A program made the translations under genes and the position numbers. Below the pieces are notes generated by a model, which had not been told where the DNA came from, searched no databases, and worked only from the letters and a program-made list of their open reading frames with translations. A DNA stretch of 64,000 nt from Candidatus Heimdallarchaeum endolithica (GTDB lineage: Archaea > Asgardarchaeota > Heimdallarchaeia > Heimdallarchaeales > Heimdallarchaeaceae). The DNA is taken from NCBI GenBank assembly GCA_021513715.1, contig CP084167.1, positions 2,048,001-2,112,000 on the forward strand, in the 5' to 3' direction. Below, in pieces: positions 1-64,000 of this stretch; position 1 is the first letter of the stretch, and every line of letters begins with the position of its first letter.

Positions 1-428
1 ATTTCTATAGCTATATCTCTTGCTTCGTTTTTGTTTACCTTTCTATGTAACTGTATAACTTCGACCATCTGGTCACTTATTTTAAAAATGGGATTAAGGC
101 TTGTCATTGGATCTTGAAATATCATAGCAGCCTCTTTTCCTCTAACATGTCGCATCTGTTCATCTGTTAAGTCTAAAAGATTAACTCCTTTATAGTATAT
201 TTCACTTGGAGGTTGTAGTATACGTCCATTTTTAGGTAAAATTCTCAGCACACTATGACTTGTTACTGTTTTTCCGCACCCGCTTTCACCTACAATTCCA
301 ACAGGTTCTCCGTAACCTACATCAAAGTTAACACCATCAAGTGCCTCAACTACACCACTCTCTGTATAAAAGCGAGTGTAAAGATTTTTCACATCTAGTA
401 TAGGTTCTATTTTTCTCATTATTCTCAT
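1..428 (-). CDS. oppD: Oligopeptide/dipeptide ABC transporter ATP-binding subunit (runs off window edge)
   Basis: Manual translation from ATG at 428 (overlaps upstream stop): MRIMRKIEPILDVKNL...VGESGCGKT (Walker A)...MIFQDPMTSLNP. Confidence 0.9.
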   Translation of the reverse strand, partial: MRIMRKIEPILDVKNLYTRFYTESGVVEALDGVNFDVGYGEPVGIVGESGCGKTVTSHSVLRILPKNGRILQPPSEIYYKGVNLLDLTDEQMRHVRGKEAAMIFQDPMTSLNPIFKISDQMVEVIQLHRKVNKNEARDIAIE

Positions 429-1660
429 TACTCCTTTAGTCTTGGATCCATTGCATCCCTTAAAGCATCACCCAACAAGTTGAAAGCCAATACAACGAAA
501 AATATTGAAAAACCAGGGATGAATGCGAGCTCAGGATTGGATCTGAAAACAGTTTGGGCTTCATTCACCATTTGCCCCCAAGAGATAGTTGTTGGACTAC
601 CCAAACCCAAGAAAGTCAATCCAGCTTCTGATAATATTCCTCCTGCAACAGACAACGTTGCTATAACAATTATAGGAGCTAAAATATTAGGTAAAATATG
701 AAGCAAAATGATACGGCGATTACTAGCCCCTAGCACTCTTGCAGCATTGACATAATCTAACCTGTAGATCTGTTTTGTATTTGCCGTTACCAACCTACAC
801 AGTCCTCCCCAACCAAATATTCCCAGCACAATAATAATAACCATTGATTGAGGAATTTGTTTCAAGAAAGCTATTCGTCCTCTTCTAATAAATGCTACAG
901 CTAGGATAGCAATAACTAAGAAAGGTAGAGATAGGAACATATCTGTGATTCTCATAATAATTTCTTCTGACCAACCGCGATAATATCCTGCGATAGCACC
1001 TAATGATACACCAATAAAGACAGAAAGAACAGTAGAAAATACACCAACTGTTAGAGAAACCTCAGAACCAGCAAGAACTCTTGAGAACTCATCTCTACCG
1101 AGAATGTCTGTACCAGCAGGGTACTTCAAATTAGGTCGAGCAATTGAACCACCGCCATTCCAGGCATCAAATAAAGGAACTTGCTGTACAGGGTTAAAGG
1201 GTAAAAGAATAGGATAGATAATAGCAATTAAAGTTACAATTGCGACTACACTCCCAGATAATAGAGAAACTTTGTTTTTCTTATATCTTCTCCAGATAAG
1301 ACTCCAGTTAGAAGGACTACGTTCCCGCAACGTTCCATCTTTAGCAATAATAAGTTCTTTTTGCATAGCAGTTTGTTTATAAAGTCTAATGGAAAATCTA
1401 ACTGCACCCCAGATTCCTGCAACAATTAAAGACCAGAAAAGAATCCAAATGAAAGTATAATCCCAAGTCACAAATAAAAAGATAAGAAGAAAAACAAAGA
1501 TAGCCAAACTTTCAACAACTATATCGATGCTATAGTGTTTCCAAGCGATAGCTATTTTTGCTACCCAAGACATTGATGGAGGAAGACGATGCTCTTCCAT
1601 ATACGTTTTAACATTATTTTCAAATACAGTTTTTCTTTTTTCACGAGCAACACGTAACAT
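428..1660 (-). CDS. oppC: Peptide ABC transporter permease (OppC/DppC)
   Basis: GTDILGRD and YVNAARVLGAS (EAA loop) motifs; FNLLGDALRDAMDP C-terminus. Confidence 0.92.
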   Translation of the reverse strand: MLRVAREKRKTVFENNVKTYMEEHRLPPSMSWVAKIAIAWKHYSIDIVVESLAIFVFLLIFLFVTWDYTFIWILFWSLIVAGIWGAVRFSIRLYKQTAMQKELIIAKDGTLRERSPSNWSLIWRRYKKNKVSLLSGSVVAIVTLIAIIYPILLPFNPVQQVPLFDAWNGGGSIARPNLKYPAGTDILGRDEFSRVLAGSEVSLTVGVFSTVLSVFIGVSLGAIAGYYRGWSEEIIMRITDMFLSLPFLVIAILAVAFIRRGRIAFLKQIPQSMVIIIVLGIFGWGGLCRLVTANTKQIYRLDYVNAARVLGASNRRIILLHILPNILAPIIVIATLSVAGGILSEAGLTFLGLGSPTTISWGQMVNEAQTVFRSNPELAFIPGFSIFFVVLAFNLLGDALRDAMDPRLKE

Positions 1661-1670
1661 TTTTTTTCAC

Positions 1671-3392
1671 CTACAATTCAATTCTCGGGTCAACAGCAAC
1701 GTAAAAGATATCCGTTACTAAATTACCTAAAAGGATCAAAATAGTAAGAATAGCAGTTGTACCCAAAATCATTGGAAAGTCTAATAATCCAACAGCAACA
1801 ACATACCTATAACCCAAACCTGGCCAAGTGAAAAGCGTTTCTGTAATGGGAGCACCAGCTAAAGCTGAAGCTAAAAACAGACCCACATAGGTAACTACAG
1901 GAATAAGAACATTTCTCCAAGCATGTTTCCAAGTAATAACTCGTTCAGAAAGGCCATTAGCTCGAGCAGCTAAAATATAATCTTGACGAAGGACTTCCAA
2001 CATGGTTGTTCTAACTAAACGAGTATAAGTAGCGAGAGAAGCAAATGTCAAAGCGGTAGTGGGGAGAATCATGTGAATTATCGAATCACCCGTACGCGTC
2101 ATCAACGAGCTCCACCATGTTCCCCAATCACCAGCACGAAGTGCCGACCAATCAACCATTGGAGTTGGAATAGAATGTGCTTTTGCAGCAGGTAACCAAC
2201 CCAAGCCATATCCACTGAAGATGTAAATAAGCATTAAACCAAAAACGAAGATAGGCATAGATAGACCAAGAAGGGCAATAGTACTAGCAGTAGAATCAAT
2301 CCAAGTATTCTGGTTTTTAGCAGCCACTACACCTAGGGGAATAGCTATAAGTAAAGCTAAAACGAAAGAAGCAAGTTGAAGTTTTAATGTCTCCCAAACA
2401 AGTTCGCCAATCATAGTATTAATAGAACGACCACCACGATAACTTTCACCCATATTACCATGAAGGAAGTTATAAAACCAAATAACAAAACGAGCATAAA
2501 CAGGTTGATCCAACCCAAGAGAACGAGTAAGATTAATCTTGTCTTCCTCAGTAACGTTGATTTTACCTAAAAGTAAGAGAGCAACAGGGTCACCCAAACC
2601 AGAAACCATTACAAAAGTCATAACCATAATAGCAATAAACAAAGGAATAAGTGTAAGAAGACGGCGAAGAATATAGATAGTCAACCTCATTGTAGCAAGT
2701 TGTTTAATAAAAGATACAGGTTTAGAGTTAGAGAATTTTCTGCTAAAAGTGCCCTCAACAGGTTTGGTCCAATCAACAGGTAAGAACAAACCCGTTAAAG
2801 CAAGAAGAACGCCAATAATATAAACATAAAACATGAAAGTCATTTGGCCACGTAATGTAATTAAGAAATAAGATGGATTACTATCATTGGGATTGAAAGT
2901 TACAGCAGCTGAAGGAGTAGCTGTCTGCCCAGATAAAAGAGTTTTATATTCATTAGCAGTGAAGTTCAAAGTTCGGTTGATAGCGATTATAAGAACAATC
3001 AAAGAAACTAAAAGAAATAACGCAGCCATGATATCAGCCATATTACCTCTCTTTTTTACGCCTCCAGATTGAAATACTTGGCCTAAAGCGGCAGCAAGAA
3101 CACTGAAAAATAACAAAAACCATAGTGAAGCAGAAAGTATGACTATATTACTCGGAATCTGTAACTCAGTATACACCTTAGTAACGTTGTTGTTGTAATC
3201 ATAGCCAATAGTATTATACTCAACTCTTGAACCAAATATACGAATTAAAAGAGAATCCTGTGTATACTTGTCATGCTCACTCAGAGGAGTAGCATCATAA
3301 TAAATTTTATAGATAGGCACAAAGGCCGTGGTGAATATTAAGACAAAACCTAATACTTTCAATCCAATTGCAATTGCTTTCAAGTTGATCAA
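1671..3392 (-). CDS. oppB: Peptide ABC transporter permease (OppB/DppB) with long N-terminal membrane extension
   Basis: YILRRLL...LGLDQP, DYILAARANGL, ITETLFTWPGLG, DPRI; about 235 extra N-terminal residues with TM segments. Confidence 0.9.
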   Translation of the reverse strand: MINLKAIAIGLKVLGFVLIFTTAFVPIYKIYYDATPLSEHDKYTQDSLLIRIFGSRVEYNTIGYDYNNNVTKVYTELQIPSNIVILSASLWFLLFFSVLAAALGQVFQSGGVKKRGNMADIMAALFLLVSLIVLIIAINRTLNFTANEYKTLLSGQTATPSAAVTFNPNDSNPSYFLITLRGQMTFMFYVYIIGVLLALTGLFLPVDWTKPVEGTFSRKFSNSKPVSFIKQLATMRLTIYILRRLLTLIPLFIAIMVMTFVMVSGLGDPVALLLLGKINVTEEDKINLTRSLGLDQPVYARFVIWFYNFLHGNMGESYRGGRSINTMIGELVWETLKLQLASFVLALLIAIPLGVVAAKNQNTWIDSTASTIALLGLSMPIFVFGLMLIYIFSGYGLGWLPAAKAHSIPTPMVDWSALRAGDWGTWWSSLMTRTGDSIIHMILPTTALTFASLATYTRLVRTTMLEVLRQDYILAARANGLSERVITWKHAWRNVLIPVVTYVGLFLASALAGAPITETLFTWPGLGYRYVVAVGLLDFPMILGTTAILTILILLGNLVTDIFYVAVDPRIEL

Positions 3393-3621
3393 CTCTGACT
3401 AATTTTAATTATACCTTAAAGAATAATATTCTTTTCTTTAACTCACCAATTGTTGATATTTTTATAAGTTTTTTCTAAAGAAATCAAATGATAAGTTAAG
3501 ACAAAAAACTAAACAAAAGAAGACAATAATTAAAAAAAATAAAAAAAGAAGAAACAGAGAGGAAAAAAGTCAAAAATAAACTTTTTTGCTGTTTAAATAA
3601 GATAATAGAGTTAACAACGCT

Positions 3622-4494
3622 ATGAAGAAATTGAAGAACAAAAATTCGGAAAAATTGAGAGAAAAGGTAGTAATAATAACGGGAGCATCTTCAGGAATAG
3701 GGGAACAAGTAGCAAAAGAACTAATAAAATACAAAGCGAAAGTAGTACTATTTGCAAGAACAGAAGAAAAACTAAATAAAGTAGAACAAATACTACAAAG
3801 AAAAAAAATTGACACATTAAGGATAGTAGGAGATATAAAGAAAAACGAAGATATAAAGAGAATAGTAGATGAAACATTAAAGAAATACGGAAAGATAGAC
3901 GTATTACTAAACAATGCAGGATATGGAAAGAATATTGATTTCTTAGAGCAAAGTGATGAAGACATAGAAGAAATGATAGAAACAAACGTGACAGGATTAA
4001 TAAAATTAACAAAAAAAGTAGCAAAAATAATGAAAAAACAAGGAGAAGGGCATATCATAAACATGTCATCTGCAATTGCAGCAGTGCCAACCTATAGGTT
4101 CACAACTTACTGCATAACAAAAGGAGCAGTAAAAATATTAAGCGAAAGTATAAGAAACGAACTAAAAAAAAGTGGAATAAAAGTAAGCACAATTTATCCT
4201 GCACTCCACGATACACCATTCTGTGAAAAAGCTAATATAAACACAAAAACATTCAAAACATACAAAAAAGAGGATCTAGCAAAAGAAATAGTAAAAATAA
4301 TGATAAACAAGAAAAAAGAGTTATATTACCCAAAAATGTATGGAATACTAGCGAAATTAACAGAACACAGCACACAAATAAAAACAGAACTTAGTAAATT
4401 TTTTTCTCGTAAACTAGAAGAAAGTAGATTAATTGAAAAAAGCGAAATAAAAGGAACAAGAAGGCAAACAAATACTAGTAAAACAGTTAATTAA
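3622..4494 (+). CDS. Short-chain dehydrogenase/reductase
   Basis: TGASSGIG, NNAG and YCITK (YxxxK) motifs. Confidence 0.92.
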   Translation: MKKLKNKNSEKLREKVVIITGASSGIGEQVAKELIKYKAKVVLFARTEEKLNKVEQILQRKKIDTLRIVGDIKKNEDIKRIVDETLKKYGKIDVLLNNAGYGKNIDFLEQSDEDIEEMIETNVTGLIKLTKKVAKIMKKQGEGHIINMSSAIAAVPTYRFTTYCITKGAVKILSESIRNELKKSGIKVSTIYPALHDTPFCEKANINTKTFKTYKKEDLAKEIVKIMINKKKELYYPKMYGILAKLTEHSTQIKTELSKFFSRKLEESRLIEKSEIKGTRRQTNTSKTVN

Positions 4495-4683
4495 TGATAT
4501 TTAAAGGAAGAAGAAGAATTAATTTACTACCCCATCTTTAACCTTTTGGTTTATTGAATAAATGATTCTTTTTTGCAATTTAATCAAAAAAAAATAGAAT
4601 AAAACCAAGAATTAGAAGCATTATAACTGTTGATTTTAAAAGTTCTTAATAAATAAGGGGACAGTTTGTATACAGTGATAAAA

Positions 4684-4809
4684 ATGGCAGAAAGAAAAAT
4701 AGGAAGAACAGAAAAATACTGGAAACAAAGACCAGTACAAAAAAGAACGAGACGTGAAGAATTAACTCAAACTTCAATGTATCTCACACAAAGAAGGTGT
4801 ATTAAATAA
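4684..4809 (+). CDS. Putative 41-aa basic small protein
   Basis: MAERKIGRTEKYWKQRPVQKRTRREELTQTSMYLTQRRCIK*; clean ORF followed by T-rich tract; no recognised family. Confidence 0.4.
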   Translation: MAERKIGRTEKYWKQRPVQKRTRREELTQTSMYLTQRRCIK

Positions 4810-4915
4810 AAGGACTATACACCATTTTAATCTATTTTTTTAAACTTTGAATTCCATTAAAAATAAAAAAGTATAATTGTTAATAAAACTAAAGAATATA
4901 AAATAAGCACGTAAA

Positions 4916-5091
4916 GTGAAGAAAGAAAAGCTTTCTTTTCTTATTTATGATTCCCACGATTCGTGAATGATGTCTGTCTCAACCCCTTCATAACAGTGTA
5001 TGTTTGGATTGAGTTCAAGAGATTAAACTTCCTTTAGTTTTTTCTCTTGCAAGACAGAGTGCGAAAAACTTTACGTAAAAAAGCAAATCAT
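4916..5091 (+). repeat. Dispersed ~175-nt non-coding element, copy A
   Basis: Homologous to reverse complement of 49403-49577; core 4944-4984 is 40/41 identical. Confidence 0.85.
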
Positions 5092-5271
5092 GTTAAGTTA
5101 AAGCCTATAACAGCATTTATCTTAAAGAGATTCTGCAGGCAGTGTTAAAATGTTCAAATGATTTGAATAATCAATCAACTAACTAAATCGTAGTTGAAGA
5201 AAAATAACTCAACAAAAAATATTTATACTGAAGAAAAAAAAAAGCAACAGAACTTAATAAGAATAAAAAGT

Positions 5272-5349
5272 GGGGTAGTGATCTAGCCCGGCTATGATAC
5301 CTCCTTGACGTGGAGGATGTCACAGGTTCAAATCCTGTCTACCCCACCA
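5272..5349 (+). tRNA. tRNA-Val(GAC)
   Basis: Acceptor GGGGTAG/CTACCCC, anticodon arm CCTCC-TT GAC GT-GGAGG, GGTTCAAATCC, CCA encoded. Confidence 0.95.
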
Positions 5350-5468
5350 CAGCATTTTTTAAAGTTCCAAGCCGTCTTGTTGGTGTTTACTATTTACGAC
5401 TGATTTGTCTTAATGACTAACTTAATAAAAAAGTAATTTTTTAAAAATCTAAAAAAGGATGAATAACT

Positions 5469-6317
5469 TTGATTAAGTCCAAAGTAGTTATTGTTTTTCC
5501 TAAGAGAGATCAAGCTGCATCATCAATGTGGGATGTAATTAAAGAATCTTCTCTTTTCAAGAGATTAGATTATGAACAAGAGATTTATGCTTATACCAGG
5601 TTTTCTAATGATATTAAAGCTATTCATGTCGATAACGATGGTGTAAATATTTCTAATTTGGAGGAAATAATTAATACTGATTTGTTTATTTTTGCTAGTA
5701 GACATAGTGCTGAATCTGGTTTTCCTGCTTTACTTATTCACACTCCTGGTAATTGGGGTGAAGCTAGACTAGGAGGCAATAGTTACGAGCTTGCTTATTC
5801 TTCTGCTTTAGCCATCAAGATAGGATTAAAGAACTTGAGATTTTTCAAAGACGATTTAAAACTTGAAGAATACAGAGTTGGGATTGAAGTCACCCACCAT
5901 GGTCCTACTAATATGAGTACTCCCTTATGTTTTATGGAATTAGGAAGTAGTGAAAAATATTGGACAGATAAGCGAGGAGCTGAGGGAGTTGCAAAAGCTA
6001 TAATCAAGACTGCAGAGGAGTATTTAAAGGCAAAAAGCAGAGAAAATGGAGAATCTGTTTATGTTGGTTTTGGTGGAAATCACTATGCTTACCGTTTTGA
6101 AAAAAAGTTATATAGTGAAGAAAGCATTCTGATTGGCCACATTGCGCCCAAATATGTATTGGATCATATTAATTATGAGATAGTTAAGCAAGCTTTTGAA
6201 AAGACTATTGAGAACCCTTTCGCTGCCATGGTAGACAAGAAAGGAACAAGATCTGAACATAGGAAGAAGATTAGAGAATTCATTGATAAACTGGGTAAAG
6301 AGTATTTAGAGGTATAA
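5469..6317 (+). CDS. dtdA: D-aminoacyl-tRNA deacylase (DTD2/GEK1 type)
   Basis: IFASRH, HTPGNW, EVTHHGPT, FMELGSSE, GFGGNHYA motifs. Confidence 0.9.
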   Translation: MIKSKVVIVFPKRDQAASSMWDVIKESSLFKRLDYEQEIYAYTRFSNDIKAIHVDNDGVNISNLEEIINTDLFIFASRHSAESGFPALLIHTPGNWGEARLGGNSYELAYSSALAIKIGLKNLRFFKDDLKLEEYRVGIEVTHHGPTNMSTPLCFMELGSSEKYWTDKRGAEGVAKAIIKTAEEYLKAKSRENGESVYVGFGGNHYAYRFEKKLYSEESILIGHIAPKYVLDHINYEIVKQAFEKTIENPFAAMVDKKGTRSEHRKKIREFIDKLGKEYLEV

Positions 6318-6451
6318 AATTGTTTTTGTGTAATATATTACTTCACTCTTCTTCGTTTTTTCTTATTTTTTTATTTATAGTGTTTTTCACTTAGTGTTTT
6401 TTTGCGCACAGTCACATAAAATTTAATAGGTACAATCATTTTTTTTTCTTT

Positions 6452-6922
6452 ATGAATGTAGATTTTGATATTGATTCCATCCTAGCGCGTTATAATTTTG
6501 ATTCTAGCGCTTTAATTCAGATTTTGTCCGATGTTCAAGATAAATATGGTTATCTCCCACGTGAAGTCTTAGAGGACATTTCACAAAAAATTGAAGTCTC
6601 TTTAAGTAAAATGTGGGGTGTAATATCTTTTTATGCCTTATTTAAACTTAAACCTCCTGCCAAATATAACATAACAGTTTGTCAAGGTACAGCATGTCAT
6701 GTTTCAGGAGCAAAACGCAATCTTGAGTACATTGAATCAAAGTTAAATCTAAAAGCTGGAGAACATTCTCCTGATGGGAAATACTCTCTTGAAACTGTAG
6801 CTTGTATTGGTTCATGTGCTTTAGCCCCAACGATCGTTATCAACGGAAAAGTTTATGGCAGAAATACAGTAAAAACAATTGATAAGCTACTTTCGAGATT
6901 AGAGGAGGGCGAAAAAAAATGA
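6452..6922 (+). CDS. NuoE/HydC-like [2Fe-2S] subunit
   Basis: VCQGTACH and ACIGSCALAP cysteine motifs. Confidence 0.92.
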   Translation: MNVDFDIDSILARYNFDSSALIQILSDVQDKYGYLPREVLEDISQKIEVSLSKMWGVISFYALFKLKPPAKYNITVCQGTACHVSGAKRNLEYIESKLNLKAGEHSPDGKYSLETVACIGSCALAPTIVINGKVYGRNTVKTIDKLLSRLEEGEKK

Positions 6923-8859
6923 ATAAATCTAATCATTTTCATGATATAACTGAAGAAGCAATATTATATAGCAAGGAGAAACATAATAAAAATAGGATTA
7001 TTATAGGCTATGGGACTTGTGGTATTGCTGCAGGAGCAGAAGAAGTTCTGAAAGAAGTGCAACAAGTGCTTCATGAATTAAAAATAGAAGATGTCATTAT
7101 AGAAAAAACAGGATGTATAGGTTGTTGTTCTTATGAACCTTTAATGGATATTGAACTAGCTAACTCACCCAGAGTTTCTTATAAAAATGTTAAACCTAAG
7201 GAAGTAAAAGAGATAATAGATAAACACTTTGAAGGAGAACTCAAAAAAGAAAAAGTTTTCTGCATGTTTGATGAACAAGAAAATATTATTCAAAACCAAG
7301 AGTCATGGAAATATAATATTCCAGAGATTTACTCTGGACTACCAACTTTCAAATCCTTGCCAATGTTAAAGAAACAAAAGAGAATAACGTTAAGAAATGT
7401 TGGAATAATTGATCCTGAAAACATCAACGATTACCTTGCTAGAGGTGGCTACCAAGCCCTTTACAAAACTCTAACTGCTCTTTCTCCCAAAGAGGTTATT
7501 GATGAAATCAAATCTTCTGGCCTTCGTGGTCGTGGTGGTGCTGGTTTTCCTACTGGCGTGAAATGGGAATTCGCATATAATGCAGAACTTTCAAAAACGA
7601 CTGAAGATAGTATTGAAAAAACTGAAAAATATGTTGTCTGTAATGCTGATGAAGGCGACCCTGGAGCTTTCATGGACAGATCTTTGATTGAAGGAGATCC
7701 TCATAGTGTAATTGAAGGATTGACTATTGCTGCTTACGCCATTGGAGCAACTAAGGGATTTATTTACATCCGAGCTGAATATCCACTTGCTATTAAACGT
7801 TTAGAGATTGCACTAAAACAAGCCTACGAAAACCATTTTCTTGGAGACAACATTTTTGGTACTGATTTTCATTTTTCTATTGAAATCAGAAAAGGAGCTG
7901 GTGCTTTTGTTTGTGGAGAAGAAACAGCTTTAATAAACTCTATAATGGGATTACGTGGTGAACCTCGTCCCCGTCCTCCTTATCCTGCTGTTTCCGGATT
8001 ATGGGGTAAACCAACAATTATCAACAATGTTAAGACTCTTGTCACAGTTCCTGTTATTCTTCTTAATGGCGCTAAATGGTTTAGCAGCATTGGAACAGAA
8101 GACACTAAGGGTACTGCTGTTTTTGCTCTTACTGGGGACGTTAAAAATTCTGGTTTAGTTGAAGTCCCTATGGGTACAACTCTTCGTGAAATCATTTTCG
8201 ATATCGGTGGAGGTGTCAAAGGGAATAAACAGTTTAAAGCAGTTCAGACAGGGGGTCCTTCTGGTGGTTGTATTCCTTTTTCGCTAATTGATACTCCAGT
8301 TGACTTTGCTTCTCTTAAGAAACTTGGTTCTATTATGGGTTCCGGAGGCATGATTGTCTGTAGTGAGTCCACTTGTATGGTTGATTTAGCTCGTTATTTC
8401 ATGACATTTATCGCATCTGAATCTTGTGGAAAATGCACTCCTTGTCGAGAAGGAACAGTTCGCGCATTAGAAATGCTTGAGAAAATCACATCTGGTGATG
8501 CTACAATAGACATTCTTACTGATTTAGAGCAATTATCACTTGTTATCAAAGATACTGCTCTCTGTGGTTTAGGTCAAACTGCTCCTAATCCTATTTTGTC
8601 TACTCTTAAATACTTCAAAGAAGAATATATTGAGCACATTGAACAAAAAGTATGTCGAGCAAAGGTTTGTCCTGGATTATTCAATTATGTTATTAATGAT
8701 GATCTTTGCATTAAATGTGGTGTGTGCCAAAACGTTTGCCCAGTTGATGCTGTTTTTGGTTCTAAGGAGACTGGTTTTTTCATTGAGAATCGTCTATGTA
8801 TCTCTTGCAATGCATGTTTTGAGCGTTGTCCAAAGAGAGCAATTGAGAAGGTGAATTAA
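6919..8859 (+). CDS. NuoF/HydB-like FMN/NADH-binding subunit with extra ferredoxin domains
   Basis: N-terminal thioredoxin-like 2Fe-2S domain, GRGGAGFPTG, CNADEGDPG, ESCGKCTPCREG, C-terminal 2x CxxCxxCxxxC. Confidence 0.93.
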   Translation: MNKSNHFHDITEEAILYSKEKHNKNRIIIGYGTCGIAAGAEEVLKEVQQVLHELKIEDVIIEKTGCIGCCSYEPLMDIELANSPRVSYKNVKPKEVKEIIDKHFEGELKKEKVFCMFDEQENIIQNQESWKYNIPEIYSGLPTFKSLPMLKKQKRITLRNVGIIDPENINDYLARGGYQALYKTLTALSPKEVIDEIKSSGLRGRGGAGFPTGVKWEFAYNAELSKTTEDSIEKTEKYVVCNADEGDPGAFMDRSLIEGDPHSVIEGLTIAAYAIGATKGFIYIRAEYPLAIKRLEIALKQAYENHFLGDNIFGTDFHFSIEIRKGAGAFVCGEETALINSIMGLRGEPRPRPPYPAVSGLWGKPTIINNVKTLVTVPVILLNGAKWFSSIGTEDTKGTAVFALTGDVKNSGLVEVPMGTTLREIIFDIGGGVKGNKQFKAVQTGGPSGGCIPFSLIDTPVDFASLKKLGSIMGSGGMIVCSESTCMVDLARYFMTFIASESCGKCTPCREGTVRALEMLEKITSGDATIDILTDLEQLSLVIKDTALCGLGQTAPNPILSTLKYFKEEYIEHIEQKVCRAKVCPGLFNYVINDDLCIKCGVCQNVCPVDAVFGSKETGFFIENRLCISCNACFERCPKRAIEKVN

Positions 8860-8860
8860 A

Positions 8861-11572
8861 ATGTCAGAAGAAAAAATTTCTATTATTGTTGATGGTCAAA
8901 AAATCTTATGTAAAAAGGATGACACATATCTTTCAGCTATCACCCGTGCAGGAATAGAGATCCCTACTTTGTGTCATATGGAAGAATTAAAACCGTCCGG
9001 TGCCTGTCGTATTTGTGTTATTGAGGTTGAAGGAGCGCCTAATTTAGTTGCTGCTTGCGTCACACCAGTTCGTCCTAATGCAGTGGTTACTACCTATAAT
9101 GAACGAATTCATCGTGCGCGTCAAACTAATATTGAATTACTTCTTCGCTCGCACCCATTAAACTGTATAGTGTGTAATAAAAATGGTGTTTGCACTCTAC
9201 AAAAACTAGCCTATCAGTATGTTCCAAAGAGTCGCTTAAGTAAACTAGAGGGTAAAAAACCAACTACAGACCTAGCAGAAGTGAATGAATTTTTTGTGCT
9301 CAATTATTCCGCCTGTATCCGTTGTCAGCTTTGTGTTCGTGTTGCAGATGAGATACAAGTATGCAATGTTCTTTCCATGCAGGACAGAGGTTTTGATATC
9401 TATCCTAGTGCTGGTTTTGGTAGAAGTTTTGAAGAAGCAGGGTGTGTCGCTTGTGGGAATTGTGTAGAAGTCTGTCCAGTTGGAGCACTAGTTAGCAAAT
9501 CTATCAAAACTACAAAAAGTCGGTCTTATGAATTAAAGAAAACAGTAACAACATGTACTTACTGTGGAGTTGGTTGTCAACTAGAGATATTAGTAGATCC
9601 AAAACAAAACAAGATTGTTAACGTTCAATCACATAGAGACAGCATAAATGGGTTATCACTTTGTGTGAAAGGGAGATATGGATGGAATTATGTCCATCAT
9701 CAAGACAGAATAAATACTCCATTAATTAAGAAGGATGGAAAATTTGTAGAATCTAGCTGGGAAGAAGCTTTCGATCTTATTGAAAAGCAATTCAAGAAAA
9801 TTATTAGTGAATCGGGCCCTGATTCTCTTGCTTTTCTAACTTCTGCCAAATGTACAAATGAGGAGAATTATTTGATGCAGAAGCTTTCCCGTGCAGCTAT
9901 TGGAACAAACAATATTGATCACTGTGCGCGCCTTTGTCATGCTTCTACAGTCACTGGACTTGTCAAAGCTTTTGGCTCTGGAGCGATGACAAATAGTATT
10001 TCTGATTTAACTAATGATGCTGAAGTTATCTTTATTATTGGAAGCAATACAACAGAGGCGCACCCAGTAATAGGGACAAAAATTAAGCAAGCTGTTAAAA
10101 ATGGCAAAACAAAATTAATTGTTGCTGACCCTCGTAAGATTGAACTATCAGATTATGCTGAAGTTTATATGTCTCAAAGACCAGGTAGCGATGTTGCTCT
10201 TATCAATGCTATGATCAAGTACATTATTGATGAAGGGTTATATGATGAAGCGTTTATTAAACAAAGGACAGAAGACTTTGAGAAATTAAAAGAAAACATT
10301 AGCAAAATAGACTTTTCCTCCCTCTGTAAGATTGCTAATGTTGAAGAAGAAGAAGTAAAAAAAGCTGCATCACTTTATGCTACTGCAAAAACTGCAGCCA
10401 TAATTTATGCTATGGGTATTACCCAACATACAACAGGGACAGATAATGTTCTAAGTCTAGCTAATTTGGCTATGATAACTGGAAATGTTGGAAAACCAGG
10501 TACTGGAGTTAACCCGTTACGTGGTCAAAACAATGTTCAAGGAGCTTGTGATCTGGGAGGATTACCTGATGTTTTCCCTGGTTATCAAAAAGTAACTAAT
10601 GAAGAGAACATCAAGAAATTCAAAGATTTTTGGGGAGTAGATAAGCTTGATAACAAAGAAGGATTAACCGTTGTTGAAATAATGAACGAAGCCCATAAAG
10701 GAAATATTAGAGGAATCTACATCATGGGTGAAAATCCAGTCATTAGTGACCCAAATGTTAACCATGTTAGAGAAGCTCTTGAAAAGGTGGAATTCTTAGT
10801 TGTTCAAGATTTATTTATTACTGAAACTGCAAAATATGCAGACGTTATTCTTCCAGGACAGTCTTTTGCTGAAAAAGACGGTACTTACACCAATACAGAA
10901 AGAAGGGTACAGAGAGTTCGAAAAGCTATAGAAACAGAAGGAAGTAGATTGCCTGATTGGAAAATATTAGAGATTATGCTTAACCGTTTTGGAATTGAAA
11001 AACACTATAACTCTCCGAGTGAGATAATGGATGAAATTGCTCAAGTAACCCCAATCTATGGAGGAATTAGTTATGAAAGGTTAGAAAATAGAGGTCTACA
11101 GTGGCCATGTCCATCAAGTGATCACCCTGGTACTCCTATATTACACAAGGATAAATTCTCTAGAGGAAAAGGAAAATTCCACACTATAAATTACTTGGAC
11201 CCAGACGAACTTCCTGATGACGAGTATCCTCTAATTTTAACCACAGGCCGTAATTTATTCCATTTTCATACTGGAGAGATGACACATAGAGTTGCAGGAA
11301 TTCACCAACGTAAACCAATCGAAAAAAGTGAAATAAACGTTAAAGATGCAAAGAAATTAGGAATAAAAACTGGTGATAAGGTCATCATTGAATCAAGGAG
11401 AGGTAAAGTACTAACAGAAGTAAAAGTCACTGACAGGATTAAGGAAGGAGTCGTTTTCATGACTTTCCACTTTAAAGATTCAGCTGCTAATCTCCTAACA
11501 AATGATGCCCTTGATCCTCTTTCAAAAATACCAGAACTCAAAGTATGTGCAGTAAAGGTAACAAAAAAATAG
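8861..11572 (+). CDS. fdhA: Formate dehydrogenase alpha subunit (Mo/W-bisPGD) with NuoG-like Fe-S N-terminus
   Basis: CTYCGVGC, DHCARLCH (Cys ligand), PLRGQNNVQG. Confidence 0.93.
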   Translation: MSEEKISIIVDGQKILCKKDDTYLSAITRAGIEIPTLCHMEELKPSGACRICVIEVEGAPNLVAACVTPVRPNAVVTTYNERIHRARQTNIELLLRSHPLNCIVCNKNGVCTLQKLAYQYVPKSRLSKLEGKKPTTDLAEVNEFFVLNYSACIRCQLCVRVADEIQVCNVLSMQDRGFDIYPSAGFGRSFEEAGCVACGNCVEVCPVGALVSKSIKTTKSRSYELKKTVTTCTYCGVGCQLEILVDPKQNKIVNVQSHRDSINGLSLCVKGRYGWNYVHHQDRINTPLIKKDGKFVESSWEEAFDLIEKQFKKIISESGPDSLAFLTSAKCTNEENYLMQKLSRAAIGTNNIDHCARLCHASTVTGLVKAFGSGAMTNSISDLTNDAEVIFIIGSNTTEAHPVIGTKIKQAVKNGKTKLIVADPRKIELSDYAEVYMSQRPGSDVALINAMIKYIIDEGLYDEAFIKQRTEDFEKLKENISKIDFSSLCKIANVEEEEVKKAASLYATAKTAAIIYAMGITQHTTGTDNVLSLANLAMITGNVGKPGTGVNPLRGQNNVQGACDLGGLPDVFPGYQKVTNEENIKKFKDFWGVDKLDNKEGLTVVEIMNEAHKGNIRGIYIMGENPVISDPNVNHVREALEKVEFLVVQDLFITETAKYADVILPGQSFAEKDGTYTNTERRVQRVRKAIETEGSRLPDWKILEIMLNRFGIEKHYNSPSEIMDEIAQVTPIYGGISYERLENRGLQWPCPSSDHPGTPILHKDKFSRGKGKFHTINYLDPDELPDDEYPLILTTGRNLFHFHTGEMTHRVAGIHQRKPIEKSEINVKDAKKLGIKTGDKVIIESRRGKVLTEVKVTDRIKEGVVFMTFHFKDSAANLLTNDALDPLSKIPELKVCAVKVTKK

Positions 11573-11575
11573 GCT

Positions 11576-12571
11576 TTATTTCTTTTTAATACCTAGTTTT
11601 TTCTTTAATTTTTTTATTTCAGTATCAATTTCATCAGAAACCTTATTCTGCAAACTATATGACAAATCTTGTAGCGCATGTAATCCTAGGAAGGGGATAT
11701 TGTTTTCCATCCAATATTTATATTCTGACTCTAGTGTTAAGTTGACATATTGAGAAAAGAGGTCAAATTCGAAAATTTGATTATTAAATAAGTACTTCGC
11801 CACTAAGAATGCTAAGAAGAAGTGCCTTTTTTCAATTAAATGATGAATCCACTCTTTAGGATTATTATTTAATTCATAGCTATCAAGAGGTTCAAAATTT
11901 TTTCTTTCTATAATTTTAGATTTAGGTAATAAATAATCCTCTTTTTCTAAAGAAAAGTTTGAAATATTTAATCTTGGAGTATTAACATTTAAAAAAAACC
12001 TATATTCAAGAGTATTCATATCAATTATTTTTGTTGCATCATAAAGCCTGATTCTAGGAGCTAAACGAATAAATACATCAGCTCTACTTAAACCAAAAGA
12101 AAAAATAAAAGATGGAGGAACTGCGTAATCTTCAGCATATAGAGCAAGCAGTGGTTCAATCAACCCATTTTCATAAATAAGTATCGTTACTCCCTCTTTT
12201 ATTGTCTCTAACTGTCTTAACAGCCTCACATCAAGGTGGGGACGATCACAGGGAACAAATTGTATCGAGGTTTTTGGTAATAATTTTAATAGTACAGATG
12301 CTATCCCCTTTCCTACACCAATAAAATTAATTTTTTTGTTATCTTCAACAAATCCAATATTATCTCTTTTTAGGAGAGGTTTTAATATACCCTCATATTT
12401 TATTTTCCTTTTATGGTTGTTTAAGGATACAATAACATTGTCATAATTATTAATTCCATCTTCTACTATTTTAAAAAGCAAAGGCTTGGCATTTATGTCC
12501 ATTAATGCTTTATCTATAAGTTCTCCTTTCTGCTTGTACCTTTTCGAATCACCACCAGATAAGACAGCCAA
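11576..12571 (-). CDS. mobA: Molybdenum cofactor guanylyltransferase-like (MobA) with C-terminal extension
   Basis: VLSGGDSKRY...DKAL, PCDRP, EPLLALY, FLNVNTP; adjacent to fdh. Confidence 0.7.
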   Translation of the reverse strand: MAVLSGGDSKRYKQKGELIDKALMDINAKPLLFKIVEDGINNYDNVIVSLNNHKRKIKYEGILKPLLKRDNIGFVEDNKKINFIGVGKGIASVLLKLLPKTSIQFVPCDRPHLDVRLLRQLETIKEGVTILIYENGLIEPLLALYAEDYAVPPSFIFSFGLSRADVFIRLAPRIRLYDATKIIDMNTLEYRFFLNVNTPRLNISNFSLEKEDYLLPKSKIIERKNFEPLDSYELNNNPKEWIHHLIEKRHFFLAFLVAKYLFNNQIFEFDLFSQYVNLTLESEYKYWMENNIPFLGLHALQDLSYSLQNKVSDEIDTEIKKLKKKLGIKKK

Positions 12572-13147
12572 ACTTACCTGTATGTAAATTACCTCCTAAT
12601 AAAAAATAGGTTAGTATCAGCTTTTTAATTATTTCTCCTTTTAAAAAAATGAAAAGTCTACATTAAAAGTCTATTAACAAAAGTTCTTTGATGTTTAATA
12701 TTTAACTTTTCTCGAGAAATAGTTGTTATACAAAACAGAATAAAAATAATCAACATGAAACATAATGACTTTAGAGCAATAGGTTAAAAATATAGATAAA
12801 AACGTATTTTTGCTTATTTTTCTATTCACAAAATATAATATAATATATAATAATTATTATCTAAGACTTAAAAGTTTTTTATAACTATCAATCCAAACCT
12901 TGAATTTAAGGAAGATATAATCTAAAGTAATAATTGGGAACATAATCTTAGAAGCAGCTTAGATGGCTTTAGCTAGACACAATTAAAATGTTCCGACAAA
13001 AAACCTAATACTATGTATGGTGTTTTTATTAACTAGTAAAAATTTTTATAGTTGTAAGTAAAAGGTTATATGAAAGTGATAGCACTATCAAAAATGATAG
13101 TAATTGAATGATAGCCGAAATAAAAAAATCAAAAAAGATGAAAAAGA

Positions 13148-13744
13148 ATGTTACAAGGTCAAGAGCGATGGGATAAGATAGAAGAATTAAAAAAACAAGG
13201 ATTTACATATTCAGAAATCGCCCCCATTATAGGCCTTGGTTCAGGAAAAGCTGTTAGTGTTTGGGTTGCGCGTAACAGAAGCAAGTATGAAAGTGGGAAA
13301 AGTCAACCACGTAAAAAAAGAACTGAAAGAGTTAAACGTTTTCCACAGGTATATGATGAAAAACAAATTTATAATCTTCATAAAGAAGAGATCGAGAAAG
13401 GAGAAAGTTTGGATATCAGCCAATTTAATAATGAAGATATAGAAACTTTTCTTATATCCATCCTCAACTTATGTGATGTCGATGTAACGAAATTTCACAT
13501 TCACAAAGATGAAGAAAATGAACGTTGGACAGTAGGCATTCTTGCAGAACTCAAGAGTCGTAATAAAACTATTTTCCCATATAGCGTTAGAATACGGACA
13601 ACAGCAGCTATAGGAAAATATCTTCCAGAACTTAAAGATCAGGAAGAGATAGAGAAAAAAAGAGTTATTGCCTCTAAGATCAAGTCAGTTGCTCAAGAAG
13701 TAGAAATTTTAAGTGCAGCAATGGGAGAAAATAATACAGAGTAG
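13148..13744 (+). CDS. Hypothetical protein with N-terminal HTH
   Basis: LKKQGFTYSEIAPIIGLGSGKAVSVWV resembles an HTH. Confidence 0.6.
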   Translation: MLQGQERWDKIEELKKQGFTYSEIAPIIGLGSGKAVSVWVARNRSKYESGKSQPRKKRTERVKRFPQVYDEKQIYNLHKEEIEKGESLDISQFNNEDIETFLISILNLCDVDVTKFHIHKDEENERWTVGILAELKSRNKTIFPYSVRIRTTAAIGKYLPELKDQEEIEKKRVIASKIKSVAQEVEILSAAMGENNTE

Positions 13745-13914
13745 AAGTGAGCATAAAAGAGAAAATAGCACATTTAGGAAGAACAAACCTTTGTTATTAC
13801 TTAAAAAGCGATATCAGTATGTTTTTTTGCAGAATTTACTCTAATTAAGTTATAAGAATAAATTTCAACAGATAGGTCATTTTTTTCTATGAAGTTAATG
13901 TAAAACTTAAAAAA

Positions 13915-13957
13915 CACTATCACTATCACTACCACTATCACAATTACTATCACTATC
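13915..13957 (+). repeat. (CACTAT)n hexamer tract
   Basis: cactatcactatcactaccactatcacaattactatcactatc. Confidence 0.8.
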
Positions 13958-14011
13958 GAATGATAAAAAATATTAGGAAAACTGTAATAAAAAAAAGAAA
14001 AAAGATAAGAA

Positions 14012-14905
14012 CTAATCTAGTTTTGTCCCACAAGATATACAAAACTTATCTTGTATCTCATTCTTTGCTCCACAGTTAGGGCAAAACTTGGCTTGAACTA
14101 CATCTTGTGTCGACAATGATTCGGAAGGTTGTGAAGGAACTGAAGAGGGAGGTACAGAAGAGGGATCTTGACCAGGAGTTTCTGTTGGAGGTTGTGAAGG
14201 AACTACGCCTAGTGGTGCTACTAAAAGAATATCCCTTTCTAGATCCTTCAACCCTATTATTAAAAGGATAAAACCAACTAGAGACAACAACCCGCTAACG
14301 CCGAACATGGCAATACCGGTAATAAACTGCATTATATTAGCAATTATTGTAAAAGCCACTGCAATGAATAATTTTTTAGATGCTGGCTTAGCAAATCTAC
14401 CTTGTTTCCTTAAATCTTCGAATGTATCGTAGATAAAATAGAAACCAGCAGCTAATGAGAAAGAACTTAAAAGTGAGAGTATCTTTCCAAAAGTTCCAGG
14501 GATAAAGCTTAAAACATAACAGACAATATAACCATAAATACCAAAACTAACATTTTTTGTATTTTTTAGGGATTGATCTAAATTTGCAAATTCTGAAAAA
14601 CCACTTCCGAGTCTGTAATATTGCACTAATATCATAATTATAACAACAATATAGGCCAAGGCAAGCAACAAGATGAAAATGCCCAAAATTATTAGAGGCC
14701 CAAACATTACGCCGACTAATGAATATGGATTGTTTGGGTCAACAGTCATTTCACTTCCTAACGCAATAACCAATATAATAATTGCAAGGATCAATAGTAT
14801 AAAAGACAGCACAACAACAGCTAAAAGTAATTTAGCTATTTTTCCTGAACTTTCAGATATTTTTCTTTTTGATAATTCAAAAGGATTTACTTGTGTTTGA
14901 TACAT
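14012..14905 (-). CDS. Multi-pass membrane protein with Pro/Ser linker and C-terminal zinc ribbon
   Basis: About 6 hydrophobic segments; FCPNCG...FCISCG. Confidence 0.8.
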   Translation of the reverse strand: MYQTQVNPFELSKRKISESSGKIAKLLLAVVVLSFILLILAIIILVIALGSEMTVDPNNPYSLVGVMFGPLIILGIFILLLALAYIVVIIMILVQYYRLGSGFSEFANLDQSLKNTKNVSFGIYGYIVCYVLSFIPGTFGKILSLLSSFSLAAGFYFIYDTFEDLRKQGRFAKPASKKLFIAVAFTIIANIMQFITGIAMFGVSGLLSLVGFILLIIGLKDLERDILLVAPLGVVPSQPPTETPGQDPSSVPPSSVPSQPSESLSTQDVVQAKFCPNCGAKNEIQDKFCISCGTKLD

Positions 14906-15078
14906 TTAAACACCAAAACATATAAGTTTATTCTAGTTAATAAATGTGTCTCAATAATTATCTGAAAGTTTATTATTCAACAACTAATAAAGGTTAAAGT
15001 GCAAAAATTATAAAGAATGAAGTCAATAGAAACAATAGAATAATAAAAAATAAAATTAGACACAAATAATAAACTTTT

Positions 15079-15579
15079 TTATTTTTGTATATTTTCCTTC
15101 ACAATGTCATTTTGCTCTTTCTGTACTTCATTTCTTTTCTCTTCTAAGTCTTTTGTTGCATAGACTTTAGTTGGAAATTGTTCGTTTCGTGAGTCTCCCA
15201 CATGTCCAACTAAATCAGAAACGATATATTTTTGCTGCACAGTTTTATGTAAATCACCAATATTGTCTTCTGTTAATTGTTGCAATCTACTTCGGATGCC
15301 CACACGTTCTCCTGAAGATAACAAGAATCCAGACCTACTTATAGTATCTGCTTGTCTTCTTGCAGTTCTTTGAGCTACCAAACCTAAACTTTTTGCAAAT
15401 ATTAGGTTCCACTCGTTTCTATTCCTATTAAAAATCAACAAACCATCAACACCTACGCTATCTAAACTTGCACTTATTTCATCGGGAGAACCTTGTGTTA
15501 TCGATTTGAATTTCTTTTGATCCGTAGGTTCTTTAAATTCCCTTACAGAGTGATCATAAATGAGATAAACATGTTCCAT
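15079..15579 (-). CDS. Hypothetical protein, possibly gelsolin-like domain
   Basis: SLDS...LLIFN...WNLIF..SLGLVAQRTARRQADTI pattern; family is tentative. Confidence 0.45.
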   Translation of the reverse strand: MEHVYLIYDHSVREFKEPTDQKKFKSITQGSPDEISASLDSVGVDGLLIFNRNRNEWNLIFAKSLGLVAQRTARRQADTISRSGFLLSSGERVGIRSRLQQLTEDNIGDLHKTVQQKYIVSDLVGHVGDSRNEQFPTKVYATKDLEEKRNEVQKEQNDIVKENIQK

Positions 15580-15722
15580 ACTAACACCTAAAAGATACTA
15601 TATTATGACTGATTTATTTTTTATTAAAAAATTTCCTCACTAGGCAACATAAAATTTTTGGAATAAAATAAAAAAGCAGAAAAATAAGTTTACAATTTAA
15701 AATAGTAAAAAAAAGAAAAAAA

Positions 15723-17972
15723 CTATTGCCCTTTTACTTGAGCCAAATCATTGTTTACATTTACTAATACTGCATTAATGTGGTCTAAACGGTTATTTAC
15801 TTCTGTAATTTCACTTGGAGATGGGCTACCACCTTCAACAATAGCAACTATAACATTTATGTCTGTTTGTATGGATATTAAAGAGAAATATATTATCGCA
15901 ATAGCATCTCTTGAACCACTTAATTGAGTCATTCCATTATTCGTTGTTTGATTAAAGTAATAGCTAGCGTTCCACATCTGCTTGATAGATGAGTCCAAAG
16001 AGGTGTTTGCTGCTAGAAAGTTAGTATAGGCAGTTGGATAATCGGCCCCATCAAAAGCAGTTGCTCCAGCATTAATATACCCCTTAATCTCTTTAAGATC
16101 TTTCATTGCTCCAAACAAATAATAGAATGATTGAGCTATATAATAGGCATTGTCAAGGTTTGAACTAATATTAAATGCCTGGAAATTAGAGGCAAATTCA
16201 TTTGCAGTTTCACTGAACTCTCCATAAATATTTGTTGTTGCATTTTCCTTAATTCCTGATATTCTAGTATCTAACGAATGAGCGCTTGTTTGTAGGTTTT
16301 CCAAGTTTGTTATACTTTCAGAGAGATCCGCTCTTACAGTGTCATAATCGCTAACATTTTCGTAACCAGTAGAGAAAACTGAAAGCGTACTATTTAACCC
16401 TATAAGTACTGGACCTAGATCTCCTCCAAAGAAACTTAAATCTGCAGCTAACCCAGTCATATCCACAATAAAAGCAACTGTACCATTCAATATAGGGGTG
16501 TCTGAGTGAACTAACTGAGCAACAGTTTTTGTTTGTAAAGCATTATAAGTGACATTGAAGTGTTCACCAGCTCTGTTAAAGTAGATTTCTGTTCCCGTAA
16601 AGTTAGTTTCATCACCTATAATTTCTTGAGCTTTCATTATATTATAAGCTCCAAAGAAGAAATGAATCAACGTCGCATAATTACTTTGACTACCATTTTC
16701 AAATGTTGGTTTTGATACTAACACATCAATCAATCCTGTTGCATTCTCGAAGATACTGAGATAACCTTCCATCTGATCTAGGGTTGAATCAATTTCATCC
16801 ATTCCTTCTATTGGTAATTCATGAAGTTCAGTTTTTATTTCCTGCCAATTCACCTGTTCTATCTCGTTTAAAGCGTCATCAAAAACATAACTACTATTAT
16901 CAAACAATTCTAGACCCTCATTAATATATTCAATACCTTGATTGAACAAGTCATCATCTATGGTTTGCTTAACTTGATCACCTTGCATAGTTAATGATTC
17001 AGAACTTGTATTCAAAGCGTTTGAGATCAGATCAAACCCTTTGAACAACTGATAAGATCCATTAACAAATGTTCCTGCTCCACCTAGGAGTATAAATGCT
17101 GCTTGGAACAGATGGTTAAAGTCATCTGCTGCATCACCTAAATAAGGTGACATAGAAAGAGCGCCTAATAATAATTCAATATCTTTTCCTCCTTTTTGGA
17201 ACCATTCTGAGGCTAAATTCAAATTGTTTACTGCTTCATTGATATCTGCTTGATCTGCATTCTGTAAATCTTGAAGGTATGAAAATCCATTTACCATATA
17301 TAAAGCTCCAACGCTCATATTAGTTCCTAGGTCAACAACTCCCGCAATAATTAGGTGAACAAAGGGTGTCATAACCATTCCTATTATAAAAAATATCAAA
17401 GCAAAAAAGGCTGAGAAAATTACCCACCATTTAGGTTTCTGAGTAAATATCTGAACTATCCACGTCACCGATAATGTACCAAAAATAAATATCGGTAAAC
17501 TAATAACTAAATCAACTACAAATGCAAAACCTGCATATTGCTTAATACTCTCTAGATTGTTCAACAGGTCTGCAGGGATATTATTTGATATGGAAGTATT
17601 AGTAATGGAATCAAGTTCGTCTACTATCACAAAAACTCTTTCTGAGACAGGAGCTAATGGATTATATACAGGAGCGTTAACTAAGTGCAACAAGTAACCT
17701 GCACCAAAGATAATTATTATTGCTAAAGGAAAGGTTACAAAAACTTTCCATTTACTTCTGGTCAACCCTGCAAAAACACCTAGACCTAGTAGCCCTAAAA
17801 CATAGGCAACAATTGTAGCTATAATACTGTCAGTAGGGTGTAGAGCCACCTCGAGTATAAACATCAGAGCTATTGTCCAAATTAGAAGAAACAGCAACCC
17901 CCAACCTAGAAAACTCCACTTTTTCTTTTTTTCTTCTTGATCTAAAATTTCTTTTTCTTTTTCTTTTGTCAT
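15723..17972 (-). CDS. Large membrane-anchored helical protein
   Basis: About 5 N-terminal TM segments followed by ~500 aa acidic, Asn-rich helical region with many N-x-S/T sequons. Confidence 0.75.
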   Translation of the reverse strand: MTKEKEKEILDQEEKKKKWSFLGWGLLFLLIWTIALMFILEVALHPTDSIIATIVAYVLGLLGLGVFAGLTRSKWKVFVTFPLAIIIIFGAGYLLHLVNAPVYNPLAPVSERVFVIVDELDSITNTSISNNIPADLLNNLESIKQYAGFAFVVDLVISLPIFIFGTLSVTWIVQIFTQKPKWWVIFSAFFALIFFIIGMVMTPFVHLIIAGVVDLGTNMSVGALYMVNGFSYLQDLQNADQADINEAVNNLNLASEWFQKGGKDIELLLGALSMSPYLGDAADDFNHLFQAAFILLGGAGTFVNGSYQLFKGFDLISNALNTSSESLTMQGDQVKQTIDDDLFNQGIEYINEGLELFDNSSYVFDDALNEIEQVNWQEIKTELHELPIEGMDEIDSTLDQMEGYLSIFENATGLIDVLVSKPTFENGSQSNYATLIHFFFGAYNIMKAQEIIGDETNFTGTEIYFNRAGEHFNVTYNALQTKTVAQLVHSDTPILNGTVAFIVDMTGLAADLSFFGGDLGPVLIGLNSTLSVFSTGYENVSDYDTVRADLSESITNLENLQTSAHSLDTRISGIKENATTNIYGEFSETANEFASNFQAFNISSNLDNAYYIAQSFYYLFGAMKDLKEIKGYINAGATAFDGADYPTAYTNFLAANTSLDSSIKQMWNASYYFNQTTNNGMTQLSGSRDAIAIIYFSLISIQTDINVIVAIVEGGSPSPSEITEVNNRLDHINAVLVNVNNDLAQVKGQ

Positions 17973-18089
17973 TTAGATTCTACCCTAAAAAGTTCTATTA
18001 TATATATTTGTGTAATAATATTTATATGTGTTGAAATTTTGTGATTTCTGAATTTGAAGTCCAAAAAATAATGTTTTAAGGTCAAAACA

Positions 18090-18872
18090 ATGAATAAAAC
18101 GAATCTGGATAAATTAAAAGAGTTGGCTCAACCATTTTTCTTAAAAGCCAAAAAAAAGGAATCAAATACTTTGATTTTACTAGTACATGGTTTTGGTGCG
18201 TCGTGTACAGAAACACGTCCTTTAGCTGAATTCTTAGCTGGAGAAGGATATGATTGCTACGGTATTTTACTATCAGGTCATGGATCTTCATCAAAAGATT
18301 TAGATAAAATAAAATGGACAGATTGGATCAATGATATCAAAGATGCTTATGACAAATATTCAAAAAAATATGATAAAGTAATTATTGGAGGAGTATCATT
18401 AGGCGGAGCTCTATCTTTATACTTTGGAAGCTTATTCCATGTTAACGGGATCTTTACTATAAATGCCTTTTATGAATTCAAACCTTTACACAAAATCATT
18501 ACTCCATTATTAGCTATATTCAAGAAACATATTCCAAGGAGTGAACAACGTATAACGTGGTATATTGAGAACAATCTTTTTTCATATTCATATGATTCTA
18601 CTTACGGAGCTTATCAGATTTTAAAATTTCATAAAAGACTACACAAAAATATTAAGAAAATTAGCGTTCCTGTTCTTTTAACCCAAAGTCAAACAGATCA
18701 GACAGTTAAACCTAAAAACGCTGAAAAAATCTACAAAAAGCTACAATGTAAAAAGAAACTTGTAAAAATACCGCAAGGAGATCATATTCTCACAGTGGAT
18801 GAAAATAGAGAATTAGCTTTTAAAGAAATCATAGCGTTTATTCGTGACATAAATTATACCAATTCCCCATAG
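18090..18872 (+). CDS. Alpha/beta hydrolase (carboxylesterase)
   Basis: HGFG, GVSLGG, D..V, GDH triad. Confidence 0.9.
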   Translation: MNKTNLDKLKELAQPFFLKAKKKESNTLILLVHGFGASCTETRPLAEFLAGEGYDCYGILLSGHGSSSKDLDKIKWTDWINDIKDAYDKYSKKYDKVIIGGVSLGGALSLYFGSLFHVNGIFTINAFYEFKPLHKIITPLLAIFKKHIPRSEQRITWYIENNLFSYSYDSTYGAYQILKFHKRLHKNIKKISVPVLLTQSQTDQTVKPKNAEKIYKKLQCKKKLVKIPQGDHILTVDENRELAFKEIIAFIRDINYTNSP

Positions 18873-20104
18873 TTTCCCCCTCCTCCAGGAATGATTTCCA
18901 ATTTATTTTCTCTCATCAACTCTATTTTTTTACCAACATAATCATTCTCTTTTCTAATTTCTTCTATTGATGCATTAAGTAAAATATTGTATTCATTTTC
19001 AAATGTAGCTATTAAACGGTTATACTCTTTTATCACCGTTTTTGAATCAGGATTCTTTATTTTAAGCCCTTTAGAAATAAGTGACACGAGAGGTACACTA
19101 TCAAAATAAGGAGGACGTTTTGTGTTTTTTTTATTTGTAGTCGCTAATAATTCTACTCTGTCATTCACGCCTAATTTAAGTAAACCATTACATGCAGGAC
19201 AACGTAGTTTTCTAGCTGATATTGAAATCATGAATTGTTTCTCATTTTCTTTTTCAAAATAAATGAACTTTTCATCATAAATTTTTGAAGGATTATGAAT
19301 ATATACTATCCTTCTTCTACATTTATAGCAAAAAGACAGATGATATTTGCCCAAACGAGGATCTAATCCAACATTCAAAATAATCTTGGACTTCTTTCCT
19401 TTTTCTAATGACTTTTGGATTGAACTGAAAGATACATCATCAACCTCTATCACATTTGCTTCTCGTCCTATTTTCGATGATTTAGGAGAATGGCTATCTG
19501 AATTGCTTAAAAAAGTATACCCCCAAAGTTCTTTTATTTTATCAGCCATCGCAGAATTTGCAGAAAGGCCGAGCTCTACAAAGTCAACCTTAGCAGTTGA
19601 TTCTTTAAAACAGTCTTTTAGTGATGAATATTTATTTTCTCTAAAAATTGAAGTAAAAGGGGTAAATATATGTGCAGGACCAATTAAACAGTTATACTCT
19701 CTTACCAAATCTACAAGTTGAGAAGCATCCATGTTCACTCTAGGTCTTCCACCATAGCGAGATAGTTTTATTTTGTTCTTTTTTTCAAACTCTATTGCTA
19801 TCTCAATACCAGTTTTTAAACTAGGAACTATAACTAAATGATGAATATGTTCGTTATCCTCAACTTCTCCTGTAGCAATAAACAATGTATTGGATTCTTT
19901 CTTTGAAGGGCTGTATAATCCATCAACTTCATAAGACAAATTTTCTTGAAGGTATTGATTCCATTGTTTGTGAAAAACATCTCCTGTTCCTATTATATCA
20001 AGTCCTTTTTTTCTTGCTTCTGCAGCTAAAATGGAAATCTTCATGTTTTTTGATACACCACGCGAGAAAGGACTATGGATATGAAAGTCAACTATCTGCT
20101 TCAA
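18854..20104 (-). CDS. PHP-domain endonuclease Q-like protein (TIGR00375 family)
   Basis: DFHIHS, GTGD, PAHIFTP, ELGLS, NSDSHS, LGKYH, Zn-finger cysteines, GGGGNYG. Confidence 0.88.
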   Translation of the reverse strand: MKQIVDFHIHSPFSRGVSKNMKISILAAEARKKGLDIIGTGDVFHKQWNQYLQENLSYEVDGLYSPSKKESNTLFIATGEVEDNEHIHHLVIVPSLKTGIEIAIEFEKKNKIKLSRYGGRPRVNMDASQLVDLVREYNCLIGPAHIFTPFTSIFRENKYSSLKDCFKESTAKVDFVELGLSANSAMADKIKELWGYTFLSNSDSHSPKSSKIGREANVIEVDDVSFSSIQKSLEKGKKSKIILNVGLDPRLGKYHLSFCYKCRRRIVYIHNPSKIYDEKFIYFEKENEKQFMISISARKLRCPACNGLLKLGVNDRVELLATTNKKNTKRPPYFDSVPLVSLISKGLKIKNPDSKTVIKEYNRLIATFENEYNILLNASIEEIRKENDYVGKKIELMRENKLEIIPGGGGNYGELV

Positions 20105-20119
20105 AAAATCAACTCATGT

Positions 20120-20740
20120 TTAACTTTTTTTTGTTGAGAAAATCAAATACCCGGTTTTTAGTTTTGATGCTTCTTCCTCGGTTAATATTTCAACAGTTAG
20201 TTTTTCTTCATCATATGGGACAATTAAACTATTTCCTAGTGGATCTTCAATAATAAATGTAAGAGGTAAACTTCTTTCTATATAACTATTTAACTGGTTA
20301 ATATATTGGATAATTTTTTCTCGTTCACCTTTGCTTTGTGCATTCTTAAGTAAAAATAGAACTTTTTCTTTCACATCTTGCAGTACACCTTCTATATTAT
20401 TTATAAAACCAGTTGAACTTGGTCCTGGTTCTATCAAAACACCCAATTCAGGAATTCTCACTGTTCCATTGGCAGAGCGAACTATTTTAGAAGTATAATC
20501 TTTGGCATTTTCTACTCTATAAATATATCTTGTTGCTTCCTTTGATTCAAGGTTTAACATATCGTTATGTTTGTAACCACAATTATTGCATTTAATGTTA
20601 TACAACCAAACCTTTGAAAAATGAGGAATATTTAGAATCTTCTGAGAGACCTCAACATCGTTACTTTTACAAGATGGACATGTAATATCGAATTCTAGAG
20701 CACCAATGTCTTCGATTGTCATTTGCGTGACGACATTCAC
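20120..20740 (-). CDS. ZPR1-related zinc finger protein
   Basis: CPSC...IPHF...CNNCGYK, IPELG, NIEG, IEDPLGNS. Confidence 0.92.
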   Translation of the reverse strand: MNVVTQMTIEDIGALEFDITCPSCKSNDVEVSQKILNIPHFSKVWLYNIKCNNCGYKHNDMLNLESKEATRYIYRVENAKDYTSKIVRSANGTVRIPELGVLIEPGPSSTGFINNIEGVLQDVKEKVLFLLKNAQSKGEREKIIQYINQLNSYIERSLPLTFIIEDPLGNSLIVPYDEEKLTVEILTEEEASKLKTGYLIFSTKKS

Positions 20741-20816
20741 TGATGTTAATATAAAACTTCGGAATCACTAGTTTACTAAACAAAAATTAATTTATAATCA
20801 CAATTTCTTACATACA

Positions 20817-21446
20817 ATGAGTTTAAGCGAAAAACTACCTCTTATTTATCAAAAATTATTAGAATTCTATGGTAAGCAAAACTGGTGGCCAGGAGAAGGA
20901 ATAGAAATAGCTATAGGAGCAGTACTAACTCAACAAACATCATGGAATAATGTTGAAATAGCGTTAAATAACCTCAGAAAAGCAAATTGTTTGTCAATTA
21001 AATGCTTACAATCAATCGAATTAAGTAAACTCGAAGAATTGATTCGTCCATCAGGTTATTATAGATTAAAGGCCATTCGGTTGCGTAATTTGATTAATTT
21101 ACTTGCAGAAAAACCTAAACCTACACGGGAAGAGCTTTTAAGTGTTAAAGGAATTGGATTCGAGACCGCAGATTCTATTTTAAACTATTTATTTGAAAAA
21201 CCCTTTTTCGTAGTCGATGCTTATACTTTCAGAATTTTTAAAAGACTAGGGATTTATAATAAAGAGAAATTTGATTATAACGAATTACAAAAACTAGTAT
21301 CACAAAATATACCTGAAGATGTAGAATTATACAAGGAATTTCACGCATTATTAGTTAAACATGCAAAAGAGACATGTTCAAAAAAAAGTCCCAAATGTAA
21401 TGAATGTCCTCTCAACGACATATGTGAAAAATTAGTGGTTTATTAA
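20817..21446 (+). CDS. Endonuclease III-related HhH-GPD glycosylase
   Basis: GAVLTQQT, LLSVKGIGFETAD, VVDAY, C-x6-C-x2-C-x5-C. Confidence 0.9.
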   Translation: MSLSEKLPLIYQKLLEFYGKQNWWPGEGIEIAIGAVLTQQTSWNNVEIALNNLRKANCLSIKCLQSIELSKLEELIRPSGYYRLKAIRLRNLINLLAEKPKPTREELLSVKGIGFETADSILNYLFEKPFFVVDAYTFRIFKRLGIYNKEKFDYNELQKLVSQNIPEDVELYKEFHALLVKHAKETCSKKSPKCNECPLNDICEKLVVY

Positions 21447-21499
21447 CCAAAAATAGACAATTGAAAGTGTTTAAATAAAAACAAGTAAAGTTAGAAGTA

Positions 21500-22696
21500 A
21501 TGTATCTAACCAAAGAACAAGAAAGAATTTTAGAAGGAGAGGAAGGGGAATCTCTTTCTAAAATGCTACAGTTAATAGTTAAAATTGGAGAAGTAAATGA
21601 TGCAGAGAAGCTTATTTCTGTAAATAGTGCTCAAATTGCAGGAGTTTCTTATTTAACTGTAGGTGATGCAATATTTTCTTTTTTTGACATGATAAATAAA
21701 GACAATTTGAAAGTAAAGATCCCTTCGTGGTTAAATCCAGCAGGAATGGATATGGGCAGATACAAAGAGATGGGAATTGATAGTTTATTTTCTAAAAAGC
21801 AAATACAGATTATTGAAGAGTATAGAAAGCTAGGGATAAAAGATACTTTAACTTGCACACCCTATTTAGTGGGGCACGAACCAAAATTTGGAGAACATGT
21901 TGCATGGAGTGAGAGTTCTGCTGTTTCAATGGCTAATAGTTATTTTGGAGCAAGAACAAATCGTGAAGGAGGGCCCTCATCTTTAGCTTCAGCGTTAACA
22001 GGGCTTACTGCAGAATATGGATTACATTTACCAGAAAATCGTAAACCAGAGGTATTAATAGAAGTAGATGCAGTATTAGAGTCCTTCGCAGATTTTTCAG
22101 TTTTAGGGTTTTGGTTTGGAGAGAATCAAGGAGGAAAAATTCCTTTTTTTAGGGGAATAAAACAACTGTCTATAGAAAAAGCAAAGAGTCTATCTGCAGC
22201 AATGGCTGCATCGGGAAGCGTAGCGATGTATCATGTAGAATACTTCACACCAGAATATAAGAAAATTAAAAAAGAGGATTTAACAGAAACAATTCACTTT
22301 ACTGAAGAAGAAAAAAAGTCAATCTATGAAAGATTTAAAGAGCAAGATAATATTGATTTGATTGCAATAGGTTGTCCCCACGCTTCAAAAAAAGAAATAA
22401 AAATGATCTATAACGTTGTTAAGAGCAAACAGAAAAAATCTGATGTAGATATAATGATTTTTACTTCAAGGAAAGTTCTAACTGATGAAGAGATAGTTTC
22501 AATAGTAAAAAAAATGACTAAAAAGGGTATAAAGGTTTATGCTGATACATGTATGGTTGTCTCTCCTGTGACTAGACAAAATTACAGAAATATTATAACT
22601 AACTCTTCTAAAGCAGTTTTTTATTTAAGTAAAAACAAAGAAACTAATGTTTTCCTTGATACACTTGAAAATATTTTAAGGAGAATTGTAAGATGA
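21500..22696 (+). CDS. Aconitase X large subunit (likely phosphomevalonate dehydratase)
   Basis: TCTPY, WSESSA, GARTNREGGP, IGCPH, DTCMVVSP. Confidence 0.88.
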   Translation: MYLTKEQERILEGEEGESLSKMLQLIVKIGEVNDAEKLISVNSAQIAGVSYLTVGDAIFSFFDMINKDNLKVKIPSWLNPAGMDMGRYKEMGIDSLFSKKQIQIIEEYRKLGIKDTLTCTPYLVGHEPKFGEHVAWSESSAVSMANSYFGARTNREGGPSSLASALTGLTAEYGLHLPENRKPEVLIEVDAVLESFADFSVLGFWFGENQGGKIPFFRGIKQLSIEKAKSLSAAMAASGSVAMYHVEYFTPEYKKIKKEDLTETIHFTEEEKKSIYERFKEQDNIDLIAIGCPHASKKEIKMIYNVVKSKQKKSDVDIMIFTSRKVLTDEEIVSIVKKMTKKGIKVYADTCMVVSPVTRQNYRNIITNSSKAVFYLSKNKETNVFLDTLENILRRIVR

Positions 22697-23109
22697 AAGA
22701 AGTAGAAGTAAAAGTAATTGTAACAGGTAGTGTTAAAGGAGAAGCAATTGTTTCCAAAAAATCTATTTCTTTTCTTGGAGGAGTAGATGGAAAAAAAGGT
22801 ATAATTGCAGACATACAAAGCGAACTACACGGAAAATCAATTAAAGATAAGATATTTGTCTTTCCTGAAAGTGTGGGTTCCACAGTAGGATCTTATGTAA
22901 TATACAGTTTAAAGGTAAATAACGTTAGTCCTCTAGCTTTAGTAACAAATCAAGCTGAAACAATTGTTATTGCAGGAGCAATTTTAGCAGAAATACCTTT
23001 CTTTGAAGTAGCAAATAGAGACGTCACAAAAATAGTGTCCACAGGAGATATAATATCAATTAACCCTGAAAGAAGAACATTAACGATAGAAAAAAAAAGT
23101 AGTAGTTAA
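22693..23109 (+). CDS. Aconitase X small (swivel, DUF126) subunit
   Basis: ISFLGGVD, GSTVGSY; overlaps large subunit stop. Confidence 0.88.
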   Translation: MKEVEVKVIVTGSVKGEAIVSKKSISFLGGVDGKKGIIADIQSELHGKSIKDKIFVFPESVGSTVGSYVIYSLKVNNVSPLALVTNQAETIVIAGAILAEIPFFEVANRDVTKIVSTGDIISINPERRTLTIEKKSSS

Positions 23110-23119
23110 AATAAAAAGT

Positions 23120-24859
23120 TTAATCTTTCTTTTTTGAACTATTTTGAAGTTGAGATAGACGTTTCTGAAACTCTTCTTGAAGAAGTGATTCTTGTTCTTC
23201 AAGCGCTTTCTTTTTCTCTTCTTCCATCTGAGCACGAAGTTCTGCTAAAGCTCGGTTTTTTTCTTCTTCAGCTTCCAACTTGAGCTCTTCTATCTCCTTT
23301 TTATGTTGGCTGTTTAATTCATTCATAAGTTCTTCTATTTCTTGTTTATGTTTTTCACTAACTTCAGCTTTAGTTTGTTCGATAATAGTAGACTTTTCTT
23401 CCTCAAACTTCTGACGTAACTCATTTTCGAGATTGGTTAACTCTTCTTGATGACGGGTAGACAACTCTTGCTTCTCTTTTGCAAATTCTTCCTGTAGTTC
23501 AAGTTTTACTTTCTCTACTGCAGCATCAATTTTCTCTTGAAGCACTCTATCACGCTCTTCCTTTATCTTTTGTACAAAATCAGGCGAGGTTATATCATCA
23601 AAGAAATTAAAGGCTTTAGAGATACTCAATATGCTAGATTCAACACTTTTAAACTCCTCTTTACTTATATCTTCTTCTGCAGCACGTATGATATCACGAA
23701 TCAAAGAAATAGTTTTTTCAACCACTTCGTCTGGAAGAATTAAAGAGTTCTTTAATGATTCTTTATAATTATTGCATCGTGCTTCAAAATCAGCTAATTG
23801 TCCTCCCAGCTCTTTTGACAAACTAACTTCACGAAAGATAAGATCATAAGGCCCAATCATCATTGTTTGTTTGGTTTGAAGTTGGTCATAGAAGGTTACC
23901 TTACCACTAACCTCATGAGTAACTTCTCCAGTAGCTGACATACAACGAAAAGTAAGAGAATGCTCATGCTTTTGTCCAGAAGTTAATTCAGGAACAGTGA
24001 ATTGTTTCTGGCCATCTAAAATTTCAACGTCATCAGGAATATAAAGTTGAAAATCAATATTAAAAGCGTCACCTTCACCTTCATTCTCCAAGATAACTTT
24101 TAGAGTACTGGGCTCATTTAGAACTAAATCGCGAGAAAAATTAAGTTCAGGAATGATTTTAGGAAGCTTAATCTTAGAGCGGAAAATGCGAACAACATCA
24201 TCAAGAGAACGATCAATGGCATCAACAAAAGAAGCATCCATCATCTGAGAAAGATGGGGTTTTAAATGACTCCCAACAAGTTGTTGAGCACTAAGAAGAG
24301 CCTTTGCATCCAAATCTTTAACCGCCTTAATGGCATAACCTGCGGCATAAAGAACCTGTTGAGCAACAGTAAAGCCAGGATCATTCTGAATTTGAGAGAT
24401 ATATTGATTGTAATATTGTTCAGCAAGGCTAAAATCCTCTAAAGAAAATAGAAGAAAACAAGAAGCAGAAACCAAAGTAATAGCACGTTCATACTCATTC
24501 CATAATTGCAAATAATCTTGAGCTGCAGATAAAAGATCATCAATAACAGCACGCATAGCAGCAGACCAATTTTCTTTATCATTCAATTTTTTATAAATAA
24601 GAGCAATTTGGTAGAGGTTTTGAGCACTAGTACGGTATTGCTTTTTTTCTTTATAATCCTCAGAAGCACGTAAAAAGTTCTGAATAGCTTCATTATATAA
24701 ATCACGAGCTTGCTCTAAGCCTAAGGTCTCATGTTGAACTTCAGCAGCTTTAAGATACTTATTAGCTGCCTGTGAATAATTGGCAGATTTAAAAAGATCA
24801 CGAGCTTCAGACATTAAACGAGCGAGATCACCATCATAACTTGTTCTTTCACCAGACAT
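23120..24859 (-). CDS. Hypothetical TPR-like / Ig-like / coiled-coil protein
   Basis: Helical repeat N-terminus, LKVILENEGEGDA Ig-like segment, long E/K-rich C-terminal coil. Confidence 0.75.
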   Translation of the reverse strand: MSGERTSYDGDLARLMSEARDLFKSANYSQAANKYLKAAEVQHETLGLEQARDLYNEAIQNFLRASEDYKEKKQYRTSAQNLYQIALIYKKLNDKENWSAAMRAVIDDLLSAAQDYLQLWNEYERAITLVSASCFLLFSLEDFSLAEQYYNQYISQIQNDPGFTVAQQVLYAAGYAIKAVKDLDAKALLSAQQLVGSHLKPHLSQMMDASFVDAIDRSLDDVVRIFRSKIKLPKIIPELNFSRDLVLNEPSTLKVILENEGEGDAFNIDFQLYIPDDVEILDGQKQFTVPELTSGQKHEHSLTFRCMSATGEVTHEVSGKVTFYDQLQTKQTMMIGPYDLIFREVSLSKELGGQLADFEARCNNYKESLKNSLILPDEVVEKTISLIRDIIRAAEEDISKEEFKSVESSILSISKAFNFFDDITSPDFVQKIKEERDRVLQEKIDAAVEKVKLELQEEFAKEKQELSTRHQEELTNLENELRQKFEEEKSTIIEQTKAEVSEKHKQEIEELMNELNSQHKKEIEELKLEAEEEKNRALAELRAQMEEEKKKALEEQESLLQEEFQKRLSQLQNSSKKKD

Positions 24860-25010
24860 AATTTCTACCTTCTATTATATATTAATCCCATAAGTATAAA
24901 AAAGGAACTAATATAAAAAAAACTTTGTGGTTAAAAGAAAATCCAATAATGGAAAATGAAGTAAAAAAAGAAAGCAAGCCAAGACCAATAACTAATTATT
25001 AAAAAATGGG

Positions 25011-25121
25011 TGGTGGACTGGGGGGGATTTTCAGATTAGGTGCCCACAGCGCCTAAGACATCAATTGAACCCCCGGCCTTTTCCATGCCAAGGAAACGTT
25101 CTTCCTCTGAACTACCAGCCC
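25011..25121 (-). tRNA. tRNA-Ala(GGC) with 36-nt non-canonical T-loop intron (25028-25063)
   Basis: GGGCTGG/CCAGTCC with G3.U70; TTTCC-TT GGC AT-GGAAA; BHB formed by TTCA/TGAA helix with ATT and AAT bulges. Confidence 0.92.
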
Positions 25122-25199
25122 ACAATTTTTTTCACAATTTATGGCAATTGTGATTTTCTTCTTTTATAAATTTTTTTTGGGTTAGTAAAATCTAACCTT

Positions 25200-25364
25200 T
25201 TAGTGTTTATGCCATGCATATTTTCTTATTTTTGCTGTTTTTCCATATCCACATGATGCACAAACTTTTTTTGTTCGGTGATATGATCTTTTTCCACATC
25301 TTCTGCAGATCATGTGTGTTGCTGCTTTATTGTGTCTTCCGAATGATGGTGTTCCTTTAGTCAT
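25200..25364 (-). CDS. rpl37e: 50S ribosomal protein L37e
   Basis: Manual translation [41 protein letters not shown]; below the ORF-track cutoff. Confidence 0.96.
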
Positions 25365-25388
25365 TTTTATCCCTTTCTTTTTTTATTC

Positions 25389-25616
25389 TTATATCACTGG
25401 AGAGACCATTATCACATTGTCTCCTCTTAGTATTATGTCTCCTAGAGGTATAAGTCCTTCCTCTCCTATTTCTTCTGCATTTTCTAGTATCAAGTTGAGG
25501 TGCACATCGTAAGCTTTTAGTGTTCCTCTCATTCGTCTATTTCCTCTTAGCCTTATCAACACTGTCTTTTCTCTTGCGTTATTCAATAGGTCCATTGGTT
25601 TTTGTGTCTTACTCAT
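25389..25616 (-). CDS. Sm-like (Lsm/SmAP) protein
   Basis: GTLKAYDVHLNLIL and ILRGDNV Sm motifs; conserved adjacency to rpl37e. Confidence 0.93.
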   Translation of the reverse strand: MSKTQKPMDLLNNAREKTVLIRLRGNRRMRGTLKAYDVHLNLILENAEEIGEEGLIPLGDIILRGDNVIMVSPVI

Positions 25617-25853
25617 TGTCATTACTCCAATTCTCTCGTTCCTCAAGTTTATACTGTTAATATAAATATTTCTTTTTTCGATTATTATTTAAAAAAAGAG
25701 TCTTTGTTTTTTTCACCTTTTTCAACGTATTAAGCTCTAACTCTAAACTTCCTTTACATTTACTCAGTAATTAACTAATTAGAAAAAAAATCAAAGCAAT
25801 AAAAAGAGAGAAAAAGAGAAAAGGAGAATAGCAAATAAATTAAGGATCAGAGC

Positions 25854-27101
25854 TTATATACCCCATTTTTCTAAAGCTTTGGCTAATTCCTCGTGTTCTT
25901 TTGCATACTCCTCCAATGAAATATCTTTCAATGTCGCATCTAATGCCTGTCTCATTGCTGTTGCACCTTTTCTTGTTCCATCAGGATGACCGTGTATACC
26001 TCCACCTGCTTGAATAATAATATTATTTCCACCATATTTTACTAGGTTAGGTATCTTTCCTGGGTGTAATCCCCCAGAAGCTACAGGAAACGTAGTTTTA
26101 AATTCGTACATGGGTTGTGTAAGACTATCTTTTATTTGTAATTCTAATTCTCTGTCAGTGTCCATCTTACCTTGACCAAACGAACCAATATGCAATTGGT
26201 CTCCACCAGACATACGAACTATTTTAGCGACAGGTAACATAGAAATTCCATGAAGTGGATTTCGAGTGAAAGCAGCATGCATTGTTCTATGAACATGTAT
26301 AGGGACATTAACTGCCGGGTCTTCAGCCATTTGAGCAAGTTCTTGAAAACCAGTTAATATTACATCAATCATCAAACACTTTGCTCCGTTATCTAAGGCA
26401 GTTTCTATCCTTTTCCACATAACATCATGCTTAGCAGTAACATTTACAGCATGCAAAACAGTGCGACCAGTTTCTTCTTTAACCTGGTCTAATTTTTCAA
26501 GTACTTTTACAACTCGATCTTCTAACCTGCAGAAGGACTGATTAGACAAATTTTCATCATCTTTGATGAAGTCAACACCCCCTATAGCTGCTTCATAGGC
26601 TACATCTGCCCACTCTTGAGCGGTTAAACCCATTTTGGGTTTGACAATTGTTCCAATATGTGGTCGATTAGGAAATTCTCCTTTATCTGTCCCTATTATC
26701 TTTCTTACACCTTCTATACCAAATTTAGGACCAGGGTAAGTTTCAGCAATGACTCTAGGAAACTCAACATCTAACCAGCGTATGTTTCTTAAAGCACCAA
26801 GACCAAAAAGATTTCCTGCAAGCATGGAGAGAATACTGGTAATACCAGCCTCTAAATCAAAGGTCTCTATTTTAAAACCAATTAATACTTCACCAGTTTG
26901 ATAACCATCCTTCTCAGAAAAAACTTTGGTATCCAAAACTTCAGCTCTAAGTTTAGCAACGTGAGGCTTACCCTCTGTAGTACGCAAGTCTGTCCAAGTG
27001 CCAACACTTTCTTCATCACAGATTTCTTCTGCGGCTTTTTCTACGCTTTTATGCTCAACGTAATAGCGAGCAACTACTAAATCTTTATATGCGTCATTCA
27101 T
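25854..27101 (-). CDS. rbcL: RuBisCO large subunit, form III-type
   Basis: GTIVKPK, DFIKDDE, HVHR, DQLHIG...GKM, SGGLH, GGG all present. Confidence 0.85.
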   Translation of the reverse strand: MNDAYKDLVVARYYVEHKSVEKAAEEICDEESVGTWTDLRTTEGKPHVAKLRAEVLDTKVFSEKDGYQTGEVLIGFKIETFDLEAGITSILSMLAGNLFGLGALRNIRWLDVEFPRVIAETYPGPKFGIEGVRKIIGTDKGEFPNRPHIGTIVKPKMGLTAQEWADVAYEAAIGGVDFIKDDENLSNQSFCRLEDRVVKVLEKLDQVKEETGRTVLHAVNVTAKHDVMWKRIETALDNGAKCLMIDVILTGFQELAQMAEDPAVNVPIHVHRTMHAAFTRNPLHGISMLPVAKIVRMSGGDQLHIGSFGQGKMDTDRELELQIKDSLTQPMYEFKTTFPVASGGLHPGKIPNLVKYGGNNIIIQAGGGIHGHPDGTRKGATAMRQALDATLKDISLEEYAKEHEELAKALEKWGI

Positions 27102-27284
27102 AAAATAAAAATGGCAAATGAACTTTTAAATGGTCTGTTTTGTTCAAATTTACTAGTCATGAAAAATGAAAATTAAAAGAAATCTTTACTAGTTATTAAA
27201 AAAATTGTAAATATGTTAGAGAAAAAATCAAGCAAAAAGTCAATAGAAAAATAAAGAAAAAAGAAAAAAGCTGGTTCATAAAAT

Positions 27285-28223
27285 TCATTCATTTAAGAGC
27301 ATAAAGGGATAATTCTCTTTAATAATCATGTAAACCAAGGAAGGAGCAAAAATACCAGCTTCAGTGATTACACCATCAATAAGATCACGAGAAACAGTCT
27401 CAAAAGCAGGATTAAGAATTTTCAAACCTTTAGGAGGATCTTCCCAAACTTCAGAAGGAGGGCGAAATTCAATCGCAGATAACTTGCCAATAGTAGTGGA
27501 AGCATCATACTTCAACAAGTTGATAGCGGTATAAAAAGGAACATCCATTTCCCTAGCAGCCAAAGCTAAAAGACGAGTACCAATCTTATTAATAACAGTA
27601 CCTTGGCTAGTAATAGCATCAGCACCAGTAATAACAATGTCAACATTATGTCGATTGATTACATAACGCATAGCACTATCAACAACCATTGTAGTAGGAA
27701 TCTCAGCATCAACCATCTCCTTAGCAGTAATACGACCCTGCCACTTAGGACGAGTCTCAGTAAGAAAAACCTCAATGTTTTTACCCTGACGGTGAGCCTC
27801 AATAATTATACCAGTAGACAAGGAAGAATGACAATGAGTCATAATAACACTATTATCACGAATACGGTGAGCTCCATAAGAGATAACTTTCCTTTTAGAA
27901 TCCTTCAACATCTCAACGTATTTCTGGGAAAGAGAAGAAACAAGTTCCTTAGCCTCAGAAACAGAACTAGCTTGATGTTCTAACTCGTAAAGAATAAAGT
28001 GTAAACCATTACGTAAAGCAGGTTCAGTTGCTCTAGCAGTAGATAAAATAATACTAGCTTTCTTAAGATGTTCAAAATAATCAGGGAGAGAAGAAAAATC
28101 TATTCGCTCAGCTAAAGAAGAAAAAGCCTTAACGCCCTCAATAGCAATATTGGTCGCTCCTTGAATACGAAGAGCTCGGATATCATCAACTATTTTCTGA
28201 AATTTATCATCCAGTTCAATCAC
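27285..28223 (-). CDS. Ribose-1,5-bisphosphate isomerase (eIF-2B-like)
   Basis: IQGATNIA, RATEP, MTHCHS, ETRPKWQG, GADAIT, NKIGT; next to RuBisCO. Confidence 0.88.
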   Translation of the reverse strand: MIELDDKFQKIVDDIRALRIQGATNIAIEGVKAFSSLAERIDFSSLPDYFEHLKKASIILSTARATEPALRNGLHFILYELEHQASSVSEAKELVSSLSQKYVEMLKDSKRKVISYGAHRIRDNSVIMTHCHSSLSTGIIIEAHRQGKNIEVFLTETRPKWQGRITAKEMVDAEIPTTMVVDSAMRYVINRHNVDIVITGADAITSQGTVINKIGTRLLALAAREMDVPFYTAINLLKYDASTTIGKLSAIEFRPPSEVWEDPPKGLKILNPAFETVSRDLIDGVITEAGIFAPSLVYMIIKENYPFMLLNE

Positions 28224-28386
28224 CTATATTAGACAATAAATAAATTAGAGAAAACAATTTATAGATTTATCGTTAAAGCAAAGAAAGAGAAAAAGTGTAA
28301 AAACAGAAAATAAGAATAGAATAAAAAAATTTTCCAATATCCTTTTCCTTTAACTAAAGAAAAACGATAAACTATATCAAAAGAAC

Positions 28387-28513
28387 TGGTGGGCCACGCA
28401 GGATTTGAACCTGCGACCGTCCGGTGGCTCTTTTGCGTTTTTTACGAGTTAGACGTTCTCTAGAACGCAAATTATGAGCCGGATGCTCTAGGACCAAGCT
28501 GAGCTAGTGGCCC
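28387..28513 (-). tRNA. tRNA with CAT anticodon, probably Ile2; 47-nt intron at 37/38 (28426-28472)
   Basis: GGGCCAC/GTGGCCC acceptor typical of archaeal Ile tRNAs; TCCGG-CT CAT A[intron]A-CCGGA. Confidence 0.85.
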
Positions 28514-28604
28514 TGTCTTGACTTTTTTTCGTTTTACTCTTTCTCTTTCTTTCTTAAATTTTTCTTTTTGGGTCTCTTTTTCTCCTTTCTTAGATTTACA
28601 TTCT

Positions 28605-29651
28605 TTAAAAGAACTCCTCTATGTGTATTTTTTCATTTGCTATTTTTAATGGTCTGGCATCCACATTTATTTTTTTTCTTAGATAAGCTGCCAATTCACT
28701 TTCAAATCCATATAATGTATATATTTTATTTGGTTTTATTTTTTTAGCGTATTCTTCTATTTCTTTTGCATTTGCGTGCATCGAGAACGGAAAAGCTTTT
28801 TCGAAACTTGTATAATTAAATCTTGCTGCCTGTCCTGTTACTATTGCTCTTTTCACTTTTATTTTTTCTTTTATTATTTTTTCTGGTATTTTTTTTTCTC
28901 CCCTTGATAACAGTATCAGGCTATTTTTTGGGTCTATTTTTTCTTCTATTTCTTCTATTTTTTTGTATTTTAGTTTTACTCCATTTTTTTTGTACACTTC
29001 ATTTATTCTACTTGTTTTTTTGTTGCAATAGATATTTATTTCTAGCATTTCATTTAGGTAAGCTATTATTTCTTGTGCTGGCCCCATATTTCCCACATTT
29101 ATTACTGCCAAGTTATTTTCTTTTATTTTTTCTACTATCCAGTTGAATATTTTCATTTTTACTTTTTCTCTTGGTTCGAAGTATAGGTCTGGTTTTCCGT
29201 ATGTTGCTTCTGTTATCAGTATGTCTATTTTTTCTTCTGGTTCTTTTGCTTCTTTTACTGTTTTCATTTTTCCAAAGCTTATATCTCCAGTATACAGTAT
29301 GTTCTTTTTTTCTGTTTTAAACAGAATTTGTGCTGCTCCTAGCAAGTGTCCTGCTGGTAGTGCTTCTATATTCATTTCTTTAATTTTTATTTCTTTATTA
29401 TATTCCATGAAAAATGTATTTTTGCTTTTTTTTCCTGTTAATGTCGAAAACAATTCACTTGCTATTTTTGTTGCATATACTTTTATTCCTTCATTTGGGA
29501 AGGCTATTGCGTGATCTGTATGTGCATGTGTTATTATTGCTGCTGTATTCTTTTTTGCTGTTGCTATTGTTGTTGGATCAGCTATTAGGCTTGTTTTTCT
29601 TTCTGTATCTATTACTCTAATTCCATTTTCATATTTCACAAGACTTGGCAT
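28605..29651 (-). CDS. Metallo-beta-lactamase / beta-CASP-like nuclease
   Basis: THAHTDH, AGHLLG, YTGD, EATYG, SMHA. Confidence 0.88.
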   Translation of the reverse strand: MPSLVKYENGIRVIDTERKTSLIADPTTIATAKKNTAAIITHAHTDHAIAFPNEGIKVYATKIASELFSTLTGKKSKNTFFMEYNKEIKIKEMNIEALPAGHLLGAAQILFKTEKKNILYTGDISFGKMKTVKEAKEPEEKIDILITEATYGKPDLYFEPREKVKMKIFNWIVEKIKENNLAVINVGNMGPAQEIIAYLNEMLEINIYCNKKTSRINEVYKKNGVKLKYKKIEEIEEKIDPKNSLILLSRGEKKIPEKIIKEKIKVKRAIVTGQAARFNYTSFEKAFPFSMHANAKEIEEYAKKIKPNKIYTLYGFESELAAYLRKKINVDARPLKIANEKIHIEEFF

Positions 29652-29771
29652 GTTTGTATTCCTAATTACTCTTTTTTTTCCCCATTAAAAAGTTGTTTTT
29701 TCACTTATTTTTCCTTTCTCTTTTCTTTCTCATTCAGAAAAATTAATTACAATTACTGTGTATGCCAAATT

Positions 29772-30479
29772 ATGCCTAATGTTTACACTATCCTTGTTGC
29801 TGATTCTTCTTTGGAAACTTTTCCTTCTGAGCTTTTATCCAATTTACCCGTCCGTAACTTTTTTCGCAAGATAAAGAAAAAACCTAGTGATATTATTCTT
29901 GATTCCAATTATCATTCTCGTTTTATGTCTAATTTACCTAATTTATCCAAGCGTGGTCGTCCTGATATCCCACATTTAGCTCTTCTTGCTTGTTTTGGTT
30001 CTCTTCTTTCCCAAGACAGTCGTCTTCGTGTTTTCATTCACACAATTAATGATTTAATTATAGAATTCCATCCTTCTATTCGTCTTCCTAAAAATTTAGA
30101 TCGTTTTAAGGGGCTTATGATTCAACTTTTCAAGGAAGGCCGTGTTCCTCCTCTTTCTGATGAGCCTTTACTCACTCTTCGTCCTCAATCTTTAACTCAA
30201 TTCTTAATTTCTGCTCGTGAAAAACATGATCTTATTGTTGAATTTTCTCAAAAGGGAGATGTCTTACCTTCTCGTGAATATGCTTATCTTCTTTCTTCTC
30301 GTTGTTCTAATCCTCTGCTCATTTTTGGTGGCTTTTCCCATGGACACCTTAATATTGACTCTAAATTTGTTGATTATCGATTATCAATTTATCCTCATGG
30401 ATTAGAACTTTTTTCTGTTATTTCTCACGTTTTAGCTACACTTTACAACTTTGAAGAAGAACAAAATGTCAACCTATGA
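29772..30479 (+). CDS. nep1: rRNA pseudouridine N1-methyltransferase Nep1/Emg1
   Basis: ILDSNYH, RGRPDI.H, RLPKN..RF.GL, GGFSHG. Confidence 0.92.
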   Translation: MPNVYTILVADSSLETFPSELLSNLPVRNFFRKIKKKPSDIILDSNYHSRFMSNLPNLSKRGRPDIPHLALLACFGSLLSQDSRLRVFIHTINDLIIEFHPSIRLPKNLDRFKGLMIQLFKEGRVPPLSDEPLLTLRPQSLTQFLISAREKHDLIVEFSQKGDVLPSREYAYLLSSRCSNPLLIFGGFSHGHLNIDSKFVDYRLSIYPHGLELFSVISHVLATLYNFEEEQNVNL

Positions 30480-30584
30480 AAAAAAATTATTTCAAAAAAT
30501 AGTAGATAGGGAAAAAGAAAAAAGGAAAAAGAGAGACAAATTTCTTTTTTTTTGTAATTTATTAACTAATTATTGTCATCTTAG

Positions 30585-30818
30585 TTATTTTTCTACACAA
30601 ATCATAGTCATTGTTGAGCGAACATTTTCTAATACTCTTAAGTTATCAGTTACAATCTTTTTTAAAGAATCCATTGTTTCTGATTCAATTTTAGCTATTA
30701 GGTCATATACACCATAAACTACATGAGCTTCTTTCACATTTGGCATTCCTAACAGTTGTTCGAGAACAGATTTTTCTTCTCCTATTTCACTATTTATTAA
30801 TATAAAAGCTGTTGCCAT
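30585..30818 (-). CDS. Stand-alone Lrp/AsnC ligand-binding (RAM) domain protein
   Basis: AFILIN, VYGVYDLIAKI, VRSTMT. Confidence 0.88.
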   Translation of the reverse strand: MATAFILINSEIGEEKSVLEQLLGMPNVKEAHVVYGVYDLIAKIESETMDSLKKIVTDNLRVLENVRSTMTMICVEK

Positions 30819-31161
30819 TTAATCACCTATGTAGTATACTGATTTTTTCTGTTAAAAATCTTTTTCAGATAAAAATAGCTTTTATTCTTTTTTCTTCTTT
30901 AGATGGTTTTTTTCTAACCATCCTTGAGAGCAAAATTGTCTTACAAAAATTAAGCTAATCAATATTTAACTACCCCCAGTTTACTATCAATTAAATGAAA
31001 AAGTTATTAATGTACGAGTGAATGAACTGGAAGCTAATTTGTAAATCAAGATAGTTTATTGAACTACTCGTTCTAATTCTCTTCCTTTTTCTCCTCAGAA
31101 ACAACAAGTATTTATTATTTTTAGTAAAATGGTTTTTAACCCACTTTAACTGTTGATTTAA

Positions 31162-32130
31162 ATGGATACTGCAAAAAAAATTGATCTTATCAAGTATAAT
31201 ACTACTGAAATTGTTACTGAACAGGAATTAAAAGAGCTTTTAGAGACTAAAGATTCACCTAATATTTATACTGGCTACGAACCTAGTGGTCCTGTTCATC
31301 TTGGTCATGCAGTTACTGTAATGAAGTTAAAAGATCTTGAAAGTGCTGGTTTTCATATTAAGATTTTACTAGCTGACGTTCATGCACTTTTGAACAAAAA
31401 AGGTACTAAAGAGGAAATAAGTGAAAATTGCGTTCTCTGGGAAAAAGCTATGCGTGCTTTGGGTCTTAAAAATCCTGAAATCGTTCTTGGCAGCGAGTTT
31501 CAATATAACAAGGAATACATTCAAGACTTACACCGTCTAGCTTTGCGTGTAACTATTAATCGTGGTTTACGATCTATGCAAGAAATTGCTCGAGACATTG
31601 AAAATGCTACCGTATCTCAGATGATTTATCCACTTATGCAAGTATTAGACATTAAATATCTTGATCTTGATGCTGCTCAAGGAGGAATGGAGCAAAGAAA
31701 GATTCACATGTTAGCTAGAGAAGTTTTCCCTAGTGAATTAAAGTTAAAACCTCCAGTATGTATTCATACTCCTCTTATTTCTTCCCTCATGGGACCAGGA
31801 TCAAAGATGTCTTCTTCAGTCCCAGAATCGATGATATCAGTCATAGATTCCAAGGAGGATATTCAACGCAAACTTAAGAAGGCATATTGTCCTGCTAAAA
31901 TCGTTGAAGACAATCCTGTTCTTCAGATAGCCAAGTTGGTTATTTTTCCAAACACTAAATCATTAACTGTTGAAAGGCCTGAGAAATTTGGTGGAGATAT
32001 TTCCTTCAATAATTATGAAGAACTAGAGAAAACTTTTGTTGAGGGAAAGCTTCATCCTTTGGATTTGAAGAAAGTTGTTGCTACTGAATTAACAAAAATC
32101 TTTGAGCCTGTAAAAAAGGTATTTGAGTAA
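31162..32130 (+). CDS. tyrS: Tyrosine--tRNA ligase
   Basis: YTGYEPSG..HLGH, YPLMQ..D, KMSSS, LHPLDLK. Confidence 0.96.
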   Translation: MDTAKKIDLIKYNTTEIVTEQELKELLETKDSPNIYTGYEPSGPVHLGHAVTVMKLKDLESAGFHIKILLADVHALLNKKGTKEEISENCVLWEKAMRALGLKNPEIVLGSEFQYNKEYIQDLHRLALRVTINRGLRSMQEIARDIENATVSQMIYPLMQVLDIKYLDLDAAQGGMEQRKIHMLAREVFPSELKLKPPVCIHTPLISSLMGPGSKMSSSVPESMISVIDSKEDIQRKLKKAYCPAKIVEDNPVLQIAKLVIFPNTKSLTVERPEKFGGDISFNNYEELEKTFVEGKLHPLDLKKVVATELTKIFEPVKKVFE

Positions 32131-32147
32131 TTCAAAGAATTTATCTT

Positions 32148-32813
32148 CTAATTTTTCTTTCTTTTACTATTTATATACGAACGAATTTTAAGTAGATCTA
32201 TTAACAACTTTATGCCTATCAAAAATGTGAAAATTGCCTCTAAAGTAGCATTTACAGCTATCAAGTATAGTTCTGTTTCATAATCTCTTACATTCGCAGC
32301 TAATCCTACAACTATAGCTACTACTATCCTGTATGAGCCAAAAAGTGGATAAACTAAACTAAAATTTATTTTTACTTCATCATTTTTTTTAAGTTTTAAA
32401 AAAACTCTATCTAAGTAAATGAAAGCTATCAATTTCCCGAAAACAATTGCTAACAGAGTAAAGGCACCTAACACTATTGTGCTTAATGTAAAAAGTGAGA
32501 CCAGTTCAGCTACACTATAAACAATAAGCCAGTTTCTTGCTAGTTCGCCTTCTCGCCTGATGAAACCTACAAAAAAATTAGAAAATATCATCCCAAAGCC
32601 TATTGCAAGGGGAAGAAAGCTAATAGACATAGTCGACCTTATCAGATATTGTCGAAACCACCCAACATAAGCCCATTTTGTAACTAAAAGGTCTATTATG
32701 TTGAATAATGAAGAAAACAATAACAAGATTACACCAGAAAAGCTCCAAATGAATGTTTCTTTAAAATGGTATTCTATTTTTAACGGTAGCAATTTATCGT
32801 GAGAAACGTCCAA
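32148..32813 (-). CDS. Membrane protein, paralog of 36384-37079
   Basis: About 6 TM; shared V.WF..Y, PLA..FG, Y.L..N.T.E, IGIK...D. Confidence 0.75.
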   Translation of the reverse strand: MDVSHDKLLPLKIEYHFKETFIWSFSGVILLLFSSLFNIIDLLVTKWAYVGWFRQYLIRSTMSISFLPLAIGFGMIFSNFFVGFIRREGELARNWLIVYSVAELVSLFTLSTIVLGAFTLLAIVFGKLIAFIYLDRVFLKLKKNDEVKINFSLVYPLFGSYRIVVAIVVGLAANVRDYETELYLIAVNATLEAIFTFLIGIKLLIDLLKIRSYINSKRKKN

Positions 32814-32934
32814 TTTAATTCACAAACCTTATGGTTAGTAGTTTTCAAACAAAAAATCAGTTCTTTAAACATTACGATAGTGAATAATCAAATAATCTAT
32901 TGAATTCCAAATGTAAAATGTGAAAAAGTTCAAT

Positions 32935-33849
32935 TCAAATTTTATCTGGAAGAACATTCTTGATTATTTGTTCAGGAATAAATGGTTTTAAGTCATTATA
33001 TTTTTGTCCTACACCTATAAATAAAATTGGTTTTCTTGTAGCATGTACAACAGAGATTGTTGCGCCTCCTTTAACATCTGCATCCATCTTATTAATAATT
33101 GAAGCATCAATACCTATTTTACTATTAAATAATTCTGCTTGAGATACTAAAGAATTACCTGTTAAAGCATCACCTACAAAAATCTTCAAATCAGGTTCAA
33201 CAACTCTATCTAATTTCTGTAATTCGGCCATCAAATTCTTATTTGTTTCCATCCTTCCTGCTGTATCAATTAAAACTACATCAATTCCTTTAGCTGAAGC
33301 ATGTGATACCGCATCAAAAGCTACTGCTGCAGCATCAGAACCATATGTTTGAGAAATAATTTTTACCCCCACTTTTTTTGCATGTTGCTCTAATTGCTGT
33401 ATGCTTCCAGCTCTAAAGGTATCTGACGCAGCAAAAACAGAAGAAATGTCATTTTTTTTCAAATAATAGCCTAATTTAGCTATTGAAAGAGTTTTACCAA
33501 CGCCATTTATTCCAAAGAAGGCAATAACCAAAGGCTGTTTTTTCTTTCTATATTCTTCTACTAAACTCAATAAATTAATTGTCTCTTCTGGTTGTAAAAT
33601 TTCTAATAATGAAGAGCGCAAAGCTTCTAGAATAAGGCTTTTTGGAGAAGACATACGTTTATACTCAACATTTAGTAGCTTATCTGAAACACTTTCACAA
33701 ATTTTATCAGCTGTTACCACCGCTACTTCATTTTGTATTAGTATGTCCTTAAGGGGGTGAATTACCTTTTTTATAGTTTTTTGGTTAAGTTCGGCAATAG
33801 TGATCTTCTTCAAAAGAGAAGAGAGGCTTTTTTTCATATTTTTGAACAA
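32935..33849 (-). CDS. ftsY: SRP receptor FtsY
   Basis: GINGVGKT, DTFRAG, DTAGR, KMDAD.KGG. Confidence 0.96.
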   Translation of the reverse strand: MFKNMKKSLSSLLKKITIAELNQKTIKKVIHPLKDILIQNEVAVVTADKICESVSDKLLNVEYKRMSSPKSLILEALRSSLLEILQPEETINLLSLVEEYRKKKQPLVIAFFGINGVGKTLSIAKLGYYLKKNDISSVFAASDTFRAGSIQQLEQHAKKVGVKIISQTYGSDAAAVAFDAVSHASAKGIDVVLIDTAGRMETNKNLMAELQKLDRVVEPDLKIFVGDALTGNSLVSQAELFNSKIGIDASIINKMDADVKGGATISVVHATRKPILFIGVGQKYNDLKPFIPEQIIKNVLPDKI

Positions 33850-33871
33850 AAAAATTCCCCCTTAAGAAAAA

Positions 33872-34309
33872 TTACCCTTGTTGTATCATTCTAACGAAAG
33901 AGTCTATCTCTTTTAGTCTTTCAATTACTTGATTATAACTTGCTTGAACTTGTGAGATTTGATTATTTACATCTGTTTTTCTTTTTTCTATATTTGCTAA
34001 TGCCTGGTCTATTAGTATCTCTGCATGTACTCCTGCACCTAAAGAGGAAATAACTTTCTCTGTTTTCTTTACTGATGCATGAATGAAATTACCTGCACCT
34101 ATTGGAACAAGGATATTTTTTTCATCAGAGATATTCTTGAGCTCTTTCATTGCTTTTTCAGCATTATTCATATCAGCTAAATAACTTTGAAAGACCTCTA
34201 GCTGTTTCTGATATTGACCAGCTTGTTGCTCTAGTTGTTGAGCAGAATAAAGTAACTTACTTAATTCTTCCTGGCCAATTTGGGGTTTATTACTTGCCAA
34301 TCTTATCAC
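33872..34309 (-). CDS. pfdA: Prefoldin alpha subunit
   Basis: ILVPIGAG...LGAG beta hairpins between coiled coils; conserved context. Confidence 0.93.
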   Translation of the reverse strand: MIRLASNKPQIGQEELSKLLYSAQQLEQQAGQYQKQLEVFQSYLADMNNAEKAMKELKNISDEKNILVPIGAGNFIHASVKKTEKVISSLGAGVHAEILIDQALANIEKRKTDVNNQISQVQASYNQVIERLKEIDSFVRMIQQG

Positions 34310-34310
34310 A

Positions 34311-34586
34311 CTAAGCCTTTTTTGGGATTTTTAAGTTGTCATCAGTTGTGAATGTATGAACATACTGATCCGTTATTTCATTGGGATCAGTAACCTCACG
34401 AATACTATCTTCAGTAAGAACAATTTCAGTTCGCTTTACGTGATGTTTACTACCCATAATTGCATAAATATTTTCCAAAGCATCTTGTGGATTTAATGCG
34501 CGAACAAACTTGCTAAATTTTATCCTTTGTTTGCCCTTCTTATAATGTCCAGTAATTTTGTAAACTTTTACGCTCATTGAGTTCAC
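34311..34586 (-). CDS. rplX: 50S ribosomal protein L18Ae/LX
   Basis: KVYKITG, FSKFVRA, GSKHHVKR. Confidence 0.92.
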   Translation of the reverse strand: MNSMSVKVYKITGHYKKGKQRIKFSKFVRALNPQDALENIYAIMGSKHHVKRTEIVLTEDSIREVTDPNEITDQYVHTFTTDDNLKIPKKA

Positions 34587-34747
34587 CTTTTTATCTCATA
34601 GGAGCGTTGATTAGTACCTTTTTCAAGTTTTTGAATTTAGTGTTTCTTTAAAAAATGACAAAAATAAAAGAAAAAGAGTTTTACTCACAAATATTTGGGG
34701 TATCGTCCAATCGAAATCTGTAAAAAGAATAAGAAAAAAATAACTTA

Positions 34748-35473
34748 ATGAGTGAGTGTTTTGTTATAGAATACGATACTATTGATTATTTAAGTGCGTT
34801 AAATATTCAGAATAGAATAAGAAACATAAAAGAGGAAGATAGAGAACACGACAATTTTTTGTTACTGTTACAGCATGAACCACCAGTTTTTACACTAGGT
34901 AAACAAGGAAAGAGAAGTGAAATCCTTGTTAGTGATGAGGTGTTGGAAAAAGAAGGAATTGAAGTTGTTGAAATCAGAAGAGGTGGAAAAGTAACATATC
35001 ATGGCCCAGGACAATTAGTTGCTTACTTTTTACTAGATCTAATACAATTGAAAATCACCATTCCAGATTTCGTTCACAAAATGGAAGAAGTAGTAATTCA
35101 AACAATAATGGAATACAACATAGAAGGATTCAGAAGAGAAGAATATCCTGGAGTGTGGATAAAACATAATGGTCAAATATCCAAAATAGCTGCTGTCGGA
35201 GCGAGAGCATCAAAGCATATAACATCACACGGATTAGCACTGAATATAAATACAAATATGAGTCATTTTCAAATGATAATTCCATGTGGAATAACAGATT
35301 TTAAACCCATTTCACTCAAGGAAGTTCTAAATAGAAGCGTTGATATGCGTGAAGTGTATGAGAAATTTAAAAACAATTTTGCTAAAGTATTTAACATAGA
35401 AATTAAGGATCTTTCACCAAGAGATTTATTGACAAAAATAGAAAAAAAAGAAAGAGAAACAGAAAAACAATAA
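34748..35473 (+). CDS. lipB: Lipoyl(octanoyl) transferase
   Basis: QHEPPVFTLG, RGGKVTYHGPGQ, HGLALN, IIPCG. Confidence 0.94.
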   Translation: MSECFVIEYDTIDYLSALNIQNRIRNIKEEDREHDNFLLLLQHEPPVFTLGKQGKRSEILVSDEVLEKEGIEVVEIRRGGKVTYHGPGQLVAYFLLDLIQLKITIPDFVHKMEEVVIQTIMEYNIEGFRREEYPGVWIKHNGQISKIAAVGARASKHITSHGLALNINTNMSHFQMIIPCGITDFKPISLKEVLNRSVDMREVYEKFKNNFAKVFNIEIKDLSPRDLLTKIEKKERETEKQ

Positions 35474-35497
35474 AACAATAAAGAAAAGTGAGTAATA

Positions 35498-36367
35498 ATG
35501 CCAAATGTAAGAAAGCCAGAATGGTTAAGAATTGGGAAGGTGCAGAGGGAAGAGATAAGACAAGTTCAAAAACTTATGAGAGAACTGCATCTACATACAG
35601 TATGCGAAGAATCAATGTGCCCAAATATAGGAAAATGCTTTGTAAATAAAACTGCAACATTTCTAGTGATGGGAAATGTCTGTACAAGAAATTGTAAATT
35701 CTGTGATATTGCAACAGGAAGACCACAACCACTAGACCCCATGGAACCAAAACATATTGTTGAGGCAGCTAAAAAACTAAATTTAGAGCATGTAGTAGTC
35801 ACATCAGTAACAAGAGATGATTTAACAGATGGAGGAGCTGCACATTTCGCAGAAATAACAAGAAAATTAAGAGAATATAAAGAAGATTTGATAATAGAAC
35901 TACTTATACCTGACATGAAAGGAAAAGTGGAAAGTATTAAAACAATAATAGAAGCAAAACCAAACATAATTAATCACAATGTAGAGGTAGTACCGAGATT
36001 ATATAAAAAAGTCACACCACAAGCAAATTATGAAATATCATTAAAAGTACTGAAAATGGTTAAAGAATATAGTAAGAAAATATTAACTAAATCAGGAATA
36101 ATGGTTGGACTAGGAGAAACAAAAGAAGAAGTAATACAAGTATTAAAGGATTTAAGAAAAGTAGATTGTGACATATTAACTATAGGACAATATCTGAAAC
36201 CACCAAGCTCAAACTTAGAAATAGAAGAATACGTCCACCCAGATACTTTTAAGGAATATGAAAAAATAGGTTATGAGCTGGGATTTAAGTTCGTAGCTTC
36301 AGCTCCGTTTGTGAGAAGCTCATTTAACGCAAAAGAAGCAGACTTTCTCTTAGCAACAGAAGTATAA
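35498..36367 (+). CDS. lipA: Lipoyl synthase
   Basis: CEESMCPNIGKC, CTRNCKFC, VRSS. Confidence 0.96.
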   Translation: MPNVRKPEWLRIGKVQREEIRQVQKLMRELHLHTVCEESMCPNIGKCFVNKTATFLVMGNVCTRNCKFCDIATGRPQPLDPMEPKHIVEAAKKLNLEHVVVTSVTRDDLTDGGAAHFAEITRKLREYKEDLIIELLIPDMKGKVESIKTIIEAKPNIINHNVEVVPRLYKKVTPQANYEISLKVLKMVKEYSKKILTKSGIMVGLGETKEEVIQVLKDLRKVDCDILTIGQYLKPPSSNLEIEEYVHPDTFKEYEKIGYELGFKFVASAPFVRSSFNAKEADFLLATEV

Positions 36368-36383
36368 AAAAAAGGGTTCAATA

Positions 36384-37079
36384 ATGGTCTCAAACGAAGA
36401 AAAGCAGAAGAAAATATTTAACACAGAAATAAACAAATTTTATTTTTTAGCATTAACGGGAAGCATTTTGTTTACAATAGCAGCAGCAATAAATCTGTCG
36501 AACAGGACAATACAATACTTAAGAGCAGTAAATTGGTTCTTTGATTATATTTTTGCAGCAGTAATAGCTTTAAGCTTAATACCAATAGCATTAAGCTTCG
36601 GAGGAATAGCAGACCTATACTTTAAAGATCACGTCAGAAAGGAAGGAATGCAAGGAAGAACATATTTGTTGATTTATGCAATAGGAGAAATATTAAAACC
36701 ATTCACTATAGGAAGCGTGGTCTTCGGAAGCTTGGCGATTCTAATAAGTCTAGCGTCAAGAGCAATGGGATTCAGAAAAATAGATCTAATGCTAACAAGA
36801 ATAAAAAAAATAACAGATATTAAAGTGGGAAGTATATTATACCAAATATTCGGATTCTATTCAATAATTGTTTCAGTAATAGCTTCAATAGCTAATGCAG
36901 CAGGAGATGAAGAATTACTAATTTATCTACTGGTATTCAATGGAACAATAGAAACAATATTGATGATAATGATAGGAATAAAAATAATAGTAGATGTGAC
37001 GATAATAAAAAGATACATCAAAAGAAAAAAAATAAAACCAAGATATATGAGAATCTACGGAACAATAAGAGAAAAATAA
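36384..37079 (+). CDS. Membrane protein, paralog of 32148-32813
   Basis: About 6 TM; aligns by eye with 32148-32813. Confidence 0.75.
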   Translation: MVSNEEKQKKIFNTEINKFYFLALTGSILFTIAAAINLSNRTIQYLRAVNWFFDYIFAAVIALSLIPIALSFGGIADLYFKDHVRKEGMQGRTYLLIYAIGEILKPFTIGSVVFGSLAILISLASRAMGFRKIDLMLTRIKKITDIKVGSILYQIFGFYSIIVSVIASIANAAGDEELLIYLLVFNGTIETILMIMIGIKIIVDVTIIKRYIKRKKIKPRYMRIYGTIREK

Positions 37080-37174
37080 AGTCTATCACTATCAAAAAAG
37101 GTGTAACTATCACTATCACTATCACTATCAAAAGATAAACAAGGCGAAACAAAACGAAAAAGAAAACAAAAGAA
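37070..37174 (+). repeat. (CACTAT)n-containing dispersed element
   Basis: gaaaaataaagtctatcactatc is identical to the reverse complement near 43791-43813; hexamer run and aaacaaaacgaaaa also shared. Confidence 0.8.
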
Positions 37175-37609
37175 AAGAAGAAATGGTGCGGGGAGAGAGA
37201 TTCGAACTCTCCAAGCCTAAGAAAATAAATCAGTATAAACAGAATAACATTTTTTAACAAAATCATCAATAATTGTTCCTTCAACAGGAAATAGGTAGTG
37301 TTTAAATGACCACCTAATCCTTGAATTATTTTCATAAATAGCTTTTATCAATATTTTTTTGGGTATTTTGCTCCCTTTAAAAAAAGAGAAATAAAATTTT
37401 GATTATTATATTTTCACGCCACACCCCACCAATATTTTGTCGGAAGAAACTATGTACCACCAAAATTGGATTAAGGTAAGATTAGAATTTTAAACAAAGG
37501 TTAGAAAATTTAACAATTATAAAATAAACACGTATAATTTTATCTTATTGAAGTCAGTCAACTTTTTTTGGAAGTGTTAATAAAATAAAAAAGAATAAAG
37601 AGAAACAGT

Positions 37610-37770
37610 GTTAAACTTGGGCTAAGACAAGATTAAAATTATAAAGTGCTAAAAGTTCTACAAGATTAAAAGAAGTTAAAATTGGACTAAGATAGGATTG
37701 AAATGACTTAATTAAAGAAATAAGCTGGTGTTGAATAATAGTTAAAATTGGACTAAGATAGGATTGAAAT
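37610..37770 (+). CRISPR. Cas-less mini CRISPR array (3 repeats, 2 spacers)
   Basis: GTTAAAATTGGACTAAGATAGGATTGAAAT at 37675 and 37741 (1 mismatch to main repeat); degenerate copy at 37610; spacers of 35 and 36 nt. Confidence 0.88.
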
Positions 37771-38493
37771 AGAAGTTTGAAAAGTCTCAGCAAATTGACG
37801 AGGATCAACCTTAGAACGAGAAGAACCAAAAGCGAAAACAGCCTTATCAAAACCACAAATATACAGAAAGGACTTAAAATAAGAACTAACCTCTTCAGAA
37901 CGAAGAAAAGGAAAAAAAGGAGGAAAAGGAGGGAGAAAAGAAGACGGAAGAAGAGATGAAGAATTAAAACGATGACGCATAAGGAGACGATAGGAAGGTA
38001 AAAAAGAATCAAAATAGGAAAAGAAAAAATCATAAAATTCCTCAAAAGAGAAAAAAGAACTGAAAAAGGAAGAAGATAAAAAATTAAAATCTAAATCAGA
38101 TAAAAAAAAGAATGCAAAATCAGATAAAAAATTAGGAAGAGAAAAATGCAAAAAAGAAAAATGAGCATAAAATAAAGAAAAATTGCAAAGAGAAAATTTA
38201 CGGGAAGAAAAAGAATCAAGGAAAAAGGAAAGAAAAGATTTCCAATTAAAATGAGAATCAAAAAAATGAAAAGAGGAAGAAGAAAGAGAGAAAGGATCAT
38301 TAAAGGAAATAAGTAAAAAAATGTCCCTTACAAAAAAAGAAAGAGAAGAGGGAGAAGAGGAAGAAAGAAGAGAAAGAAAAGAAAAAAAATCAGGGGAAGA
38401 ATCAATAAAAGTCTGAAGTAAAAAAACAAATTGAGGATCGTGAAGAAAAGAAAAAGAATCGATAACAGAAAAAGTAGGAGAAAAAGCAACCAT
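37753..38493 (-). CDS. Putative Phe/Ser-rich 246-aa protein ending inside a CRISPR repeat
   Basis: ATG shortly downstream of tRNA-Leu; long open frame, but T-rich strands open easily. Confidence 0.4.
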   Translation of the reverse strand: MVAFSPTFSVIDSFSFLHDPQFVFLLQTFIDSSPDFFSFLSLLSSSSPSSLSFFVRDIFLLISFNDPFSLSSSSFHFFDSHFNWKSFLSFFLDSFSSRKFSLCNFSLFYAHFSFLHFSLPNFLSDFAFFFLSDLDFNFLSSSFFSSFFSFEEFYDFFFSYFDSFLPSYRLLMRHRFNSSSLLPSSFLPPFPPFFPFLRSEEVSSYFKSFLYICGFDKAVFAFGSSRSKVDPRQFAETFQTSISILS

Positions 38494-38536
38494 AAAGAAA
38501 AAAGGAAAAGGAAATATATAAAGATAAAAGAAGAAA

Positions 38537-38621
38537 TGGTGCGGGGAGAGAGATTCGAACTCTCGAACCACTAAGGACTGGATCCTAAGTCCAGCGCCTT
38601 TGACCGCTCGGCAATCCCCGC
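38537..38621 (-). tRNA. tRNA-Leu(TAG)
   Basis: GCGGGGA/TCCCCGC, CTGGA-CT TAG GA-TCCAG, variable arm, CCA. Confidence 0.96.
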
Positions 38622-38864
38622 GAAAGTTGAAGCAAATGAACAAAGTAGGAAACGAGAAGCTTTTCTATATGGATTAAGAAACGAGTTAACATCTATTTTT
38701 TAAATTTATCTCTGTAAGATAATAAAAGAATATAAAGAAAATAATTATTAAGAAGAGGACACGACAAACAAAAATATTAAAAATCAATTTAATTCTATCA
38801 GTTCAAAAAGACAAAAAGACAAAAAGACAAAAAAAAGTAAAAATGGAGAAAAATGCAACTAGAA

Positions 38865-38972
38865 GCCCCGATGGTGTAGCTCGGCCAATCATAATGGACT
38901 TTCACATGCTAAAGTCCGCGGATGTGGCAGGAATATCCATTGACCCGGGTTCAAATCCCGGTCGGGGCACCA
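38865..38972 (+). tRNA. tRNA-Glu(TTC) with 30-nt intron (38905-38934)
   Basis: GCCCCGA/TCGGGGC, ATGGA-CT TTC A[intron]A-TCCAT, CCA. Confidence 0.92.
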
Positions 38973-39386
38973 AGTTCCTATTTTAATTAGTTTATAGAAA
39001 ATTAAGGTTACGAGGTTAATTGGTAACAAAACAAAATAGTAACCTTCTCCTGTAATTCTGCTTCTAAACAAAAAATCAAGTTAAGAATTAACAGTTAACC
39101 TAGAAGATTTTTAGACCAAAATTTTGAATTAAAAAATCTTGTTTGAGAATGTAATAATAGAAGAGAAGAAATTAGAAGATGAAAACTTGAGCTCTTGATC
39201 ACCAGAACATTTATCCAGAAATAGATTATAAGAGATGAGTCTTGATTTAAAATCACTGTAACTATCTTTTTACAAGTTTGAAAACAGTTAAAACTAAAGA
39301 AAATTACTCTTTATTTAAAATCATCAAAACTAGTGTTTAACCCCTTTTTCGCAAAAATTTATTAATAAAAAAAATGTCTATTTTTT

Positions 39387-40766
39387 ATGCTTTTTACTTT
39401 TAAAAAAAGAAAAAATAATTCATTCATGCTTTTACTGTTCGTCTTTTCTTCTCTCATGCTCTTTTCTCCTGATTTTAATCTAGTCACTTCTTCTGCTTCA
39501 AGTTCAGGTACCTTTCCTCCTCCTGATGGTATTTGGAACATTACCGAACCTACAGTTGTTGAAAACGAGTTTATTAAACTTACCAACAGAGTTGATATCA
39601 AGGACGAAGGCTCTCTTATTCTTCGTAACTGTTTTATTGTTATTGAACATGATCGAGTAGGTTCTCTCGGTATTTATGCTATAGACAATTCTTCTTTAGC
39701 GATCTATGATACTACTATCCTAACTTACACTGACAGTCCTTGGTATATTGGTGTAGATAATAATGCCCATCTTCATCTTGAGGGTTCCACTCTTATTGGA
39801 GGGTCGGATAGAACTTATTCACGCGAATTGATACGATTATACAGTTCTGATAATATCGTTATTAACAATTTTATCACTCATACTCGGGGAGCAATAGATA
39901 TCCAATACGGTTCTCACAACTTGGTTAGTGGTAACAACATTTCTCATAATAGTGCAAGCAGTATTGATATGACTGAAAGTTGTTTTAACGTTATTACTAA
40001 TAACTACATATCGTATATTAGTTCATTGGCAATTCGTAGTTCAGGACATAATAACATCATAACAAATAATACTATTACTTATACCAGGTATGAAGGAATA
40101 AGCGTAAGTGGGGATAATAACACCGTTACTGATAACGTTATTTCCGAGAGCAGAAGAAATGGCTTGGGTGTAGGTGGATCTAACAATCACCTTTCTTCTA
40201 ATATGTTGTTCAATAATAGCAACTATGGTCTATATATTTACAAATCTGCTTCTAACAACTTTATCTCTCGTAATGTTTTTTTCAAGAACAATCAAGGTAA
40301 CAACCTTTCTCAAGCTTTTGATGATGGGGTAAATAACACTTGGTTTGACCCCGTCTATTCTATTGGCAATTATTGGTCAGATACCGATGGTTCTGAACCT
40401 TACCCTATCGATGGTGCGGCTAAAGCTTTTGACCCTTTTCCTCGTGGAAGCGATTTCGACGAAGATAACCTTCTGGATTATCTTGAAGATCATGTTTATG
40501 GTACTGACCCCTGGAATCCTGATTCGGATGGAGACCTTTTACCTGACGGTTGGGAAGTTCATTATGGTTCTGACCCTTTAACTCCTGATGCTTATCTTGA
40601 TTTTGACGGCGATGGTTTGACCAACCTTGAAGAATTTTATAACCATACCAATCCTTTAGTTAAAAATCAGATGATGCTCTTAGCGATAGTTCTCTCTCCC
40701 CTATCTTTTGTTTCACTTTTCTCGCTTAAAAATCTCCTCCGTTTTTTAAAAAATAGGAGAAAATAG
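39387..40766 (+). CDS. Surface protein: right-handed beta-helix (NosD-like), Ca-binding DxDxDG repeats, C-terminal TM (copy 1)
   Basis: Signal-like N-terminus, Asn-ladder repeats, GNYWSD, DSDGDLLPDGWE, hydrophobic anchor with basic tail. Confidence 0.85.
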   Translation: MLFTFKKRKNNSFMLLLFVFSSLMLFSPDFNLVTSSASSSGTFPPPDGIWNITEPTVVENEFIKLTNRVDIKDEGSLILRNCFIVIEHDRVGSLGIYAIDNSSLAIYDTTILTYTDSPWYIGVDNNAHLHLEGSTLIGGSDRTYSRELIRLYSSDNIVINNFITHTRGAIDIQYGSHNLVSGNNISHNSASSIDMTESCFNVITNNYISYISSLAIRSSGHNNIITNNTITYTRYEGISVSGDNNTVTDNVISESRRNGLGVGGSNNHLSSNMLFNNSNYGLYIYKSASNNFISRNVFFKNNQGNNLSQAFDDGVNNTWFDPVYSIGNYWSDTDGSEPYPIDGAAKAFDPFPRGSDFDEDNLLDYLEDHVYGTDPWNPDSDGDLLPDGWEVHYGSDPLTPDAYLDFDGDGLTNLEEFYNHTNPLVKNQMMLLAIVLSPLSFVSLFSLKNLLRFLKNRRK

Positions 40767-41165
40767 TCTCTTTCTCTTATCTTCATCTTGTCTTTTTCTA
40801 TAGATTTTTATCTTATTTTTCTTCTTTGTTTCTTTCCTTTATTATGAGTTGAAATTTTCGTAATTTCTTCATGACTCTACCCAACCAGGCAACAAATCAG
40901 TGTTATCTGATTGTGAGGACTGGGTTAAGAGAATATAGATGGTTTTTCTACTCAATATTTACTATCCTGCTGTTTAGGTTACTTCCTCTTCATTCTGTAC
41001 TTTTTAGCTACTCTCTTTCTAAGTTTCCTAGGGTGTGGTTGTTTTTTATGTTTATTACTTATTTTTAGTAACTAGTCTTTTAGAGTATTATTAAGATAGT
41101 TCTAATTAGTCATAACACTTCTTAATAGATAAAATTTATAAATATTTATTGAGATTTTCGTTTTA

Positions 41166-41921
41166 ATGTACAGTAAAAAAAAGGAAAAGGATTTTCATAA
41201 GCAATTAACACAAAAGAGGAGAAGTATGAGCCTATATTCTACAGCAGTAAAACTTGCTGAATATGGGGAAGCTGAGGCTAGTATAAAGACTCCACCAAAA
41301 AGAAAAACCTCTAAGTATGTGAGTAAAAAAAACTGGTCGAGATGGAAGTCTTTTGTTTAGATTATTTGTACTGTTTTAGGATCCTCGATTCTTTATGTAA
41401 TTGCTCTTAAAAAGTATCCTACAAACAGCCTTGTTTACCTATTTATGTTCACTATTTTGGGTATTTTTACTGTGAACCTTGGAGTTGGGCTGTTGTTTAA
41501 GTATCTTTCAAGTGGTGCATATAGCATAAGTAGACTTTTTTTTGAATTTTTTTATATAATAGCAATAATCGTAGCTACTATTTCAGCATTATATTTACCA
41601 ACTGTTATTGTTCTTCTAGTAGTAGGAAAAAGTGTAGATTGGCTTAAATATCTCTTTATTATAGCCTTAATTGTTTTTCCTATTGCCTACGTAATTGGTT
41701 TATTATTTAATCATATAAAGGAGACAGGTTTGTCAGTTAGAGAATATTTCTCTTATCTTTTTAATCGTGAGAGAAAAAATGAAGAAAAAAGAAAAGCTAC
41801 AAAACAAATTAACAGGTATAATGATTTTTATAGCGGCCTTAATAGAATTCAAGAAAATTATAAGAGTAGAACTAGTAAAAAGTTAAGAGCAGAGGATTTA
41901 CTCTCCAGTTCGTCAGAATAA
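41166..41921 (+). pseudogene. Membrane protein gene interrupted by one in-frame TAG (41358-41360)
   Basis: ORFs 41166-41360 and 41445-41921 share a frame; the linker reads SFV*IICTVLGSSILYVIALKKYPTNSLVYLFM with no other stop. Confidence 0.75.
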
Positions 41922-42287
41922 CAAAGCGTTTTTTTGTTGTTAGTTACGAGAATACAGTGAATATGAGCTAACAATTATTGGTCATAATAATTAGATTATT
42001 TATTCAAATAGTAAAATATGCATATCTTCCCAGAAGAAAGAACTGAAAAAGCCTCAAAACAAAGGAAAATGGTGGCGGAGAGGAGACTTGAACTCCTGAT
42101 CACCAGAACATTTATCCAGAAATAGATTATGAGAAAAGAGTCTTGATTTAAAATCACCATAACTATCTTTTTACAAGTTTGAAAACAGTTAAAACTAAAG
42201 AAAATTACTCTTTATTTAAAATCATCAAAACTAGTGTTTAACCCCTTTTTCGCAAAAATTTATTAATAAAAAAAATGTCTATTTTTT

Positions 42288-43673
42288 ATGCTTTTTACTT
42301 TTAAAAAAAGAAAAAATAATTCGTTCGTGCTTTTACTTGTGATTTTTTCTTCTCTCTTGCTCTTTTCACCTACTTTTAGTCCTATAGTTACTTCTTCTTC
42401 CTCTTCTGGAGTCTTTCCTCCTCCTGCAGAGGGTAGATGGAACATTACCGAACCTACGGTAGTGGAAAACGAGTTTATACACCTTACCAACGACATTTCT
42501 GTTAGGGGAGAAGGCTCTCTTATTCTTCGTAATTGTTTTATTGTTGTTGAACACGACGAAATAGGTTATATAGGGATTACTGCCACAGACAATTCTTCTT
42601 TAGAGATATACGATACAACCATTCTAACTTACACCGATAGCCCGTGGACTATTGTCATATATGAAAATGCTCATCTTCACCTTGAGGATTCCACTCTTAT
42701 TGGTGGGTGGAACAGGACTTATTCTCGCGATTTAATACGTTTATACAGTTCTAACAATGTTGTTATTAACAACTTTATCACTCATACCGAGGGGGCAATA
42801 GAGATCCAATACGGTTCTCACAACTTGGTTAGTGGTAATAACATTTCTTACACTAGATGGGCAAGTGGCATTGATATGACCGACACTTGTTTTAACGTTA
42901 TTACTAACAACCACTTGTTGTATAGTGGAACACATGGAATTTATGGTTCAGGACATAATAACATTATATCAAATAACACTATTATTTATACCAAGTATGA
43001 TGGGTTAGCACTAAGTGGGGATAATAACACCGTTACCGATAACGTTATTTCCGAGAGCAAAGAAAGTGGCTTGTCCGTAAGTGGTTCTAACAATCACCTT
43101 TCTTCTAATATTTTGTTTAATAACAGCAAGTATGGAATGTATATTTACAAATCTGCTTCTAACAACTTTCTCTCGCGTAACGTTTTTTTCAAGAACAATC
43201 CGACTAATAATCTTTCTCAAGCAATTGATGATGGGGCGAATAACACCTGGTTTGACCCCGTCTATTCTATTGGTAATTATTGGTCTGATACTGATGGATC
43301 TGAACCTTACCCTATCGATGGTGCGGCTAAAGCTTTTGACCCTTTTCCTCGTGGAAGCGATTTCGACGAAGATAATCTTCTGGATTATCTTGAAGATCAT
43401 GTTTATGGTACTGACCCCTGGAACCCTGATTCGGATGGAGATCTTTTACCTGACGGTTGGGAAGTTCATTATGGTTCTGACCCTTTAACTAATGACTCTT
43501 ATCTTGACCTTGATGGTGATGGTTTAACCAATCTTGAAGAATTTTATAACCATACCAATCCCTTAATCAAAAACCAAATAATGTACTTGATAATCGTTCT
43601 CACTCCTTTATCCTTCGTTTCTATTTTCTCAGTTAAAAATCTCCTCTTTCTTTTAAAAAATAGGAAAAAATAG
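42288..43673 (+). CDS. Surface beta-helix protein (copy 2)
   Basis: Close paralog of 39387-40766. Confidence 0.85.
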   Translation: MLFTFKKRKNNSFVLLLVIFSSLLLFSPTFSPIVTSSSSSGVFPPPAEGRWNITEPTVVENEFIHLTNDISVRGEGSLILRNCFIVVEHDEIGYIGITATDNSSLEIYDTTILTYTDSPWTIVIYENAHLHLEDSTLIGGWNRTYSRDLIRLYSSNNVVINNFITHTEGAIEIQYGSHNLVSGNNISYTRWASGIDMTDTCFNVITNNHLLYSGTHGIYGSGHNNIISNNTIIYTKYDGLALSGDNNTVTDNVISESKESGLSVSGSNNHLSSNILFNNSKYGMYIYKSASNNFLSRNVFFKNNPTNNLSQAIDDGANNTWFDPVYSIGNYWSDTDGSEPYPIDGAAKAFDPFPRGSDFDEDNLLDYLEDHVYGTDPWNPDSDGDLLPDGWEVHYGSDPLTNDSYLDLDGDGLTNLEEFYNHTNPLIKNQIMYLIIVLTPLSFVSIFSVKNLLFLLKNRKK

Positions 43674-43694
43674 TAAATTTCCTTATTTCCAATT

Positions 43695-43813
43695 CTTTTG
43701 TTTTTTTTCCTTTTCGTTTTGTTTTGTTTATTTTTTGCTAGTTCAAATGAAAATAATAGTGATAATGATAATGATAGTGATAGTTTTAGAGATAGTGATA
43801 GACTTTATTTTTC
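43695..43813 (-). repeat. (CACTAT)n-containing dispersed element
   Basis: Reverse-complement homolog of 37070-37174. Confidence 0.8.
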
Positions 43814-43832
43814 TTTTCTTTTAAATTTGATA

Positions 43833-44429
43833 TTATAATTCTTTACTGTAGTTTAGCAGTGTTTGGTACATGTTTTTTTCCTTTTCTTTTTCTATGTATA
43901 TTCTCCTTTCTTTTACATTTTCTTTTATATAATCTAGTGATAATTCTACTACTCTTACTTTGTTTATTTTTTCTTTCTTTAGTTGTTCTTTCATTTTTCT
44001 TTCCAATATTTGTCTTTCTTTCTCTGTTTCTACTGGTACTTTGTTTATTATCACATCAATTGGATCGATGAATGTACTCTCTGGAAATTTTTTTATTTGT
44101 TCTATTTCTTCAGTTAGATCTTCCAAAGGGGGAATACAGACACAAACTAATTTATCTGATAGCAGTAAAACACTCATTATTTCGGTGTTCGTTATACTTG
44201 GAGAGTCTATCAACACTATTTCATATTTCTTCCGCAGATAAGCTAGTAAATTTCTTATAAAGTTTGCAAAATCTTTATGATGATAGTCTCTATCTTTGTT
44301 AATTAGATCTTCTATTGTTGCTGGAGCAGTAGGGATAATGAAATCTACTCCATAATCGTTTGTAATTATACTTTTCTTAATTATTGTATCAACCGTTTCT
44401 AGTTCAAGGTTGTTTCTATAGTTCTGCAT
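43833..44429 (-). pseudogene. MinD/ParA-like ATPase lacking the N-terminal Walker A region
   Basis: YEIVLIDSP, SDKLVCV, VIINKVP; starts ~35 bp from the tRNA-Pro 3' end with an upstream in-frame stop. Confidence 0.6.
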
Positions 44430-44464
44430 ATGAACTTAGAAAAAAACGTTAAAATCACATAAAA

Positions 44465-44541
44465 TGGTGGCGGAGAGGAGACTTGAACTCCTGATCACCT
44501 GGTCCCAAACCAGGGGCCATACCAAGCTAGACTACCCCGCC
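44465..44541 (-). tRNA. tRNA-Pro(TGG)
   Basis: GGCGGGG/CTCCGCC, CCTGG-TT TGG GA-CCAGG, CCA. Confidence 0.93.
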
Positions 44542-44709
44542 AGTGCTTTTAGTTGGCGTTTTTGCCATTTTTCTTTTTTCTTTTTTGTCAATTTTTTCTT
44601 TTTCTTGACGGATTACTGCTTCCAAATTATTAATTAAAGTTTTCGCTTTCTGATAGTTACAATTTTTCTTTTTCCCTCCCATTGCTTCTTTTCTCTTTTT
44701 TCTTTATTT

Positions 44710-46329
44710 TTATTTGAATAGTTCTACATTTTCTATCATTATTTTCATGTCTTCTATTAACCAATTATTGCATTGTAACCACATTTTTCCTTCTATAAAT
44801 GCTTTTATTACTTCTTCTGTTGTCAATTGTTTTGTCATCACACTTGGTTCATACTCTCTACTGTCTCTATCTTTTGCTCCGAATATATGGCTTATTTCAT
44901 GTTGTACCAGGCTTTCTGCCCATTCATCTATCACTGTTACTTGTATGTATCCCATTCCTGCTTCATTTAGTGCTTTTTGCAGGTAATTTGATTGAGCGAA
45001 GTGGAAAGCTGCATTTTCTCCTCCAAATATAAATCCGAAATGTTCTCCTGTTTTATTTGTGAAAGCGTTTAGCATATCGAACCCATTATTTTTTTCTGAT
45101 CTTCCTTTTTCTACTATCCACTCTTGTTTTAATCCCAACAATTTTTCTGCATCTTTTATTGCTTTTTCATGCATCTCATCTAAGCTTACTATTTTGTTTT
45201 CACTTTCTAGTTTCCACTCTACTCTTACCAGTGGTATTAGTTTTATACCCAGGTTCTTCTCGAAATATTTTGATGCTCTTTCTACTGCTATCTCTGTCTC
45301 GTTTCTTATTTCCTCTCCTTGTGCTATTTTCCAGTTATTATCTAATATTGCTATGAAAATCTTTTTTTCGTAAGCCCTTATCGACACGTTGTCAATTATT
45401 ATTTCAAAATCTTTTTTTATTTCTTCTGTTGTTGTTATTTCTATTGATATGTTTGCTTCTTCATTTTCTTTTTCTTCTTCTTCTTCTTCTTCTATTTCTC
45501 CAAAAATTATTTTTTGATGCATTTTGCTTTTTTCATCTATTTCTTGCACGTGTTTTCTTTCTTTATTGTTAATTTTCACACTTAATTTTACTTTACTCTC
45601 ATTTTCACTTACTACTTTTACATCCATTTCTAGGTAGTGTATATTTTTTAGTTTAATTTTCTGTGTCATAGTCAATATAGATGTTTGATTTGTTTCTGTC
45701 TTTTCCTCATTTTTTCTTAAGATTAGTGCTTTTCCCTCTGTATACTCATTTTCTTTAAAATTTAGTGTAAATTTTTCTTTATTGTATTCTATTATCCAAT
45801 AATCTCCTTCTTGTTCAAAATTTCCATTTTTTATTCTTTCTTCTTCTTCTCCATGTTTTATAACGAAATTTGCATTTAATCTATGCTTGATTATTTTTCT
45901 TCCAATTTTTAACTCTAGGCGTTCTATTTCATAATTTCCCACGTTTAATGCATAATATCCTTTTTCATTTTTAATTAACGGTTTTAACGATACTGTAATG
46001 TTTGTTCTTTTTGTTTTTAAATTATCTATTTCTATTTTTTCTATGTCTGCTTTGAACACTCCCTCATAAGAGTAATTTTCTGATTTTATCCCCACCAGAC
46101 AATAATCTATTTCTGAGATTTCTTCTATTTTTCTATTCATCTGGACTTTTAATGTCACATTTTCTCCTTTTATGTACTCTTTTTCAAGAAAAATCTCTTC
46201 TACTTTTACTAGTTGAATGTTTGTTACTATCAATATTGTTGCTGCTGACGCAACTATTATTATACCTATGATTTCTAGTGCGCTGATTGACTTTGAGATT
46301 TTTCTCTTCATTATATTCTTTTCTCTCAT
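44710..46329 (-). CDS. Membrane-anchored putative zinc metallopeptidase (metzincin-like)
   Basis: N-terminal TM; IKNGNFE...IDNVS (CBM-like); HEISHIFGAKD followed by SVM Met-turn. Confidence 0.7.
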   Translation of the reverse strand: MREKNIMKRKISKSISALEIIGIIIVASAATILIVTNIQLVKVEEIFLEKEYIKGENVTLKVQMNRKIEEISEIDYCLVGIKSENYSYEGVFKADIEKIEIDNLKTKRTNITVSLKPLIKNEKGYYALNVGNYEIERLELKIGRKIIKHRLNANFVIKHGEEEERIKNGNFEQEGDYWIIEYNKEKFTLNFKENEYTEGKALILRKNEEKTETNQTSILTMTQKIKLKNIHYLEMDVKVVSENESKVKLSVKINNKERKHVQEIDEKSKMHQKIIFGEIEEEEEEEKENEEANISIEITTTEEIKKDFEIIIDNVSIRAYEKKIFIAILDNNWKIAQGEEIRNETEIAVERASKYFEKNLGIKLIPLVRVEWKLESENKIVSLDEMHEKAIKDAEKLLGLKQEWIVEKGRSEKNNGFDMLNAFTNKTGEHFGFIFGGENAAFHFAQSNYLQKALNEAGMGYIQVTVIDEWAESLVQHEISHIFGAKDRDSREYEPSVMTKQLTTEEVIKAFIEGKMWLQCNNWLIEDMKIMIENVELFK

Positions 46330-46436
46330 TTCAATAATTAAAACGTTTTTAATCAGTAAAAAGTAATAAAATTCAATTTTTCAAAAAAGAACTTAAAAAG
46401 AACTAAATTATCCATTCAGTTCATTATTTTTTAATT

Positions 46437-47126
46437 CTAGTCTTTTTTCTCTTCTATTTTTTCTTTTTGTCCAATTTTTCTTTCTGTTCCTTTTATTAAC
46501 CTTGACACATTTTCCCTATGTCTCCAGATTACGAACAACAAACATATTGCTCCTACTATTGCTGCTTGCCAATTATTGTTAAAGAAAGGATCAGTTCCCG
46601 CGAACAACCATAACAATGGAGGATAGAGCATACCTGCTACTAAATTTGAAAGTGAAGTATATTTAGTTTTTTTAAGTATAACAACCCACAAACTCATTAT
46701 TATTACAAATGCTATTGGATTTATTCCTAATATTGCTCCTCCTCCCACACTTGCTGATTTCCCTCCTTTAAACTTTAACCATACTGGAAAACTATGCCCT
46801 ATTATTGTTGTAAAGACTATTAATGACAGAAATAACCCTTCATTTGTTAATTCTACTTGTCCTATTTTTCCTAGTCCTTCAAAATTTTTTGTCCATATCA
46901 ATATTCTCCCACTTAGAACGGCAATTGTTCCTTTTACCATATCACCTATCATTGTCATTATTCCTGCTTTTTTTCCGCACAGACGCATTACGTTTGCCAT
47001 TCCTATATTTCCACTACCATGTTTTCTTACATCAATATTATAACCTATTTTTCCTATTAAGAAACCTACGGGAATCGAGCCACAAATATATCCTACAAGA
47101 AGTACAAGAATCTCTAAAAGCACCAT
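46437..47126 (-). CDS. plsY: Glycerol-3-phosphate acyltransferase PlsY
   Basis: GYICGSIP, DVRKHGSGNIGMANVMR, D..KG, GHSFPVWLKFKGGK, RHRENVSRL..GTE. Confidence 0.92.
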   Translation of the reverse strand: MVLLEILVLLVGYICGSIPVGFLIGKIGYNIDVRKHGSGNIGMANVMRLCGKKAGIMTMIGDMVKGTIAVLSGRILIWTKNFEGLGKIGQVELTNEGLFLSLIVFTTIIGHSFPVWLKFKGGKSASVGGGAILGINPIAFVIIMSLWVVILKKTKYTSLSNLVAGMLYPPLLWLFAGTDPFFNNNWQAAIVGAICLLFVIWRHRENVSRLIKGTERKIGQKEKIEEKKD

Positions 47127-47222
47127 GCTTTTCCTACTTTTATGGTATTATTTAAAATTTATTTGCTTTTATAAATAAAAAACAAAAAAAGAAGAGAATT
47201 TATTTAAAATTCTTTATTTTAA

Positions 47223-49337
47223 TTAATTAAGTACTATTTTTACATCTACTGCTGAGATTCCTTTTCCTTCTTCATATGCGAAGAATGGGTTTACGTCCAT
47301 TTCTTTAATATCGTTTTTGAAATCTCTTGCAAGCAGTGATATTTTCACCATAGTGTCAACTATTGCCTTTATATCTGAAGGTTTTTCTCCTCTTACTCCT
47401 TTTAACAATGTGTATGATTTTGTTTTTCTTAACACATTTTCAGCTTCTTTGTAGCTTAGTGGAGCTAAACCGAAAGCTGCATCTTTAAGGAAGTTGGTAT
47501 ATATTCCACCCAATCCTATCATTACTAGTGGACCAAATTGAGGATCTTGTAATATCCCTGTTATTAATTCTCGTCCTAGAGGAGCCATATATTGCACTTC
47601 TATTAGGCTTTCTGCGTTTGGATAATGTTTCTTTACATTTTCCATTATTTCAGTAAAAGCTTTTTCTACTTCTTCTTCATTTTTTATACCTACTTTTACT
47701 CCTCCGATGTCACTTTTATGCATAATTCCTTCCCCTGTTATCTTCATAACTACAGGGAAACCTACTTCTTTAGCGATGTGTTTAGCTTCATCGCTTGTTT
47801 TTGCTAATTTAGCTGCAGGAGTAGTTATTCCATATGCCTTTACCACTTCTTTTGCTTCTGTGCCATATAACGTTTTTCTACCTTCAGCCCTTACTTTCTT
47901 GAATATTTCTTCTACCCTCTGTTTATCTACTTCTATTTCAGGTATAGGTTCATCTTCTGGTCTGTTTTTTATTTTAGCATATCTGGCCATAGCGGACATA
48001 GCTCCAACTCCTCTCTCTGGAAGTGTAAATGTGGGTATTTTGTGTTTCTTCAAATAATATATTGCGGGGCCTAATGATTCTCCCCCTATAAAAACTGCAA
48101 TGATAGGTTTTTCAGGATATTTTTCATGCATCTCCACAATTCTTTCTGCAGTTTCTTGTCCCTCAGTCATAGCTTGTGGCGTTAAAATAACGACTATTCC
48201 ATCTATATTTTCTTCTTTACATGCTAGCTCTATTATCCGTCCATAATCCTCTCCTTGTGCCGTTCCTAAGGCATCTATCGGATTTTTGAAACTTGATGCA
48301 GGAGGTAAAAATTCTCTTAATTTTGCCTCAAACTCGGGAGATATCTCTGCTAGTTCTAATCCTTCTCTTTCGGCAGCATCGGTTGCTAGAATTCCAGGTC
48401 CTCCAGCATTAGTAATTATTACTATTCTGTTTCCCTTTGGTATAGGCATGCAGCTGAATGAAAATGCCATATCAAATAATTCTTCAGCATTATCAGCTCT
48501 TATTACGCCACATTTTTCAAAAGCAACATCATAAGTTGTATCTGCACCAGCCATACTTCCTGTGTGTGAAGATGCTGCCTTTGCTCCAGCTTTTGATCTT
48601 CCTGATTTAATAATAAGGACAGGTTTTGTTCTCGTTACTTCAGAACAAATCTTAATGAATTCTTCTCCTCGATTTATGCTTTCCAAATAAGCTAATATTG
48701 CTTTTGTATGTTCATCTTCACCCAAAGCTTCAATAAAATCTGTTGCGTCTAGGTCTGCTTTATTACCTATACTTATAAAAGATGAGAAGCCAATCCCTTC
48801 TGCTCTACTCCAATCTAGAATACCAGTTAAAAGAGCTCCACTTTGGGATATAAATGCAATATCTCCTCTTATTGGAGTTTGTTCTGCAAAACTTGCATTT
48901 ATAGGTGCAATGGTATCTATTATACCTAAAATGTTAGGTCCTACCATTCTCATGTTGTATTTTTTCACAAGTTCAACTAGTTCCTTTTCAAGTTTTGCTC
49001 CTTCTTCTCCAACTTCTTTAAAACCAGCAGTTATTACAGCAACATATGGAACATTCTTTTCACCTAGTTCTTCAATTGTTGAAGGAATAAATCTTGCAGG
49101 AATACAAATTACTGCTAGATCAATCGTATCTTCGATATCGCTTACACGAGAATAACACTTGACACCCAAAATTTCATAATTATAACGTTCAGCTTTGGGA
49201 TTGACAGCATACAACCTTCCTTTAAAACCGCAATCAATCATATTTTTTAATGCTGCATAACCGACTTTCTTTTCATCAGAAGAAGCGCCAATAATTACCA
49301 CGCTTTCAGGCCTTAATAGTTTTTCAAGCTTAGTCAC
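47223..49337 (-). CDS. acdAB: ADP-forming acetate/acyl-CoA ligase, alpha-beta fusion
   Basis: VIIGAS, SQSGA, SHTGS, TNAGGPG, NPID, HKSDIGGV, DPQFGP, DVNP. Confidence 0.9.
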   Translation of the reverse strand: MTKLEKLLRPESVVIIGASSDEKKVGYAALKNMIDCGFKGRLYAVNPKAERYNYEILGVKCYSRVSDIEDTIDLAVICIPARFIPSTIEELGEKNVPYVAVITAGFKEVGEEGAKLEKELVELVKKYNMRMVGPNILGIIDTIAPINASFAEQTPIRGDIAFISQSGALLTGILDWSRAEGIGFSSFISIGNKADLDATDFIEALGEDEHTKAILAYLESINRGEEFIKICSEVTRTKPVLIIKSGRSKAGAKAASSHTGSMAGADTTYDVAFEKCGVIRADNAEELFDMAFSFSCMPIPKGNRIVIITNAGGPGILATDAAEREGLELAEISPEFEAKLREFLPPASSFKNPIDALGTAQGEDYGRIIELACKEENIDGIVVILTPQAMTEGQETAERIVEMHEKYPEKPIIAVFIGGESLGPAIYYLKKHKIPTFTLPERGVGAMSAMARYAKIKNRPEDEPIPEIEVDKQRVEEIFKKVRAEGRKTLYGTEAKEVVKAYGITTPAAKLAKTSDEAKHIAKEVGFPVVMKITGEGIMHKSDIGGVKVGIKNEEEVEKAFTEIMENVKKHYPNAESLIEVQYMAPLGRELITGILQDPQFGPLVMIGLGGIYTNFLKDAAFGLAPLSYKEAENVLRKTKSYTLLKGVRGEKPSDIKAIVDTMVKISLLARDFKNDIKEMDVNPFFAYEEGKGISAVDVKIVLN

Positions 49338-49402
49338 ACTGATTCACCAAAATCTAACCTTTGTCCTCAACCGATTATTAAATGATTTAAGTGTGTCGAT
49401 TG

Positions 49403-49577
49403 ATATAATTTACTTTTTACGTAAGCTTTTCGCACACGGGCTTTCAAGAGAGAAAACAAAAGGAAGTTTAATTACTTGATAAGTCAACCTAAACGTATAA
49501 TAAGAGGAGACGGTTGAGACAGACATCATACACGAATCGTGGGAATCATAAAGAAGAAAATAACTTTTTTTCTTCAC
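49403..49577 (-). repeat. Dispersed ~175-nt non-coding element, copy B
   Basis: Inverted homolog of 4916-5091. Confidence 0.85.
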
Positions 49578-49743
49578 TCCACAAGAGAAAAAAAGAAATA
49601 CAGTTCTCCAAAACAGAGGAAGAAATTCTTTTTCGTCTACTGGGGATGTAACAAAAACTTTAGAAAAAAGGTTAATATTCTGCTAAAAACTATTTTCTTT
49701 TTGAATTATCGCTAACATTTTGTGGTCTTTATAAGTTCTATTT

Positions 49744-60270: not shown

Positions 60271-60382
60271 ACTTGTTATATTCTTCTACCACTTCATTTT
60301 TCTCTTATCTTCTAAAGATGTTTGTCTGGGATCATATATAGTGTTATTCCTTTATAAATATCCCAGATTTTTTTATAATAAG
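60271..60382 (-). promoter_or_regulatory. CRISPR leader with TATA-like box inside an inverted repeat
   Basis: Between cas2 and first repeat; TTTATAAA at 60351-60358 flanked by TCTGGGAT (60325) and ATCCCAGA (60360). Confidence 0.7.
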
Positions 60383-60646
60383 TTATATGAATTGCCCTGT
60401 TTCTACTTTTTCAATCCCTAAGTTAGACAACTTAACTAGTTCTTTACTTCGTATAGTATAAATTCTCACACAATCATGTTCTTCATTCATTAGACGTTTT
60501 AGGCCATTTTCTATTTCTACTAGTTGTGTTTTCGTTATTTCTCCTTCAAAAACTGAATTTTGAACTCTTTCTAAGAAGCATCTCAGAAAGTTACATACTT
60601 TTGACACTCTTTCTACTCCCACGTCATAAACTATTATGGCATACAT
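60383..60646 (-). CDS. cas2: CRISPR-associated Cas2
   Basis: IIVYDV, RVQNSVFEG. Confidence 0.96.
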   Translation of the reverse strand: MYAIIVYDVGVERVSKVCNFLRCFLERVQNSVFEGEITKTQLVEIENGLKRLMNEEHDCVRIYTIRSKELVKLSNLGIEKVETGQFI

Positions 60647-60647
60647 T

Positions 60648-61727
60648 TTACCACCAAATTACGAAGGGTTCATATTTTTTCATCCCCAATAAATGTTTGC
60701 ACAATTTTATGCATTCCAAATAAATCAATCTCTCATAAGAAACATTTCTTTTAAGGGAGCGATGTTTTATTGTAGAATTTAATTTTTTCTCATATTCCAT
60801 CACAAAAATTTTTTTACCTTTTTCATTCAACAAGCAGCTATTTAACTCTTTTACAAAATGCTTTTCTGTTATTATCTGTTTGTTAGTTAATTTAAATATG
60901 ACCCGATCTACTATTAATGGTTTAAATATTTCTGAGAGGTCTAAAGATAGTGAATATCTTCTTTCTGATGGTTCATGTAAAAAAGCGATTGTTTGATTCA
61001 ATTGTGTGTGGTAAATATTTTTTATTATTGTTGAATAAAGAAGGGCGTTTCCAAAACTTATCATAGCATTAATAGGATTCAGGGGAGGTTGTTTTGTTCT
61101 TTTCTCAAATTTAAAAGTATTTTTTATAATAACATCAAAGCAGGCATAATATTTATTCCGTATACCACCTTCAAGAGCTCTTAATTTGTTAATATCAATT
61201 ATATTTGTGATTTTTTTTATCTCATTTTCAATATATTCTATCTTACTTTCAAAGTCTCTTCCCTCGCTTTGGTAATATTTTAGATTTCTCAACATATTTA
61301 GAGATGCTCCTTCAATAAATTTTCTTGCTAGAAGAATTCTCTTTCTGTAATCTAAGTAGTGTGCAGCTTGGTTTATATGCATTTTTCCAGACAGTAAACT
61401 TTCTTTTGGAATAATGGAACCCTCATAATTACCATAATATCCAAAGAAATGGACGGGGATTGATTTTTTGCATAGCAAGGAGATAACTCCTGAAGTAAGA
61501 GATACTCTACCATATAAAAACAGATTTCCTATTTGCTCAATTGGTAAGATCCTTTTTTCATATTCAAGTTTATTGGCAATATTTTCTGTTTCAACGTCAA
61601 ATTCCTCTTCATCAATCTCGGCCTTAAATACTTTATTATTTTCTTCTTGTTTTTGATAAATGAAATAAATGGTATTATATTTTCTAATTAATTTACCATT
61701 TTTTAAAATATAGAAATTTTTATTCAC
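60648..61727 (-). CDS. cas1: CRISPR-associated Cas1 (type I-B)
   Basis: NAMISFGN..LY, FLHEP, SLSLDLSEIFKP, F..WW end. Confidence 0.96.
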   Translation of the reverse strand: MNKNFYILKNGKLIRKYNTIYFIYQKQEENNKVFKAEIDEEEFDVETENIANKLEYEKRILPIEQIGNLFLYGRVSLTSGVISLLCKKSIPVHFFGYYGNYEGSIIPKESLLSGKMHINQAAHYLDYRKRILLARKFIEGASLNMLRNLKYYQSEGRDFESKIEYIENEIKKITNIIDINKLRALEGGIRNKYYACFDVIIKNTFKFEKRTKQPPLNPINAMISFGNALLYSTIIKNIYHTQLNQTIAFLHEPSERRYSLSLDLSEIFKPLIVDRVIFKLTNKQIITEKHFVKELNSCLLNEKGKKIFVMEYEKKLNSTIKHRSLKRNVSYERLIYLECIKLCKHLLGMKKYEPFVIWW

Positions 61728-61730
61728 TTT

Positions 61731-62243
61731 TCACACCCAACAAAACTCAAAATATGCACATTTTCTACAATAACTTTTTTTTTCAGGTTTTGGAGGACTA
61801 GGCATTGCAAGTATTTCTTTTATTTCAGCTAATATGTTTTCTAACTTTTTTTCTATTTCAGCATTTAAAGTTAAATTGATTCTTTTTTTAACAAGAGGAT
61901 AGTCAATAATTCCTTCTACGAGTTCAATTTTTTTGGTCCGTTTAAGATAATATATATAATAATAAAGTTGATATTTATGCGCGTCCTCAAGACTTTGTGA
62001 TTTTTTAATTTCATGCAAAATCAATTTTTCTCCTTTTTTCAAAAAATCAATAGCTATTTTGTTATCAACGATAATGTTTTTTTTCATTCTAGGATAAGTT
62101 ACTTCATGAATAAAACTACCTAGTCTTACTTCTTCAGAGGATTGTTCCATTCCCATGTTATAGGAAAATAACCACAGCTTTGTTTTGCATACTATGGAGT
62201 AATTGATTTGTAACCCCCTAAAAAAGTCGAACTCGTTCAGCAT
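61731..62243 (-). CDS. cas4: CRISPR-associated Cas4
   Basis: VCKTKLWLF, HEIKKS, QL.YY, CRKCAYFEFC. Confidence 0.95.
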   Translation of the reverse strand: MLNEFDFFRGLQINYSIVCKTKLWLFSYNMGMEQSSEEVRLGSFIHEVTYPRMKKNIIVDNKIAIDFLKKGEKLILHEIKKSQSLEDAHKYQLYYYIYYLKRTKKIELVEGIIDYPLVKKRINLTLNAEIEKKLENILAEIKEILAMPSPPKPEKKSYCRKCAYFEFCWV

Positions 62244-62306
62244 AATAATTTCATTTTACTAAAATATTAAAGCATTTTTAAAAATTTTAAAATTGGCTTT
62301 TGTTTT

Positions 62307-64000
62307 TTAAATTATGTTTTCTTCTTCAATTTCAAGCTTATCCATATTCAAATTTTCTAGCTTGTTAATTCCTAGTTCTTTTATTTTTTTTAATGAACTA
62401 TGGGGTAGTTGCTTAAGAACATAGAAGCCTTTAAACATTTCTCGTTCCAAAAAAACGTATGTTTTAAAATTTTTACCAAAAGCGTAAATAGGGACATGAA
62501 AGGAATAGGAATATAATTTTTTTAAGATAGTCCACTTGCTCGTTTCTATCTGTGTTTTCTTTTTAATTATTTTTGCAATGCTATTGGTACTTTCATTTTT
62601 GCTTTCAAATGGGAGAACCCAATTATCTTTGTTTGTTCTATCAGCAATTAGTGCACCTAATGCTTTTTCGATTTCATCATCACCAAATTCTTTCATTACG
62701 TCAGGTATCAGTACTTGAATTCCTGCCATGCGCCTAAAAACGGTTTGCGCTTGACTTTTCTTCTCCGCGGAGAAATATTTTAACCATTCAAGTGTCTCCT
62801 CTATTTTTTCTTCATAATATTCTCTAAGCGTTCTACCATTAATCTTCGCTTTAAAGACTTGCTCTATTATTTCTCTTTCATTTTCATAATTTAGTATCCC
62901 CTTTTTCTCATATTTTTCTAATACTTCAATCGTTTTATTTAGCATTATCTCTGGTTGGTAAATAGCTTTGGTTCCTTTGTCTATTCCAGTATAGATGTAC
63001 ACATTCGGAGTTGATTCTTTGTAGTCACTTTCTCTGTTCCTATAAATACGCCCCCATCTTTGAATTTGTGAGTCTACAGGAGATATTTCAGTAATTAATA
63101 TATCAAAGTCCACATCAACAGATGCTTCTACCATTTGTGTAGAAATAAGTATTAAATGCTTCCGATTTTTTAAATTATTCTTTATTTTTGATATTCTCTT
63201 ACTCTTTTCTTTTTCAATTATTCTAGAATGCAAAAGTTCTGCATATATTTTATGATTTTTAAACGTTTCATATAAACTAATAGCTTTTCCTACATTATTA
63301 ACAATAATAAGGACATTTTTATCAGGATTAGTTGTCAGTATCTTATTTAACTTTCGGAAAGAATCTTTTGAAACAAAGTAGGATGGGTTATTGTCTTTAG
63401 AATCGTAATTAAAGAGCAAATCATCGATTAATTGAATCTTATGTCTTCTGAGGGAAAAGTTCTTTATTGATTTTTTATCAGAGATATCTTCTTTAAGATC
63501 AATGAGTGTAAAATCTAGATTTATTTCTTGTGTATTTCCTTTGTTTTTAAACAAAAACTTTCGAAAGTATGGAGGAAATGTTGCTGTGATAATAAGTATT
63601 TTACCACTTAATTTATTTATTATCTCTAATGTTTTTATAATTATTGCAGCCATCTCTGGATTATAAGCTTGAATTTCGTCAATAATTACTGTACTGGTTG
63701 GATAAAGAGAAAGAACTTTATCGAAACCATAATATTTCAACGATGTTAGAAAGATCTGATCAGGTGTTGTTAACAAAACAGGGGTAGAAAAAAGTTTAGC
63801 AGAAAGCATTTTGCAATTTATATCTATCTTCTTTCCTTCTTTTTCTTCATCCAAATATTCCATAAATGATGTAGAATGGAGGATACCCAAGTATTTTTCA
63901 TCAAAATAGTTAATTTCTGCTTTTTTTCCATTTTTTGCTATTTTAAACTCTTGAAATCGAGTAAATAAATCATTTAATGCAACACGTAAAGGGAGTGTAT
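62307..64000 (-). CDS. cas3: CRISPR-associated helicase Cas3 (5' part outside window)
   Basis: TLPLRVALN, IDEIQAY, TAT, HSR, STQMVEASVDVD, QRWGR. Confidence 0.93.
   Translation of the reverse strand, partial: TLPLRVALNDLFTRFQEFKIAKNGKKAEINYFDEKYLGILHSTSFMEYLDEEKEGKKIDINCKMLSAKLFSTPVLLTTPDQIFLTSLKYYGFDKVLSLYPTSTVIIDEIQAYNPEMAAIIIKTLEIINKLSGKILIITATFPPYFRKFLFKNKGNTQEINLDFTLIDLKEDISDKKSIKNFSLRRHKIQLIDDLLFNYDSKDNNPSYFVSKDSFRKLNKILTTNPDKNVLIIVNNVGKAISLYETFKNHKIYAELLHSRIIEKEKSKRISKIKNNLKNRKHLILISTQMVEASVDVDFDILITEISPVDSQIQRWGRIYRNRESDYKESTPNVYIYTGIDKGTKAIYQPEIMLNKTIEVLEKYEKKGILNYENEREIIEQVFKAKINGRTLREYYEEKIEETLEWLKYFSAEKKSQAQTVFRRMAGIQVLIPDVMKEFGDDEIEKALGALIADRTNKDNWVLPFESKNESTNSIAKIIKKKTQIETSKWTILKKLYSYSFHVPIYAFGKNFKTYVFLEREMFKGFYVLKQLPHSSLKKIKELGINKLENLNMDKLEIEEENII

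Follow-up and report, generated by a model that had tools for sequence, protein, structure and literature searches.

This locus raises the question of how a CRISPR mini-array comes to lie inside a small cassette at the 3' end of a tRNA-Leu gene. The window, the whole 64,000-nucleotide stretch of DNA analysed, belongs to the 3.33-Mb single-contig genome of Candidatus Heimdallarchaeum endolithica, whose sister species is Ca. Heimdallarchaeum aukensis PM71. The integration target is tRNA-Leu(TAG) (38537-38621, minus strand). As the first-pass annotation had described, 39-bp direct repeats of the tRNA-Leu 3' end enclose about 1.3 kb. The distal att copy (37173-37211, minus strand; 28 bp of the tRNA 3' end and 11 bp of flank) and the tRNA-side copy (38526-38564, minus strand) match exactly, with 1,314 bp between them. 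Such a duplication is typical of tRNA-integrating elements with a tyrosine or serine integrase. The distal match spans 50 bp in the intact allele L106 and 39 bp or less in the alleles that carry the mini-array, here called chimeric. Neither an empty tRNA-Leu site nor a second cassette location was found among the compared assemblies. Elsewhere in the window, a tRNA-Gly gene is followed by tandem 79-bp repeats, two exact and one partial (55917-56153). H. aukensis has about 35 kb of extra DNA between its tRNA-Gly genes (window 54498; L112-L114), and this DNA includes a beta-helix gene that resembles the ones at 39387 and 42288.

The mini-array reads on the plus strand and has the traits of Cas-less mini-arrays, namely one or two spacers, host-type repeats, and no cas genes in the element. 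Its two intact repeats, R2 (37675-37704) and R3 (37741-37770), are identical to each other and, as annotated before, one base away from the host type I-B repeat (T17G). The degenerate copies lie on the 5' side, which bears out a further claim of the annotation. R1 (37610-37639) departs from the mini-array repeat at 5 positions and from the main-array repeat at 6, and its 5' handle is altered. The copy reported at 37459 is real, with 8 and 9 mismatches respectively when taken from that base, but it is not isolated; it starts at 37462, flush against the end of an insertion sequence (IS). Read from there, R0 (37462-37488) comprises repeat positions 4-30 with 4-5 mismatches, all transitions, and shares G21A and G26A with R1. 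Only one other match of this level exists in the genome outside the arrays.

The spacers comprise the A-rich remnant S0 (37582-37609), the 35-nt S1 (37640-37674), and S2 (37705-37740). S1 and S2 were said to be missing from the main array; neither occurs elsewhere in the window genome, arrays included, where the best other match has 9-10 mismatches, and the search of the host genome gave no self-target for either. No target was found for S0, nor for S1 in the window genome and viral contigs, and the viral contigs hold no exact match to S1, S2, or the repeat. The repeat has no stable secondary structure. No leader was found beside the mini-array; similarity to leaders does not exceed that of shuffled sequences (p 0.19-0.79), while the two host leaders match strongly. 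A likeness of S1 to the leader was rejected on the same comparison with shuffles. In the window genome the T17G repeat occurs only in the mini-array, and it is absent from 46 other genomes of the order; it was found in one metagenome contig, which carries the same chimeric allele. Another genome of the family, L083, has a long array whose repeat has G17 as in the mini-array, which suggests that G17 may be the older state of the repeat.

The DNA flanking the mini-array comes from a single gene, one end of it on each side. In H. aukensis, the corresponding insert measures 2.84 kb between the att copies and holds a single frame of 917 amino acids and no repeats; two more assemblies, L024 and L106, also have this intact allele. 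The frame in the intact alleles runs uninterrupted over both junction positions. In the window, the 3' end of the gene (about codons 879-917) lies at 37217-37335 and its Phe/Ser-rich 5' part at 37771-38493, both on the minus strand; the latter is now a 246-aa open reading frame that ends inside R3, and it has a stop or frameshift in other strains. Between them, 435 bp stand for 1,930 bp of the intact gene and consist, in order, of a decayed IS end, a truncated repeat, a MITE remnant, and then repeat-spacer-repeat-spacer-repeat. The att copies, both gene ends, and the intact counterpart in H. aukensis confirm the earlier proposal of an integrated element remnant. Judged by its sequence, the cassette is a broken element and not a protein-less one.

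Among 30 other genomes of the family, 18 have members of the element's protein family. A GFD...ExK motif is conserved in it, and the 917-aa protein has a PD-(D/E)xK-like nuclease motif. No match to the element protein was found among Pfam and PDB sequences, and no integrase was recognised. A first model of the protein was unusable (pLDDT 48). The model of a relative (pLDDT 79) has the HamA nuclease as its best fold match, a weak one (Z 6.3, rmsd 4.0, 167 aligned), with no recombinase among the matches; the protein thus shows a weak predicted resemblance to PD-(D/E)xK nucleases. In L031, L049, L054, L055, and L056, family members lie between two fumarase subunit genes and are flanked by a duplicated beta-subunit 3' end of 75-140 bp (70-76% identical), which suggests site-specific insertion. 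Flanking duplications were not detected for L047, L050, L051, L062, and L068. In L057 and L066, from different genomes, open frames of 2,979 and 4,635 aa terminate in the element domain, and this links the family to giant proteins. A paralogue at G000:C1:2196946-2201238 (L060) abuts tRNA-Arg(TCT) and is split by a 483-aa insertion ORF; it is intact (800 aa) in H. aukensis (L068).

S2 matches the deleted part of the gene. Its protospacer covers codons ~420-431 of the 917-aa frame, directly preceded by 5'-CCA, and the match is 33/36 in H. aukensis (L016) and 34/36 in L024, with the seed intact. All three differences from L016 fall on third codon positions and are synonymous; S2 thus keeps the sequence of a functional allele. 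S2 therefore has a target in related intact elements and none in its own genome. At the right junction (37770/37771), gene sequence takes up again with the base that directly follows R3; in both intact alleles covering this position, that base is immediately preceded by CCA. Within the gene, CCA occurs at 1.2% of positions. Because the gene resumes flush after R3 where the intact gene has CCA, a third spacer, S3 (37771-37806, plus strand), has apparently been fused with its own protospacer. No copy of a fourth repeat survives after it. Between the S2 and S3 sites, which are on the same strand and each preceded by CCA, the distance is 587 bp. The bases after R3 vary between strains, with four variants among the first 17; within 37771-37790, L023 and L101 have a stop codon and L107 has a 1-bp deletion.

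CCA, or CCN in general, is documented as a type I-B PAM (PMC8482600; PMC8406132), and CCA is a candidate PAM for this Asgard type I-B system. The only other protospacer found is that of main-array spacer 25, which is preceded by CAT. The locus also indicates that CRISPR treats this poorly understood family of one-gene elements as foreign.

At the left junction, the gene and the IS end have a 5-bp microhomology in common, TTCAT (37331-37335). What follows (37336-37461, minus strand) is a decayed remnant of the 5' end of a DDE-type IS that is present in several copies and encodes a 232-aa rve/IS6-like transposase. The remnant shares no more than 76% identity with other copies, and its terminus abuts R0 at repeat position 4. 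A decayed, left-truncated copy of a ~110-bp MITE, which has about 20 copies in the genome, sits between R0 and R1 (37492-37581). Together, the IS, MITE, and repeat relics are 72-83% identical to their models, and are thus 17-28% diverged. In contrast, the 435-bp insert differs between the window and L101 at only 6/435 positions (1.4%), so the relics had decayed elsewhere and came as one block. Decay before arrival accounts for the damage on the 5' side. The polarity itself, with a decayed 5' side and an intact 3' side, is not what normal growth at the leader end gives, and prior decay does not account for why the 3' repeats of the donor were the intact and recently used ones. In a separate allele, L103 (about 2130-2284), the left junction and about 24 bases of the IS relic are shared and then give way to unrelated sequence, which suggests either a further rearrangement or a misassembly.

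Five or more other assemblies also carry the chimeric allele, and its spacers are unchanged in them. L023, L101, and L107 have the same array and junctions, so an assembly error does not explain them, and L102 and L108/109 have the same left part. No spacer turnover was found across the four complete alleles. At synonymous sites of the flanking genes, the window and L101 are 10-12% different. L101 and L107 differ at only 8/1,942 positions of the allele, although their flanks differ by 4.3%, and the background of L107 is H. aukensis-like. The tract shared by these two starts near 36851, about 320 bp outside the att copy, and extends past the tRNA; because it reaches beyond att, it points to homologous recombination and not to att-to-att movement. 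By this comparison, homologous recombination has carried the allele laterally into another strain background once. Since mosaicism pervades the population, such a transfer is no proof of selection. Likewise, the IS relic, gene stubs, and flanks are as conserved as the array, so its low diversity does not show selection on it.

The host has a complete type I-B operon with cas6, cas7b, cas5b, an intact cas3, cas4, cas1b, and cas2. It lies 20 kb from the cassette, beside tRNA-Cys, and is missing at the orthologous site of H. aukensis. Within the window, the main array comprises 47 repeats of the same family (57181-60270, minus strand) and is followed by cas2, cas1b, cas4, and cas3 (60383-64000, minus strand), with cas3 and the remaining operon extending past the window. 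An apparent split of cas3 was rejected as an effect of ORF calling. The shared repeat family and the complete operon agree with the annotated view that the mini-array repeats fit the host machinery. Spacer 25 of the main array (58620-58655) matches an integrated region at G000:C1:3794-3829 with one mismatch, despite the intact cas3; this region is part of the published mobilome file, and the CAT-flanked self-target could be an escape mutant. Beyond spacer 25, the main-array spacers have no credible targets in 46 relatives, nor do the nine that were compared with the published mobilome. The array also has duplicate spacers (23, 24, and 42; 34 and 36; 43 and 45; region 57181-58900), a sign of internal recombination. 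A leader-equipped mini-array lies upstream of cas6, about 6 kb past the window (minus strand; L017:9968-10063 = G000:C1:2117967-2118062). Its spacer resembles tRNA-Cys, with 29 matched bases, 13 of them contiguous, and no CCA flank, and lies about 200 bp from the tRNA-Cys gene where the I-B system is inserted; this recalls the homing guides of CRISPR-associated transposons.

The arrangement is quite probably the scar of a type I-B attack that was repaired with the array itself, via S3 on one side and the 5-bp microhomology on the other. A one-gene integrated element encoding the 917-aa protein would have sat in tRNA-Leu, and a I-B system of the same repeat family would have acquired two or more spacers from it, S3 and S2 among them. 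The position of S2, PAM-side of S3, is what primed acquisition would give and fits the priming described for the I-B system of P. furiosus, where roughly half of the spacers gained in this way derive from PAM-side DNA of the non-target strand (PMC7293040). Cascade-Cas3 would then have attacked at the S3 site. The PAM-distal break end is envisaged to have paired with the former spacer S3 at its presumed position in a donor array, with copying leftwards via R3-S2-R2-S1-R1 and the decayed IS/MITE region, and with rejoining to the 3' end of the gene at TTCAT. Microhomology-mediated deletions are known to follow I-B self-targeting in archaea (Haloferax; PMC7521656). The product would have a dead gene, with the S2 protospacer and the S3 PAM gone, and would no longer be a target for that reason. 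Survival alone selects for loss of the PAM side, so the direction of the loss is no independent proof. The donor array was found neither in the window genome nor in 46 other genomes of the order, and has apparently been lost. The mini-array is not cargo that came in with the element; it was inserted into the very gene that it targets.

An unlikely alternative is an aberrant half-site integration by Cas1-Cas2-Cas4, in which a long, PAM-trimmed gene end was joined to R3 and the other end was closed by microhomology. Such an event needs no S3 spacer, would give the same flush, PAM-trimmed right junction, and could use the cas1b, cas2, and cas4 that the host has; the identity of R2 and R3, private variant included, is also what repeat duplication by Cas1 leaves. 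However, it is expected next to a leader-adjacent repeat, and no leader was found. Also against it is the order of steps in Cas4-assisted systems, where integration begins with the non-PAM end and this sets off PAM trimming, which requires a short duplex. It is less probable still that the cassette is a still-mobile, non-autonomous derivative, moved by the protein of an intact element, with a mini-array that excludes the full-length competitor. Both att copies are retained, and S2 aims at a region deleted in its carrier, as in SPV1/SPV2 (PMC6858448). The near identity of the L101 and L107 alleles within more divergent flanks might be read as movement of the cassette, but their shared tract runs beyond att and the tRNA. 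The decay of the distal att from 50 to 39 bp or less, the lack of an empty site or second location among the assemblies, the unchanged spacers in the four complete alleles, and the missing leader also speak against mobility.

It is very improbable that the repeats work as a decoy, in the manner of an RNA anti-CRISPR, or that they provide a guide that regulates the host cas operon as CreA/CreR does. S1 lies between degenerate repeats as in CreA-type RNAs (10.1101/2023.03.03.530964), and a TATA-like motif precedes R2 by 36 nt, but the 5' handle of R1 is changed, the degenerate part is interrupted by the IS and MITE relics, and S2 has an ordinary full-length target. Neither S1 nor S2 has a CCN-flanked 11-position seed match in the genome, the cas locus included. 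Least probable of all is that a full array once stood at the cassette site and has eroded down to its end, an outcome in relatives that the first-pass annotation had named as speaking against its own reading. The IS/MITE damage and degenerate repeats do look like erosion, but the erosion is older than the arrival at the tRNA-Leu site, and the intact alleles contradict such an array with a frame that is uninterrupted over both junctions and free of repeats.

A present function is a separate matter from the origin. With its two perfect repeats and a spacer that would still recognise the intact alleles, R2-S2-R3 might guard the tRNA-Leu site against an incoming intact element, although this is a tentative suggestion with the balance somewhat against it. 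A TATA-like TTATAAAG is found at 37639, 36 nt before R2, as a motif picked out after the fact. A scan with bacterial promoter models scored no better than chance. The proposal that the element programs or decoys the host I-B machinery thus survives in part: programming is possible, with the intact element as its object, while a decoy or regulatory guide is unsupported. Assuming a CCN PAM, no PAM-flanked seed targets of S1 or S2 exist in the window genome. On the same PAM assumption, neither spacer has a seed match in the promoter of a cas or toxin gene such as characterises CreA/CreR guides, and the mini-array is 20 kb from the cas locus.

The virus-borne mini-arrays of SPV1/SPV2 are Cas-less, and their spacers are directed against a related element near the array, at a target deleted in the carrier (Medvedeva 2019, PMC6858448). 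Leaderless mini-arrays are also described from phages (Faure 2019, as cited in PMC6858448 and PMC7099407). The mini-array resembles both in lacking cas genes and in having one or two spacers, a host-type repeat, and a nearby target that is deleted in the carrier. In contrast to them, the carrier is a dead one-gene chromosomal insert and not a virus, and the array lies inside the target gene and destroys it, with a readable capture junction. It also differs from SPV1/SPV2 in showing no leader, spacer turnover, or reciprocal targeting. Since the leader test failed and the carrier looks dead, it is not classed as an SPV-type array. Solitary repeat units and RNA anti-CRISPRs (PMC11656645), like CreA/CreR (10.1101/2023.03.03.530964), share with it the position of repeats away from cas genes and the degeneracy of some of them. 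Unlike those, it has four repeat copies and a full-length foreign target, and no promoter target was found.

The junctions themselves have closer parallels. Recombination of phages with CRISPR loci at a spacer and its protospacer (Varble 2019, as described in PMC8616872) similarly leaves a repeat flush with the protospacer of the invader, with the PAM replaced by the repeat end. In contrast to those recombinants as there described, the present case is natural, fixed, shared between strains, and of archaeal type I-B, and the piece of array lies in the gene of the element with a microhomology junction and not in transducing particles. The self-targeting deletions of the Haloferax I-B system (PMC7521656) also show loss of the targeted region and a microhomology junction, whereas here the gap has been filled with array DNA instead of being closed. 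For the same Ca. Heimdallarchaeum genomes, CRISPR loci C1-C7 have been reported (Wu 2022, PMC8813620). Within the accessible parts of that work, its 46-spacer array fits the main array, its orphan array C4 has 18 spacers by the source data and is unlike the mini-array, and no mention of the mini-array or of the one-gene element was found.

Mini-array spacers often target sites beside the array, with the target mutated or deleted in the carrier, and how this closeness arises is described as unclear (Medvedeva 2019, PMC6858448). Recombination with host arrays has already been proposed for leaderless mini-arrays. The route itself is thus not new; what is new is a natural case with an intact allele, both junctions, and a population spread. 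Because the intact allele, the product, and both junctions are readable, the recombination route can be tested at base resolution. It would be a natural route by which tiny Cas-less arrays arise inside mobile elements beside their own targets. A bolder reading, which is rather improbable as a whole, holds that the break made by the array's own guide was repaired with the array as template, which wrote a working guide, R2-S2-R3, into the element, and that the resulting allele immunises the tRNA-Leu att site and spreads under selection between Heimdallarchaeum lineages. If true, it would provide a one-step origin for target-adjacent mini-arrays, and an att site immunised against one-gene, integrase-less elements.
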